Shown: piece by piece, positions 1 through 58,407 of the stretch
Layout: every line of letters begins with the position of its first letter
Position numbering within the stretch: the first letter of the stretch is position 1
Origin: a virus
DNA: 58,407 nt
Direction: 5' to 3' (one strand)
IMG/VR virus record: IMGVR_UViG_3300045988_099599
Made by a program: the position numbers and the translations under genes
Notes under the pieces: model-generated
The model's input: the letters and a program-made list of their open reading frames with translations, nothing else
Databases searched by the model: none
What the model was told of the DNA's origin: nothing

Positions 1-55
1 ATATTTATGGTTTTGAAGTCAGTGAAGGAATGGTATCCGATATCACAGATAAGCT
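1..55. repeat. Terminal overlap (identical to 58353-58407); marks a circular or circularly assembled molecule
   Basis: Compared by eye, nt 1-55 equal nt 58353-58407. The unique length is 58,352 bp. Confidence 0.95.
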
Positions 56-827
56 TCTTCCCAGAATAGAAGAATGGCAAACTCGCCCATTGTCAGCGGT
101 ATATCCAATCGTTTTTATTGATGCTGTACATTTTTCTGTGCGTGACGATGGTGTGATCAGAAAGCTTGCTGCATATGTCGTCCTTGGAATTAACGAAGAC
201 GGAATGAAAGAAGTATTAAGCATTGTTGTAGGTGAAAATGAAAGCAGCAAGTATTGGCTGTCAGTGCTGAATAGTCTGAAAAATCGAGGCGTTCAGGACA
301 TTCTTATTCTCTGCTCTGATGGACTGACAGGAATCAAGGATGCAATCTCCGCCGCATTTCCTGAAACGGAACAACAGCGCTGCATAGTGCATATGGTGAG
401 AAATACACTCAAATACGTTGCAAACAAGGATATGAAGTCTTTTGCTAAAGACTTAAAAACAATCTATACAGCTGCCGATGAAAAAGCTGCCAGAAAACAG
501 TTAAAGACCGTTACCGAAAAATGGTCGGGACAATATCCGAGTGCCATGAACCGCTGGCATGATAACTGGGACGCAATCTCCCCGATTTTTAAATTTTCCA
601 AAGAGGTTCGTACTGCGTTTTATACTACAAATGCCATTGAATCGTTGAATTCATGCTATCGCAGGCTAAACAAGCAGAGAAGCGTATTTCCGAGCTCACA
701 GGCACTGGTGAAAGCACTATACCTGGGGACTTTTGAAATAGCCAAAAAATGGACAATGCCAATCCGTAATTGGGGCAAAGTCCGTGGTGAACTCGAAGTC
801 ATGTACCCGGACAGAATGCAGATATAG
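1..827 (+). CDS. IS256-family (Mutator-type) transposase, C-terminal part (whole protein about 414 aa)
   Basis: The product has VYPIVFIDAVHFSVRDDG, LILCSDGLTGIKDAI, RCIVHMVRN and YTTNAIESLN, typical of Mutator/IS256 DDE transposases. The frame is open from nt 1. Confidence 0.9.
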   Translation, partial: IYGFEVSEGMVSDITDKLLPRIEEWQTRPLSAVYPIVFIDAVHFSVRDDGVIRKLAAYVVLGINEDGMKEVLSIVVGENESSKYWLSVLNSLKNRGVQDILILCSDGLTGIKDAISAAFPETEQQRCIVHMVRNTLKYVANKDMKSFAKDLKTIYTAADEKAARKQLKTVTEKWSGQYPSAMNRWHDNWDAISPIFKFSKEVRTAFYTTNAIESLNSCYRRLNKQRSVFPSSQALVKALYLGTFEIAKKWTMPIRNWGKVRGELEVMYPDRMQI

Positions 828-1037
828 CAATAAAAGCCGGAATATCAAGAGTAAATATACGCCCAGAATTCTCTGGGCGCTCTTGACATACCAGCTTATT
901 TTTGCTATTAAATAAACAACGGCTTAACACAGAAATCTGCTGTTAAGCCGCATCAATTATCATAGAAGATCTGAATTTACAGAAAAAATTTCACACCGTC
1001 GACGGTGCCGGGAACATCGTCCTCTTTTCTTTTTACA

Positions 1038-2576
1038 TTAATTGAACAACTTGTACCAAGTCTCAGCTCCTACCACGCCGTCAGCTTTCAAACCGACTGC
1101 TTTCTGAAACGCTTTGACCGCAGCCTGCAGACCAGATCCGAAGCTGGCATCCATCGCGCCGGCATAGTAACCTTTTGCTGACAAGATGAATTCAATCAGG
1201 TATACGAACGTGCCGGATGCTCCTTTTTTGATAACTACCTTTTTTGCCGCTTTCTTGCAAGAAGACAGGAAGTTACTGTTGGACGGATCCAGCTTTGTTT
1301 TATATTTTCGGTTACACAGATCTTTCCAGACGCACACAGCTGCAGCTCTGCTCTTTTTCCCGAAGCTGTCATCCACATCCAGAAGTTCTTTCATGTATTT
1401 TTTCAGAGTACTTCCGTAGTTAGTATTCAGCCACTTCTGACCTTTTCCGACATTTCCAAGCGTTTTCACGGGCTTGTCTGGTTTCGTCACCGGTTTCACT
1501 GTTGACTGATCCGGTTTGGTTTCTTTTTCAGTGCCATAGTCAATATAGCAGAACGATTTGATTTTGCTATCTGTCCAAGAATAAGTCTTAACAGCGCAAG
1601 AATCACCATTTCTTTCATATTTCTTGTTACTGGTGTTACCCTCGCCACACTCGAAAGTCTTGTTTTTGCTGTCGATACTGAGTACTCTTCCCATGTGGGA
1701 CTGTCGGAAGATTACCAGAGCACCGATTTTTGGAGTGCTGCCCAGTTTCCCAGCTGACCGGAACATGGCTTCTGTCGAGAAAACACTGTAACCGCAGTAG
1801 TTCTTTTCTGTCATACACCAATGTTTCAGCGCATCGGTTTTTCCGAATTCTTTCAATTCCATGGCGAACTGATAGGTAGCACACCATGGCTGATCCTGGC
1901 ATCCTGCCAAACCAGCACTGGTTACAATGTTTGAAAAATCCTGATGATTTTTGCCAGTTTCCATGTACGGCATATTGCCGTATTCCCGTTCTCTTTCAAT
2001 GATATTGTCAATTCCCATAGTAGTTCCTTCCCTCATTTTGTTATAGATCTGTTGTGCATAGTCTGCTCTGATCGTTTTAAGACTTTGCCAGTTAGACGGT
2101 GATTCATATTCTTTCAATACACAGTTTGATGCCAGTGTCACTCTTTTTGTTTTGCAAAGGTACTCAAACACCGATGGGAACTTCTTTTTTAGTTCCGATA
2201 CCGTGTACTCAATCTGCATAGCAGGATCTCCGATAGACACGCCCTTTTTCTTTGCCAGATCATACAGTCCTGCTTTCCGGTCAGAGGTTGTCCACTGGGA
2301 TAATCCGTAGCCGTAGTGTTTTCCCATCGGGGAAAGGAATTCTGCCCGGGAAATCTTGCCAGAGTCCACAGCCTGTGTATAACTGTCATCTGTGTACGCC
2401 TTACCCTTTTCCTTGTACCGTTTCACGCACAAGAACTCCAATCGGTTTGCTAGAAATCCAGCCGATTCCGGATACTGGTTTCCTAACATACCAGCTGCAC
2501 CCTCCGGTGTCATACCAGCTTTTCTGTATTCCTGATACGCTACACGAATCCAATCATTAAAAATTACTTGTGCCAT
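1038..2576 (-). CDS. Multidomain endolysin: tail-lysozyme-like N-domain, CHAP/NlpC-like cysteine peptidase, C-terminal peptidoglycan-binding repeat
   Basis: Start set at MAQVIF (ATG 2576) behind AAAGGAG. The central part has QPWCATYQ...SHMGRV...EGNTS. The C-terminus GSGLQAAVKAFQKAVGLKADGVVGAETW is PG_binding_1-like. Confidence 0.85.
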   Translation of the reverse strand: MAQVIFNDWIRVAYQEYRKAGMTPEGAAGMLGNQYPESAGFLANRLEFLCVKRYKEKGKAYTDDSYTQAVDSGKISRAEFLSPMGKHYGYGLSQWTTSDRKAGLYDLAKKKGVSIGDPAMQIEYTVSELKKKFPSVFEYLCKTKRVTLASNCVLKEYESPSNWQSLKTIRADYAQQIYNKMREGTTMGIDNIIEREREYGNMPYMETGKNHQDFSNIVTSAGLAGCQDQPWCATYQFAMELKEFGKTDALKHWCMTEKNYCGYSVFSTEAMFRSAGKLGSTPKIGALVIFRQSHMGRVLSIDSKNKTFECGEGNTSNKKYERNGDSCAVKTYSWTDSKIKSFCYIDYGTEKETKPDQSTVKPVTKPDKPVKTLGNVGKGQKWLNTNYGSTLKKYMKELLDVDDSFGKKSRAAAVCVWKDLCNRKYKTKLDPSNSNFLSSCKKAAKKVVIKKGASGTFVYLIEFILSAKGYYAGAMDASFGSGLQAAVKAFQKAVGLKADGVVGAETWYKLFN

Positions 2577-2595
2577 AATTTCTCCTTTCCGCACT

Positions 2596-2620
2596 AAAAA
2601 AGGAGAGCCGATGCTCTCCC
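2596..2620 (-). terminator. Intrinsic terminator immediately upstream of the endolysin RBS
   Basis: The minus strand reads GGAGAGC-ATCG-GCTCTCC followed by TTTTTT, about 20 nt before the endolysin ATG. Confidence 0.7.
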
Positions 2621-2856
2621 TTTACTCGTCTTTCTCTTCCTGAATCCCCGCACATTTTATATAATAAGTGTATATAATTTTTGTGTTCCTTTGTCCCCGT
2701 CATTTTTAATCGTGTGCGTAACCAATAATATAATTACATTTCTTGATAGATAACGCTTCTTCTAATTAATTAGTTCCATCGTTCTGGACTCGATTTCGTT
2801 AGTAATTTCGTGTAATAATTCAATCAATTCAGATAATGTCATTTTTCCTAATTCCA

Positions 2857-3009
2857 TTATTTTCCAAGTGACTCGCGGATTGCTTCAAGGTCGTCCACAG
2901 TGAGCACTGGATAATCTGCCGCAATATCCTCAAAAGGCTCTCCGTTTTTAAGACGGATTTTAAATGCTCTTACCATGATTTTTAATTTAAGTGTGTTCAA
3001 TGTTTTCAT
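2857..3009 (-). CDS. XkdX-like small tail-fibre-region protein (50 aa)
   Basis: Hand translation gives MKTLNTLKLKIMVRAFKIRLKNGEPFEDIAADYPVLTVDDLEAIRESLGK. Its ATG overlaps the upstream stop (TAATG). Size and position match XkdX-type genes. It is below the ORF-track cutoff. Confidence 0.45.
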   Translation of the reverse strand: MKTLNTLKLKIMVRAFKIRLKNGEPFEDIAADYPVLTVDDLEAIRESLGK

Positions 3010-3338
3010 TATACTTCTCCTCCAATCAATTCAGCCATCATTAAAATGATATCGTCTGTAGTTGCTTCTAGTGTGTCGATACGCTCTGTATCAGTTCTTT
3101 TAGGCTCATTTCCGTAATTGAGATATTTTTCTGGTGTTGCTTTTACGTCAGCTAAGTCTAGTGTTCCAGTGGGTTCTGAGATTTCTTTGTAAGCGTATTC
3201 ATAATAAATCCGTTCCTCTTCCTGCCCCTCGGGAATCTCTGTCACGATGTTCTCATTCAGACAGATATAGACATAATCCGTTCCATCAATCTGTCTAACA
3301 GTAACACTCTCTTGTGTAGTGTCGAATCTTGCTTTCAT
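3009..3338 (-). CDS. Hypothetical acidic protein downstream of the DGR RT (possibly XkdW-like, tail-fibre associated)
   Basis: 109-aa ORF with RBS AAAGGAG. It overlaps the RT 3' end by 44 nt. Confidence 0.6.
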   Translation of the reverse strand: MKARFDTTQESVTVRQIDGTDYVYICLNENIVTEIPEGQEEERIYYEYAYKEISEPTGTLDLADVKATPEKYLNYGNEPKRTDTERIDTLEATTDDIILMMAELIGGEV

Positions 3339-4611
3339 GAGATATCACTCCTTTACAAATTTGAATCGTTTTGTTCGCGTTGTATCTTCTTTTTATATTG
3401 TAGCTGTCCGTGTGGTCTAAGATGCCTTTGTATGACATGCACTTCCTTGCAAGCCATACTGGAATCTTCTTTCTCTGCTTTACAAGGGATTTTGCTTTCT
3501 TGTACGACCGCCTCACTCTTAAGAAAACTCTTCTTCTAATTGTTATATGCTGTCTGTATATGCGGACGCCCATAATATCAATGAAATGACCGTCATCTTT
3601 GCGTTTTGCGATTGTTGTATATACCATCCAACTTTCTTTGATTTTCAATCCAATCTCGTCTGCTTTCTGTATAATCAGTTTCATAGCTTTGTGAATGTCT
3701 TTTGCGTTCGTTCCAAGAATAAGAATATCGTCCATGAAGAAAAGTTGATGCTTGACGAGATTTACTCTTTCTATTGTTCCGTTTCTCTTCTTTCTGATAT
3801 GATACATATTCTCCGCTATTTCATGGTAGATTTGAGACAAGAACAAGTTACAAAGATACTGGCTTAAATACGAACCAATGCTCAATCCAGTGTCAAATGT
3901 CATGATTAACATCTCTATCAATTCGAGTAGCGGTTCATTCTTAATGTATTTCCTAAGAAATTCCATTAATTTGTTTCTGTCAATCGATGGATAGCATTTG
4001 CTTATATCACATTGACCAGCGTATCGGATACCTTTGTTTCTCATCCATCGTTTTATTGCTTTGATGCCGTAGGATTGACCTTTTCCACGTAGTGCCGCAC
4101 ATTGATATTCGCCAATTCGCTTGAGAAAGTCTTTCATGGCTTCTACTGCGATATAATCGTAGATTTGCTGTTTAATATTCTGTATTCCAATTCTTCGAAC
4201 TTTCTGACTGGAAGCGTCAATCTTTTCTCTGTACCATATTGGTTGAAAGTGAATATTGTCTTGAATGATTTCTTCACGTACTCCGTCAACCACTGTTTCA
4301 ACCATCGGTTTCATTCCATTTAATCCGAACTCATTGAACATTCCTTTAATAGTGTCTGTCGGAAGTCCAGTGTATTCAGAAAACATTTTCAATGAATCTC
4401 TTCTTTTGTACTTCTTTTTAAGGCATTTGTATACTGCCTTTTGAATCAGTTTTCTATCTGTTATGTCGACCGTTTTGCAATACGTCTTCATCGATTGTCT
4501 TTTTAAGGGCGTTCGGCTTGTACTACTAACCCCGACAGATAGGCGAACCCTATCCGTCCTTACTCCTTCCTTCAAAAGTTTCAGTAGGTCTATAAAAAGT
4601 ATTTCGGGCAT
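3295..4611 (-). CDS. Diversity-generating retroelement reverse transcriptase
   Basis: RT motifs are present: KVRRIGIQNIKQQIYDY, QCDISKCYPSID, GLSIGSYLSQYLCNLFL (DGR-type I/LGxxxSQ) and FFMDDILILG (YxDD box). It lies directly 3' of the TR. The start may instead be MKTYCK (ATG 4491). Confidence 0.9.
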   Translation of the reverse strand: MPEILFIDLLKLLKEGVRTDRVRLSVGVSSTSRTPLKRQSMKTYCKTVDITDRKLIQKAVYKCLKKKYKRRDSLKMFSEYTGLPTDTIKGMFNEFGLNGMKPMVETVVDGVREEIIQDNIHFQPIWYREKIDASSQKVRRIGIQNIKQQIYDYIAVEAMKDFLKRIGEYQCAALRGKGQSYGIKAIKRWMRNKGIRYAGQCDISKCYPSIDRNKLMEFLRKYIKNEPLLELIEMLIMTFDTGLSIGSYLSQYLCNLFLSQIYHEIAENMYHIRKKRNGTIERVNLVKHQLFFMDDILILGTNAKDIHKAMKLIIQKADEIGLKIKESWMVYTTIAKRKDDGHFIDIMGVRIYRQHITIRRRVFLRVRRSYKKAKSLVKQRKKIPVWLARKCMSYKGILDHTDSYNIKRRYNANKTIQICKGVISHESKIRHYTRECYC

Positions 4612-4694
4612 CTGCCCAAGAGCCTTTACAGGCTACACTCTTTACGAGTGCGAAATACGACGCAAGGATTTAGATATATATATTAGAAATTAAC

Positions 4695-4790
4695 AATTTC
4701 AGCCGAGGTAATTCCAATTCGTCCTGTCAAGCCTGTTCCTGCAATTCACGTACGCTGAGCCAGCATTCGACCCATCCCTGAGATTACCGC
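4695..4790 (-). repeat. DGR template repeat (TR), non-coding
   Basis: 96 nt align without gaps to 4880-4975. On the gene strand it carries AAT/AAC/AGG/TAC codons and an in-frame TGA. Confidence 0.9.
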
Positions 4791-4827
4791 GTGCGCCGTA
4801 AGTCCTTTTATTTTTGTCGGTCGTATT

Positions 4828-4856
4828 AGGGGCGATCCCCTCTTTCCAAAAGGAAA
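4828..4856 (-). other. Two small hairpins just 3' of the VR (candidate DGR target-recognition hairpin)
   Basis: AGGGG-CGAT-CCCCT at 4828-4841 and TTTCC-AAAA-GGAAA at 4843-4856, 24-52 nt beyond the VR end. Confidence 0.4.
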
Positions 4857-4877
4857 TTCACCCCCAACGACCTCTTC

Positions 4878-6509
4878 TTAATCGCAGCCGAGGGAATTCC
4901 AATTCGTCCAGCCAAGCCAGCCCCAGCAAGCCACGAACGCAGAGCCAGCAAGCGACCCAGCCCAGAGATCACCGCCTTGTAAATATTCTCGCGTTCCAGA
5001 TGTATTTTTACCGTCAGCGTATACCATATCTGCGAAGCCTTGTGAACTTGACGAACCTTTTGCAGACGGAAACCATGCGCCAGTATCAACATCTACAGAA
5101 ATATCGCCAACCCAAAAATCCGAACCGTTTCCGTCGGGATTTGCTGGAATTGTGCCGACACACGTATATGTGTTTCTAATCATTGTATCAGAAGAATTGT
5201 GTGGTACACCCTTTTGTGCAACATACACTTTTTTGCTGTAATCGCTTTGGAAGTCCATTACTGTATCAGATGCGACCATATATCCACCGACAGCGTATTC
5301 ACGACCTTGAACTCTGTACGGATGCTTGCCATCTGTATTAGAACCGAAAGAACCATCATGTCTGCCAATAACTTTATCAGTACTTCCCGACCACCAATGC
5401 ATTGAGGTAATCGTGATAGGAGCATTTACTGTATCAGATAATTTAATAGGAGTGGTATTAAATCCTGTTTTAATATCAAGATATACAGCTTTATTATTCT
5501 CATCGAGCGTTTCAATACGCAACACTTTTACATCATCTGCATACGCATGTATTGTATTAACTCCACGATCATTATTTACTGTATTTGTATCAGTTTTTAA
5601 TTCTCCATATCCAACTGATACATAAGAGCCAACAAGAATGTTCTGCGCCTGTGCGTTTGTAACCGGGAAATATGTATGCGCATCAGCAGATTCGATAGAA
5701 GCAGAGTATTGGAAACTGTATCCTGTACATCCCTGGAATAAACTCTGGCTATTCTTTGTAGCACCTTTGATAATGTTAAAAAGAATCTGGAATGTATTCC
5801 TTTCTGCACCAGCTCCCCAATGTCCTTTACCTTTTTTTTGATAATTAGTAATCATATTGTTATGACTCTGATTTCTTTCAGGTTTTAATCCAGGCTGACT
5901 TCTAAGTAATCCATCAGAAGCAACGCCTGATACATAAGCAGAACCAATACACCACGGAATAATTTTTCTGTCTGCACGCTTGCATTCTGTCCACGGTTTT
6001 AATTTATACTTTTCGTTTGGGGTGTCAGAAATCGTTACCAAATCGTACTCTGGATTTGATGCGTCCCAATTCCACCAAAAACTCATCTGCATAGCACCAA
6101 CATCAACGCTACCTGTTTCTTGATAAGTATCATCATATTCTGTAGCAATCGGATACGCCGTACCATCATCATAACGCTTGTAATTACAATGCACCCAGTC
6201 GAAAAGAGGGTGATTTCCATTTAGATAATCGTCCTTACCCTCGGTTGTATCAGTGGACGGAACAAATTCCAATCCAGCATTATCTAACAGTTTCTCTCCA
6301 CTAGATGTTGGATTAGTTGCGAATTTCCAGATTTTTGTCTGATACACTTTTCCAGTTCTACGGATATTATAAAAGCTTTCGATGGTCAATACGTGCGGAG
6401 TGTTGTTGCGAATGTCTTTCATTACACTCTTTAAATTATCTAAACCTTCCTCGAGCGAACCAATTGGTCCGAGAATATCATTCTCAAAATCTATAGTTTT
6501 CTGTGCCAT
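4878..6509 (-). CDS. DGR target protein: tail-fibre/receptor-binding protein with a C-terminal C-type-lectin-like variable region
   Basis: 543-aa ORF that is last in the tail-fibre block. Its C-terminus ...GGDLWAGSLAGSAFVACWGWLGWTNWNSLGCD is encoded by the VR. Confidence 0.85.
   Translation of the reverse strand: MAQKTIDFENDILGPIGSLEEGLDNLKSVMKDIRNNTPHVLTIESFYNIRRTGKVYQTKIWKFATNPTSSGEKLLDNAGLEFVPSTDTTEGKDDYLNGNHPLFDWVHCNYKRYDDGTAYPIATEYDDTYQETGSVDVGAMQMSFWWNWDASNPEYDLVTISDTPNEKYKLKPWTECKRADRKIIPWCIGSAYVSGVASDGLLRSQPGLKPERNQSHNNMITNYQKKGKGHWGAGAERNTFQILFNIIKGATKNSQSLFQGCTGYSFQYSASIESADAHTYFPVTNAQAQNILVGSYVSVGYGELKTDTNTVNNDRGVNTIHAYADDVKVLRIETLDENNKAVYLDIKTGFNTTPIKLSDTVNAPITITSMHWWSGSTDKVIGRHDGSFGSNTDGKHPYRVQGREYAVGGYMVASDTVMDFQSDYSKKVYVAQKGVPHNSSDTMIRNTYTCVGTIPANPDGNGSDFWVGDISVDVDTGAWFPSAKGSSSSQGFADMVYADGKNTSGTREYLQGGDLWAGSLAGSAFVACWGWLGWTNWNSLGCD
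4880..4975 (-). repeat. DGR variable repeat (VR), the last 32 codons of the target gene
   Basis: It differs from the TR at 18 positions. All 18 are plus-strand T in the TR, which is A on the transcribed strand. Confidence 0.9.
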
Positions 6510-6511
6510 AT

Positions 6512-7108
6512 CTACTCCCTCCCGTCATCATAAGTTACCATCAGACTGCCAGCTTCAGTGACGGTGAAAGTAACACCATTAAATTGTTTCTTCCCCTCTT
6601 CCACGGCAGCATTTACAGCTGACACTCCGGCTTTTTTCGCGGAATCAACAGCAGATACGGCCGCCGCAGCGGCATTATCAACAGCTGTTGTCCCGTCCGT
6701 CCCGGCTTTTTCAACTGCGGCAACCGCTTCCGTTTTCGTCTTTGTAATATCGGACAATGCTTCTATTTTGGTCTGTCCCACGGCCGATACTGCTTCTTCC
6801 TGGCTGGCACCGATAGCATTTAGCCCAGCAGTTTTCTTTTCTTCCATAGCGGTTTCGATGGCCGTAGTTGCTTCCTGCGTTTTTTCTTCAACGTGACTGT
6901 TGAACATTTCCACAACAGTGTCAACATGGCTTCTCGCTTCCACTACAGCCTTGCGGTCTTCCGCAACCGCATTTTTGTCAGCTGCTACCTGTTCTGCTTT
7001 TCCAGCGAATTCGGCCAGAAGTTTCCCGAAGTCTTCCCGTGTGCCTTTATAGCCCTGTTTTACAGCCTCTGCGTAAGCAGTAGCCGCTCCAAGATCTGTC
7101 GTAATCAT
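6512..7108 (-). CDS. Tail-fibre-associated Ala-rich coiled protein
   Basis: 198-aa ORF, tightly packed. The C-terminus is GVTFTVTEAGSLMVTYDDGRE. Confidence 0.6.
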   Translation of the reverse strand: MITTDLGAATAYAEAVKQGYKGTREDFGKLLAEFAGKAEQVAADKNAVAEDRKAVVEARSHVDTVVEMFNSHVEEKTQEATTAIETAMEEKKTAGLNAIGASQEEAVSAVGQTKIEALSDITKTKTEAVAAVEKAGTDGTTAVDNAAAAAVSAVDSAKKAGVSAVNAAVEEGKKQFNGVTFTVTEAGSLMVTYDDGRE

Positions 7109-7944
7109 TTCATCATCACCTCCAAATGTCCTTTTTCATTCAGTCGAAAATCCAGACTGTCTTTAATGTTTTCTGTCCGTTCGAGGATCAGATGTCCGTT
7201 TTCGTTGATTTCCATGCGGCAGTATCCGTTTTTTGTGGCAACCTGTTTGGCCGCTTCTGAATAATACATGGCATTGTCCTTATCACGATCCGGATAACCC
7301 ACATGGCCGTGCGCCCAGGATTCCGCTTCGTTCCTTGCATCCGTTGCTGTTCTCAGAACAGATTCGGTAGCCGTGTCGAATTCTGATTTCAGTTTTTCAA
7401 CGGCTTCTCTGTCGCTTTTTGCATTTTCAGCACTTTCCGATGCTTCCGAACTTGCCTTTTTGGCATCTGCAGCATATTGTTTCGCGTTTTTCTCGGCAGT
7501 TTCTGCACGGCTGGCCGCTGCATTTACTGCATCGACCGCTTCATCGAGTAGTTTTTTGTCATCCGGGTCCGTGCCGATGTCAGACGGTTTCGACCTGGTT
7601 TTCACTTGCAGAATTACCTTGTACACAGTATTTCCAGACGTTTCATCAGATACATAAATATACGCATAGATCATATAGTATTCTGTATTTACAGAAACGT
7701 GGCTGTTTTTTAACAATTCGTTCGGTATCTGCACTTCTAAGCATCCATCTGTAGTTTTTCCCACTCTTGTTTCCGTACTTCCTCTGGTATCCGTAAGTGA
7801 AAAGTCAACTGTCACATATTCTGGAAGTTCCAGATCGGATACCCTGAGTATCTGTCCGTAGTCATACTGATATAATCCAGATTTTCTGGCAGTTCGTTCC
7901 CGACCAAAATTTACATCTACGTATTTATGTTCATTTACCGTCAT
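7105..7944 (-). CDS. Tail-fibre/baseplate-associated structural protein
   Basis: 279-aa ORF with 4-nt overlaps to both neighbours and a central Ala/Glu-rich coiled segment. Confidence 0.6.
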   Translation of the reverse strand: MTVNEHKYVDVNFGRERTARKSGLYQYDYGQILRVSDLELPEYVTVDFSLTDTRGSTETRVGKTTDGCLEVQIPNELLKNSHVSVNTEYYMIYAYIYVSDETSGNTVYKVILQVKTRSKPSDIGTDPDDKKLLDEAVDAVNAAASRAETAEKNAKQYAADAKKASSEASESAENAKSDREAVEKLKSEFDTATESVLRTATDARNEAESWAHGHVGYPDRDKDNAMYYSEAAKQVATKNGYCRMEINENGHLILERTENIKDSLDFRLNEKGHLEVMMK

Positions 7945-8254
7945 CGTAAGTCACCTGCAGGTTTCCAGTCTCACTGACTGTAAAACCAATCCCTTCCCCA
8001 TCCGCTTTACTGTCAAGTCCCTCCTTGACTTTTTTTGTTGAGGCATCCACTTCGTTGATTGCGTTTTCAATGGTTTTGCTTTCAGTGTTTAGAGCGAATT
8101 CTTGTTGTTTTAGCTTTGAAAGAATCCATTTGAAAAAGTATATCAGTCGGATGGTTTTGTTAGTTCCAGATTCTTGTTCCAACTGCATGAGTTCATCTTC
8201 ATCAACTGGCATAGATTCTTTTTTGGGATATTCATTCCAGTTCACTTTTATCAC
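7931..8254 (-). CDS. Small tail-fibre-associated protein
   Basis: 107-aa ORF. The C-terminus GIGFTVSETGNLQVTYDDGK repeats the motif ending ORF 6512..7108. Confidence 0.6.
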   Translation of the reverse strand: MIKVNWNEYPKKESMPVDEDELMQLEQESGTNKTIRLIYFFKWILSKLKQQEFALNTESKTIENAINEVDASTKKVKEGLDSKADGEGIGFTVSETGNLQVTYDDGK

Positions 8255-8526
8255 CTCTCTGTTTTTTCACCAGTGCCCCGCTCTTTTAACTTTTTATTCA
8301 TGTCATTCACGATATAGTCCGTCTGTTCCGTCATCAAGGCAATTCTCTGTCCACGCTCTTCGGCCAGAAGTCCTTCAAGGACTAGATCGATAATTTCACC
8401 TGGCAAATCATACATTACAGTTGCCCGGTTGATGTGCATCCTCATATAGTTTCTCGCCTGTTCAATCCGGAATCCATCCGGTAATTTCACTCTTTCTTCT
8501 TCCAACTGTTTCTGTTGTTCTGTCAT
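8251..8526 (-). CDS. Hypothetical structural-region protein
   Basis: 91-aa ORF with a stop/start overlap to its neighbour. Confidence 0.55.
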   Translation of the reverse strand: MTEQQKQLEEERVKLPDGFRIEQARNYMRMHINRATVMYDLPGEIIDLVLEGLLAEERGQRIALMTEQTDYIVNDMNKKLKERGTGEKTER

Positions 8527-8537
8527 TTCTTGCTCTC

Positions 8538-8825
8538 CTATATTTCTTTCCAGTATTCCGGGTCTTCCGGCATATTTTCAACAGATGTTGTGTGTGCTTT
8601 AGTGCACTTGAACAGCATCACATCTTCTTGCTCGTCTTCATCTTCAGACAAAGCAGCGTAGGCAGCCGGTCTACGGACAGTGTATCTTTCTCCGATTTTT
8701 GCTTCTATGCCCTCTTTCCACTCTGGAAAACAGTACGGTAATTTAGCCGCCTGCTCGTCAGTCAGGTTGCTTGCTGTTATTTCAATCAGTTTTCTAATCT
8801 GCCTTGCGGCTTCCGTCATACTCAT
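8538..8825 (-). CDS. Hypothetical structural-region protein
   Basis: 95-aa co-oriented ORF. Confidence 0.55.
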   Translation of the reverse strand: MSMTEAARQIRKLIEITASNLTDEQAAKLPYCFPEWKEGIEAKIGERYTVRRPAAYAALSEDEDEQEDVMLFKCTKAHTTSVENMPEDPEYWKEI

Positions 8826-8984
8826 TTACTTTTCTTCTCCCAACAAAATCTTTAACGCTTTTTCCGTGTCGCTTTCTTCTGTGTCAGTTGCTTCTATAAT
8901 GCCCGGCGTTTTTATAACTTTTTCGGCTTCCTGTAATATGTGTTTTCTTTCTTCTGTCAATTCTTCTTTTTCTTCGTCTGCCAT
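8826..8984 (-). CDS. Small acidic protein (52 aa)
   Basis: Hand translation gives MADEEKEELTEERKHILQEAEKVIKTPGIIEATDTEESDTEKALKILLGEEK. It fills the gap between two ORFs and is below the track cutoff. Confidence 0.35.
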   Translation of the reverse strand: MADEEKEELTEERKHILQEAEKVIKTPGIIEATDTEESDTEKALKILLGEEK

Positions 8985-8996
8985 GTTTTCTCCCTT

Positions 8997-11900
8997 CTAA
9001 CCGTTGCTCCATGATCCAGAAACTAAAATCCCGTTTTTAAATTGCATATGACAACCGTTTGAATATCTGCAGCTTCCGTCGCTATTCATGTTTAATATAT
9101 GTGTAAAGTTGATCGTTCCGTTGATTCCGCCGCCTTCAAACGACGGGTTTTTTAGTGTCCAGTTGTGCATATCAATATCGCATCCTGCGTTGAGCGCGCC
9201 GCCCGTCAGGTTAGCTATTGAATTTCTTGCGAATGTCCACCTAAGAGCGTACAATGATGTGCTTGATGTTTGAGCCGCCCATGCCATGTATTCTCCGGTA
9301 TAATCCAAATCGAAATTCAGACCGTATCTTCCGGAATATCCGCTGATCTCGTTTGTACCAATCATTCCTATATCATTATCGTTATATATAAGACATAAAG
9401 ATCCGTTACGCAAATATGTTTTCATTTTTCCGTTCCGGCTGTACAGGGTACCCATAATATTTGCATTCTGACAGGTCAATGTTCCGTCTTCCGTCATGCT
9501 GGAATAATCCGATGTCCAACTGATCTTAGATGCTTTTAGTCGGATAGAATCTGCTTTTTGCTCAATGATAGACTCTACGTCACTCTTGGAAACTTTCAGT
9601 ATTATCTTGTCAGCCTCCACCTTGATCGCGGCCCTGGCATAATCTGTAGCGGCCGCCGCCGCAATTGCCGCCACGTCAAGGCTTGCAGCTGCAAGCCCTT
9701 CTTTCAGCGATGCCAACGCACTATTGTAAGAAGCAACTTTATCGGAAACGTTCTTTTTTTCAGCATCCGTTATGGTTCTATCAGATATCGCAGAATTGAT
9801 TGCATTTTTCAGTGATGTGTACGTGTTTGTGTACGTGGACATTCTTAATTCCAGTACAGTTCTCGTTATAATCCTCGCTTTATAATGCCATAGCTTCTTC
9901 ATAGAGTTTTCATATGGATGAGAAGTTTGGATCATAGACGGAATTGTCGCTTCTATAACTTCGTAATTCGGAAGCGATGTTTCTTCTCCTTTAGTTGTTG
10001 CCGCTGTGTTTGTTCGCGTGATACTATCGATTGAAAATCCGTAATAGTTACAATTTGTTGAATCTGAATACCATTGAATGTAAATATCTGTAGACGGAAC
10101 GATATATGTGTTTCCTGCTATATCGGCGCCACTTACAGCATCCAATGCTTTGTAGATCTTCCCATCTTTTTGATAGTACAGCGACAGGTTATCGTACTTT
10201 TGCCCGTTCGAAGATGAAATTTCTGTTTTGCAGTTCTCGTTGAATTTTATGGAGAAATTATTTCCTGTTTCGGCTGATTTCCGAGATACTGAATCGATAA
10301 GAGCGTTGTATTGCTTAGTCACCGACTCGTTGTCTTTTTCGATCTCCAAAAGCGACCGCTCAATCACCTGGGCTTCTGATTCAGAGATAATGCCATCCCG
10401 AAAGGCTCCTTTAACTGTTTCTTGAAATTTTGAAAAATTCGTTTCTAACTCACTGGTTTTGTCCTCTACAATCTCAGTTACTGTTTTTCCTTCCACTTGA
10501 AAGGTATTTGCGTTGATGATAACTCTTCCGGTTTCTGTGTCGGCCTGGAATGTAATGTTTCCATCTGCGTCCTTAACTGTAAACGTTCCGGTGTTGATAT
10601 AATCTGCGTTAATTCCTATAGCGTACAGTATTCTTGTAAGAAAATCTCCATCAATCGTAAAGCCAAACGGATAAGTTTTTCCACCGTCCGTAGAGAATCC
10701 GACTGCATCACTCGTTATTTTGAAAACGTTTTTTGAGTCTTCCAGTGTTTTTTTATCGTGAACATACAGAATTGTGCTTCCGTCTTCCTGCTTCACTTCG
10801 GTAGGATACATACCAGATGCACTGTCCAACGCTTTGTTAAATTCCTCTACCGCTTTTTCTCTTTCTGTTTTCTCGCGTTGGAAATTTTTTCTGTTTTCAA
10901 CCTGTGCTTGAGAGAATACCGAATATTGTTTGGAGCTGTTTTTAGCTGCGCTTTTCGCCCCACACTGTACCGTATGGTACTTTCCAACTTGAAATGTACT
11001 GGAAGTAATGAAAGACTTGTAAGAAACACCTTTTCTGTCTTTTATGATGCATATATCTCCGGCTTCATATGTCGGATTATTCAGTGTACTTGCTGAGAAC
11101 GGTCGAAACCGCATACCTGTCACTTGTTCTCCAATCATAGCCGCTACAGTACTGGCTGTTCCTTTTTCAATCAGTTTGTTATCAGCAATCGCAATAACAT
11201 AACCTGTCTTTCCATACAAAGACGTGTCAGCTGCTTCCTCTTCGCTTTGATTCTCTTGATATGCCGTTACCTGTATTCCGGTAATAATTACATCTTCACT
11301 GTTCACGGTAACAGAACTGTTTGAAGCGATTACGTCAAAGTATTCTTCATTTACCGTATCTACTTCATAGTTTTTCAGATCATACCATCCACAGAACAGT
11401 TTTCCATCAGAATTACACCTTAAGAACTGACCTCCAAGTTGTGCCGTCCATGCGATTACCTGACGGAAAGTCAGCTTTTCATCAGACGGTCTGGTGTTTA
11501 CAATATAGCCTGAGTTTTTGAACGTCAGTGTTTCTAAGCTGACTCCGCATCTCTCACACGCATCTCTAAGGATCTGAGCGCGTGTCGCCGGGTAAATCAG
11601 CTTACTTTCTGAATAGTCCCTATCAAACAGAAGCATATTGTCTTCGCAGGTCAGTGTTATCAGAGAACTGTTCTGGTACGGTGAATTAACAACGGTTCCG
11701 GTAAACATTTTTACCTTTTCAACGATGGATCCGTTGACGATCGTTACTATTTCGTTTCCGGTGGAATCCAGAATATTTTTTCCTGTGGTATCCTGCAGAA
11801 CTCTATAGAGAATGGTGTTGTCTATGTTATACCCTATATAGATTACAATTTTTGCTTCGTCAAAATCATAATCTGTAAAATCATCGTACAGGTTATTCAA

Positions 11901-12110
11901 CGTCACGGTAGCTTTGTTAATAATCGCAGTTCCTATCTGAAATTCAGAAGTATCTGAAACCGCATCTTCGATTTTTATACCGGAATTCCAGATATTCTTA
12001 TTCGTCAGGTTGAGTACAGTTCCATCCTTTAAAGTAATATCCACCCACTCATAGTAATTTCTATTATCTCTTTCAATTTGATTTTTGAAATCAGATGTAA
12101 CTTTTCTCAT
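8997..12110 (-). CDS. Tail-tip protein of the prophage tail-endopeptidase / minor structural protein class (Tal-like)
   Basis: 1037 aa, lying after the Dit-like gene and TMP. The N-terminal third resembles siphovirus tail-endopeptidase proteins. Confidence 0.8.
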   Translation of the reverse strand: MRKVTSDFKNQIERDNRNYYEWVDITLKDGTVLNLTNKNIWNSGIKIEDAVSDTSEFQIGTAIINKATVTLNNLYDDFTDYDFDEAKIVIYIGYNIDNTILYRVLQDTTGKNILDSTGNEIVTIVNGSIVEKVKMFTGTVVNSPYQNSSLITLTCEDNMLLFDRDYSESKLIYPATRAQILRDACERCGVSLETLTFKNSGYIVNTRPSDEKLTFRQVIAWTAQLGGQFLRCNSDGKLFCGWYDLKNYEVDTVNEEYFDVIASNSSVTVNSEDVIITGIQVTAYQENQSEEEAADTSLYGKTGYVIAIADNKLIEKGTASTVAAMIGEQVTGMRFRPFSASTLNNPTYEAGDICIIKDRKGVSYKSFITSSTFQVGKYHTVQCGAKSAAKNSSKQYSVFSQAQVENRKNFQREKTEREKAVEEFNKALDSASGMYPTEVKQEDGSTILYVHDKKTLEDSKNVFKITSDAVGFSTDGGKTYPFGFTIDGDFLTRILYAIGINADYINTGTFTVKDADGNITFQADTETGRVIINANTFQVEGKTVTEIVEDKTSELETNFSKFQETVKGAFRDGIISESEAQVIERSLLEIEKDNESVTKQYNALIDSVSRKSAETGNNFSIKFNENCKTEISSSNGQKYDNLSLYYQKDGKIYKALDAVSGADIAGNTYIVPSTDIYIQWYSDSTNCNYYGFSIDSITRTNTAATTKGEETSLPNYEVIEATIPSMIQTSHPYENSMKKLWHYKARIITRTVLELRMSTYTNTYTSLKNAINSAISDRTITDAEKKNVSDKVASYNSALASLKEGLAAASLDVAAIAAAAATDYARAAIKVEADKIILKVSKSDVESIIEQKADSIRLKASKISWTSDYSSMTEDGTLTCQNANIMGTLYSRNGKMKTYLRNGSLCLIYNDNDIGMIGTNEISGYSGRYGLNFDLDYTGEYMAWAAQTSSTSLYALRWTFARNSIANLTGGALNAGCDIDMHNWTLKNPSFEGGGINGTINFTHILNMNSDGSCRYSNGCHMQFKNGILVSGSWSNG

Positions 12111-12114
12111 GGTG

Positions 12115-12480
12115 CTACCTTTCTATGATGTTAAATGAAACGCTTTCAAACAACTTGTTTCTTACTGTCCAACAGTAATACTTTGCTTTTTTGTCACCGG
12201 AGTAAAACTCTTTCGTAACCACTTTGTTCTCTTTAGGATCGTGATACGTCACATGGAAATATTCTGGATCGAACGCTTTCAGAATCGTACTGGTTTCGTC
12301 AGGATCTATGCCGTTCCATGCCAGATTTAATGTGACTTTCTGTCCAACACGGTTCTTGTGCATGATCGTATCATCGGTTCTTCCGGAATCTGAAGCAGAT
12401 ATATCCTGTTGTCCCCACGTTAAAGAGGACGGGGATTTGATTTTTACCCCGTCCACCATCATCATATTATTTCTCGGCAT
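12115..12480 (-). CDS. Small distal-tail-protein-like component
   Basis: 121-aa ORF between TMP and the tail-tip gene. Confidence 0.55.
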   Translation of the reverse strand: MPRNNMMMVDGVKIKSPSSLTWGQQDISASDSGRTDDTIMHKNRVGQKVTLNLAWNGIDPDETSTILKAFDPEYFHVTYHDPKENKVVTKEFYSGDKKAKYYCWTVRNKLFESVSFNIIER

Positions 12481-12492
12481 ATGTCCTCCTTA

Positions 12493-15400
12493 TCAAAAAA
12501 CAGGACTAGGATTCATTCTACTGTCCCTGCTTGCCTTTCCTTTTTCAACTGCCTGCGCCAGAACCTCATTATCCTGTGTTTTCACTTCCACATGGATGAT
12601 ATATGGAAGATCATCGGACTGTTCCGTACTGGTAGCCATAGCAACTTGCATCATACCTTCAACAACCGCTTCTTTGATCGCCGTTGTAATCTGTGTATTG
12701 TTGGCAACCGCATTTTTCTTTCCGATCTGTCCGACCATCTCAGGGCCTTTTTCGCCAGCGATGAACATTTCCCCCATGTTTGGGAATCCACCTTTTTCGT
12801 ACCATCTCAGGTTGAATGACGGAACACTAAAACTGAAATCTCCAAGATCAAATCGATTCCAGTTCCATCCGATATGTGGCATCGGAATGTGAATAGAAGA
12901 GAATCCGTTGGCAAATGATGCAATAGCACTTTGTCCAATGTTATACAGACTTCCGATTCCGTTGCTAATCAGGTTTGGAATTCCTGATACAGCACTTCGT
13001 ATAGACCATTTGTTGTTTTCATATCCAGATTTAATACCGGAGACAATATCTGAACCTTTGGATTTTACTCTATCAGCCACGTTTCCAACATATGAGAAAA
13101 CTTCATTTTTCAGATTAGATACTTTAGAAAGCAGACCGCTTTGTTTGCTGTTTTCATACCCGTCTCTGATTCCCTCGATAGCCCCTTTACCTTTTTCAAC
13201 CAGCCAGTCTTTTGCATTGCCAAGAGCATCTTTGATCTTTCCCGGAAGACTTCCAAACCAAGATAGCACATCCGCAAGACCGGATTTTACGCCGTTCAGG
13301 AATCCCGGAAGAATCCACTGACCAATTTCTGCCATTACGGTTGATGGAGAATTTATACCCCATAGATCTTTAAACCATTTTATGAAAGGATCTACGACAT
13401 TTTCCTTAATCCAAGCGCCGATATTCTTGAGTCCATCAACAATCCCTTTCTTTAAGCCGTTAATTAATTCTCCAGCTGCGTTGTACCATTCTGTCAGTCT
13501 TTCATCAATGGCAGTGGCTCCTTTGATGACAAATTCTCCGACTTTTTCTTTTAGTTCTTCTTCTGATTCCGCATCGAAAATCTTTTCAAGAATTCTTTCA
13601 CGAATTCCCTTTTTTAATTGTTGTGGAAGTCCAGCAAGCGCATCTAAAAGAGAAAGGCTTAATCCGGCAACATCATAAGTCAGTTGTCCCCAATCGATTC
13701 CCAAAATAAAATCAACCAGTTTTTGACCTATCGTATAGAAAATCTGGTTTCCATTCAAAGTGTCTACAAAACTCTTTATCGCTTCGAGCAGTCCTGTTCC
13801 AAAATGGCTGAAGGTCTCCGCTGTAAGTCCAGCATCCCAATTTCTGAAAAATCCAATTATACTTGCTGCTAAAGAAGCACCTAAATTGCTCCAGTCAAAA
13901 TTAACAGCAAAAGCGTTTGCTGCATGAAACGCCGTATTGATGGAATTTGCAACGGTTTTTCCAAGATCGTAGAACAATCGTGGTGTAATCAAGCCATTCA
14001 AAAAAGTAGCAATGTCTTTCCCGAAGTTCTCAGCGTGGCGGTAAACCTTATCCCACTGGATACTCTCCAACGCATTACTCAGCTTATCGCTTATCATGCG
14101 CCCGATATCTGTAAAATCGGATTTTGCAAGCGCTTCTTTGAACTTGTCTGCCAGATCTTTCATGGAACTCGGGACTTTTATAGTCTCGAACATATCTGAC
14201 GGGGACGGGCCGGTATATCCACCACCGCTTCCACTTCCAGATCCGCTACCACCGTTTGAACCGGTATCGTCATTGGAAGTCAGCACATTCAGTTCATCAA
14301 AACCCAAAATAGTCTTTTTCAGCTTTTTCGCAGCATCGTTAGTATTGTTCAGTCCTTTCGATGCATTTTTGCTTGTATCAGCGATGGATGCGCCATAGTC
14401 TTTCCAAGCCTTTTTCGCCTGTACGACAAAGCCTTTTCCAGTAAGTGCCGCCATAAACTGGCCAACAGTGTTCAGTGCTCGAGCCATCATATCGATAAAT
14501 GCAGACACATAAGGTGCGACTACATTTATGATCGGAGCAAAAGCTGCTGCCCATGCATTTTTCAGATACAGCAAAGACGAAACCATACCAGAAATGCTTT
14601 TATTGTAGGTGTCGCTGTATTGAACAAGGTTATCTGAACCCTCTTTGACAGCCTGTTTTATCTGACTGATTGCACCGAAAATGGTAGAAAACAGGATAGA
14701 TGATCCAATCATCCGTCCAAGTCCCATTCCATTACCACCACTGCTTACTCCGCCCATCAATTCTTTTAATGTTCTAAACGGATGAATAGCTTTACTTGCC
14801 ATCTTTCTTGCGTTAGCAACAGATTTCTGTACCTTGTCGAATCCTTTGGAAAGGTTGTTGGCTTTGCTTCCGATGCTTCCAATCGCCTGAAATGCCCTTG
14901 TAACTGCATTTCCGCTCTGCGCTGCACCATAAACTGATTCTTTCAGTTTTGTGTATGCTCGCTGTGATTTTTCCAGTTCTTTCAGACCTGCAGATAGTTC
15001 CTCCACTCCTGAAAGATCGCCAGTTGAAAAAGCCTGCCTGATAGCTTCTTTGGTGATCGCTATTTCACTCTGAATTCTTTTCAGAGTAGTTTCAATCTCG
15101 CTAGAATCCGGCGGTTGCATCTTGACACCAGACGATTCCTGAATTTTCGTCTTTAGATTTCCAAAAATTTCCTTTATCTTTCCTGGAATTTCTTTCACCT
15201 GAGACGGAATGTTTCCAAGAGTTGCTATTGCTTCTTTTGTCCGTATAATTTCGCTTTTCAGTTCCTCAAATCCAGATACTGGTTTCGAAACATTTTCAGA
15301 AGTTGAAACATTATTCAACTCTTGACCGAGTTTTCTTACCTCTTCCGATGCCACTTTTGCCGATTCTGCAATTTTCTGAACATTTGCACTGGAAGTCGAA

Positions 15401-16017
15401 TTCGTTTCTGCTGCAACAGGATTGACTGTATTTTCCCCTGTATCTCCTCTCTGAATCTTCATATTTTTCAAAGAAGTAGGGTCGAACGGTGTGCTTACCT
15501 GTTTCAGCGCTTTCAGTTCGTTTTCTGCTTTCTGGATTTTATAAACCAGATTGACATACGCTTTTCCGTATGTGTCTACATTCTCCGTATCCAGTTTTTC
15601 TTGCAGTCTGTCTTTGAGTCCTGAAAGTTTTTTCTCAGTCTGTTTGATTTTCGTGTCAAGTTCAGTTTGTCCGAGTCCTGAAAAATCTAAATTTTTTCCA
15701 ACATCTTTGAATTTTTCCTTTATCTCGTCCAGTGCTTTATAGGTATACTTTAAATCCGACCTGTCTACACGCGGTTTTACCGGCTTATTTCCGATGTTTT
15801 TTAACTCTTTGGTAAATTCCCTGAGTTCCGTCCGATAGGCCTCTATTTCGCCAAAATCGAGATTTGTGATCTTATCAAAACCGGCGGTCAATGCCTGTAC
15901 TTTTATTAATGCATCAGATACTTTGCCAAGCCGTTTCACAAGACCAGTCAAAGATGCGTTCGCACCTTTCGCTTTGGCTTCTATCTGTAGTTCAAGGGTG
16001 TCCATTTCATCAGACAT
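12493..16017 (-). CDS. Tape measure protein
   Basis: 1174 aa, helical and low-complexity, with a Gly/Ser-rich linker (GSNGGSGSGSGSGGGY). It lies downstream of the G/GT chaperones. Confidence 0.9.
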   Translation of the reverse strand: MSDEMDTLELQIEAKAKGANASLTGLVKRLGKVSDALIKVQALTAGFDKITNLDFGEIEAYRTELREFTKELKNIGNKPVKPRVDRSDLKYTYKALDEIKEKFKDVGKNLDFSGLGQTELDTKIKQTEKKLSGLKDRLQEKLDTENVDTYGKAYVNLVYKIQKAENELKALKQVSTPFDPTSLKNMKIQRGDTGENTVNPVAAETNSTSSANVQKIAESAKVASEEVRKLGQELNNVSTSENVSKPVSGFEELKSEIIRTKEAIATLGNIPSQVKEIPGKIKEIFGNLKTKIQESSGVKMQPPDSSEIETTLKRIQSEIAITKEAIRQAFSTGDLSGVEELSAGLKELEKSQRAYTKLKESVYGAAQSGNAVTRAFQAIGSIGSKANNLSKGFDKVQKSVANARKMASKAIHPFRTLKELMGGVSSGGNGMGLGRMIGSSILFSTIFGAISQIKQAVKEGSDNLVQYSDTYNKSISGMVSSLLYLKNAWAAAFAPIINVVAPYVSAFIDMMARALNTVGQFMAALTGKGFVVQAKKAWKDYGASIADTSKNASKGLNNTNDAAKKLKKTILGFDELNVLTSNDDTGSNGGSGSGSGSGGGYTGPSPSDMFETIKVPSSMKDLADKFKEALAKSDFTDIGRMISDKLSNALESIQWDKVYRHAENFGKDIATFLNGLITPRLFYDLGKTVANSINTAFHAANAFAVNFDWSNLGASLAASIIGFFRNWDAGLTAETFSHFGTGLLEAIKSFVDTLNGNQIFYTIGQKLVDFILGIDWGQLTYDVAGLSLSLLDALAGLPQQLKKGIRERILEKIFDAESEEELKEKVGEFVIKGATAIDERLTEWYNAAGELINGLKKGIVDGLKNIGAWIKENVVDPFIKWFKDLWGINSPSTVMAEIGQWILPGFLNGVKSGLADVLSWFGSLPGKIKDALGNAKDWLVEKGKGAIEGIRDGYENSKQSGLLSKVSNLKNEVFSYVGNVADRVKSKGSDIVSGIKSGYENNKWSIRSAVSGIPNLISNGIGSLYNIGQSAIASFANGFSSIHIPMPHIGWNWNRFDLGDFSFSVPSFNLRWYEKGGFPNMGEMFIAGEKGPEMVGQIGKKNAVANNTQITTAIKEAVVEGMMQVAMATSTEQSDDLPYIIHVEVKTQDNEVLAQAVEKGKASRDSRMNPSPVF
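13887..14193 (-). repeat. Internal TMP segment duplicated in inverted orientation at 34186-34492
   Basis: Hand alignment gives 307 nt, 22 mismatches and no indels. Confidence 0.9.
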
Positions 16018-16032
16018 ATGTTCTCACCGCCT

Positions 16033-16787
16033 TTATATTTTTGTTTCCGGAAGACCTCTTCTTCTGTCATTTGCAATCCACTGTTCCATCTTTTGAATTT
16101 CCAGACGCATTGCCAAATCTTCATTTTCTTCCGTATTACTCTTTGATTCATCGGAAATCAGTTCAAAAAGTGGTTTCTTTAGATATTCCGCTTTTGATTT
16201 CTTTCCATTCAAAGCCTTATCTAAAGCTGTCAAAACAGCCGACATTTGGTATTGTCCAGCCATCCAATTCATGCGGTCCTGATCTTCTACGGACTTCTGA
16301 TAGCCTTTTTGTACTGCATTCAAAATCCGTGGGTTCATTTTCCAGAATTCTTCCCAGCTTATTCCCAGTCGTCTCGCTTCCTGGAACCATTCATTGGTGT
16401 AATATTCCCGGTGTGTCCGGTATTTCTGCTTCCATTGTGCCGGTTGTTCTGGTGGTAATTTTTCTGTCTCTTTTTGCCCGGATACGTTTGAGTTTTCTCC
16501 TTCTTGTCCTTCCCGAGGTTGCGAAAAAAATCAGATTCTTCCATTTCTTTACTGATAACTTTCATGATATCGTCAAAGCTACCGCCGTTTAACAGATGTT
16601 CCTGAATCTCGATACCGCTTTCTTTTGCGGATTTTCCCATACAGATTCCTGCATATGCTCTTACGATAGATACCGGCTTTCTCTCAATATCTTCGATAGA
16701 TACTCCAAGATCTTCCAGATCACAGATCATATTGAAGTCAAACGGTTTTGCTGCGTATTCTCTTCCATTAATAACGATTCTTCTCAT
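16033..16787 (-). CDS. Tail assembly chaperone GT fusion made by -1 programmed frameshift
   Basis: The -1 frame after T TTT TTT is open for 62 codons (SQPREGQEGENSNVSGQKETEKLPPEQPAQWKQKYRTHREYYTNEWFQEARRLGISWEEFWK) and joins ORF 16033..16338 in frame. Confidence 0.75.
16359..16787 (-). CDS. Tail assembly chaperone (gpG-like, zero-frame product)
   Basis: ORF between the major tail gene and TMP. It contains the slippery heptamer. Confidence 0.8.
   Translation of the reverse strand: MRRIVINGREYAAKPFDFNMICDLEDLGVSIEDIERKPVSIVRAYAGICMGKSAKESGIEIQEHLLNGGSFDDIMKVISKEMEESDFFRNLGKDKKEKTQTYPGKKRQKNYHQNNRHNGSRNTGHTGNITPMNGSRKRDDWE
16524..16530 (-). promoter_or_regulatory. Slippery heptanucleotide T TTT TTT for -1 ribosomal frameshifting
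   Basis: The zero frame reads GAT TTT TTT CGC (D F F R). This has the X XXY YYZ form. Confidence 0.75.
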
Positions 16788-16909
16788 TTATTCCTTCCCT
16801 TTCCGTAAAATACGGGAAGGGCGATCCGAAGACCGCCCTTTTCCTTTTCTCTAATCGCCAGCGTAATTGTAGACATAGTCCCCAGTAGGCGCTGACTCAC
16901 TCTGGAGAC

Positions 16910-17404
16910 TTACGATTTTTTTGTTACTGTAAATGTTCCGTCTTTATTATCCACGATAGTGTAGTTGTCTGTAACTTTCTTTGCTACCGTGTTCGGTATC
17001 AGCGTTACACCCATTTCTACAATTTCATCAACTCCGCCGATATCGTTCGGTGTAGCAGAAGCCTGTCCGACATAAGCGTATTTTGCTTCACCACCGATGC
17101 CGTCATTTCCATACAGCTGCATAATGCACAGACTCTTATCACCAAGATTATCGATGTTATCCAGATACTCTTTTTCCAGATTTCCAGTAAACTCTTTGGA
17201 GTCAGATGTTTTGACACCTTTCTTAAATGTCTGCGCATCGTCTTCCAGTGTTGTGGATTCTACCGTGTTTGGGGCCGATACCGGTGCCGGAATACTTTTA
17301 GCAGCACACAAAAGGTTATAAGTACCTGCGAAATCCGCTTTTGTAGGGTCAGTTTCTGTCATTTCTTTGTAGATTACCCTTGATTTATAACTTGTAATAG
17401 CCAT
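16910..17404 (-). CDS. Major tail protein
   Basis: 164-aa ORF directly upstream of the G/GT chaperones, flanked by hairpins. Confidence 0.8.
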   Translation of the reverse strand: MAITSYKSRVIYKEMTETDPTKADFAGTYNLLCAAKSIPAPVSAPNTVESTTLEDDAQTFKKGVKTSDSKEFTGNLEKEYLDNIDNLGDKSLCIMQLYGNDGIGGEAKYAYVGQASATPNDIGGVDEIVEMGVTLIPNTVAKKVTDNYTIVDNKDGTFTVTKKS

Positions 17405-17436
17405 GTTTTCACCTATCTTTCTGCCATTTTGGCAAA

Positions 17437-17459
17437 TAAAAAAAGAGCCTTAAGGCTCT
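17437..17459 (-). terminator. Intrinsic terminator upstream of the major tail gene
   Basis: The minus strand reads AGAGCC-TTAA-GGCTCT followed by TTTTTT, right after the stop at 17462. Confidence 0.75.
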
Positions 17460-17461
17460 GT

Positions 17462-17905
17462 CTACAGTACATCTTTTGATCCTATGTTCCTTTTTACACG
17501 CATGATGCTGCGGTAATAAGAAGTTCCGTTACTTGCTTCTGGGAAACTGTTGATTTCAAATCCCATTTCTTTAAAAGCAAATGCGACCTCTTTCAGTACC
17601 GTTTTTGCTTCTTTTTGTGAAACATTTGTTGTCACTTCAATCTGCATTGCATATGAGATTCCGTTGATTTTATCTCTTTCCTTTGTGATTCCAGATTCCG
17701 AACCCGGCATCTCATGGATGTACACGGTAGGAAACTTTGTGATAACATCTTTTGGATTTGAAGTTGTTGTAAAAAAGATGTTCGGATATTTCTCTTTCAA
17801 CCTTCTATTTACTTTCGAACTGACAATAGAGAAAATCCGTGTTTCTAAGTCAAAAACCCACGAATTATCCATTTCCGAACACCTCTCTAGCAATTCTTTT
17901 GGCAT
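17462..17905 (-). CDS. Putative tail-completion / tail-terminator protein
   Basis: 147-aa ORF immediately before the major tail gene. Assignment is by position. Confidence 0.5.
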   Translation of the reverse strand: MPKELLERCSEMDNSWVFDLETRIFSIVSSKVNRRLKEKYPNIFFTTTSNPKDVITKFPTVYIHEMPGSESGITKERDKINGISYAMQIEVTTNVSQKEAKTVLKEVAFAFKEMGFEINSFPEASNGTSYYRSIMRVKRNIGSKDVL

Positions 17906-18398
17906 TTTTCGCCATTTCTACACTTGCATTATACATTGGCATGGTTGCTTTAACACCGTGCGTATAGTGCCATTTATCATCGTCTCCGAGGTAATACCAT
18001 CCATCCTCAAACGCATGAACCTGTCCAGGAAATGTTCCTACACCGTATCCCATTTCATTTGCTTTTGGATTCGGTACTTTGTTGTGAAAAATACCTGCTC
18101 CAAATTCGATTGCCAGCAACGTTGAAAATGGTTCGTGTCCCTCTGCCTGTTTTAATTCTCCCGTAGCAATCAGGATAGCTTTACATCCCATTTCTTCCGG
18201 CGTAGTTTCACATCGCAAGGTGACTGTCTTTCCAAGTGGAGATTCCTGTACCTTTTCCATAGCCACGATTCTTCCGTACTTAGAAAGTTCGGTGACGAAT
18301 TCCTCCACTTTTTTATTGAAAGATCTCTGATAATCTTCAATTTCTTCGATAGCGTTTTGGATGCTTTTTACAGACAATCCAAAAGATATCTTTTTCAC
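17865..18398 (-). CDS. HK97 gp10-like head-tail joining protein
   Basis: 177-aa ORF in the connector block. The call rests on position and general resemblance only. Confidence 0.5.
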   Translation of the reverse strand: MKKISFGLSVKSIQNAIEEIEDYQRSFNKKVEEFVTELSKYGRIVAMEKVQESPLGKTVTLRCETTPEEMGCKAILIATGELKQAEGHEPFSTLLAIEFGAGIFHNKVPNPKANEMGYGVGTFPGQVHAFEDGWYYLGDDDKWHYTHGVKATMPMYNASVEMAKNAKRIAREVFGNG

Positions 18399-18400
18399 AG

Positions 18401-18841
18401 TCAGTCACCCCCATTGTGCAAAAGTTTTTTTAGCAAGAAACAATCCTCATTCAATGCTTCCGTGTTCACGCCAATTACCTCGTAATCAGCAGAATCCGCA
18501 TCTATTGTTTCGTTCTTATACAAAACTTCTGAATCTTTCCAGATTTTCATTCCAACTTTTAATGGAAGAAAATTCTTTGTACTTACAATCGTTGCTTTGT
18601 CTGACGAATCATCTACGCCGAATGCGCGGATAAATGCTTCTGTCAGAGTAGAATTGATGTTCGCTCGAAAGTCAACGATTTCACCGGCAGTTATCCGATA
18701 CTCTCCTGTCGCAATCGACTCCTGTCTTCCGTCTACGATAATGTATTTGATATTTCCATCATCGTCTGTTTCATAAACAGGTTCCGTCTTTCCGGGAATC
18801 AGGTATTTCATGCTCTGTTTGTTCGCTTGTAGCGCGATCAT
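18401..18841 (-). CDS. Putative head-closure/connector protein
   Basis: 146-aa ORF in the connector block. Confidence 0.5.
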   Translation of the reverse strand: MIALQANKQSMKYLIPGKTEPVYETDDDGNIKYIIVDGRQESIATGEYRITAGEIVDFRANINSTLTEAFIRAFGVDDSSDKATIVSTKNFLPLKVGMKIWKDSEVLYKNETIDADSADYEVIGVNTEALNEDCFLLKKLLHNGGD

Positions 18842-19113
18842 TCTTCTTTTGCCTTTTTGGTCTGTTTTACAACCTGATCCGCACCTGTGCTGGCTAATCC
18901 AGATACGATACCGACAGCTACTGCATTCATAATATCCTGTGCCGGAAAATCAGGAATGACATACATTCCGACCGCACCAAGGATTCCACCTGCAACTCCT
19001 ACGATTACTGGAATCACATTGTCTTTGATCTTTGGACACAGCTTTGCACCAAGTCCAATCAGATATGTAATTACTACGATAGCGAGTACTGTTCCCATTG
19101 TTGAAATATCCAT
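18838..19113 (-). CDS. Phage holin-like membrane protein
   Basis: 91 aa with 2-3 predicted TM helices (TVLAIVVITYLIGLGAKL, VIPVIVGVAGGILGAVGMYVI, AVAVGIVSGLASTGA) and a charged tail KQTKKAKEE. Confidence 0.65.
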   Translation of the reverse strand: MDISTMGTVLAIVVITYLIGLGAKLCPKIKDNVIPVIVGVAGGILGAVGMYVIPDFPAQDIMNAVAVGIVSGLASTGADQVVKQTKKAKEE

Positions 19114-19427
19114 TAATTTTCACCTCCACTTGACTTTTTTCTAATGTGAAGTTCGTCAATCTCTTCTTTCATTTTTGTTCCCATCCCGTTTCCTCCAAGC
19201 GCATGATACGCTTCGTATATTTCGCAAAACGTTTGATACGCGTAAGACGGAATATATCCAACTTCTGTGTACTTTGAGTGATATTCAATCAGCTGAATCT
19301 TCAAAAGTAACATAGTACCTTTCCCGTTTGCATCTCTATATTTCTTTTGATTTTTCAGCAACCACACAATATACCCAAGAAGAATTGGAAGAGAAATGAT
19401 ATAAGTCTGTAATATTATTTCGCGCAT
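19113..19427 (-). CDS. Membrane-anchored protein of unknown function
   Basis: 104 aa with an N-terminal TM helix (IILQTYIISLPILLGYIVWLL). Its stop overlaps the holin-like start. Confidence 0.55.
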   Translation of the reverse strand: MREIILQTYIISLPILLGYIVWLLKNQKKYRDANGKGTMLLLKIQLIEYHSKYTEVGYIPSYAYQTFCEIYEAYHALGGNGMGTKMKEEIDELHIRKKSSGGEN

Positions 19428-19531
19428 GTTTTCTCCATATTCTTTTGTAAATCAGTCTGCCCACCGCCCGTAATGACTGATGCCCTGCAACCGTCCAGAT
19501 GTAAACATCCGAACAATCACGCACATTCTTC

Positions 19532-19870
19532 TTATAAAGCATGTACATATGGTAGTACATCGCTGTATATCGAACTGGATATATAAGCATTTTCCCAGGA
19601 ACGTGTTGTTGAATTTTCGCTGTGTGAAGTCTCACCAAAAGCTCCTGTCTTCAGATACAAATCCACCACTGCCATAGCGATAATGGATTTGTTTTCCTCA
19701 AGATCACTTCCAATCTGTTCTTCCGTATATCCTTTTGGAAAATTTCTGACTTGCTTATATTTTCGTATAGCAAAATCAACCAGAAGTTTCGGTGGAATCT
19801 GACCTTTTAATTCCGGAACGTCATCAAAATATTCAGTTGCCAAATTCTTGATTGATTCTGTTACTTCCAT
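19532..19870 (-). CDS. gp6-like head-tail connector (adaptor) protein
   Basis: 112-aa ORF after the capsid genes. The N-terminus ...LATEYFDDVPELKG...LVDFAIRKYKQ is typical of this family. Confidence 0.6.
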   Translation of the reverse strand: MEVTESIKNLATEYFDDVPELKGQIPPKLLVDFAIRKYKQVRNFPKGYTEEQIGSDLEENKSIIAMAVVDLYLKTGAFGETSHSENSTTRSWENAYISSSIYSDVLPYVHAL

Positions 19871-19879
19871 TTCTTCTCC

Positions 19880-20122
19880 TTACAGCCCAAACGTAGAAAT
19901 CAAATAAGATTTCAGGTCTGTTCCATTAATGCCCTCTGGATCTTTGACACCGTTTTCAGCTGCCAATCTCCGAAGCTCTGAAACATTCATCTTGTTGATT
20001 TCCGTCTTTGTATATCTGGTCTTTTCTGGTGATGGTTTGTCAACGGGAGATTCGGAAACCTCTTCTCCCGCTTTATACCACCGACCATTCACTTTCATTA
20101 AATGGTCTGCAATCATACACAC
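19880..20122 (-). CDS. Small protein with a C-terminal Rho-N/SAP(HeH)-like motif
   Basis: 80 aa. The segment NKMNVSELRRLAAENGVKDPEGINGTDLKSYL resembles Rho termination factor N-terminal / HeH motifs that are common after phage capsid genes. Confidence 0.5.
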   Translation of the reverse strand: MCMIADHLMKVNGRWYKAGEEVSESPVDKPSPEKTRYTKTEINKMNVSELRRLAAENGVKDPEGINGTDLKSYLISTFGL

Positions 20123-20128
20123 ACCGCC

Positions 20129-21217
20129 TTACGCTACTTTCATGACCACAACGCTGTTCATTCCCTCGAAAGATGGAAGACCGATCATAGATACGATGCA
20201 GTGTGTGTTTATCGGATGATCTGTCGCATATGTGTAAACGGAGATACCAGTTTCTACGATAGACAGATTTCCTGTCGCTTTGTCACCGCTTCTTTCTTCT
20301 GGTGTTCTTCCGAAGATATAATCTCCGAGGTATACACCTGCAGACTGGCAGGAGATAATGTTAGTCGGAATAAAATACTGGGTAACACCAGATTCATCAA
20401 CGTACATCTTGTCGTACACTTCGATTTCGATTCCGTATCCTCTCAGATATGCCAGAACATCTTCCTGTCTCACTCTTATACCGCCGTTGTAGGCAGTGAT
20501 TCCCAGAACCTGTTTTTTGGTGTCTTCCGCATTCAGAATCATTTCGAATGTCTCTGTGTTCATGGAGAATCTTGTCAGGGAATATCCGGTTTTCTTTGCA
20601 AACTCTCTTCTGGCTTTAATCAGGTCCGCCAGTGGTGTTGCTGTTGCGGATGCTGTCCACTTGTCTGTTTCACCGGAGATTTCGATGAAATGATCTGTTT
20701 TGTGCTTCGTTCCGTTGTCTGCTGTGTAATCAATAACGTACTTTTTGCCTTCGATATTGACAGTTACTTTCGGCACACCGTCAGCCGGTGCCAGAAGCTC
20801 CCAAATCTGTCTCTCAGGAACCACCATTGCACCCTGAATCAGCATCATAGGTTTTTTACTGATCTGTCTCAGTACCTGATTTGCCAGACTGGAATTTTCA
20901 GCTGCCTGGTAATCAGCATATGTCTGTTCCTCTTCCTCAGTAGTCATGTAAGACTCTCTGTAGAACGGCATTTTGTTCTGGATATCCTGGAATCCACCAA
21001 CGTCTCTCAGTGGAGCCTGTGCATCAAAGTTGGATGCTTTTAATGCGATCGGCTGTGAATTTTCTCCCATAATGTATCTAATGCTGAGAGAATCCTGTTT
21101 TGTTGTTCCAAATTTCTGTCTGCCAAGATACGGTGGCAGTGCGAGGGATGCTTTATAGTTATCCCACATCACTTCAAGGCTTCTGGCAGTAAACGCTTCT
21201 CTTAATGGTAAAGCCAT
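20129..21217 (-). CDS. Major capsid protein (protein-E-like family)
   Basis: 362 aa, preceded by scaffold and decoration genes. The N-terminus is MALPLREAFTARSLEVMWDNYK... Confidence 0.85.
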   Translation of the reverse strand: MALPLREAFTARSLEVMWDNYKASLALPPYLGRQKFGTTKQDSLSIRYIMGENSQPIALKASNFDAQAPLRDVGGFQDIQNKMPFYRESYMTTEEEEQTYADYQAAENSSLANQVLRQISKKPMMLIQGAMVVPERQIWELLAPADGVPKVTVNIEGKKYVIDYTADNGTKHKTDHFIEISGETDKWTASATATPLADLIKARREFAKKTGYSLTRFSMNTETFEMILNAEDTKKQVLGITAYNGGIRVRQEDVLAYLRGYGIEIEVYDKMYVDESGVTQYFIPTNIISCQSAGVYLGDYIFGRTPEERSGDKATGNLSIVETGISVYTYATDHPINTHCIVSMIGLPSFEGMNSVVVMKVA

Positions 21218-21236
21218 GGTTTATATACCTCCTGGA

Positions 21237-21584
21237 TTATTCTGTAATCTGTGGTGCGCCGTAAAATGTAACTCTAGGAGTTGCTTTTCTAGCTGCATCT
21301 GCAATGGTTGGTGAAAGTGTTTTTACCTTTTCCCAGTCGATAGTTCCCTGGTATACATATGTTCCCGGTGCATCGCCCTGAGTAACATCTACATCTTCCA
21401 GAAGATATCCAAGGCATTTTGCATCATTAGACGGGTACGGTGTTCCAGCTTTTACGATCTTCATTCCATTTTCGTCAGCTACTGTTACCGCAGTCTGTGG
21501 AATCACACACGCTGCGCCCTCATACGGGAAAAATTTCAAAATTCCTTTTCCCTGTGTAAACTCTCTTACAATTGGTTTTCCCAT
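21237..21584 (-). CDS. Head decoration-like protein
   Basis: 115-aa ORF between the scaffold and major capsid genes. Confidence 0.6.
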   Translation of the reverse strand: MGKPIVREFTQGKGILKFFPYEGAACVIPQTAVTVADENGMKIVKAGTPYPSNDAKCLGYLLEDVDVTQGDAPGTYVYQGTIDWEKVKTLSPTIADAARKATPRVTFYGAPQITE

Positions 21585-21594
21585 GTTGTCCTCC

Positions 21595-22179
21595 TTACTT
21601 CATCAGGTAATAGTCTTTCATAGACTGTTCACCCTGTTTTTCGCCAAAATAGATGGATTCAGCATTCTTCACATCTTCCGGCTTCTCATCACCTTTGTTT
21701 GTGCCGCCAGTTCCACCGCCCGGATTCATACTTCCTTTGGCGATTTCCTGTTCTTTTTTCTGAGCTGCGGCAGTTTCTTTATCAGAGATAATCTGTGACA
21801 TGGAATCGATTGCAGTTTTTGCAACTTCTAAATCGTCCTGTAATGCACCGAGAATTTTTTCAGTCTGTTCCCCTGTCAGTCCCTTTTCAGCTGCATATGC
21901 ACGAATATCTTTTTTGACATTTTCTTTCTGAAGATCTGCAATCTGTTTTTGTAGCTTCTCTATTTCATTCAGATCTGCATTTCCCGGTGTTGGTGTTGGT
22001 GTTGGGTTCGGCTGCGGTGCTGGCTGTGGGGTTGGCGCCGGTGTTGGATTTGGGACTGGATTTGGTGTTGGTGGTTCTGCATTGCCATGGAACTGATTAA
22101 GATAGTTAGAAACCTGATCTTCCGTTGGTTCTGCAATCCCTAATGCAATCAAATTTTTCTTTGCCTGTTCTCTTGTCAT
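21595..22179 (-). CDS. Scaffolding protein
   Basis: 194 aa, helical, with a Pro-rich linker PTPNPVPNPTPAPTPQPAPQPNPTPTPTPG. The position is typical. Confidence 0.7.
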   Translation of the reverse strand: MTREQAKKNLIALGIAEPTEDQVSNYLNQFHGNAEPPTPNPVPNPTPAPTPQPAPQPNPTPTPTPGNADLNEIEKLQKQIADLQKENVKKDIRAYAAEKGLTGEQTEKILGALQDDLEVAKTAIDSMSQIISDKETAAAQKKEQEIAKGSMNPGGGTGGTNKGDEKPEDVKNAESIYFGEKQGEQSMKDYYLMK

Positions 22180-22275
22180 TGTTATTACCTCCGTGTAATC
22201 TACATTTTTTGTCGCTGTTCTATCAGCATGGATTTAACTTTTTCTCATCTAACGCGTGAGAATGCATTTTTGTAT

Positions 22276-22307
22276 AAAAAAGACAACCACATGATCTGTG
22301 ATTGTCT
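22276..22307 (-). terminator. Intrinsic terminator after nrdG
   Basis: The minus strand reads AGACAATCACA-GATCA-TGTGGTTGTCT followed by TTTTTT, 11 nt after the nrdG stop. Confidence 0.7.
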
Positions 22308-22317
22308 GATTTATCTT

Positions 22318-22809
22318 TTAATCGCATAAAAGACATATTTTATCCATTTGTCTTGATTCCGGTACGTTGATAACCCTCTGATTGGAACTTCCTCGCCATT
22401 TCAATGTATTGTCTTTCAGTGCCTTGACGAATGTTCCGTCTACCAGAACGTCTACATACTTCATGATTTCATGATCTTTGATATCGTCATACCAGTACCC
22501 GGTGTACATCCAGATTGTTTTCTTCGGAAACACTCGTTTGATGTATTGGCACAATATTAACGTGTCATTCCGATTTCCAATATACATTGGATCACCGCCT
22601 GATAAGGTAATCCCCTCGATATAGTCCTTCTGAAGCTGTTCCTCAATTTCCAGAAGTGCATCCGCATCGAATGGCAGCCCGTCCATCGAATCCCATGTAA
22701 CTGGGTTCTGACAGTCCGGGCAGTGGTGGGAACACCCGGACATCCAGAGGACAACCCGTAAGCCGTCCCCGTTTTTCATATCATCTTTCGTAATGTCGTG
22801 ATATCTCAT
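22318..22809 (-). CDS. nrdG: Anaerobic ribonucleoside-triphosphate reductase activating protein (radical SAM)
   Basis: GCSHHCPDCQNPVTW is a CxxxCxxC cluster. LSGGDP and LKWRGSSNQRV are collinear with E. coli NrdG as I remember it. Confidence 0.9.
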   Translation of the reverse strand: MRYHDITKDDMKNGDGLRVVLWMSGCSHHCPDCQNPVTWDSMDGLPFDADALLEIEEQLQKDYIEGITLSGGDPMYIGNRNDTLILCQYIKRVFPKKTIWMYTGYWYDDIKDHEIMKYVDVLVDGTFVKALKDNTLKWRGSSNQRVINVPESRQMDKICLLCD

Positions 22810-24251
22810 TCCTGATTATCCTTTATCTGATTCTGATTCTGTTGCTGTTCAACCACCTGTTTCTGCGCTCTTTTCACTTCTTCCAATGTCTTATACAGCA
22901 CATCCAGATACGGTTTTGACAGATTGTATGCTTTTTCACTGTCTGCAAACAGAGTGCTTCTTTCAAATGCAATTTTCGGATGTACGCCATCTTTCAGCAA
23001 ATAGTCAAGGAACTGCGCCTTTACCAGCATGTTGTCCATTGGACTGTGATTGATCGTAACCTCGAACTGGCTGATATCAAGAGGACAATCGTCTTTCCCT
23101 TTTTGAACCCTGATAATGTTCAGGATTACTTCATTCAGTCTTTGTTCAGATTCTTGAATGATAGGGTCTTTTAATTTTCCACGGGTTTTCGCCATGTCCC
23201 ATCCGTTACGAAGTTGGACGGCTCCTTGCGTGTCCCCTCCTGTGTTTCCTTCCAGTTTCGGAATAGCAAGAATCTGCAGGATATTGTCCATCAGGTCTTG
23301 TTTTGCAACCTGTGTTTCCGTCTGGTTCAATTCCTGGCTCATGATATCGACATCAGCCTTGTTTTCAGCATTGTTGGATTTTACAACAAATGCACCGTTC
23401 ATTTTCATCTGTTCGAACGTCTCTTTGTCAACCGTGCAATTGACAAACTTGATAAATGACTGAACAAATTGAGAAATTCCATCCGCTCTGTTGGACTGAA
23501 TCTCGTTCAGAGCATCAAACATACTGATTACCAGTTCGATATCTGAAATTCTCTCGAAATTGTTTGGGTATTCTACAATCGGAATACCGCCAAAAGCGTG
23601 AAGTTCCCAGTCTTTTAATTTCCCATTCAGTATTTTGCACTGATGTGTGGCCGTGTGACACGCTTTGTACCATTCCCCTTTTTCGTTTTTTAATTCCTGT
23701 ACGGCTACAAGTGGCTCGTCCGTAATAGAAGAGTAGATTATGTAAGTATTCATCGGTGTTGGCACCGTAATGCGGAATGGCACATTTGCTTTTTTGTCTT
23801 TTACGAATTGTACCGCCAAGAATCCTGTTCCTGTTGCGGACTGCCATTCGCCACATCGAATATTTCTTGCATGTTTATGCGCCAGTCTCAGATAGGTGTT
23901 GAATTTATCAACAACCTCGTTTATATCTTCTTTAACGATTCCGACACACTGCATCGGTTCTCCGTAAGACTGACCAACTTTAAATTGCACACTCTCATAT
24001 GCGTGGTTTTCGCAAATCTTATTGTTTACATCATTACGTATGGTCTTTGTTCGATACAACACCGGCTGATCGCCTTTATAATATCTCCACAGATAATCAG
24101 CAATCCTTTTGTTGTAATAGAAAGTCCCAATTGTATCTCCGACAATATCAATAATGTTTTTCTCATTAACTTCTTCTACGTCCGCATATGCAATTTTTCT
24201 TCCGTAATTGCCCTTCACAAGTTCATGAAAAAACATTTTATTCTGTCCCAT
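22806..24251 (-). CDS. Portal protein
   Basis: 481-aa ORF between the terL region and the scaffold/capsid genes, with an acidic/Q-rich C-terminus. Confidence 0.85.
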   Translation of the reverse strand: MGQNKMFFHELVKGNYGRKIAYADVEEVNEKNIIDIVGDTIGTFYYNKRIADYLWRYYKGDQPVLYRTKTIRNDVNNKICENHAYESVQFKVGQSYGEPMQCVGIVKEDINEVVDKFNTYLRLAHKHARNIRCGEWQSATGTGFLAVQFVKDKKANVPFRITVPTPMNTYIIYSSITDEPLVAVQELKNEKGEWYKACHTATHQCKILNGKLKDWELHAFGGIPIVEYPNNFERISDIELVISMFDALNEIQSNRADGISQFVQSFIKFVNCTVDKETFEQMKMNGAFVVKSNNAENKADVDIMSQELNQTETQVAKQDLMDNILQILAIPKLEGNTGGDTQGAVQLRNGWDMAKTRGKLKDPIIQESEQRLNEVILNIIRVQKGKDDCPLDISQFEVTINHSPMDNMLVKAQFLDYLLKDGVHPKIAFERSTLFADSEKAYNLSKPYLDVLYKTLEEVKRAQKQVVEQQQNQNQIKDNQE

Positions 24252-24254
24252 TTC

Positions 24255-24458
24255 TTACACTCCAAATACCATTCCGCTGCTCGTTGTCCGATCTGCGCGC
24301 TTTTTTACTTCTACTTTTCCGTTCTCTACACGATATACGATTCTTTTATTGCACTTCTTACACAGATAACGCTTATCAATCTGCGATCTTCCATCGTACA
24401 TCCCTACTTTTCTGCCACACTCTGGGCAGTAAATCGTCTTTTTTCTATACTCTTTCAT
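24255..24458 (-). CDS. Small zinc-ribbon protein
   Basis: CPECG...CKKCN. The start is set at MKEYRKK (ATG 24458, RBS GGAGAA) because the upstream 10 codons form a terminator hairpin. Confidence 0.55.
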   Translation of the reverse strand: MKEYRKKTIYCPECGRKVGMYDGRSQIDKRYLCKKCNKRIVYRVENGKVEVKKRADRTTSSGMVFGV

Positions 24459-24470
24459 GATTTTCTCCAC

Positions 24471-24502
24471 AAAAAACGCGCCCTGCATAACTGCAAAGCG
24501 CG
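24471..24502 (-). terminator. Intrinsic terminator between the sigma-like gene and the zinc-ribbon/portal genes
   Basis: The minus strand reads CGCGC-TT-TGCA-GTTA-TGCA-GG-GCGCG followed by TTTTTT. Confidence 0.6.
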
Positions 24503-24607
24503 CTTTTCAACATCAAAGGGGGATTGATTGGTGGATAAAAATTTCTTTTTATCTGATTATTATTATATCAGGTCAATTTTTTTGCGAATAGATGAAAAAT
24601 TGTGCAT

Positions 24608-25045
24608 TTATGTGCATTTTTGTGCTAAATATTTCTCTCCGAACAGCTTTTCAAAACTTTTCAACGCTTTCCCGTGGATAGACATCACGTTTCTGAATGA
24701 GTAGCCCATCTCCACACAAATCAGATTCCAATCTTTCCTAAGGACATACCGTTTGTACAGTACATCGTACTGATTTTTATTTTGCAGATTACTGATTTCC
24801 GTAGTAATCTGTCTTCTACGTTCCAGAGCCTGACTTATCATTTCACTGATATCGTTTTCAAGATCTACGATTTCAGCCACCGCGCTGCCAAGCTTGTCCT
24901 TGTCAGGTGTTACCTGTACGTTGACTTCTTTCTGTGTAGTCGATATCGATACCGTCATCCCTTTTAACTGCTGCAATTCTTCCGTTTTGTTCCGAATTAC
25001 AGAATTCAGAACAGCGATCTGGTTTAAGTATGTTTTTGTGTCCAT
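24608..25045 (-). CDS. Sigma-70 region-4-like phage transcriptional regulator (DUF1492/ArpU-like)
   Basis: The C-terminus YDVLYKRYVLRKDWNLICVEMGYSFRNVMSIHGKALKSFEKL fits the region-4 HTH pattern. Confidence 0.6.
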   Translation of the reverse strand: MDTKTYLNQIAVLNSVIRNKTEELQQLKGMTVSISTTQKEVNVQVTPDKDKLGSAVAEIVDLENDISEMISQALERRRQITTEISNLQNKNQYDVLYKRYVLRKDWNLICVEMGYSFRNVMSIHGKALKSFEKLFGEKYLAQKCT

Positions 25046-25046
25046 G

Positions 25047-26789
25047 TTAATATCCTCCCCTGAATGGATTTTTTATTGGTTCTATTTTTGCCGGTTCCCA
25101 TGTTCCTTCGATAAAATAGGCAAGTGAAGCAAGACAGTCTGGAGCATCTTCATGCTGGTTTCGCCCCTTAATAGTAAACGAGTACAGGTTTCTCATGAAG
25201 TTTCGATACTCTTTGTTTCTGCACCCAGTGTCTCTGAAGTACCATTCTCTTATAGAACCAGCTTTATCCCATATTCGTTGTGCCTTTCTCATGGAAGTCG
25301 GCGCATATTTTGAGACAAGGTTTATTTTTCTTCCTTTTGCTTTTAAAAGTGAATCGACCTCATCTTTGTACCCTTCTCCTCCTTGGTTGGATTCAAAAAA
25401 AGCACTTCCGACATTATGTTCAATAATCATATTAACTACTTTTGGTTTTGTAACTTTCTTTTCGGAACTGTCAAATATAACATCGTCGATATATACAGAT
25501 CCGTCTTCATACATGTATGCTACCGCAAATGCTAGATTATCTTCTCCGCCGAGTGCCACGTCACATGCAGCACATATTCTGTACGGCTCTTCCGCCGGTA
25601 AAACACCGTTGTAAAATTTCATATGTTCCGAATTAAAAACAGCACCATCACGTTCAATCGGTTCCTGCTGACACTGTGCGTACCATCCTGCCATATCATC
25701 GTTTTCTTCGAATTTAGCTCTTTCAATCCGATAATATTTTGTTGAATAACCAACTCCATAGTCATAATCAAAATTGCTTTCGTCCGTAACTGGGTCCAAA
25801 GCAGGTATCTTCAAAACATCCCATCGTATATCTTGCGCTTCCGGATTATTTTCCAGAAAATCGCGCCGATCCATATAAATATCTTGCAAACTCCATATCG
25901 TACCATTATAGATAACCTTGCATTTTTCTTTTTTTCGTTTCATGACATTGTTGTCAAAGATAATCTGCTTTCTTCGGAGAATATCTGGATTTAATACATC
26001 CTGTATTCCCTCTAAGATATCATCGATAATGAGCCATCCATACGCATCGTACTCACCATTTAGACCCGCTGTAAGTCCTTTTCCAGAAAGAGATTTATAT
26101 TTTTTCTTTCTTTGCAGATCTACTTTATTATTTTTCGCATCCGTGTCAACAATAATTGCTTTTGGAAACACATCGGAAAAGCAATAAATAGGATCTGTCC
26201 AGATTTCTATTACACCTTCAAGAAAAGCTCCTCCAAGTCCCTCTTTATAAGTAACATAAAGATTGCTTGCTTCTGTATTTCTAGCGCATTTCCACGAAGT
26301 TGCGAGGGTTAATTCTTGGGATTTCCCTACACGCGCCGGCATATGAACAAAAAGTTCATCCAATTCATCATCCTCAAGCATTTGTAGCTTATCAGTTACC
26401 AGCTTTAGCGTTTTTCTTCGTGGCTCATAAAAACGGTCTCTACGCTTTCTGTTCTTTTCAACATACAGCATATAACTGTCAAGAATTTGTGGGGCTTCCG
26501 TCTTTAAAATGCTGTAATATGTATTAATCAGACCGAATTCTGTTTTGTTTTGCTGTGCAAAATCTTCCAGTTGTCCAAATGTTCCTCCACCTGTTTGATT
26601 ATAAATTAGCTGATTAATAATGTTTTTTGCTCTTGAAGATATTTTTGTTCCATACTTGATATCTTTTTCTTCGAGAATAGCTGTTTGAACTGCCAAAGCA
26701 TACGCATCAAGAACTTGTTCATCTATCCCACGCCGCCGTATATAGTCCTCATATCCATTTATTGTCTTTATCAGGTACTCACTTGCCAT
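25047..26789 (-). CDS. Terminase large subunit
   Basis: 580 aa. LFVHMPARVGKSQ is Walker-A-like, and a later acidic segment is nuclease-type. It lies in the packaging position. Confidence 0.85.
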   Translation of the reverse strand: MASEYLIKTINGYEDYIRRRGIDEQVLDAYALAVQTAILEEKDIKYGTKISSRAKNIINQLIYNQTGGGTFGQLEDFAQQNKTEFGLINTYYSILKTEAPQILDSYMLYVEKNRKRRDRFYEPRRKTLKLVTDKLQMLEDDELDELFVHMPARVGKSQELTLATSWKCARNTEASNLYVTYKEGLGGAFLEGVIEIWTDPIYCFSDVFPKAIIVDTDAKNNKVDLQRKKKYKSLSGKGLTAGLNGEYDAYGWLIIDDILEGIQDVLNPDILRRKQIIFDNNVMKRKKEKCKVIYNGTIWSLQDIYMDRRDFLENNPEAQDIRWDVLKIPALDPVTDESNFDYDYGVGYSTKYYRIERAKFEENDDMAGWYAQCQQEPIERDGAVFNSEHMKFYNGVLPAEEPYRICAACDVALGGEDNLAFAVAYMYEDGSVYIDDVIFDSSEKKVTKPKVVNMIIEHNVGSAFFESNQGGEGYKDEVDSLLKAKGRKINLVSKYAPTSMRKAQRIWDKAGSIREWYFRDTGCRNKEYRNFMRNLYSFTIKGRNQHEDAPDCLASLAYFIEGTWEPAKIEPIKNPFRGGY

Positions 26790-27007
26790 AACGTAAAAAA
26801 GTGCCTCCTAACTCAAATAAAAAAGTTAAGAGACACTTCTCTGTTCCATGTCCGCATTCGGGCATTGGCTTCTGTGTTTATTTTAGTTTTCCTGCGTGGC
26901 AATGCCACCATGCATATTCAATCCTTGTCGAAATCTTCAATATGTTAATTCCTTGTTTTTTGAAATATCGTACCATTTTCGGATAATATATCCATGATTT
27001 CACAAAA

Positions 27008-27262
27008 TCAATTAATTTTAATAATTTTCTCATTGCCTTCACTCATTGTATTTATCAATACTTTGCTCTCTTTTGCGATGCTCTGATCTTTCTCATCGAT
27101 CAAAATATTCCCCTTTTTATCCGTCTTTACTTTTTCAACTACACAATAGACCTGACCTGGTTCTGCACAAAAGAAGAAATAAGCCATTGTCGCTTTTGGA
27201 ATTTGTTTTCCATCAACAAAAACCTTTGTAATTGTTCCGTCACTTTCAATTCTGATATTCAT
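27008..27262 (-). CDS. Hypothetical protein
   Basis: 84-aa co-oriented ORF. Confidence 0.5.
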   Translation of the reverse strand: MNIRIESDGTITKVFVDGKQIPKATMAYFFFCAEPGQVYCVVEKVKTDKKGNILIDEKDQSIAKESKVLINTMSEGNEKIIKIN

Positions 27263-27297
27263 TATTTCGTCGCCTTTTTTGCAATTTACGCGTAAAA

Positions 27298-27594
27298 TTA
27301 TTTATTATCGTCATCAAAAACTCTATTTGCATATTCATTATATGTTTCAATTTCAGTGTGAAAAGCATTTCTGCTTACTTTTATTACATTTACGTAGAGA
27401 ATTTTTCCATTTACTTTCACATATCCACCGGCTTCTGGTACAATCGCCTCAAGAACTTTATCGACTTTGTTTCGCTCTTTATTGTAAAGATGTTCGAGCG
27501 TTTTCTTTCCGCCTAATTCATTCATGAGTTTTTCATTTTCATACTGTAACCGTTCCGCCCGTTTCCATAACTTGATTTTCTCGAAAATTCTCAT
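27298..27594 (-). CDS. Hypothetical protein
   Basis: 98-aa ORF whose start overlaps the upstream stop. Confidence 0.5.
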   Translation of the reverse strand: MRIFEKIKLWKRAERLQYENEKLMNELGGKKTLEHLYNKERNKVDKVLEAIVPEAGGYVKVNGKILYVNVIKVSRNAFHTEIETYNEYANRVFDDDNK

Positions 27595-27845
27595 TACTTT
27601 TTCCTCTCAAACAGTTCTTCCGGTAACGGCTGTCCCAGCCAACACATCCGCAGGTACTTTCTGAACGTTGGTTCACTCATTCCCGCTCTTTTACAGGCAA
27701 CCGCCATCGTGATTTTATGCTGACAGTAATCATTTATTGCGTTTGTAAACCTTTCTCTGTCCACTAATATACATTTTCGTCCCATGGTATCACCTTTATT
27801 CCTCTGTATGCCTCGTATTCGTAATCTTTCCGTATACACCTTCAT
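27594..27845 (-). CDS. Small HTH protein
   Basis: HTH-like segment MAVACKRAGMSEPTFRKYL. The start is uncertain (ATG 27845 or 27785; the track gives 27887). Confidence 0.5.
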   Translation of the reverse strand: MKVYTERLRIRGIQRNKGDTMGRKCILVDRERFTNAINDYCQHKITMAVACKRAGMSEPTFRKYLRMCWLGQPLPEELFERKK

Positions 27846-27852
27846 ACAGTTC

Positions 27853-28254
27853 CTACTTTTCGTTCTTTCCAAGAACATTTCTTTCAATGCGGTCTTCTGT
27901 TCTACGATTCATCCACATGAGAGCTTCCTCAATATGAGTAAGTGCACAAGCATTTTCTCTTGATGAAAACGGTCCTGCCTGAAAAGCTTTTAAACGATCA
28001 CGGACAATTTCCAGTAAATCTGTGTCAATTACACCGTGAAGCGAATCTTTTTCTTTTCGTGGTCCACACTGCATCTGCAATGTAAGAAGTAGGTTCTCTG
28101 GCTCTGCTCTTAACGATGTATCATCATCTTCAAGCGTTGCTGTTCCAGCCTTGTACACACAATATAAGTGATTAGCACCACCTGGACCGATTTCATCTAC
28201 GGCAAATACATCATTTAATTTTTCTCTTTTCTGAATTGTTGATAACTGTTTCAT
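27853..28254 (-). CDS. Conserved phage protein of unknown function
   Basis: 133 aa. The C-terminal motif [30 protein letters not shown] recurs in phage proteins I have seen, but I cannot place the family. Confidence 0.55.
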
Positions 28255-28256
28255 TT

Positions 28257-34492: not shown

Positions 34493-34571
34493 TCCACAGC
34501 AACCATATACCACCTGTACATAAAGTCATAATCAAATTCCACTCATAGTATTTTCTCCTTTTATTCCTGCA

Positions 34572-35354
34572 TTATTCACTAACTAATTCCGCATAGTAAA
34601 CATCCAGCGACATCTCCTCGCTCTTTTCTCCGGTTATGCTGTTTTCGGACCCAGAAAGACCGGTAAACTCTCCGTAAAACGTTACCACATCTCCTTCAAG
34701 AAGTCTGATATAGCTATCATCTTCTTCAGAACGTTTATCGATCATGTACATCATATTACTGAAATAATATCCGCTTCCGTCAGCATCATCATAAACCTTG
34801 TAATATTTTGCTCCCCAAGAATCAGAAACAGTTGAAATTTCCGCTGTTACCTTGAATTTCTTACCGATGTAATCATCTGGATTTCTCATTACATCCTTGT
34901 AATTGAATTCTTCACAATCGGATTTTAATTCTTCTGGTGTAAACTTTGTTGTCTTTTCGGCTTTGCTTTCTTCCTGCTCTTTGCTGTCCTCTTCTGTAGA
35001 TTCTTCTACAGATGATTCTTCCGCACTACTTTCTGTCTTGTTTTCTGTTGACACAACGACACCGGCAAGCCACGGTAAAATGTAAGCTCCGAGAAAAACA
35101 GTCAGCAGTACTCTGGCAATTCCACTTTTTGGTCTTTTGGACATCCACAGGAATATAATCCCCAACGGCGGTATAAAAATACACGCAAGGATAATCACCC
35201 AAGTTAATTCGTAAAATTTAGGCATCCTTTGTACCTGTTGCCTGTCATCAATCCAACTGTTCTGTCGTGGCTGTGAATCCATCATCGGTTTTCCACAGTT
35301 TCCACAGAACTTCTGCCCGTCCGGATTCTCTGTGTTACAATATGGACATTTCAT
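34572..35354 (-). CDS. Zinc-ribbon membrane protein with an acidic linker and an extracytoplasmic C-domain
   Basis: Start at MKCPYCNTENPDGQKFCGNCG behind AAGGGGGA. It has two TM segments and a Glu/Ser-rich linker. Confidence 0.65.
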   Translation of the reverse strand: MKCPYCNTENPDGQKFCGNCGKPMMDSQPRQNSWIDDRQQVQRMPKFYELTWVIILACIFIPPLGIIFLWMSKRPKSGIARVLLTVFLGAYILPWLAGVVVSTENKTESSAEESSVEESTEEDSKEQEESKAEKTTKFTPEELKSDCEEFNYKDVMRNPDDYIGKKFKVTAEISTVSDSWGAKYYKVYDDADGSGYYFSNMMYMIDKRSEEDDSYIRLLEGDVVTFYGEFTGLSGSENSITGEKSEEMSLDVYYAELVSE

Positions 35355-35408
35355 TTTCAATTTTCCCCCTTTTTGAAATGTGTTTGCCATATTATACCAT
35401 GCGAAATA

Positions 35409-35729
35409 TCATGCTGCAATAGAGATTGAACAAAGTAGATCGTCCAAAAGGTATATAATTTCTTTTCCGTGGTCAGACATAAAATTACATAGTTTTTCTT
35501 CTGTTTCAATTGGCATATACAGATTGTATGTCATACAAACCGCATGGGTCAGTTCGTGGCAAAGGACACGATCCAGCATGGGACCCGTTAAATGGTCAGC
35601 GAGATACACAGTGTTGTTTGATTGGTCAGTAACTCCTATGGTATAGGAACCGTCTGATTTTTGAAGTTCTGGAGATTGTGCCGGAACAAATTGAATCACC
35701 CAAGATTCGTTTCTGATTTTAAATTCCAT
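35409..35729 (-). CDS. Small SprT/ImmA-like zinc metalloprotease-motif protein
   Basis: 106 aa with HELTHA (HExxH). Confidence 0.5.
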   Translation of the reverse strand: MEFKIRNESWVIQFVPAQSPELQKSDGSYTIGVTDQSNNTVYLADHLTGPMLDRVLCHELTHAVCMTYNLYMPIETEEKLCNFMSDHGKEIIYLLDDLLCSISIAA

Positions 35730-35766
35730 ATAGTCACCAAAAGAGGGAACCGAAGTTCCCTCCCCT

Positions 35767-36381
35767 TTACATTTTGCTGATTAATGTACTCAACTTCGCC
35801 TTTGCAAGCGTTCTTTCTTCGTTGGACATCTCACCGATAAGATCCGTAACATCCTTACTCAGTTCAGACATGTAAGATTCCAATTCGTGCATTCTGGTAT
35901 CCTTGTCTTTATGTCCCTCTCTGGCTTCCGTATAGGCTCTTCTTGCCATGTTATACTTCCGCTCGGGTTTCTCTTCGGTGTAATACATTCTGCCCTTATT
36001 TCGGTCAATATCGCGGTCATGATTGTATTCTTTACCATCCATCCGGTACATCTCCGGGGTCATATGCCAGTATGGCGGGTAATCTTCGTATCCCATCCGG
36101 GTTCCCCGACCTTTCGGAGCAAATCTGCCGTTGGAATACCGGTAATTGTCGTAGAAACGGCGGTCACCGTATCTGTCCATGACATCCAGCATGGATTCCG
36201 GATCGAATTCTTCCATGGTGTTCGTTAGAGTCCTGTAATACATCGCTTCCGCTAAATCTTTGAGCATATCAGTTACCTGACCAAATTCACACACATCCAG
36301 TTTTTCTATCCCCTTATCCAGTTCGGCTTTTGCACATTCGGAAAGCTTCTCAATCATATCATGCATTCTCTTTACATCCAT
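35767..36381 (-). CDS. Hypothetical protein, Tyr/Arg/Asp/Met-rich
   Basis: Start at MDVKRMHDM behind AAGGAGGG. The central part RFYDNYRYSNGRFAPKGRGTRMGYEDYPPYWHMTPEMYRMDGKEY is low-complexity. Confidence 0.6.
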   Translation of the reverse strand: MDVKRMHDMIEKLSECAKAELDKGIEKLDVCEFGQVTDMLKDLAEAMYYRTLTNTMEEFDPESMLDVMDRYGDRRFYDNYRYSNGRFAPKGRGTRMGYEDYPPYWHMTPEMYRMDGKEYNHDRDIDRNKGRMYYTEEKPERKYNMARRAYTEAREGHKDKDTRMHELESYMSELSKDVTDLIGEMSNEERTLAKAKLSTLISKM

Positions 36382-36394
36382 TGAAATTCCCTCC

Positions 36395-36817
36395 TTACGC
36401 TTCTCTTGTAACAACAATGTTTGCGTTCGCTACGTTGATCGCCTGAGTACTTGTGTTCTTTACTGCAATATTTACACAACATCCAGCCGGCACATCAATA
36501 TAGACACCGGAAGACACATTGTTGTACTGGTCAATAGCTGCCGGTGTGCTTATCATCTGAGACGAAAGCACCGGTTCGCCGCTGATCGCGATTGCCAGAG
36601 ATATTGCACCAACCGCACCACCAGTTGGAATAGAAATATTGCCAGAAAAATCAACAAAGTATCTTGCGCGACACTGGTTTGTCAATCCACGAAGAGTAAC
36701 AATGCCGGATCCCTCCCGGTGTTTTATACAGTTACTACCTGATACTGCTGTATTAGTAAAAATAACATTTTCGTTTGCTGCAACTTCCTGTGCAGAAACA
36801 GCTACAAATTCAGCCAT
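36395..36817 (-). CDS. TNF/C1q-like (BclA C-terminal-domain-like) beta-sandwich protein
   Basis: 140 aa with an alternating beta pattern VIFTNTAVSGSNCIKHREGSGIVTLRG...YFVDFSGNISIP...AISLAIAISGEPV...VNIAVKNTS...NANIVVTR. This is remembered family resemblance only. Confidence 0.45.
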   Translation of the reverse strand: MAEFVAVSAQEVAANENVIFTNTAVSGSNCIKHREGSGIVTLRGLTNQCRARYFVDFSGNISIPTGGAVGAISLAIAISGEPVLSSQMISTPAAIDQYNNVSSGVYIDVPAGCCVNIAVKNTSTQAINVANANIVVTREA

Positions 36818-36932
36818 AAATCATACCTCCATAAATAAAAGTAAGGGCAAACCGTTAAGTCTGCCCTTTTGTTGTAAAACTGCTTATAGCAGACATAACC
36901 ACAAATTGGTTAAGTTACAAGTTATTCATTTG

Positions 36933-37721
36933 TCAGCATCCACAACCGCTTCCACATCCGCATCCGTAATATGCATTCGGGTTAGGAACTTGATATGACG
37001 GAATAGGAGCAGGATTCACAGCGTTGATGATCTGCTGTGCCTGAGCAGCCATCTGAGTTGTGAGCAGTGCGCTCTGACGGTCCTGAGAAGCAGCACGTCT
37101 GAGGTCGTTGTTCTCAGCCTGCAGAGTAGAGATTTTTTCCTGGCAGAGATAGTCAAGGATTGCACGGGTTCCTGCGTTCTGACTTTCAATGATATCGCGT
37201 GTGTTAGTGTTCATGGTGTTCTGCAGGGCACATGTGTCATGAGCCATGTCGTATCTGACCTGAGCGATTGCTTCACGGTTCTGGCAGCAGCAATCAGCTA
37301 ACTGTGCCTGCAATGCATTCTGTCCCTGCATAAGGGCAACATTTGTATTGTTGAATCCCTGCTGTGTCTGGTATCCCAGATTGCAAATTGCATTGTCTAC
37401 GCCATGGAAACCATTCATGAGAGCAGTGTTCTGAGTGTAGAATCCATCACACAGCCCGTTGTTAATGCCGTCCAGCTTGCTGATAACCGCCTGATTATCA
37501 AATCCGCGCTGAATGTCCGCCTGTGTAGCAGCTGTAGCGACGTATCCACTACCATTTCCACTACCAAAGCCGCCCCAGCCATTGTTACCCCATCCAAAAA
37601 GCAATGCGAAAACTACGATGATCCATAACCATCCACCGTCTCCCCATGCTCCATTACTGTCGGAATAACCGGTTGCCGGCATTACAGGCATTGTAAAAGG
37701 CGCATTGTTTGAATTAAACAT
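36933..37721 (-). CDS. Gly/Trp-rich membrane-anchored, Cys- and Gln/Asn-rich protein
   Basis: GGWLWIIVVFALLFGWGNNGWGGFGSGNGSG resembles YjcZ-type peptides. It has internal CCC and a C-terminal GCGCGSGCGC. Confidence 0.6.
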   Translation of the reverse strand: MFNSNNAPFTMPVMPATGYSDSNGAWGDGGWLWIIVVFALLFGWGNNGWGGFGSGNGSGYVATAATQADIQRGFDNQAVISKLDGINNGLCDGFYTQNTALMNGFHGVDNAICNLGYQTQQGFNNTNVALMQGQNALQAQLADCCCQNREAIAQVRYDMAHDTCALQNTMNTNTRDIIESQNAGTRAILDYLCQEKISTLQAENNDLRRAASQDRQSALLTTQMAAQAQQIINAVNPAPIPSYQVPNPNAYYGCGCGSGCGC

Positions 37722-37790
37722 ACCTTATTCCTCCTTGGAAAATTTTATTCATAAAGAGGTACTTCGTTTTTGTGCACAACCTCTAATATG

Positions 37791-38024
37791 CTACATATTC
37801 ATTTTCTTTTTGATCTCATTCATAAGATCGTCAGGGTTTATACCCTTTTCTTTCCCCAGATTTCTTGCCAGTGTTTCTATCCCCTTCATGTCACCTTTCT
37901 GAGCCATGTTGATTGCGTTCTGTGCCATAGGATTGCTCATGATCTGGTTATTTCCCATCATTTGTTTTAAAAACTGCTGCGGATTTCCACCTTTAAGCAT
38001 TTGAAAAAAATTCATCGGATTCAT
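37791..38024 (-). CDS. Small Met/Asn/Gln-rich protein
   Basis: 77-aa ORF whose start overlaps the upstream stop. Confidence 0.5.
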   Translation of the reverse strand: MNPMNFFQMLKGGNPQQFLKQMMGNNQIMSNPMAQNAINMAQKGDMKGIETLARNLGKEKGINPDDLMNEIKKKMNM

Positions 38025-38530
38025 TCACTTTCACCATCCTTTTTAGTTGTGGAAGTTTTCGATTTTGTTCTTACGGCACCTGAGCTTCCAGATACCGACT
38101 GTTCCAACCGATCTATCTTGTTTTTTAATTCTTCAAACTGGCTCATAAGTGCCTGTGTGACGTCCTCAGTTAGCCCTATTTTCAATTCTGACTGATTGCG
38201 TAAGGAATTGTCAGCCTGATTCATTTGAACGGGTTTAAAGGCTATGGTTTGAATCGTTCCGTTAGCTGTCCAGGATTTCAGATAGATTTCCGAAAGGTCG
38301 GATTTCGGAAAAAGTGCATACGGAGCGTTCATTGGGACATCGTTTGCCGTTATTTCTTCTACTTGGTTTACTGGTCTTCCAATCAACTGCGGTAATTGCT
38401 GTGACTGAAACTGTGGCTGCTGGATTTGCTGAGTCGGTTGCTGAAGCTGTTGCATCTGTTGATACTGCTGCGGCTGTTGGTAAAACCGTTGTTGCAGGTA
38501 TGGATTCTGCAAATATGGATTTTCATACAT
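38021..38530 (-). CDS. Protein with a Gln-rich N-terminus and a coiled C-terminus
   Basis: The N-terminus is MYENPYLQNPYLQQRFYQQPQQYQQMQQLQQPTQQIQQPQFQSQQLPQL. Confidence 0.6.
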   Translation of the reverse strand: MYENPYLQNPYLQQRFYQQPQQYQQMQQLQQPTQQIQQPQFQSQQLPQLIGRPVNQVEEITANDVPMNAPYALFPKSDLSEIYLKSWTANGTIQTIAFKPVQMNQADNSLRNQSELKIGLTEDVTQALMSQFEELKNKIDRLEQSVSGSSGAVRTKSKTSTTKKDGESE

Positions 38531-38540
38531 AGGTATCTAC

Positions 38541-38717
38541 CTACCTTTCACATAACTCTTTTAGAATTTCCTCTTTTTCAGCGTATGGTTTTTCCGTATA
38601 GAACCGTTTTTCAAGGGCATCTTCCACTACACGAATAACTGTTGATTGATATTCAAGCGGTACATGTCTGAGACGATCATCGGAAAATATCTTTGTTAAT
38701 AAAGCATCTGAAAACAT
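38541..38717 (-). CDS. Small hypothetical protein (58 aa)
   Basis: Start moved to MFSDALL (ATG 38717) behind AAGGAGG. The track start at 38750 abuts the terminator T-run and has no RBS. Confidence 0.5.
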   Translation of the reverse strand: MFSDALLTKIFSDDRLRHVPLEYQSTVIRVVEDALEKRFYTEKPYAEKEEILKELCER

Positions 38718-38750
38718 TTCGACCGCCTCCTTATGGTTGAATTTTCGCAT

Positions 38751-38772
38751 AAAAAAAGACGGTCAAACCGTC
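38751..38772 (-). terminator. Intrinsic terminator after the recombinase gene
   Basis: The minus strand reads GACGG-TTTGA-CCGTC followed by TTTTTTT. Confidence 0.7.
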
Positions 38773-38883
38773 AGCAAATAGTAATATTTCCACAATATAT
38801 TGTTATTTGAATAGAGTTCTGGTCAATATGTTGTGTTCTCCCCTTACTGCGTTCATAGGGATGAAGTTCGTAAGGAGAAAAAA

Positions 38884-40227
38884 TTAAGAAATATTAAAAT
38901 GAATGTCGATGTCACCATCAGTTATGACTACTTTTTCCACACATTCTTTTAGAATTTTGTTCTGTTCTTTGGGTGTTAAAGTATCCCAGATAGTTGAAAC
39001 TCTTTGAATGTTTTCTATTTTCACGCTGCTATCTACGGATTCCTCTCTGATAGATTCCTCTAATTCCGTTTTTAATGATTTCTGTCTTTTTTCCTCTTCC
39101 TGTATAACAGAAAGTAATGTATCACTGTCACCTTCCCCATACAGGGCGTATAATTTTTTCAACTTATCAATTGATTTTTTGATTTTCTTTTCAATAATGG
39201 ATTTTTGATTTTCTTTTTTCTCTTCAGCCTTCACATTCACAATGAATCGCCGGAAACAATCAGAAACTTCTTGCTCGATCATTTTTGCGTCCATGCGTAA
39301 ATTTTTACAGTTCGGATCTCGAACCATGCGTTGTTTTCCGCCATCTCTTGAATAGCATTCCATGATATGACAGTTTCCCCACTTTTTGTATCTCATTCTT
39401 GCTCCGCATTTTCCACAGTAGCATAATCCGGAAAGCATAAATTTGTTTCCTATATATGCATTCGAGCTTCTTTTCTTCATGAAAATATGAACAGAGTTAA
39501 ACATTTTTTCAGAAACAATTGGTTCGTGTAATCCTTTGTAATATTTTCCTTTATAGAATATGTAGCCTAAATATACCTTGCTTGTTAAAATATTTTTTAC
39601 ATGTTTATCACATGAAAAGTCGAGTAAATCAGAAATCCTTTGACAAGAATAACCTTTCAGATACAATTCATATGCTTCTATTACTTTCTCTGATTCTCCG
39701 CTTTTAACATGCAGTATCCCATCGTTGCGGTCATAATAATATCCGTAAGGAATTCGTCCTCCGCCCATCCAGAGTCCCTTTTTTACTCTTTCAACCATCC
39801 CAGCTCTGGTCCTCATATAGATAAGTTCCCGTTCGTACTGTCCAACAACAGCGGTTACACTTGTAAGGAATTTATCTGATGGGGTATCTATTCGAAGTTC
39901 TTCAGTAGCAGATATTAATTTGACACCATATTTTGGCAAAGTTCGGCAAAGCAAAGTAAGAGCATCAATCGTATCTCGGCTCATTCGATCAAGTTTGTAC
40001 ACATATACAGATTTTACGATCCCGAATTCTACATCTTCCAGAAGTCTTTGAATGTCCGGGCGGTCAAGCTTGCTTCCAGAATAGCCACCATCGATATACC
40101 AACGATCAATGGTGGTTCCATCCTTATTTGCTCGTTCTATAATCTTCTGTTTCTGTAAGTCTAGACCATATTTCTCTGTCTGTGCCTCAGTCGACACCCG
40201 CAGGTATCCTACGTTCAATTTGTTCAT
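38884..40227 (-). CDS. Large serine recombinase (phage integrase type)
   Basis: The N-terminus VGYLRVSTEAQ...YKLDRMSRD is a resolvase catalytic domain. It is followed by a recombinase domain, a Cys-rich zinc ribbon (CYCGKCG...C) and a coiled coil. 447 aa. Confidence 0.9.
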   Translation of the reverse strand: MNKLNVGYLRVSTEAQTEKYGLDLQKQKIIERANKDGTTIDRWYIDGGYSGSKLDRPDIQRLLEDVEFGIVKSVYVYKLDRMSRDTIDALTLLCRTLPKYGVKLISATEELRIDTPSDKFLTSVTAVVGQYERELIYMRTRAGMVERVKKGLWMGGGRIPYGYYYDRNDGILHVKSGESEKVIEAYELYLKGYSCQRISDLLDFSCDKHVKNILTSKVYLGYIFYKGKYYKGLHEPIVSEKMFNSVHIFMKKRSSNAYIGNKFMLSGLCYCGKCGARMRYKKWGNCHIMECYSRDGGKQRMVRDPNCKNLRMDAKMIEQEVSDCFRRFIVNVKAEEKKENQKSIIEKKIKKSIDKLKKLYALYGEGDSDTLLSVIQEEEKRQKSLKTELEESIREESVDSSVKIENIQRVSTIWDTLTPKEQNKILKECVEKVVITDGDIDIHFNIS

Positions 40228-40284
40228 GTCAATTCCCCCTTTAATAAAATTGACCTGAACTCTATTCAGGTCAATCCTACACTG

Positions 40285-40620
40285 CTATTTATTTTTTGTC
40301 AATTTCTCAGAAAGAATCTTTTTTACACTTTCAATGTGAATTTCCATTTTTTCAAGATCTTTCTTGTCGACACGTTGACCGTTCACGTAAATAGTTGTCA
40401 AACAAACATCTCCTTTCAGAAACTCAAGAATTTTGTCCATTATCTTTTTCTTTCGTTTTGTCACTAAAGAAGTGCTTATACTGAGTCTGTCAGCAATTTC
40501 AATGTCACTTTTTCTTTTGCTTGCCATTTCTATTAATATGCGTTCATCATCGGTAAAATTACAATTTTCGATCAAAAAATCGATTTCTCCTTTGCAAAGA
40601 TTATAAAAACGTGTTCTCAT
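40285..40620 (-). CDS. Sigma-70 region-4/LuxR-type HTH regulator
   Basis: FTDDERILIEMASKRKSDIEIADRLSISTSLVTKRKKKIMDKI. Confidence 0.55.
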   Translation of the reverse strand: MRTRFYNLCKGEIDFLIENCNFTDDERILIEMASKRKSDIEIADRLSISTSLVTKRKKKIMDKILEFLKGDVCLTTIYVNGQRVDKKDLEKMEIHIESVKKILSEKLTKNK

Positions 40621-40662
40621 ATTCCCTGCCTTTCGTCAGCATTTACCAAGGCTGACACTTGG

Positions 40663-41190
40663 CTATCTCACCTTTTTGTCCAGATATTCCGCAGCTTCGT
40701 TAAAACCGCCATCTTTGAGAATTTCCATTATTCTGTCTACGCTTGCCTGTCTGTACCCAGGAATAAGTGCATCGTTCGTCTTTTGTACTCTGGCAAGGAC
40801 ATTAATGTCTATACCAACGTCATACAACTCGTTCAGATAGTTTGCGTAATCCTCGAAACTCACATAGTGTTCGCCAAGCCAGTCAATGTTCATAGCATGT
40901 TCTACTTTCTTGTCAAAAACAGACTTCCATTTCTTCAGCCTGTCCTTGCCGAATCCAAAACCATCATGCAGCGCCATTGCTGCTGTTGTGATTGCCATGT
41001 TATACAAGTTTGTGGAAATTACATCGACAAAACGTCTCCACTCACTGTCCGGGACTCCAAGCGGTACCCTTGTAAATCCGCGCATTTTGACCTCTTTAGC
41101 AAGCGCTTCAACGCCGTTTTCACGGACGACTTCCAGTGCATGCGTCATTCCCTGCATTCTCCAAGTGTATTCTTTATCTACTTTCGCCAT
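40663..41190 (-). CDS. Hypothetical protein
   Basis: 175-aa co-oriented ORF. Confidence 0.55.
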   Translation of the reverse strand: MAKVDKEYTWRMQGMTHALEVVRENGVEALAKEVKMRGFTRVPLGVPDSEWRRFVDVISTNLYNMAITTAAMALHDGFGFGKDRLKKWKSVFDKKVEHAMNIDWLGEHYVSFEDYANYLNELYDVGIDINVLARVQKTNDALIPGYRQASVDRIMEILKDGGFNEAAEYLDKKVR

Positions 41191-41590
41191 CTTTTGTCTC
41201 TCCTATCAATTCTGGGTTGTCGAAGATATTCCCGATCACTTCCCAGGCTTTCCCTTCTCCTGTTTCGAATGGGTCTGGAATCATCCCTTTCTGTACCAGA
41301 CACCATTTCATGTTTTCCCAAGTCACACGCACCCTCGTAACATTCTCAGGAAAGGAATCATCAAGGTGTGCTTCCAGAATATCTCCCTCATAGATTTTCT
41401 GCCCGTTCTTGTCCTTTTCACCGGTGTACTGGCAGATTGTATTTTCATCAACAAGGAGTTCACCATAAAGGCTTTTATCATAGATATGATTCTTGTCACT
41501 AAGATAGCCATGTACCCATGTTCCGTTGAGATGCTCATTACCCGGAATTGTATGAATATGTTTCGCTCTGAAAAGTATTTCTCTATTCAT
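41174..41590 (-). CDS. YopX-family protein
   Basis: ILFRAK...WVHGY...QYTGEKDKNGQKIYEGDIL...EVIGNIFDNPELI. Confidence 0.8.
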   Translation of the reverse strand: MNREILFRAKHIHTIPGNEHLNGTWVHGYLSDKNHIYDKSLYGELLVDENTICQYTGEKDKNGQKIYEGDILEAHLDDSFPENVTRVRVTWENMKWCLVQKGMIPDPFETGEGKAWEVIGNIFDNPELIGETKDGESR

Positions 41591-42050
41591 ATTTTTTAAC
41601 TACCTCCAGCTTTTTCAGATCCTCGATAAGCCACGGATCTTCATCTGACCATTTGACCATTGGGAAATCCAACTTAAAGAATTTTAGGTTTTTGCCTGAT
41701 TCACACTCACTACTTTCCCAAAAGTTAATAAGTTTATGTGGTTTGCTGATGTAGGCGAACAAACCACCATCTATATCCCTAGCTATATAATTTATTTTTG
41801 TGTCAAGATACTCCAAAAATGCCCTATCCTTCTTGCTTATCACTAACTTTTGAACGTATTCGGATTCTACCCATTCGCGTCTTTGTTCTTCACACGTTTT
41901 ACCTGGTGCATCAAACTTACATTTTGTGCATTTTATATGTATACACTCTTCAATTTCACGTGTTTCTTCATCAAAGCCAAAACTTTCGCTCTTGCACGCA
42001 AAAGTAAGTATCTGCTTTTCATACTTCTCTTTATTCTTCATCTCTTCCAC
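41583..42050 (-). CDS. Hypothetical protein
   Basis: 155-aa ORF overlapping its neighbours. Confidence 0.55.
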   Translation of the reverse strand: MEEMKNKEKYEKQILTFACKSESFGFDEETREIEECIHIKCTKCKFDAPGKTCEEQRREWVESEYVQKLVISKKDRAFLEYLDTKINYIARDIDGGLFAYISKPHKLINFWESSECESGKNLKFFKLDFPMVKWSDEDPWLIEDLKKLEVVKKYE

Positions 42051-42351
42051 CTCGTTTCACAATTTTGATGGCTCTATCTAGTCCATCTCCGTATCCGTCA
42101 TAATACTGGCACGTATCCGCTTCGCAGACAGCTATATCATCATCTGCCTTATCGGATAGTACTTGTAACTTTTCGATGACCTTCTCTGCATCAAACGCTG
42201 TCGGCTGTTCTTCTATTTCCATAAGCATGGATACCGCAATATTTGTCAACGAAACCATTTCATCTTCGTCTGGTGCTTTCGGTTTTAACCATTTCTCGCA
42301 TTTTCTCATCAGTAAATCTGCGTCAATTAGTCTCCTCATACTTCCTCCCAT
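42031..42351 (-). CDS. Hypothetical protein
   Basis: 106-aa ORF. Confidence 0.5.
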   Translation of the reverse strand: MGGSMRRLIDADLLMRKCEKWLKPKAPDEDEMVSLTNIAVSMLMEIEEQPTAFDAEKVIEKLQVLSDKADDDIAVCEADTCQYYDGYGDGLDRAIKIVKRGGRDEE

Positions 42352-42626
42352 TCACTTCTCAGCATTCCGCTCTTAATCAACTCATACACGATGTCCAGAG
42401 CATCCCTGTGATCTCGGTACCGGAAATTCGCATCTTTGTGAATACGTGGATCATCAGATCTCCAATCATTGATCGCAAAAACGTAATCACTGACGAACAG
42501 CATTTTCATTCCACGCGCAACGCAGAGATAGTAACATTCGCTGCTCTTCGGGATTCCTTTGCACCGCTTGAATCCGAATTTTTCAAAATCTCTAGCTCTT
42601 ACTCTTGGTTTAAGCATCAACTCCAC
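42336..42626 (-). CDS. Hypothetical protein
   Basis: 96-aa ORF. Confidence 0.5.
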   Translation of the reverse strand: MELMLKPRVRARDFEKFGFKRCKGIPKSSECYYLCVARGMKMLFVSDYVFAINDWRSDDPRIHKDANFRYRDHRDALDIVYELIKSGMLRSEWEEV

Positions 42627-42684
42627 CTCTTTTCACAATTTCCATTGCAGCATTCCGGCTAATGTTATCATCGCCACCATGTTG

Positions 42685-43089
42685 CTAACCTTTCATGTAC
42701 TGGGTTATCATATCCAGCACCACTTTTTCCGGGAACGTCTTACAAGTGATCATTGTGGTAATGTTGCATACAACCATGACAATTCCAACAGTGAGAAGGG
42801 TGCCACTTGCAATACCTTGAATTGCACAGTACATCTCGTAATCGGATATTGGTCCTTCTTCGTTGTATTTCTTCCAACTACCAACTGCCATTTTTGCAAG
42901 CACACCGCCTATAGTGCAAACAAGAATTCCGAATATCAGCCACAAGATGCTAGTTGCAAATTTATACGCCACGCATTTTGCTATCAGCTCCTGCAAATAC
43001 GGCTGCACGTTCTTGCTCGTCCAGTCGATTGCAAGAACGAATTTGTTGCAGATCTCATTTAAGACCTCAATAATCTTATTTGATACCAT
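42685..43089 (-). CDS. Membrane protein (2 TM)
   Basis: TM segments ILWLIFGILVCTIGGVLA and GTLLTVGIVMVVCNITTMI. Confidence 0.55.
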   Translation of the reverse strand: MVSNKIIEVLNEICNKFVLAIDWTSKNVQPYLQELIAKCVAYKFATSILWLIFGILVCTIGGVLAKMAVGSWKKYNEEGPISDYEMYCAIQGIASGTLLTVGIVMVVCNITTMITCKTFPEKVVLDMITQYMKG

Positions 43090-43439
43090 TATTCTTCCTC
43101 ACTTTCTGGCGGTTCTGGTAAAGGCATCCAATATAGGACTTTTTCATAGCCCAGTTCTTCCATTGTTTCAAACTCAGAATCCACAAAGCCAAGTGTTACT
43201 GGATCGTATATATCTTTCCAGAAGCCAAAACCGTACTCTTCTTCGCACTGGCACATCATCGGCGGATCTTCCAAGTGGTTTTCCACTAAACACATAAAGA
43301 ACCTTCTGTCTATATCTTCCGGCATCCTCTCAGAACACGGGATCCAGCCGACCCCATGTTCTTTTTTATATTCCTCAACAGCCTCCCTCTTAAAATTTTC
43401 AATCAGTTCCCTGATACCGTCTGCGTTTTCTTTATTCAT
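43089..43439 (-). CDS. DUF551-like protein
   Basis: GWIPCSERMPED motif. Confidence 0.5.
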   Translation of the reverse strand: MNKENADGIRELIENFKREAVEEYKKEHGVGWIPCSERMPEDIDRRFFMCLVENHLEDPPMMCQCEEEYGFGFWKDIYDPVTLGFVDSEFETMEELGYEKVLYWMPLPEPPESEEE

Positions 43440-43887
43440 CCTGTGTATCCTCCTTATACGGTACCGGCAATTCCATCCATGCGGTAACTTCCATATATTT
43501 TGCGTTTGAAATCCCTATAGGTCCATACTCATAGGACTCCCAAACTGTTCTATCCGTGTATATGTCATGGATACACTTTGCTTTATCGATCAAATATCTG
43601 GATTTTCCGTTTCCGGTTCGCTTTATGGTTACCAGTACTTCTCTTGCGTTGTCTGGATGTCTGACACTAACGGGGATCCACCTACTGTCCACATTCGGTT
43701 CTTCCTTCCACTCATACAGGCTCTTAACGCAATCATCGCACAGGTCGAAGCCTTCATCTGTTCTTCCGTCTTTTGTCACTGTCTTGATTCCTCCAATGGT
43801 ATTTCCAAGAACCGAACCTTTCGATTCCATCACCACATTGTTCTCGTAGAACTTACCGCATCTGTCACACTTCTTCGCTTTACTCAT
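43432..43887 (-). CDS. Zinc-ribbon plus DUF551-like protein
   Basis: CDRCGK...CDDC at the N-terminus, then RWIPVSVRHPDN. Confidence 0.5.
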   Translation of the reverse strand: MSKAKKCDRCGKFYENNVVMESKGSVLGNTIGGIKTVTKDGRTDEGFDLCDDCVKSLYEWKEEPNVDSRWIPVSVRHPDNAREVLVTIKRTGNGKSRYLIDKAKCIHDIYTDRTVWESYEYGPIGISNAKYMEVTAWMELPVPYKEDTQDE

Positions 43888-43949
43888 TTTTTATCCTCGC
43901 TTTTTTCACCGTTTTCTTTGCTGAGTAACTTGTTCTTCATACTTTTTAC

Positions 43950-44240
43950 CTACTCGTCCTGTGGAAATTGGAATACGTTAGTTTTTGCCACGTTTTCAAA
44001 ATCTATCGGATGACAGTCAAAACGTGATCCCGTACCAGTAAGAAGTATCTCATTCGCTTTACATTGTCCGTATTTCTCCCGGCATATTTCCATATTCTTA
44101 ACCGCTTCCTCTTTGTTTCGATAACTTCCCATCATGTATTTCACATTATCACAACTAGCAATAATAAGAGTGCTATCTATGTAGAGACATGCTTTCTCAT
44201 AAGGTAAGTCTATGTATCCGTTCTGACTAATGATTCTCAT
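43950..44240 (-). CDS. Hypothetical protein, paralogue of 31053..31370
   Basis: Start at MRIISQNG behind AAAGGTGGAG. Confidence 0.5.
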   Translation of the reverse strand: MRIISQNGYIDLPYEKACLYIDSTLIIASCDNVKYMMGSYRNKEEAVKNMEICREKYGQCKANEILLTGTGSRFDCHPIDFENVAKTNVFQFPQDE

Positions 44241-44394
44241 AGCTAACTCCACCTTTCCGTATTCCATGCGCATATATCGCAAGCCTTAGGACATACATTT
44301 GCCTTTATTGCTCTTTTGCACATATCCTCCATTTTCAATTTCCTATCATCCTCAATGTCTTTGGCGAATCCGAGTTTTCTCAGGATTTTATGAA

Positions 44395-44700
44395 TCAGTG
44401 ATTCTTTTCGCACTTTATTTTCCCCTTTCTTCTTGCCATCACCATGTGCTTTCCACTTTTCTGCAATTCACCATAAATTGAATCACATATTGCTGATATT
44501 CCAATGTTTCTCGATGGACTCACAAAATAAATTGCATCCGTCTTTTCCCATGTCCTTGTTGGTGCGTGGTAAAATCTTCCGTCTGCTGTCTCTACCATCG
44601 TCTGTTCCTCACATGCTGTAGGTGTGTAGAATTTCACACATATACCTCGTACACCTGATTCACAACATCTGATTTTGTCACCGATATCAAACCTTCTCAT
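44395..44700 (-). CDS. Hypothetical protein
   Basis: Start at MRRFDIGDK behind GGAGGGGAG. ATGA overlap with the upstream stop. Confidence 0.5.
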   Translation of the reverse strand: MRRFDIGDKIRCCESGVRGICVKFYTPTACEEQTMVETADGRFYHAPTRTWEKTDAIYFVSPSRNIGISAICDSIYGELQKSGKHMVMARRKGKIKCEKNH

Positions 44701-44948
44701 TTTCTCTCTCCCCTCCGATACTTCACTTTTCCCTCTTTGATGTATTGCCATAGCTCTTTCCTTAGATTTTTGTCTGTGATGCAGAGAATTTTTCCGGGTT
44801 CCGCCACTCTCGTTTCCACGATATATAGATTATCCGGGAATTCTTTCAAATCAACTTTTTCAGCATCTTCCAAATGCATGATGACTATATACACATTCAA
44901 TAGTTCCAAATGCTCCGCGGTTTTTTCTATGATTTCTTCAAAACTCAT
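44697..44948 (-). CDS. Hypothetical protein
   Basis: 83-aa ORF. Confidence 0.5.
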   Translation of the reverse strand: MSFEEIIEKTAEHLELLNVYIVIMHLEDAEKVDLKEFPDNLYIVETRVAEPGKILCITDKNLRKELWQYIKEGKVKYRRGERK

Positions 44949-45005
44949 TCTTATGTCAGATTTCTCCTTTCCTCATCCATCTTTTCACGTTCCCGATACT
45001 CTTCC

Positions 45006-45248
45006 TCAGTCTTCATTCTCCTTCCATTTCTTCTCGCTGAATTCATCCGGTCCCATGTATGTGTTCCCATCACACTCAACAACTCCACGTCCGTAGTTGT
45101 AAGCACATGCTCGGCAAAGAGGGCGAAATCTATTCATTCCCTTGTATTTACCTTTGGTTATCTTAAACACTGCGACATATGGCTTTGATTTGTGATATCT
45201 GAAATGAGATTTCATTTCACCGCCGCAACACCAACATTTCTCGTTCAT
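45006..45248 (-). CDS. Small Cys-rich (zinc-binding) protein
   Basis: CWCCGG...CRAC. Confidence 0.5.
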   Translation of the reverse strand: MNEKCWCCGGEMKSHFRYHKSKPYVAVFKITKGKYKGMNRFRPLCRACAYNYGRGVVECDGNTYMGPDEFSEKKWKENED

Positions 45249-45358
45249 TCCTGTTAGTTCATAGAAATCTTTTGTATAGTCGTGCTAAATTCCACCATAC
45301 CGAAACGGCTTATCTCTCAGCGTATTCTTCCCTTTCATGTGATTTCTCCTTTTCTTCA

Positions 45359-45784
45359 TCAATCCTCATAGTTCATTACAATTGTAATTACTTTTACAAG
45401 CACTTTCTGAATCTGGTCATAAATGTGGTGGTCATCACTGCCAAAGTGAGAATACAGTCTTGCATCTTTTTTTCCTCTATCATAGCAATCTTTCATAAAC
45501 TCAGAGCAATAGATATCTTTCTCAATGATTTCTCCATATTCTCTCCATACATAAAGAATACGTCCTTCTATCATTTCGTTTACAATATTGTAAGAACGAT
45601 TTCCGCCATTTAAACACTTGATACAGCAATCAATATATCTAAGTTTGTCACAATATCTATATTCTTTTGCTGTTTCTGCCGTATATCCTTTGAATGACTC
45701 TTTTATATGTTCTTCAAAATCTTTCGGAAGGTTGAAAATATCTATTTCAATACCTCTCGGCAATTTAACCATATAACTACTCAT
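45359..45784 (-). CDS. Hypothetical protein
   Basis: 141-aa ORF. Confidence 0.5.
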   Translation of the reverse strand: MSSYMVKLPRGIEIDIFNLPKDFEEHIKESFKGYTAETAKEYRYCDKLRYIDCCIKCLNGGNRSYNIVNEMIEGRILYVWREYGEIIEKDIYCSEFMKDCYDRGKKDARLYSHFGSDDHHIYDQIQKVLVKVITIVMNYED

Positions 45785-45891
45785 AATTCATTCCTTTCTC
45801 GACAACCGACTACCGAATGATAATCGGCTGTCCGATTAACTATTTATCCCACGTCAGAAGCTGACACGCTATTGTGCAGTCCTCCATGACT

Positions 45892-46581
45892 TCATGCTGT
45901 TTTTCTGTCTACAAGCATCTTTATCGCATCTTGCGTTTTCATCCCTTTGCGATGTATCCAATAATATAGAGAGCCCCTACTTACCGAGTACATTTTTGCA
46001 ATTTGTGACAACGTATAACTGCCAGAGTCGATATCATAGTAACGATTATTACGCTTGTTATTTTCCTGCACTTCCATAGAAACCCATCTGCAATTATTTG
46101 GCTCATAATTTCCATTATTGTCAATTCTATCAAGTGTCAGGTTCTTCTCGTATCCGTTCTCGTAAGCCCACTTTGTGAATTCAGCAACACTGTTTTTCCA
46201 CTCATCGCATACAGTTATCCCTCTACCTCCGTAATGTTCATATTCTTTGCAGTTTGGATTGAAGCATCTCTGTTTCATATGACTCCAAGCACTTTGGATT
46301 TTAGTTCCTGTCAAACCGTGTATGCGATATCTGTTATGCTTATTTTCCTCATTCCAGCACCCACACGATTTCGTTTTTCCTTTTCTTACCGGATACGAAC
46401 TTGTTATTATCTCCTTTCCGCAATCACATTTGAACAACCACTTTGCTCCACTGCTTCCTTGCCCAACATAAGATACGGCTGTCAGCCTATTGAATTTCAT
46501 ACCTGTTAAGTCTATAAGACCGGATCTTGGTTTGAATCTACCTTTTTCATCAGTTTCTATTGGATTTTGCTTTAGTGGCAC
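45892..46581 (-). CDS. HNH homing endonuclease
   Basis: LTLDRIDNNGNYEPNNCRWVSMEVQENNK is an HNH_3-type motif. GTG start behind GGAAAGGAG. Confidence 0.75.
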   Translation of the reverse strand: MPLKQNPIETDEKGRFKPRSGLIDLTGMKFNRLTAVSYVGQGSSGAKWLFKCDCGKEIITSSYPVRKGKTKSCGCWNEENKHNRYRIHGLTGTKIQSAWSHMKQRCFNPNCKEYEHYGGRGITVCDEWKNSVAEFTKWAYENGYEKNLTLDRIDNNGNYEPNNCRWVSMEVQENNKRNNRYYDIDSGSYTLSQIAKMYSVSRGSLYYWIHRKGMKTQDAIKMLVDRKTA

Positions 46582-46824
46582 TTGTTACTCCTTTCCATTA
46601 ATCTTCTTTCATCCTGTATAATCTTCGAACCGTTCACAAGCTATTTATGATGTGCTGACAATTTCATCAACGGAAGACTTGGGAAGTTGTGACCATCTAC
46701 ATCAATTAGTGCTACTCTCATGATTTTCTCCACGTTTACAAATATCTAAAGTACAATGCATACATCTTTTGCTCCCAGTCGCACAGAGATAAAAGCTCGT
46801 CAAAATCCTTTGCTGGCATGAACT

Positions 46825-47265
46825 TTATCCCGTAATGCAATCTGGATATGAATTTATATAGTTCTTCAAACATTGCTGCCCCTTGTATTTCTCTATAATT
46901 TCCATGATTGCTTCCATGTGCTTTGATGCTTCTAGGACATCTTCGTCACTTATACTTCGTATACTACCATTTCTTTTCAGCTCTCCAAGTTTGTATATTC
47001 CATCTCGGAGTGTCTTAAAAGCTTCTGCCAGTATCGTTTCTTGTGCAGCATCCTCATTCAGCTCATAGAACTTTTCGTATTTATCATGTTCTCCGAATTT
47101 ATCAGATACAACCTTCGTCCTCTTCGGAGTGATTTTCACAATCTTCGCCGGAATAATCTTGTCATGTCGGAAACAATACAATCCATATTTAATCCCTCTC
47201 GCCACTCCAACAATATCTCCAACTTTCAGTGAATTTCGGTCTATCTCTTTTAATTCGATTTTCAT
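46825..47265 (-). CDS. Hypothetical protein
   Basis: 146-aa ORF. Confidence 0.5.
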   Translation of the reverse strand: MKIELKEIDRNSLKVGDIVGVARGIKYGLYCFRHDKIIPAKIVKITPKRTKVVSDKFGEHDKYEKFYELNEDAAQETILAEAFKTLRDGIYKLGELKRNGSIRSISDEDVLEASKHMEAIMEIIEKYKGQQCLKNYINSYPDCITG

Positions 47266-47283
47266 TCCGTACCTCCGATAAAA

Positions 47284-47961
47284 TCAAATATATCCATCTG
47301 TCCCTGCTGTTCCCATGTTTCCGTACAAATTCCACAAGTTTTCAGTGCATCCTTGTACTTCACCCCATTGTTCTCCAGATTCATGCAAATACGGTAGTGT
47401 TTCGGATGTGTCAAATTCTGTGTCCAGCAGGAATCTCCACTTTTTCGGTAGTACGCCGAACTTTCCACGCTCGTCACCATTAAGTAAATAATTTCTGTAT
47501 CTATCCGAAAGTTTTCCGTGCCGTAATTTCTGTATTTTTAATGCCGCTTCCTTAGAAACCAGAGGAAAACCACACTCTGTTACGATATCCTTGAATAGAA
47601 TACGTTCTCCCTCTTTGTCTTCTGGGAAGCGTTTCTTTCTCTTATTTCTCGGATAGATCGTCACGAACACACCAGACTCTTCCGCTTTTCTTGCAAATCT
47701 CACGATTTCCGGAAATTCAAGGCCGGTGTTGGAAAATACTGCCGGCACTTCCTTCCCAAGCGATTTGCGGACTTTTTGAAGCAATACAGTACTGTCCAGT
47801 CCGCCGGAATAACTTACATACACCTGACCGCCCCAGTTTTCGTACCATTCGACAATCCTGGTGTCGGTCAACCGGTTCTTAGTTTCATAATCCAGATATT
47901 TTCGCTGAGCGAACTGCCATTCGTTCAGCTTCAAATCATCTTCTTGTATATACATTTCCAA
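47284..47961 (-). CDS. PAPS-reductase-family (PP-loop) protein, apparently truncated by an internal deletion
   Basis: YVSYSGGLDSTVLL is a PP-loop. After ...KKWRFLLDTEF the frame degenerates, while the overlapping frame (47262..47480) carries a family-like C-terminal end (LTHPKHYRICMN...MDIFDFIG). Confidence 0.6.
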   Translation of the reverse strand: MEMYIQEDDLKLNEWQFAQRKYLDYETKNRLTDTRIVEWYENWGGQVYVSYSGGLDSTVLLQKVRKSLGKEVPAVFSNTGLEFPEIVRFARKAEESGVFVTIYPRNKRKKRFPEDKEGERILFKDIVTECGFPLVSKEAALKIQKLRHGKLSDRYRNYLLNGDERGKFGVLPKKWRFLLDTEFDTSETLPYLHESGEQWGEVQGCTENLWNLYGNMGTAGTDGYI

Positions 47962-47964
47962 CTC

Positions 47965-48813
47965 CTAAATAAAATCTGATATTTCCATCTGCTGTTCCTG
48001 TTCATCTGCAAGCATTTCATTTTTTGCCCTTGTGTAGAAATTCCGATCAATCTCAAATCCAAAAGCGTTTCTTCCAAGGTTTCTAGCTGCCCTCAGTGTA
48101 CTTCCAGATCCACAACACGGATCAATCACCACGTCTCCTGGATCCGTAAACGTCTGAATTAGTCGTTCCAACAGTTTTACTGGTTTCTGCGCCGGGTGAA
48201 TTTTGGGAATCTCTTTCCCATCCTTTTCCCATGTAAACCAATTGAACACCATGTGACCTGTTCCACGAATGGTTTTCCCGTATTCATCGAATTGTGCGCC
48301 ATTTCTGAATTTCGGTAACTTGTCCCGGTACAAGACAAGCGCATACTCCGTTGCGCCTACAATTCGCATATTTGCTTTTAACACCTGCGGACTGTAGTTT
48401 TTCACGAACACTAACGGCATATATTTTTGGAATCCATGTTTCTTTGCTGCGTGAATCAGCGTGTTGATCTGTTCAAATGAGCAAAATACGATCATGCACG
48501 GAGCATCAGAACTTCTGCCACGTTTTCCGGCTTTCTTCGGCTCTTTTTTCAACATTTTCGAGCAGAAATGGAAGTATTCATACAAGTTGAAGTTGAAGTC
48601 GGAATTAAATGCCGCTTTCTTTGCCAACTTGCTTTCTCCATTCCTGTTGTCCCCCCCTGCGTACCACATGGGGTTACTTCCGTAAAAGTTATTGCCGATA
48701 TTGTACGGTACATCCGCTATAATCAACTGTGCCGGTTTAATCGCATATTTTTTATAATTTTGCATCGAGTCTCTATAGATCTCACATTTTAATCTTTTTC
48801 CTCTTTGTTCCAT
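47965..48813 (-). CDS. Orphan DNA methyltransferase (N6-adenine/N4-cytosine class)
   Basis: IIADVPYN is a DPPY-like motif IV. VIDPCCGSGSTLRAA is the AdoMet-binding motif I. Confidence 0.8.
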   Translation of the reverse strand: MEQRGKRLKCEIYRDSMQNYKKYAIKPAQLIIADVPYNIGNNFYGSNPMWYAGGDNRNGESKLAKKAAFNSDFNFNLYEYFHFCSKMLKKEPKKAGKRGRSSDAPCMIVFCSFEQINTLIHAAKKHGFQKYMPLVFVKNYSPQVLKANMRIVGATEYALVLYRDKLPKFRNGAQFDEYGKTIRGTGHMVFNWFTWEKDGKEIPKIHPAQKPVKLLERLIQTFTDPGDVVIDPCCGSGSTLRAARNLGRNAFGFEIDRNFYTRAKNEMLADEQEQQMEISDFI

Positions 48814-48962
48814 TTTTCGAAAGGAGCTGATATATCTTTGCCCGGCCGGAGCTCCGTCTCCTTTCCTATTCTTTTTCTTCTAATTTTTCACACAGTTCCC
48901 GCATTTCGCAGGCATTACACTTTTTGTCACCTTCCCAGTCATGTTCCAGCGACAGATCCTCT

Positions 48963-49208
48963 TCATCGTTCATGATCTATCTCCCTTGCCAGCTTGAACG
49001 CAATTCTTGCAACATTCCGCAGGTTATCGGTTACCAGCGACTTGTTCGGCATACCGGTACATTTGATGTAATTCCAGTATTTTCCACACCGTTCAGAATC
49101 TTTGTAATCTTCTGGTTCCAGTTCGACACATTCAGCCATGTGATCTAATTCATCTTTTGTGACCTTCAAACAACCGATCATATAACCTATTTTTTCGTCT
49201 GTTCTCAC
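48963..49208 (-). CDS. Hypothetical protein
   Basis: 81-aa ORF. Confidence 0.5.
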   Translation of the reverse strand: MRTDEKIGYMIGCLKVTKDELDHMAECVELEPEDYKDSERCGKYWNYIKCTGMPNKSLVTDNLRNVARIAFKLAREIDHER

Positions 49209-49280
49209 GCTTCTTCTCCCTCTTTTCTTTCCACCGTCTCAGGTACTCGATTTGTTCCTGATCTTCCTTTTCCTGTTCGG

Positions 49281-50120
49281 TCACTCGCCAACCTCCCTGA
49301 TTTTAATGCCGGTGCATTCTTCAAAAATCTCACCGTCAAAATTTGGTATCGCTTTTATTATGGATTTATAAGTTTCCGACAGTCCGTCCCACCAAATTTG
49401 TGCACTTTCAGATTCATCAAGCACTCTGAGATAACCGCCTGTTGCTTCATAAGTTGGGTGCGCTGCCTTTTCTTCATCAGTCATATTTTCTTCGTACACC
49501 CATTCAACAACATTTTTCGGTATCTGATTCAGTAAATATCTTGCATCCGATCTAAGCCAATCGTTATAAGTCATATTTGACGGTTTATTGAATAACATAA
49601 TCTTCTGTTCTTCTGTATTAAAACAACCAGTATTGCAAGAAGATTTGTTCCAGTCCCCGGTGTTCCTGTTCCCGGTGTTACAGTCCCCGGTGTTCCAGTC
49701 CCCGGTGTTCCTGTTCCCGGTGTTCCAGTCCCCGGTGTTCCAGAGTCCGGTGTTACAGTCCCCGGTGTTACAGTCCCCGGTGTTACAGAGTCCGGTGCAA
49801 TCTTTTCCGGTATTTACTATAGTCAGAAGCTCCTGCCATGGAATCTCTCTTACGATTTCTAACTTATTTGTGCAACACTTATTGCCAACTTCTACAACGT
49901 CCCCGTACGCAACGACTTCTGCTACTTTATTTTTCGGATTGAAATTATAGTAATTAAAACAGTCTGCTGCTTTTCTGCAAAAGTGCATCCCACGTCCGCA
50001 TCTTACCGGTGTTATATCTTCTTCGAATTTCCCAGGACAAGTGTATTGCTTTGTATTTCCACAAGGACTACATGTCCAGTCCTTATTAAAGACTTTGTAT
50101 CCTCTAACAAATTTATCCAT
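49281..50120 (-). CDS. Protein with a Cys-rich N-domain and an NTGxx pentapeptide repeat array
   Basis: GYKVFNKDWTC...GMHFC at the N-terminus, then NTGKDCTGLCNTGDCNTGDCNTGLWNTGDWNTGNRNTGDWNTGDCNTGNRNTGDWN. Confidence 0.7.
   Translation of the reverse strand: MDKFVRGYKVFNKDWTCSPCGNTKQYTCPGKFEEDITPVRCGRGMHFCRKAADCFNYYNFNPKNKVAEVVAYGDVVEVGNKCCTNKLEIVREIPWQELLTIVNTGKDCTGLCNTGDCNTGDCNTGLWNTGDWNTGNRNTGDWNTGDCNTGNRNTGDWNKSSCNTGCFNTEEQKIMLFNKPSNMTYNDWLRSDARYLLNQIPKNVVEWVYEENMTDEEKAAHPTYEATGGYLRVLDESESAQIWWDGLSETYKSIIKAIPNFDGEIFEECTGIKIREVGE
49627..49815 (-). repeat. Tandem 15-bp repeats encoding NTG(D/N/L)(C/W/R) pentapeptides (about 12 units)
   Basis: The plus strand repeats units like CAGTCCCCGGTGTTC / CTGTTCCCGGTGTTA. 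Confidence 0.85.
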
Positions 50121-50784
50121 TTCTTAATTCCTCCACTTTTTTTCTTAACTTTTCAGGCATTCTCGTTTTATCGACAGATGTTTCAAGAAAATTTACTACC
50201 TTTTGATCTTCTTTACTTTTATCTATCATCCTCTTATTTACACCTTCCAGTCTTTCTGATTCAGAGTTTTTGTTCACCTGTCGGATGAGTTCTTTTATTC
50301 CATCCGGAAGTTTCTGAATTTCTTTCTGCCTTTCCATTTCTGTCCTGTAATTCCTCATGAAATTCGACGCTCTGACTTCATGATTCGGATTTTCTTCAAG
50401 TGCCCAGTCTCTCAGCTGACTTGGACGACCCACAGCTTTTTGAATTAAATTCGGGAGTTTTTCAAATTCTTCCATGTAATTCAACCCGCTTCTGTTGACA
50501 GCTTGTTGAACTATTGAATACGCCTCTTGCTCATTCAATTCTTTTGGACGAGTTATTAGATTGATTTTCTCAATCAGTTGTCCAGGAGACGGGGCGAACC
50601 CCCTGGTTTCCGTCCTGACGTAAGCGATCAAAGCCATTTCAACATCCGAATATCTAAAGTCCTGTAAAATCATGTTCCAGGTATCTAGTGTAAACGTCTT
50701 ATTTTCAATATGAAAATTCGGAAAAACGGACTGTATTGCCATAAGGATTTTTTTTGTCTCATCTCTCGTCATGCTTCCATCCAC
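50113..50784 (-). CDS. G39P-like helicase loader/inhibitor family protein
   Basis: KILMAIQSVFPNFHIENKTFTLDTWNMILQDF...FAPSPGQLIEKI resembles the SPP1 G39P family. It follows the replisome organiser. Confidence 0.55.
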   Translation of the reverse strand: MDGSMTRDETKKILMAIQSVFPNFHIENKTFTLDTWNMILQDFRYSDVEMALIAYVRTETRGFAPSPGQLIEKINLITRPKELNEQEAYSIVQQAVNRSGLNYMEEFEKLPNLIQKAVGRPSQLRDWALEENPNHEVRASNFMRNYRTEMERQKEIQKLPDGIKELIRQVNKNSESERLEGVNKRMIDKSKEDQKVVNFLETSVDKTRMPEKLRKKVEELRNG

Positions 50785-51311
50785 CCGCTGAATTGCTGCT
50801 CTTCCTTTTTCTTTCTCCCGTTTCCTTGATATTTTGAATAATTCAAAACAGAAACAACGGTTCCCTCTGGCATTACCGAAGTCTGGATCATATCGTTCCT
50901 TTTCAATAACTCAAGAAACCTCTGAACCTTTCCGCGACTCCATCCCCAACGATCTGCCAGTTCGTTCGAAGTAGTAAACAAACTCCCACGGTAGATCATA
51001 AAAACATTGTTTCCGATCACTTTCTTTTTGTCTTCTCTGTTCGCAGTAAGAACAAGATCCATGAAAGCCCTTGCTTTGTCATACGGTTGTTCTTTCCATA
51101 ACCAGTGATCCATAATCTGTCTGTGAATTTTTACCCATCCTGTCATTTTGTTCACCCCTTTCAAGAATTCTTCCAAATCATCCACGACAAAGAATACGCA
51201 CAAGAAACTTATCAAGAATGTGAAAAATATATCCTTTGGCAAATACGCATATTTCCAGAACGGCTGTATGATAACTGCTGCCAAAATGGAAATTATGATA
51301 TTCTTTACCAT
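50769..51311 (-). CDS. Replisome organiser / DnaD-like winged-helix replication initiator
   Basis: WVKIHRQIMDHWLWK...ELADRWGWSRGKVQRFLELLKRNDMI. The start may instead be MTGWVK (ATG 51146). Confidence 0.55.
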   Translation of the reverse strand: MVKNIIISILAAVIIQPFWKYAYLPKDIFFTFLISFLCVFFVVDDLEEFLKGVNKMTGWVKIHRQIMDHWLWKEQPYDKARAFMDLVLTANREDKKKVIGNNVFMIYRGSLFTTSNELADRWGWSRGKVQRFLELLKRNDMIQTSVMPEGTVVSVLNYSKYQGNGRKKKEEQQFSGWMEA

Positions 51312-51322
51312 GTAACCGCCTC

Positions 51323-51763
51323 CTAACTGAATGGAAGTTCATCATCTATGCCGTCCGGAATTTTCATAAATCCATTGTCTTTATCTTCGCCATACGGTGA
51401 AATTTCTGGCTGCCGATTGCTCTCCTGCTGATTAATTGCTTCTGATCTACTTTGTGCAATCTCATGTTCCTCAACAACAACATCTGTGGTATAGACTTTC
51501 TGACCATCTCTGTTTGTGTAGCTTCCTGTCTGGATTCTTCCTGAGACAGCGACTCTCAAACCTTTTGTGAAGTATTTCTCGGCAAATTCAGCAATTTTTC
51601 CGAATGATATGCAGTTAATAAAATCCGCTGTAGCTTCACCGTCTTTCTTAAATTTCCTGTCGACTGCCAGTGTATATCTGCATACCGCCATGCTGTTATC
51701 TGCGCCACTGTATCTAGTTTCCGGATCCCTTACCAGTCTGCCGAGCATAATAACTTTATTCAT
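51323..51763 (-). CDS. ssb: Single-stranded DNA-binding protein
   Basis: OB-fold N-terminus MNKVIMLGRLVRDPETRY and an acidic tail DDELPFS. Confidence 0.9.
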   Translation of the reverse strand: MNKVIMLGRLVRDPETRYSGADNSMAVCRYTLAVDRKFKKDGEATADFINCISFGKIAEFAEKYFTKGLRVAVSGRIQTGSYTNRDGQKVYTTDVVVEEHEIAQSRSEAINQQESNRQPEISPYGEDKDNGFMKIPDGIDDELPFS

Positions 51764-52154
51764 TTTCTTCTGCCTCCTCGATTATCACTTCTACTCTTGG
51801 GTTTTGTTTGTCAATCGCAAATTCAAGAGTAGGAGTCAATACATCATCATAGCCATCATTGCGGATAACTTTACATTTCTGTAAGGCATCCTCGAACGAT
51901 TTGATAAAAGCTGATGCCGTGTTCATGCGATCATGCATCTTATTTTCTACAAAAAATGCATAATGGATAATTACAGGTTTACAAATTTGAATACCATTCA
52001 ACTCTTTACTCAACTTAATGAATTTTGCACACAGTGCATCGTTTCTGTTTTTTACAGGATTTCTATATTTCTTTGTCCGGTAATCGTATATCTTACCGGA
52101 CAAAAGTTCATTTAACCCGCTCTTAAACCCTTTTACCGTCACATGGTATTTCAC
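51756..52154 (-). CDS. RusA-like Holliday-junction resolvase
   Basis: 132 aa. DRMNTASAFIKSFEDALQKCKVIRNDGYD fits the RusA D..N..K...DAL pattern. Confidence 0.55.
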   Translation of the reverse strand: MKYHVTVKGFKSGLNELLSGKIYDYRTKKYRNPVKNRNDALCAKFIKLSKELNGIQICKPVIIHYAFFVENKMHDRMNTASAFIKSFEDALQKCKVIRNDGYDDVLTPTLEFAIDKQNPRVEVIIEEAEENE

Positions 52155-52990
52155 TTCTTATCACCTTTTTCTTTCTCTTCTTCCTCGGCTTTCATCAGTT
52201 CGGAAATCTGGCTCACTGTCTTCGGCTGCTCAAACCAGTCAGACACGGTGGTTTCTTTCTGATTGATACCGTTATAGATGCCAATGTAATCAGAAACTTC
52301 TTCTGGTGACATTGCTTCTACCTTGTGATTCAGACGTTTTTCAAGCATCTCCTGAGTGACACCTTTTTTCTGGAAGTAGACAACCAACTGCTTGATACGG
52401 TCTGCAAGTGGCATGTCATTTCCACCGGCAAGCGTTTTCTTGCACTCTTTGATGCAGTCTTCAACCAAATCTGGTGGAAGAATAGCCAAAATCCTGCTTC
52501 GAAGTCTTCTCGCACCCTCGTTTGCCGTCTTTTCATAGATATCTCTCTGTGATGTCAGCTTGTTGGTTCCATACTTTGTTTCTCTCACATGTTCAACTGT
52601 GAAATTCTGACTTGAAACCGTGTTTGTTTCCAGATCCCATGCATACGCTTGCATTTCAGATCTTCCTTCTTCATGAGACAGTTCCTTAATTCCGTAGTCC
52701 ATGTTTCCGTAGCAGCGACTCATCTCCTCAGCAAATCTAATGGTTACTCCGTTTACTGTTTCTTTTCCTCTCGGGTAACTAAAAAATGCTTTCTCCGCAA
52801 ATCCTTTTCTCTGGCAAGCCTGAATCGCAGCTGCATAACAAGCTGTATAGTTTCGTGGAAACTGTTTTGCCAGTAACAGTTTTCCTTGCGCTTCTGTAAT
52901 TGCCCGGCTTGATTCGATAGCCACAGCTCCCTGGTTCACATCTCCATATACCGGTGTCATTTTGTTGAATTCAACAATTTCGTTTGCCAT
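52151..52990 (-). CDS. RecT-family single-strand annealing protein
   Basis: 279 aa adjacent to an exonuclease gene, with general RecT-like sequence. Confidence 0.65.
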   Translation of the reverse strand: MANEIVEFNKMTPVYGDVNQGAVAIESSRAITEAQGKLLLAKQFPRNYTACYAAAIQACQRKGFAEKAFFSYPRGKETVNGVTIRFAEEMSRCYGNMDYGIKELSHEEGRSEMQAYAWDLETNTVSSQNFTVEHVRETKYGTNKLTSQRDIYEKTANEGARRLRSRILAILPPDLVEDCIKECKKTLAGGNDMPLADRIKQLVVYFQKKGVTQEMLEKRLNHKVEAMSPEEVSDYIGIYNGINQKETTVSDWFEQPKTVSQISELMKAEEEEKEKGDKK

Positions 52991-53001
52991 TTTCTTTCCT
53001 C

Positions 53002-53814
53002 CTACTCAAATTCTTTCTGTAACCACTTCGGCAATCCGAGATTCTGAATATCTCCAGATTCACCCATGTAGCCGTACCAGTTGTCTGTTACCTTGCACTC
53101 ATGGTAAATGTCCATCAGGTCATGGAATAACTGTTTTCCCTCTTTCACCATGAATTCATCCGCTTGCAAAATATTGATTGCATACGGCTCTTTCTTTTCC
53201 TGTGCGATAAACAGGAAGATTGCATCCTGACCGGTGTTCGCTTTGTACCCCTCAAGATACATACCTGCTTGCAGATCGTATCCATATTTAATCGCTGATG
53301 ACCGGAATGCTTCTGTTTCTGCATTGTCTGTAGTCTTATAATCAACCAAAATGTGTTGATCTCCGATCACTACAATGTCGTCCGGTCGGCACTTGCACTC
53401 TTCTCCCGTTGCCTCGTCTGTCCAAAAGAAAGAGATTTCGTGTTCTCCCTGTAATAACCTGTCGGCGAACTTGTTTTCGTGAACAACTGCTGCCGTTATC
53501 ATAATTTTTTCAAATTCATCCTTTGAGATTAAATCTTTTCCTGCGTTTTCTGACAAGAATGCTTCATATTCTTCTTTTCCGGCTTTTGTTCGCCGATTAA
53601 TATCCGGCATTACAGCGAACTCTTCGTAAAAACTTTCTTTTTCAAGAACGTACTTATGACACGCTCTTCCAAAAATCAGTGAAGGTGTTTCACGTTCTCT
53701 ATTTTCCATTGCCCATTTAAAGTGCAATGGAGATTTCGTGATTTTGAACAGGTCTGATTTGCTGATTGCTGGATGGGACCGGTACTCACTTTGTGGTATC
53801 TTTACTCCTGCCAT
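53002..53814 (-). CDS. PD-(D/E)XK exonuclease (RecE/YqaJ/Cas4-like recombination partner)
   Basis: CRPDDIVV...ILVDYKTT has the D...(D/E)xK core. Confidence 0.7.
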   Translation of the reverse strand: MAGVKIPQSEYRSHPAISKSDLFKITKSPLHFKWAMENRERETPSLIFGRACHKYVLEKESFYEEFAVMPDINRRTKAGKEEYEAFLSENAGKDLISKDEFEKIMITAAVVHENKFADRLLQGEHEISFFWTDEATGEECKCRPDDIVVIGDQHILVDYKTTDNAETEAFRSSAIKYGYDLQAGMYLEGYKANTGQDAIFLFIAQEKKEPYAINILQADEFMVKEGKQLFHDLMDIYHECKVTDNWYGYMGESGDIQNLGLPKWLQKEFE

Positions 53815-53815
53815 A

Positions 53816-53965
53816 TCACAACTCCTTTACAAATGTCTGGCACTCTCTTTCCTCACCGATTTTGATTGCCAGTTCATTGACCCTGTTTTTTTCTGCATCG
53901 GTACTAAATCTGTACGTTCCGTATGGAATTTCCAGTTTACCGAATACCATTATGATTTGTGCCAT
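53816..53965 (-). CDS. Small hypothetical protein (49 aa)
   Basis: Hand translation begins MAQIIMVFGKLEIPYGTYRFSTDAEKNRVNELAIKIGEERECQTFVKEL. It is tightly packed. Confidence 0.35.
   Translation of the reverse strand: MAQIIMVFGKLEIPYGTYRFSTDAEKNRVNELAIKIGEERECQTFVKEL

Positions 53966-58407: not shown

Follow-up and report, generated by a model that had tools for sequence, protein, structure and literature searches.

The window analysed here is a 58,407-nt stretch of viral DNA (IMG/VR record IMGVR_UViG_3300045988_099599). Between its tail genes and its lysis module it carries a target gene ending in a repeat (VR), a second copy of that repeat (TR), a structured RNA and a reverse transcriptase (RT) gene, which together have the make-up of a diversity-generating retroelement (DGR). 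The genes and principal features are as follows.

1038-2594: endolysin (lysis module)
3295-4491, minus strand: DGR reverse transcriptase, 398 aa, pI 9.9 (Pfam RVT_1, 6.6e-15; phrog_1423, 2e-58)
3727-3741: RT motif FFMDD
3859-3879: RT motif IGSYLSQ
3979-4011: RT motif CDISKCYPSID
4494-4697, minus strand: structured spacer RNA from TR to RT, with the 3' strand of helix P0 and helices P1-P6
4695-4790, minus strand: TR, non-coding, with an in-frame TGA; about 98% identical among 15 close loci
4829-4872, minus strand: conserved post-stop element, a candidate target-recognition hairpin or cruciform
4880-4975, minus strand: VR, with its diversified part at 4885-4975 and an invariant boundary at its 3' end, 4880-4893 (CCTCGGCTG + CG + ATT)
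4878-6509, minus strand: DGR target gene, 543 aa, a presumed receptor-binding or tail-fibre protein with VR at its end
7105-7944: weak tail-fibre match
8997-12110: tail protein (phrog_6616 match)

TR and VR form an ungapped 96-nt direct repeat whose starts lie 185 nt apart, leaving a gap of 89 nt between the copies. They mismatch at 18 positions, and all 18 are T on the plus strand of TR, that is, A on the coding minus strand; given the 25 adenines of TR on that strand, the chance of all 18 mismatches falling on adenines is 3.5e-14 (hypergeometric). The translation of TR is GGNLRDGSNAGSAYVNCRNRLDRTNWNYLG*N, with a TGA where VR reads TGC. Nearly all TR adenines (23 of 25) stand at codon positions 1 or 2, in the codons AAY, AGG, GAY and TAC, and no substitution at the adenines of the diversified part can create a stop codon. 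The earlier note on this DNA had described the 96-nt repeat, its 18 adenine-only differences and the in-frame TGA, and was right on each point. Its figure of 18 substituted adenines out of 25 is also correct as a count, but two of these, at 4698 and 4699 (AA in TR, CG in VR), are the 3'-most differences and appear to mark the VR/TR boundary in the manner of IMH/IMH* and not to be products of adenine mutagenesis, because the CG is fixed in every related VR and, in other lineages, stands opposite TR bases containing T. With the boundary pair left out, 16 of 22 adenines are diversified in the present copy. A search of the window for a second VR found none, the next-best match reaching 33 of 69 non-A positions.

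To follow this pattern through a population, we used related contigs, 15 near-identical loci from gut viromes, instead of reads from one sample. Among these loci, pairwise identity was 0.98 in TR and 0.97 at the VR sites that are not A-templated, but 0.31 at those that are; VR is near-random at A-templated sites, and its polymorphism is confined to them, as the earlier note had expected of a working DGR, with TR invariant. The rare non-A polymorphisms of TR, a G>T in locus L009 and a T>C in locus L010, are mirrored in the cognate VRs, a transfer of markers from TR to VR. Loci that are 88-94% identical in the target protein each have a different VR, and a VR/TR pair with A-dominated mismatches accompanies the RT in 55 of the 65 loci where an RT was found. 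One relative, L015, has the cassette deleted, and TR, spacer and RT therefore constitute one insertable module. The DGR family is very common among Lachnospiraceae phages of the human gut: the target has more than 3,300 homologues, and 77 loci were found in viruses. The host assignment is based mainly on homologue names (Blautia wexlerae, Lachnospiraceae); a scan of a genome collection for the RT returned a single Eubacteriales MAG.

DGR-type RTs are recognized by a motif 4 of the form [ILV]GxxxSQ together with a catalytic YxDD, and the RT of this locus has both, as IGSYLSQ and FMDD. By sequence, the PDB entry that it matches best is the 328-aa reverse transcriptase 8ub7_A, which we take to be Bordetella bRT, and BLASTP aligned the RT of this locus with BPP-1 Brt at 25% identity over 239 aa (E 3e-15). 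The DGR-type RT with an IGSYLSQ motif and an FFMDD box that had been proposed is thereby confirmed, with bRT as its closest solved relative, and its catalytic residues, whose disruption on alignment had been named as evidence to the contrary, are in place. Specifically, the equivalents of Brt D138, I181/G182/Q187 and D215/D216, among the residues of Brt described as catalytic or linked to A-mutagenesis (bioRxiv 10.1101/2023.10.23.563531), are conserved in the alignment. The start of the RT ORF had been placed wrongly at 4611, an ATG that lies in the loop of hairpin P4 and is missing in lineages with GGCGGTTGCC; in every relative the alignment begins with the Met at 4491, and the stretch 4494-4697 is a structured RNA that does not code for protein. 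In the present lineage the RT ATG has no Shine-Dalgarno sequence in front of it.

As first claimed, VR supplies the final 32 of the 543 residues of the target protein, and the last ~180-200 aa of that protein form a modular C-terminal domain ending in VR. The target matches phrog_17147 (1.8e-77), and its more than 3,300 homologues include those of Blautia wexlerae and Lachnospiraceae; proteins of 378 representative clusters, 195-1424 aa long, likewise carry the C-terminal 200 aa at their C-termini. Pfam contains no family for the target protein or for 45 diverse homologues of the domain, a PDB sequence search at E<=10 gave no match with either the single target sequence or the 45-sequence profile, and hhalign detected no similarity of the domain to Mtd (probability 0.8%). 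AlphaFold prediction of the full 543 aa, from a shallow alignment in which no row was less than 78% identical, reached a pLDDT of 27, and an AF2 model of the last 200 aa from a diverse alignment reached a pLDDT of 69.6 and a pTM of 0.66, with a confident core and a VR segment at 48-73. The VR scaffold, GG.L..GS.AG....V.C....L....W..LGCD, is CLec-VR-like in style and resembles in this the Treponema denticola TvpA-type CLec variable proteins. Modelling of the C-terminus for a CLec fold, suggested in the earlier note, gave a weak link to that group, a BFVD match (E 7.7e-4, TM 0.48) to a predicted viral protein that carries a TvpA-like annotation, obtained with a model whose VR part is low-confidence, but Foldseek against the PDB matched no solved structure (best E 0.88). 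The designation of the C-terminus as C-type-lectin-like is accordingly not established: unlike TvpA-type proteins, the domain has neither a solved-structure match nor a Pfam or PDB sequence match, and no sequence or profile search placed it in a known family of CLec variable proteins, such as the Mtd, TvpA and FGE-sulfatase/DUF1566 types.

Around TR, about 300 nt form an RNA whose pairings are supported by covariation. Its elements, all on the minus strand, are listed in 5' to 3' order.

4792-4800, minus strand: P0 5' strand, TACGGCGCA, pairing with 4656-4664 in a duplex that clamps TR
4697-4692, minus strand: P1 5' strand, ATTGTT
4664-4656, minus strand: P0 3' strand, TGCGTCGTA
4651-4635, minus strand: P2
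P3: a helix of the spacer RNA, listed between P2 and P4
4618-4605, minus strand: P4
4558-4534, minus strand: P5
4533-4503, minus strand: P6, with the invariant loop GGGGTTAGTAG...CGAA
4499-4494, minus strand: P1 3' strand, GACAAT, ending 2 nt before the RT start codon

Over all helices, 95.9% of cells are paired, compared with 35-45% when the partners are slid, and 34 of 45 pairs are compensatory, compared with 6-11; none of 500 shuffles reached the observed values. P0 shows compensatory changes in 8 of its 9 pairs, with 96.5% of cells paired, and P1 changes in sequence in every lineage while keeping 6-9 bp. P1 begins exactly at the end of the TR/VR homology, and P0 and P1 cross, forming a pseudoknot. 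A proximal hairpin at the TR end (GAAATT/AATTTC, with AATTTC at 4682-4687), which co-varies in some lineages (loci L018 and L029), competes for the P1 5' strand and is shorter and less consistent than P1. Helix P2a (GTATTT/AAATAC), included at first, was dropped: it is 89.5% paired, has one compensatory pair and overlaps P0. Rfam returned nothing at the DGR, either at the gathering threshold over the window or at E<=10 over 4300-5100. In the DGR RNA of Handa et al. (bioRxiv 10.1101/2023.10.23.563531), TR is flanked by a duplex between its upstream and downstream flanks and a duplex between the TR 3' end and the spacer; both types have counterparts here, P0 and P1, supported by covariation, and by this analogy P1 is a candidate template:primer duplex.

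The element that follows VR consists of a box and two hairpins.

4872-4856, minus strand: box GGTCGTTGGGGGTGAAT
4856-4843, minus strand: hairpin 1, TTTCC-TTTT-GGAAA
4840-4829, minus strand: hairpin 2, GGGG-ATCG-CCCC

It is present in all lineages, with stems that vary in sequence and keep their complementarity (TTCCC/GGGAA, CCCC/GGGG, GCGAAGC, GAGGGGA/TCCCCTC). Guo et al. 2011 (PMC3240598) gave a GRNA-loop consensus for the GC-rich hairpin/cruciform downstream of VR; the loops of the present hairpins, TTTT and ATCG, are off that consensus, and no long IMH/IMH* homology was found. At this locus the fixed 2-nt VR/TR difference stands beside the GC-rich CCTCGGCTG, and the two covarying hairpins lie 8-50 nt past the stop, with stems of 4-5 bp in the present lineage. 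No T-run follows the hairpins.

Avd, present in ~74% of DGRs, is essential in BPP-1 but not universal. Neither a Pfam search (23S_rRNA_IVP/Avd) of the window's 48 small ORFs nor a phmmer search of all 372 six-frame ORFs with BPP-1 Avd as the query (best E 1.7) revealed a counterpart; the window has no Avd gene, and the element is of the known accessory-free 'Architecture A'. The 109-aa ORF at 3009-3338, which overlaps the end of the RT, was considered as an accessory gene and rejected: its product is acidic (pI 4.1) and matches no family, and in L015 the ORF stays directly after the target gene although the cassette is gone.

The RT draws weak, sub-threshold NCBIfam matches to a group II intron RT/maturase (53 bits, cutoff 300) and to Drt3a (20 bits), as it might if it came from a different kind of retroelement, be that a group II intron, a retron or a defence RT of the DRT/Abi sort, with the repeat an unrelated duplication. 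Duplication, however, does not yield adenine-only mismatches, and RT, TR and VR occur together in the 55 of 65 RT-bearing loci noted above; bRT is the best solved relative, the SQ motif is present, and the two Rfam searches returned neither a group II intron nor any other RNA family. We consider this explanation wildly improbable. The DGR could also have decayed, having once diversified VR and now being inactive in this genome with its differences historical. This genome is represented by a single sequence, its RT start has no obvious ribosome-binding site, and L015 demonstrates cassette loss with a frozen VR left behind. Against such decay stand an intact RT ORF with its catalytic motifs, clear purifying and compensatory selection on TR, spacer RNA and hairpins, and the separate VR of each locus among those 88-94% identical in target protein, and we judge it very unlikely.

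A further alternative concerns the RNA: the structure between TR and RT may act chiefly as an operator or attenuator of RT translation, with P4 and a T-run forming a terminator-like hairpin and P1 occluding the start codon, and not as a priming scaffold. It would account for a terminator-like pattern at 4619-4604 followed by AATACTTTTT, and for a P1 3' strand that ends 2 nt before an ATG with no SD sequence. Yet covariation continues beyond the terminator-like site, in the downstream P5, P6 and P1 3' strand, and two features, the joining of sequence upstream of TR to the spacer by P0 and the start of P1 at the end of TR/VR homology, are expected of a reverse-transcription scaffold as in BPP-1 (bioRxiv 10.1101/2023.10.23.563531). 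A mainly regulatory role seems unlikely, and the operator and priming-scaffold roles are compatible with each other.

We are highly confident that a temperate Lachnospiraceae gut phage carries at this locus a functional DGR, Avd-less and free of accessory genes, which diversifies the ~30 C-terminal residues of a tail/receptor-binding protein. It is a DGR of known kind and is presumably active in this genome, of which one copy was analysed. The RT type, the adenine-only pattern and the hypervariability of VR in relatives support the earlier claim that mutagenic retrohoming alters the C-terminus of a tail-region protein. In the mechanism that we propose, an RNA extending from at least 4800 to 4494 (minus strand) would be made, probably co-transcribed with the target gene. 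In the folded RNA the P0 duplex would clamp the base of TR, and the TR 3' end (ATTGTT) would pair with GACAAT, 2 nt ahead of the RT start codon, to give P1; as an analogue of the TR:Sp duplex of Bordetella, P1 would serve as a template:primer duplex in cis, from which the RT would copy TR from its 3' end, misincorporating opposite 22 adenines at codon positions 1 and 2. The cDNA would then replace VR, its 3' limit lying in the invariant GC-rich CCTCGGCTG that adjoins the two conserved hairpins, which may act in target recognition. About 10^12 protein variants could arise with no stop codon created, and through them the phage could switch receptor specificity; tropism may be the trait under selection.

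The locus resembles the BPP-1 DGR (mtd-avd-TR-brt) in its target-TR-RT order on one strand, in a VR at the 3' end of a tail receptor-binding gene, in adenine-specific mutagenesis with the A's at codon positions 1 and 2, in a homologous RT with the YMDD equivalent conserved, and in a structured TR-RT spacer and hairpins downstream of VR. Unlike BPP-1, it has no avd and a VR-TR gap of 89 nt, its spacer is ~200 nt long (140 nt in BPP-1), its long-range duplexes cross where those of BPP-1 are nested, its hairpin loops are not GRNA, its TR/VR homology goes no further than the stop codon and includes no 35-bp IMH, and its target domain is not detectably similar to Mtd. The BPP-1 biochemical mechanism cannot simply be copied here, because Avd is essential there and absent here. 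Wu et al. 2018 (PMC5758913) described accessory-free 'Architecture A' and the avd-lacking Lineage 3, counted 75 DGRs out of 372 as accessory-free and proposed Avd-independent retrohoming; the present DGR shares with their accessory-free elements the core of target, TR and RT with no accessory gene, a likeness of architecture, and its VR was matched to none of their VR classes (CLec1-3, Ig1-2).

In sister lineages, represented by gut-phage contigs of 135-177 kb, a dedicated gene for a 169-aa RNase H, at 5654-6163 in L018, occupies the avd position between VR and TR; tblastn found no homologue of it within the window. As a tentative proposal, which we think possible but rather doubtful, this lineage may carry out DGR reverse transcription independently of Avd, with the pseudoknotted RNA (P0 crossing P1, plus P2-P6 with the invariant GGGGUUAGUAG...CGAA loop) replacing the positioning role of Avd, and the RNase H of the sister lineages may be a fifth, undescribed class of DGR accessory that might process the RNA-cDNA hybrid.

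Among natural systems of targeted protein hypermutation DGRs are the best known, and many gut phages carry them, so that one further DGR is no news in itself. What this locus offers is a compact, accessory-free cassette of ~1.7 kb, made up of a 90-nt VR, an 89-nt gap, TR, a 200-nt RNA and a 398-aa RT, and a covariation-backed RNA with explicit candidate stop and priming duplexes. The question raised by Wu et al. 2018 (PMC5758913), how reverse transcription is primed and confined without Avd, is therefore directly testable with this RNA architecture and its candidate duplexes, and a minimal Avd-free system of this kind could serve engineered mutagenesis.

Recomputing the repeat gave an ungapped 96-nt alignment between the template repeat (TR) and the only variable repeat (VR) found in the window, 185 nt apart start to start, in a diversity-generating retroelement (DGR) region whose genes are all on the minus strand:

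3009–3338: acidic 109-aa ORF (pI 4.1), overlapping the end of the RT gene
3295–4491, minus strand: reverse transcriptase (RT), 398 aa, pI 9.9
4695–4790: TR, outside any ORF
4878–6509, minus strand: target gene, 543-aa ORF
4880–4975: VR, encoding the last 32 residues of the target

All 18 mismatches fall on minus-strand adenines of the TR, which has 25 (P = 3.5e-14 for 18 random mismatches over 96 positions all hitting these adenines), reproducing the repeat pair claimed in the earlier note; the C-terminal placement of the VR and the in-frame TGA of the TR, opposite TGC in the VR, are seen as well. Codon positions 1 or 2 hold 23 of the 25 adenines (codons AAY, AGG, GAY and TAC), substituting any A of the diversified part never yields a stop codon, and ~10^12 peptide variants are reachable. 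At the two 3'-most differences, 4699 and 4698 (TR ...GCTGAAATT, VR ...GCTGCGATT), every VR examined has CG and the TRs of other lineages have AT or TA, so these two cannot be products of adenine mutagenesis. By this comparison, they mark a fixed VR/TR boundary resembling IMH/IMH*. The earlier tally of 18 substituted adenines out of 25 thus holds as a count of mismatches at A but includes this boundary, leaving 16 of 22 mutable adenines that differ in the window copy.

The target protein is related to 77 IMG/VR loci (53–94% identity, mostly human gut) and has a further match in a faecal phage record of 176 kb; its homologues in the protein collection exceed 3,300, some named Blautia wexlerae or Lachnospiraceae. 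A VR/TR pair with mismatches all or nearly all at TR adenines was present in 55 of the 65 loci where an RT was found. Among 14 close relatives, only 4 TR columns vary, and 23 of the 26 TR-A columns vary in the VR. Mean pairwise identity across 15 loci was 0.31 at A-templated VR sites versus 0.97 at other VR sites (TR, 0.98; VR–TR spacer, 0.98), so that VR variation is confined to A-templated sites, as the earlier note had proposed to check with reads, here in related contigs instead. Rare non-A TR polymorphisms (G>T in locus L009, T>C in L010) are mirrored in the cognate VR, as predicted by information transfer from TR to VR. Identities of cassette and target are uncoupled when window 3295–6509 is compared with other loci: L046–L049 and L062 have an RT ~94% identical and nearly the same TR with a target only ~54% identical, and L016–L031 have a target ~82% identical with an RT only ~48% identical, suggesting exchange of the VR-TR-RT module between different tail-fibre genes.

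The ORF at 3295–4611 (minus strand) matches Pfam RVT_1 (6.6e-15) and PHROG 1423 'reverse transcriptase' (2e-58). The closest among all solved structures is a 328-aa RT (entries 8ub7–8ube), and BLASTP aligned 239 aa of the window RT with the annotated Brt of Bordetella phage BPP-1 (25% identity, E = 3e-15). CDISKCYPSID lies opposite SDFSKFFPSIDR of Brt (D138), and the motifs noticed earlier, DGR-type IGSYLSQ and the FMDD box, lie opposite IGSLTSQ (I181, G182, Q187) and YMDD (D215, D216); in the bRT structure, these six residues contact template, dNTP and metal (bioRxiv 10.1101/2023.10.23.563531). The ATG at 4611, a start too far upstream, sits in a hairpin loop and is missing from other lineages, and the alignment of 65 related loci begins at the Met at 4491, which sets the gene at 3295–4491.

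RT identity across the loci is only 48–97%, yet the 200 nt from the TR to the RT start show high conservation. RNAalifold and a hand-refined structure gave these minus-strand helices:

P0, 4800–4792 (UACGGCGCA, immediately upstream of the TR) with 4664–4656 (UGCGUCGUA): long-range duplex
P1, 4697–4692 (AUUGUU) with 4499–4494 (GACAAU): long-range duplex
P2: hairpin, GCACUC/GAGUGU
P3: hairpin
P4: hairpin, UGGGC-AGAU-GCCCG
P5: helix, 10 bp
P6: helix closing the invariant loop GGGGUUAGUAG...CGAA

Compensatory changes occur in 8 of 9 P0 pairs. The 5' strand of P1 starts exactly at the end of TR/VR homology and its 3' strand lies 2 nt before the RT AUG; its sequence differs in every lineage with 6–9 bp kept (for example, ATTGCTTC/GAAGCAAT, ATTGTATTT/AAATACAAT and ATTATAAA/TTTATAAT). 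For the structure as a whole, paired cells made up 95.9% versus 35–45% with partners slid by 1–3 columns, 34 of 45 pairs had double changes versus 6–11 when slid, and none of 500 shuffles reached the observed pairing values. Rfam gave no family match for the spacer RNA at E ≤ 10. Two duplexes form in the RNA around the TR of BPP-1 (bioRxiv 10.1101/2023.10.23.563531): the 'cPRT Stop' duplex joins upstream sequence to the spacer, and the template:primer duplex joins the 3' end of the TR to the spacer, where A56 primes cDNA synthesis. By analogy, these roles would naturally fall to P0 and P1 here, although the BPP-1 duplexes nest, whereas P0 and P1 cross as a pseudoknot in an element that, unlike BPP-1, has no Avd accessory protein. 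P1 has a potential competitor in a shorter proximal hairpin (GAAAUU/AAUUUC), and both are candidates for the priming conformation. P4 (4604–4619, minus strand), followed by AATACTTTTT, scores as a terminator-like site, possibly an attenuator of RT-gene transcription.

Three further elements, kept in all lineages, directly follow the target stop codon:

Box directly after the stop codon: AGGTCGT..GGGGGTGAAT
First post-VR hairpin: TTTCC/GGAAA in the window; the stem varies with complementarity kept (GCGAAGC mini-hairpins elsewhere)
Second post-VR hairpin: GGGG-ATCG-CCCC in the window, longer GAGGGGA/TCCCCTC elsewhere

Efficient homing was shown to need a GC-rich hairpin 4–34 bp after the VR, whose 4-nt loop follows GRNA (Guo et al. 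2011, PMC3240598); position and structural conservation fit this hairpin, but the loop sequences do not. Neither a T-run after the hairpins nor a promoter-like site in the VR–TR gap was found, making it plausible that target-gene transcripts read through into TR and RT.

The VR–TR distance of only 89 nt leaves no room for avd; of 48 small ORFs across the 58 kb of the window, none matched the Avd family, and a six-frame search with BPP-1 Avd found nothing (best E 1.7). The 109-aa ORF, which comes after the RT in 64 of 64 loci, was rejected as a DGR part: in locus L015 (5560–5720), where the TR-spacer-RT cassette is deleted, the post-VR box AGGTCGTC is joined directly to the final RT codons (..IMKICKKVVKEYDKKISLYGK), the target C-terminus is VR-like and apparently frozen, and the ORF homologue directly follows the target gene, assigning it to the phage backbone. 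Target-TR-RT elements without an accessory gene, the layout seen here, form 'Architecture A', 75 of 372 DGRs, for which Avd-independent retrohoming was proposed (Wu et al. 2018, PMC5758913). Where BPP-1 has avd between VR and TR, sister lineages have a 169-aa RNase H gene (L018 5654–6163; Pfam RNase_H 5.9e-12), also in L001, L016–L031, L042, L045 and L053 (gut phage contigs of 135–177 kb); the gene has no homologue in the window. These cassettes have RTs ~48–50% identical to the window RT and a spacer RNA without the long P5 hairpin, and some, such as L016 (6472–7245) and L017, carry an extra 257-aa ORF, which in L016 has no Pfam match. Wu et al. (PMC5758913), whose four accessory-gene classes do not include RNase H, also reported none in DGR RTs.

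The target gene lies between tail genes (8997–12110, tail protein; 7105–7944) and an endolysin (1038–2594), and its relatives have collagen-like N-termini, supporting a tail-fibre or receptor-binding role. Its modular domain, the last ~180–200 aa, is C-terminal in proteins of 195–1424 aa (378 representative clusters). The C-type-lectin-like (CLec) fold ascribed to it earlier was not confirmed: the target had no Pfam family, PDB sequences matched neither it nor a 45-sequence profile, hhalign against Mtd gave a probability of 0.8%, and AlphaFold gave no usable full-length model. Modelling the final 200 aa from a diverse alignment reached pLDDT 69.6 and pTM 0.66, with a confident core (~residues 65–170 of the fragment) and a weak VR tail. 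Foldseek found no match among solved structures (best E 0.88); among predicted viral structures, its matches were family members and a protein annotated as Treponema TvpA-like (E 7.7e-4, TM 0.48), a weak pointer to the CLec variable-protein class.

Elsewhere in the window, a full-length ROOL RNA (29446–30023, minus strand; Rfam RF03087, 363.8 bits, E 1.6e-83) lies inside a cluster of five tRNA genes (29195–29270 and 30279–30904, minus strand). The 133-aa ORF at 27853–28254 (minus strand) has an Acb2/Tad1 hairpin domain (PF24729, 33.6 bits versus a cutoff of 27) and is a candidate anti-CBASS/anti-Thoeris nucleotide sponge. Small ORFs include one with a strong Fer4_12/radical-SAM match (8.5e-46), another matching a Hol44-type holin family (1.5e-22) and two with DUF551, one at 43432–43887. 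A transposase-like ORF at the left edge (30–827, plus strand; IS256-family resemblance judged by eye) adjoins the endolysin and an HTH_3 repressor-like ORF (57166–57768, plus strand) lies near the right edge; the two together suggest that the phage is temperate or a prophage, and that an IS sits at or close to its end.

The DGR reading of the earlier note is borne out by the RT type, A-only TR/VR differences, C-terminal VR and hypervariability among related loci, together with the TR-flanking RNA scaffold; the one missing hallmark, Avd, is not universal. On sequence grounds, the element is an accessory-free member of the known DGR class, and the family of gut Lachnospiraceae phages to which it belongs is very abundant. 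Two leads go beyond a routine DGR finding: an RNA architecture, backed by covariation, in a DGR without Avd, and the RNase H gene between VR and TR in its sister lineages.
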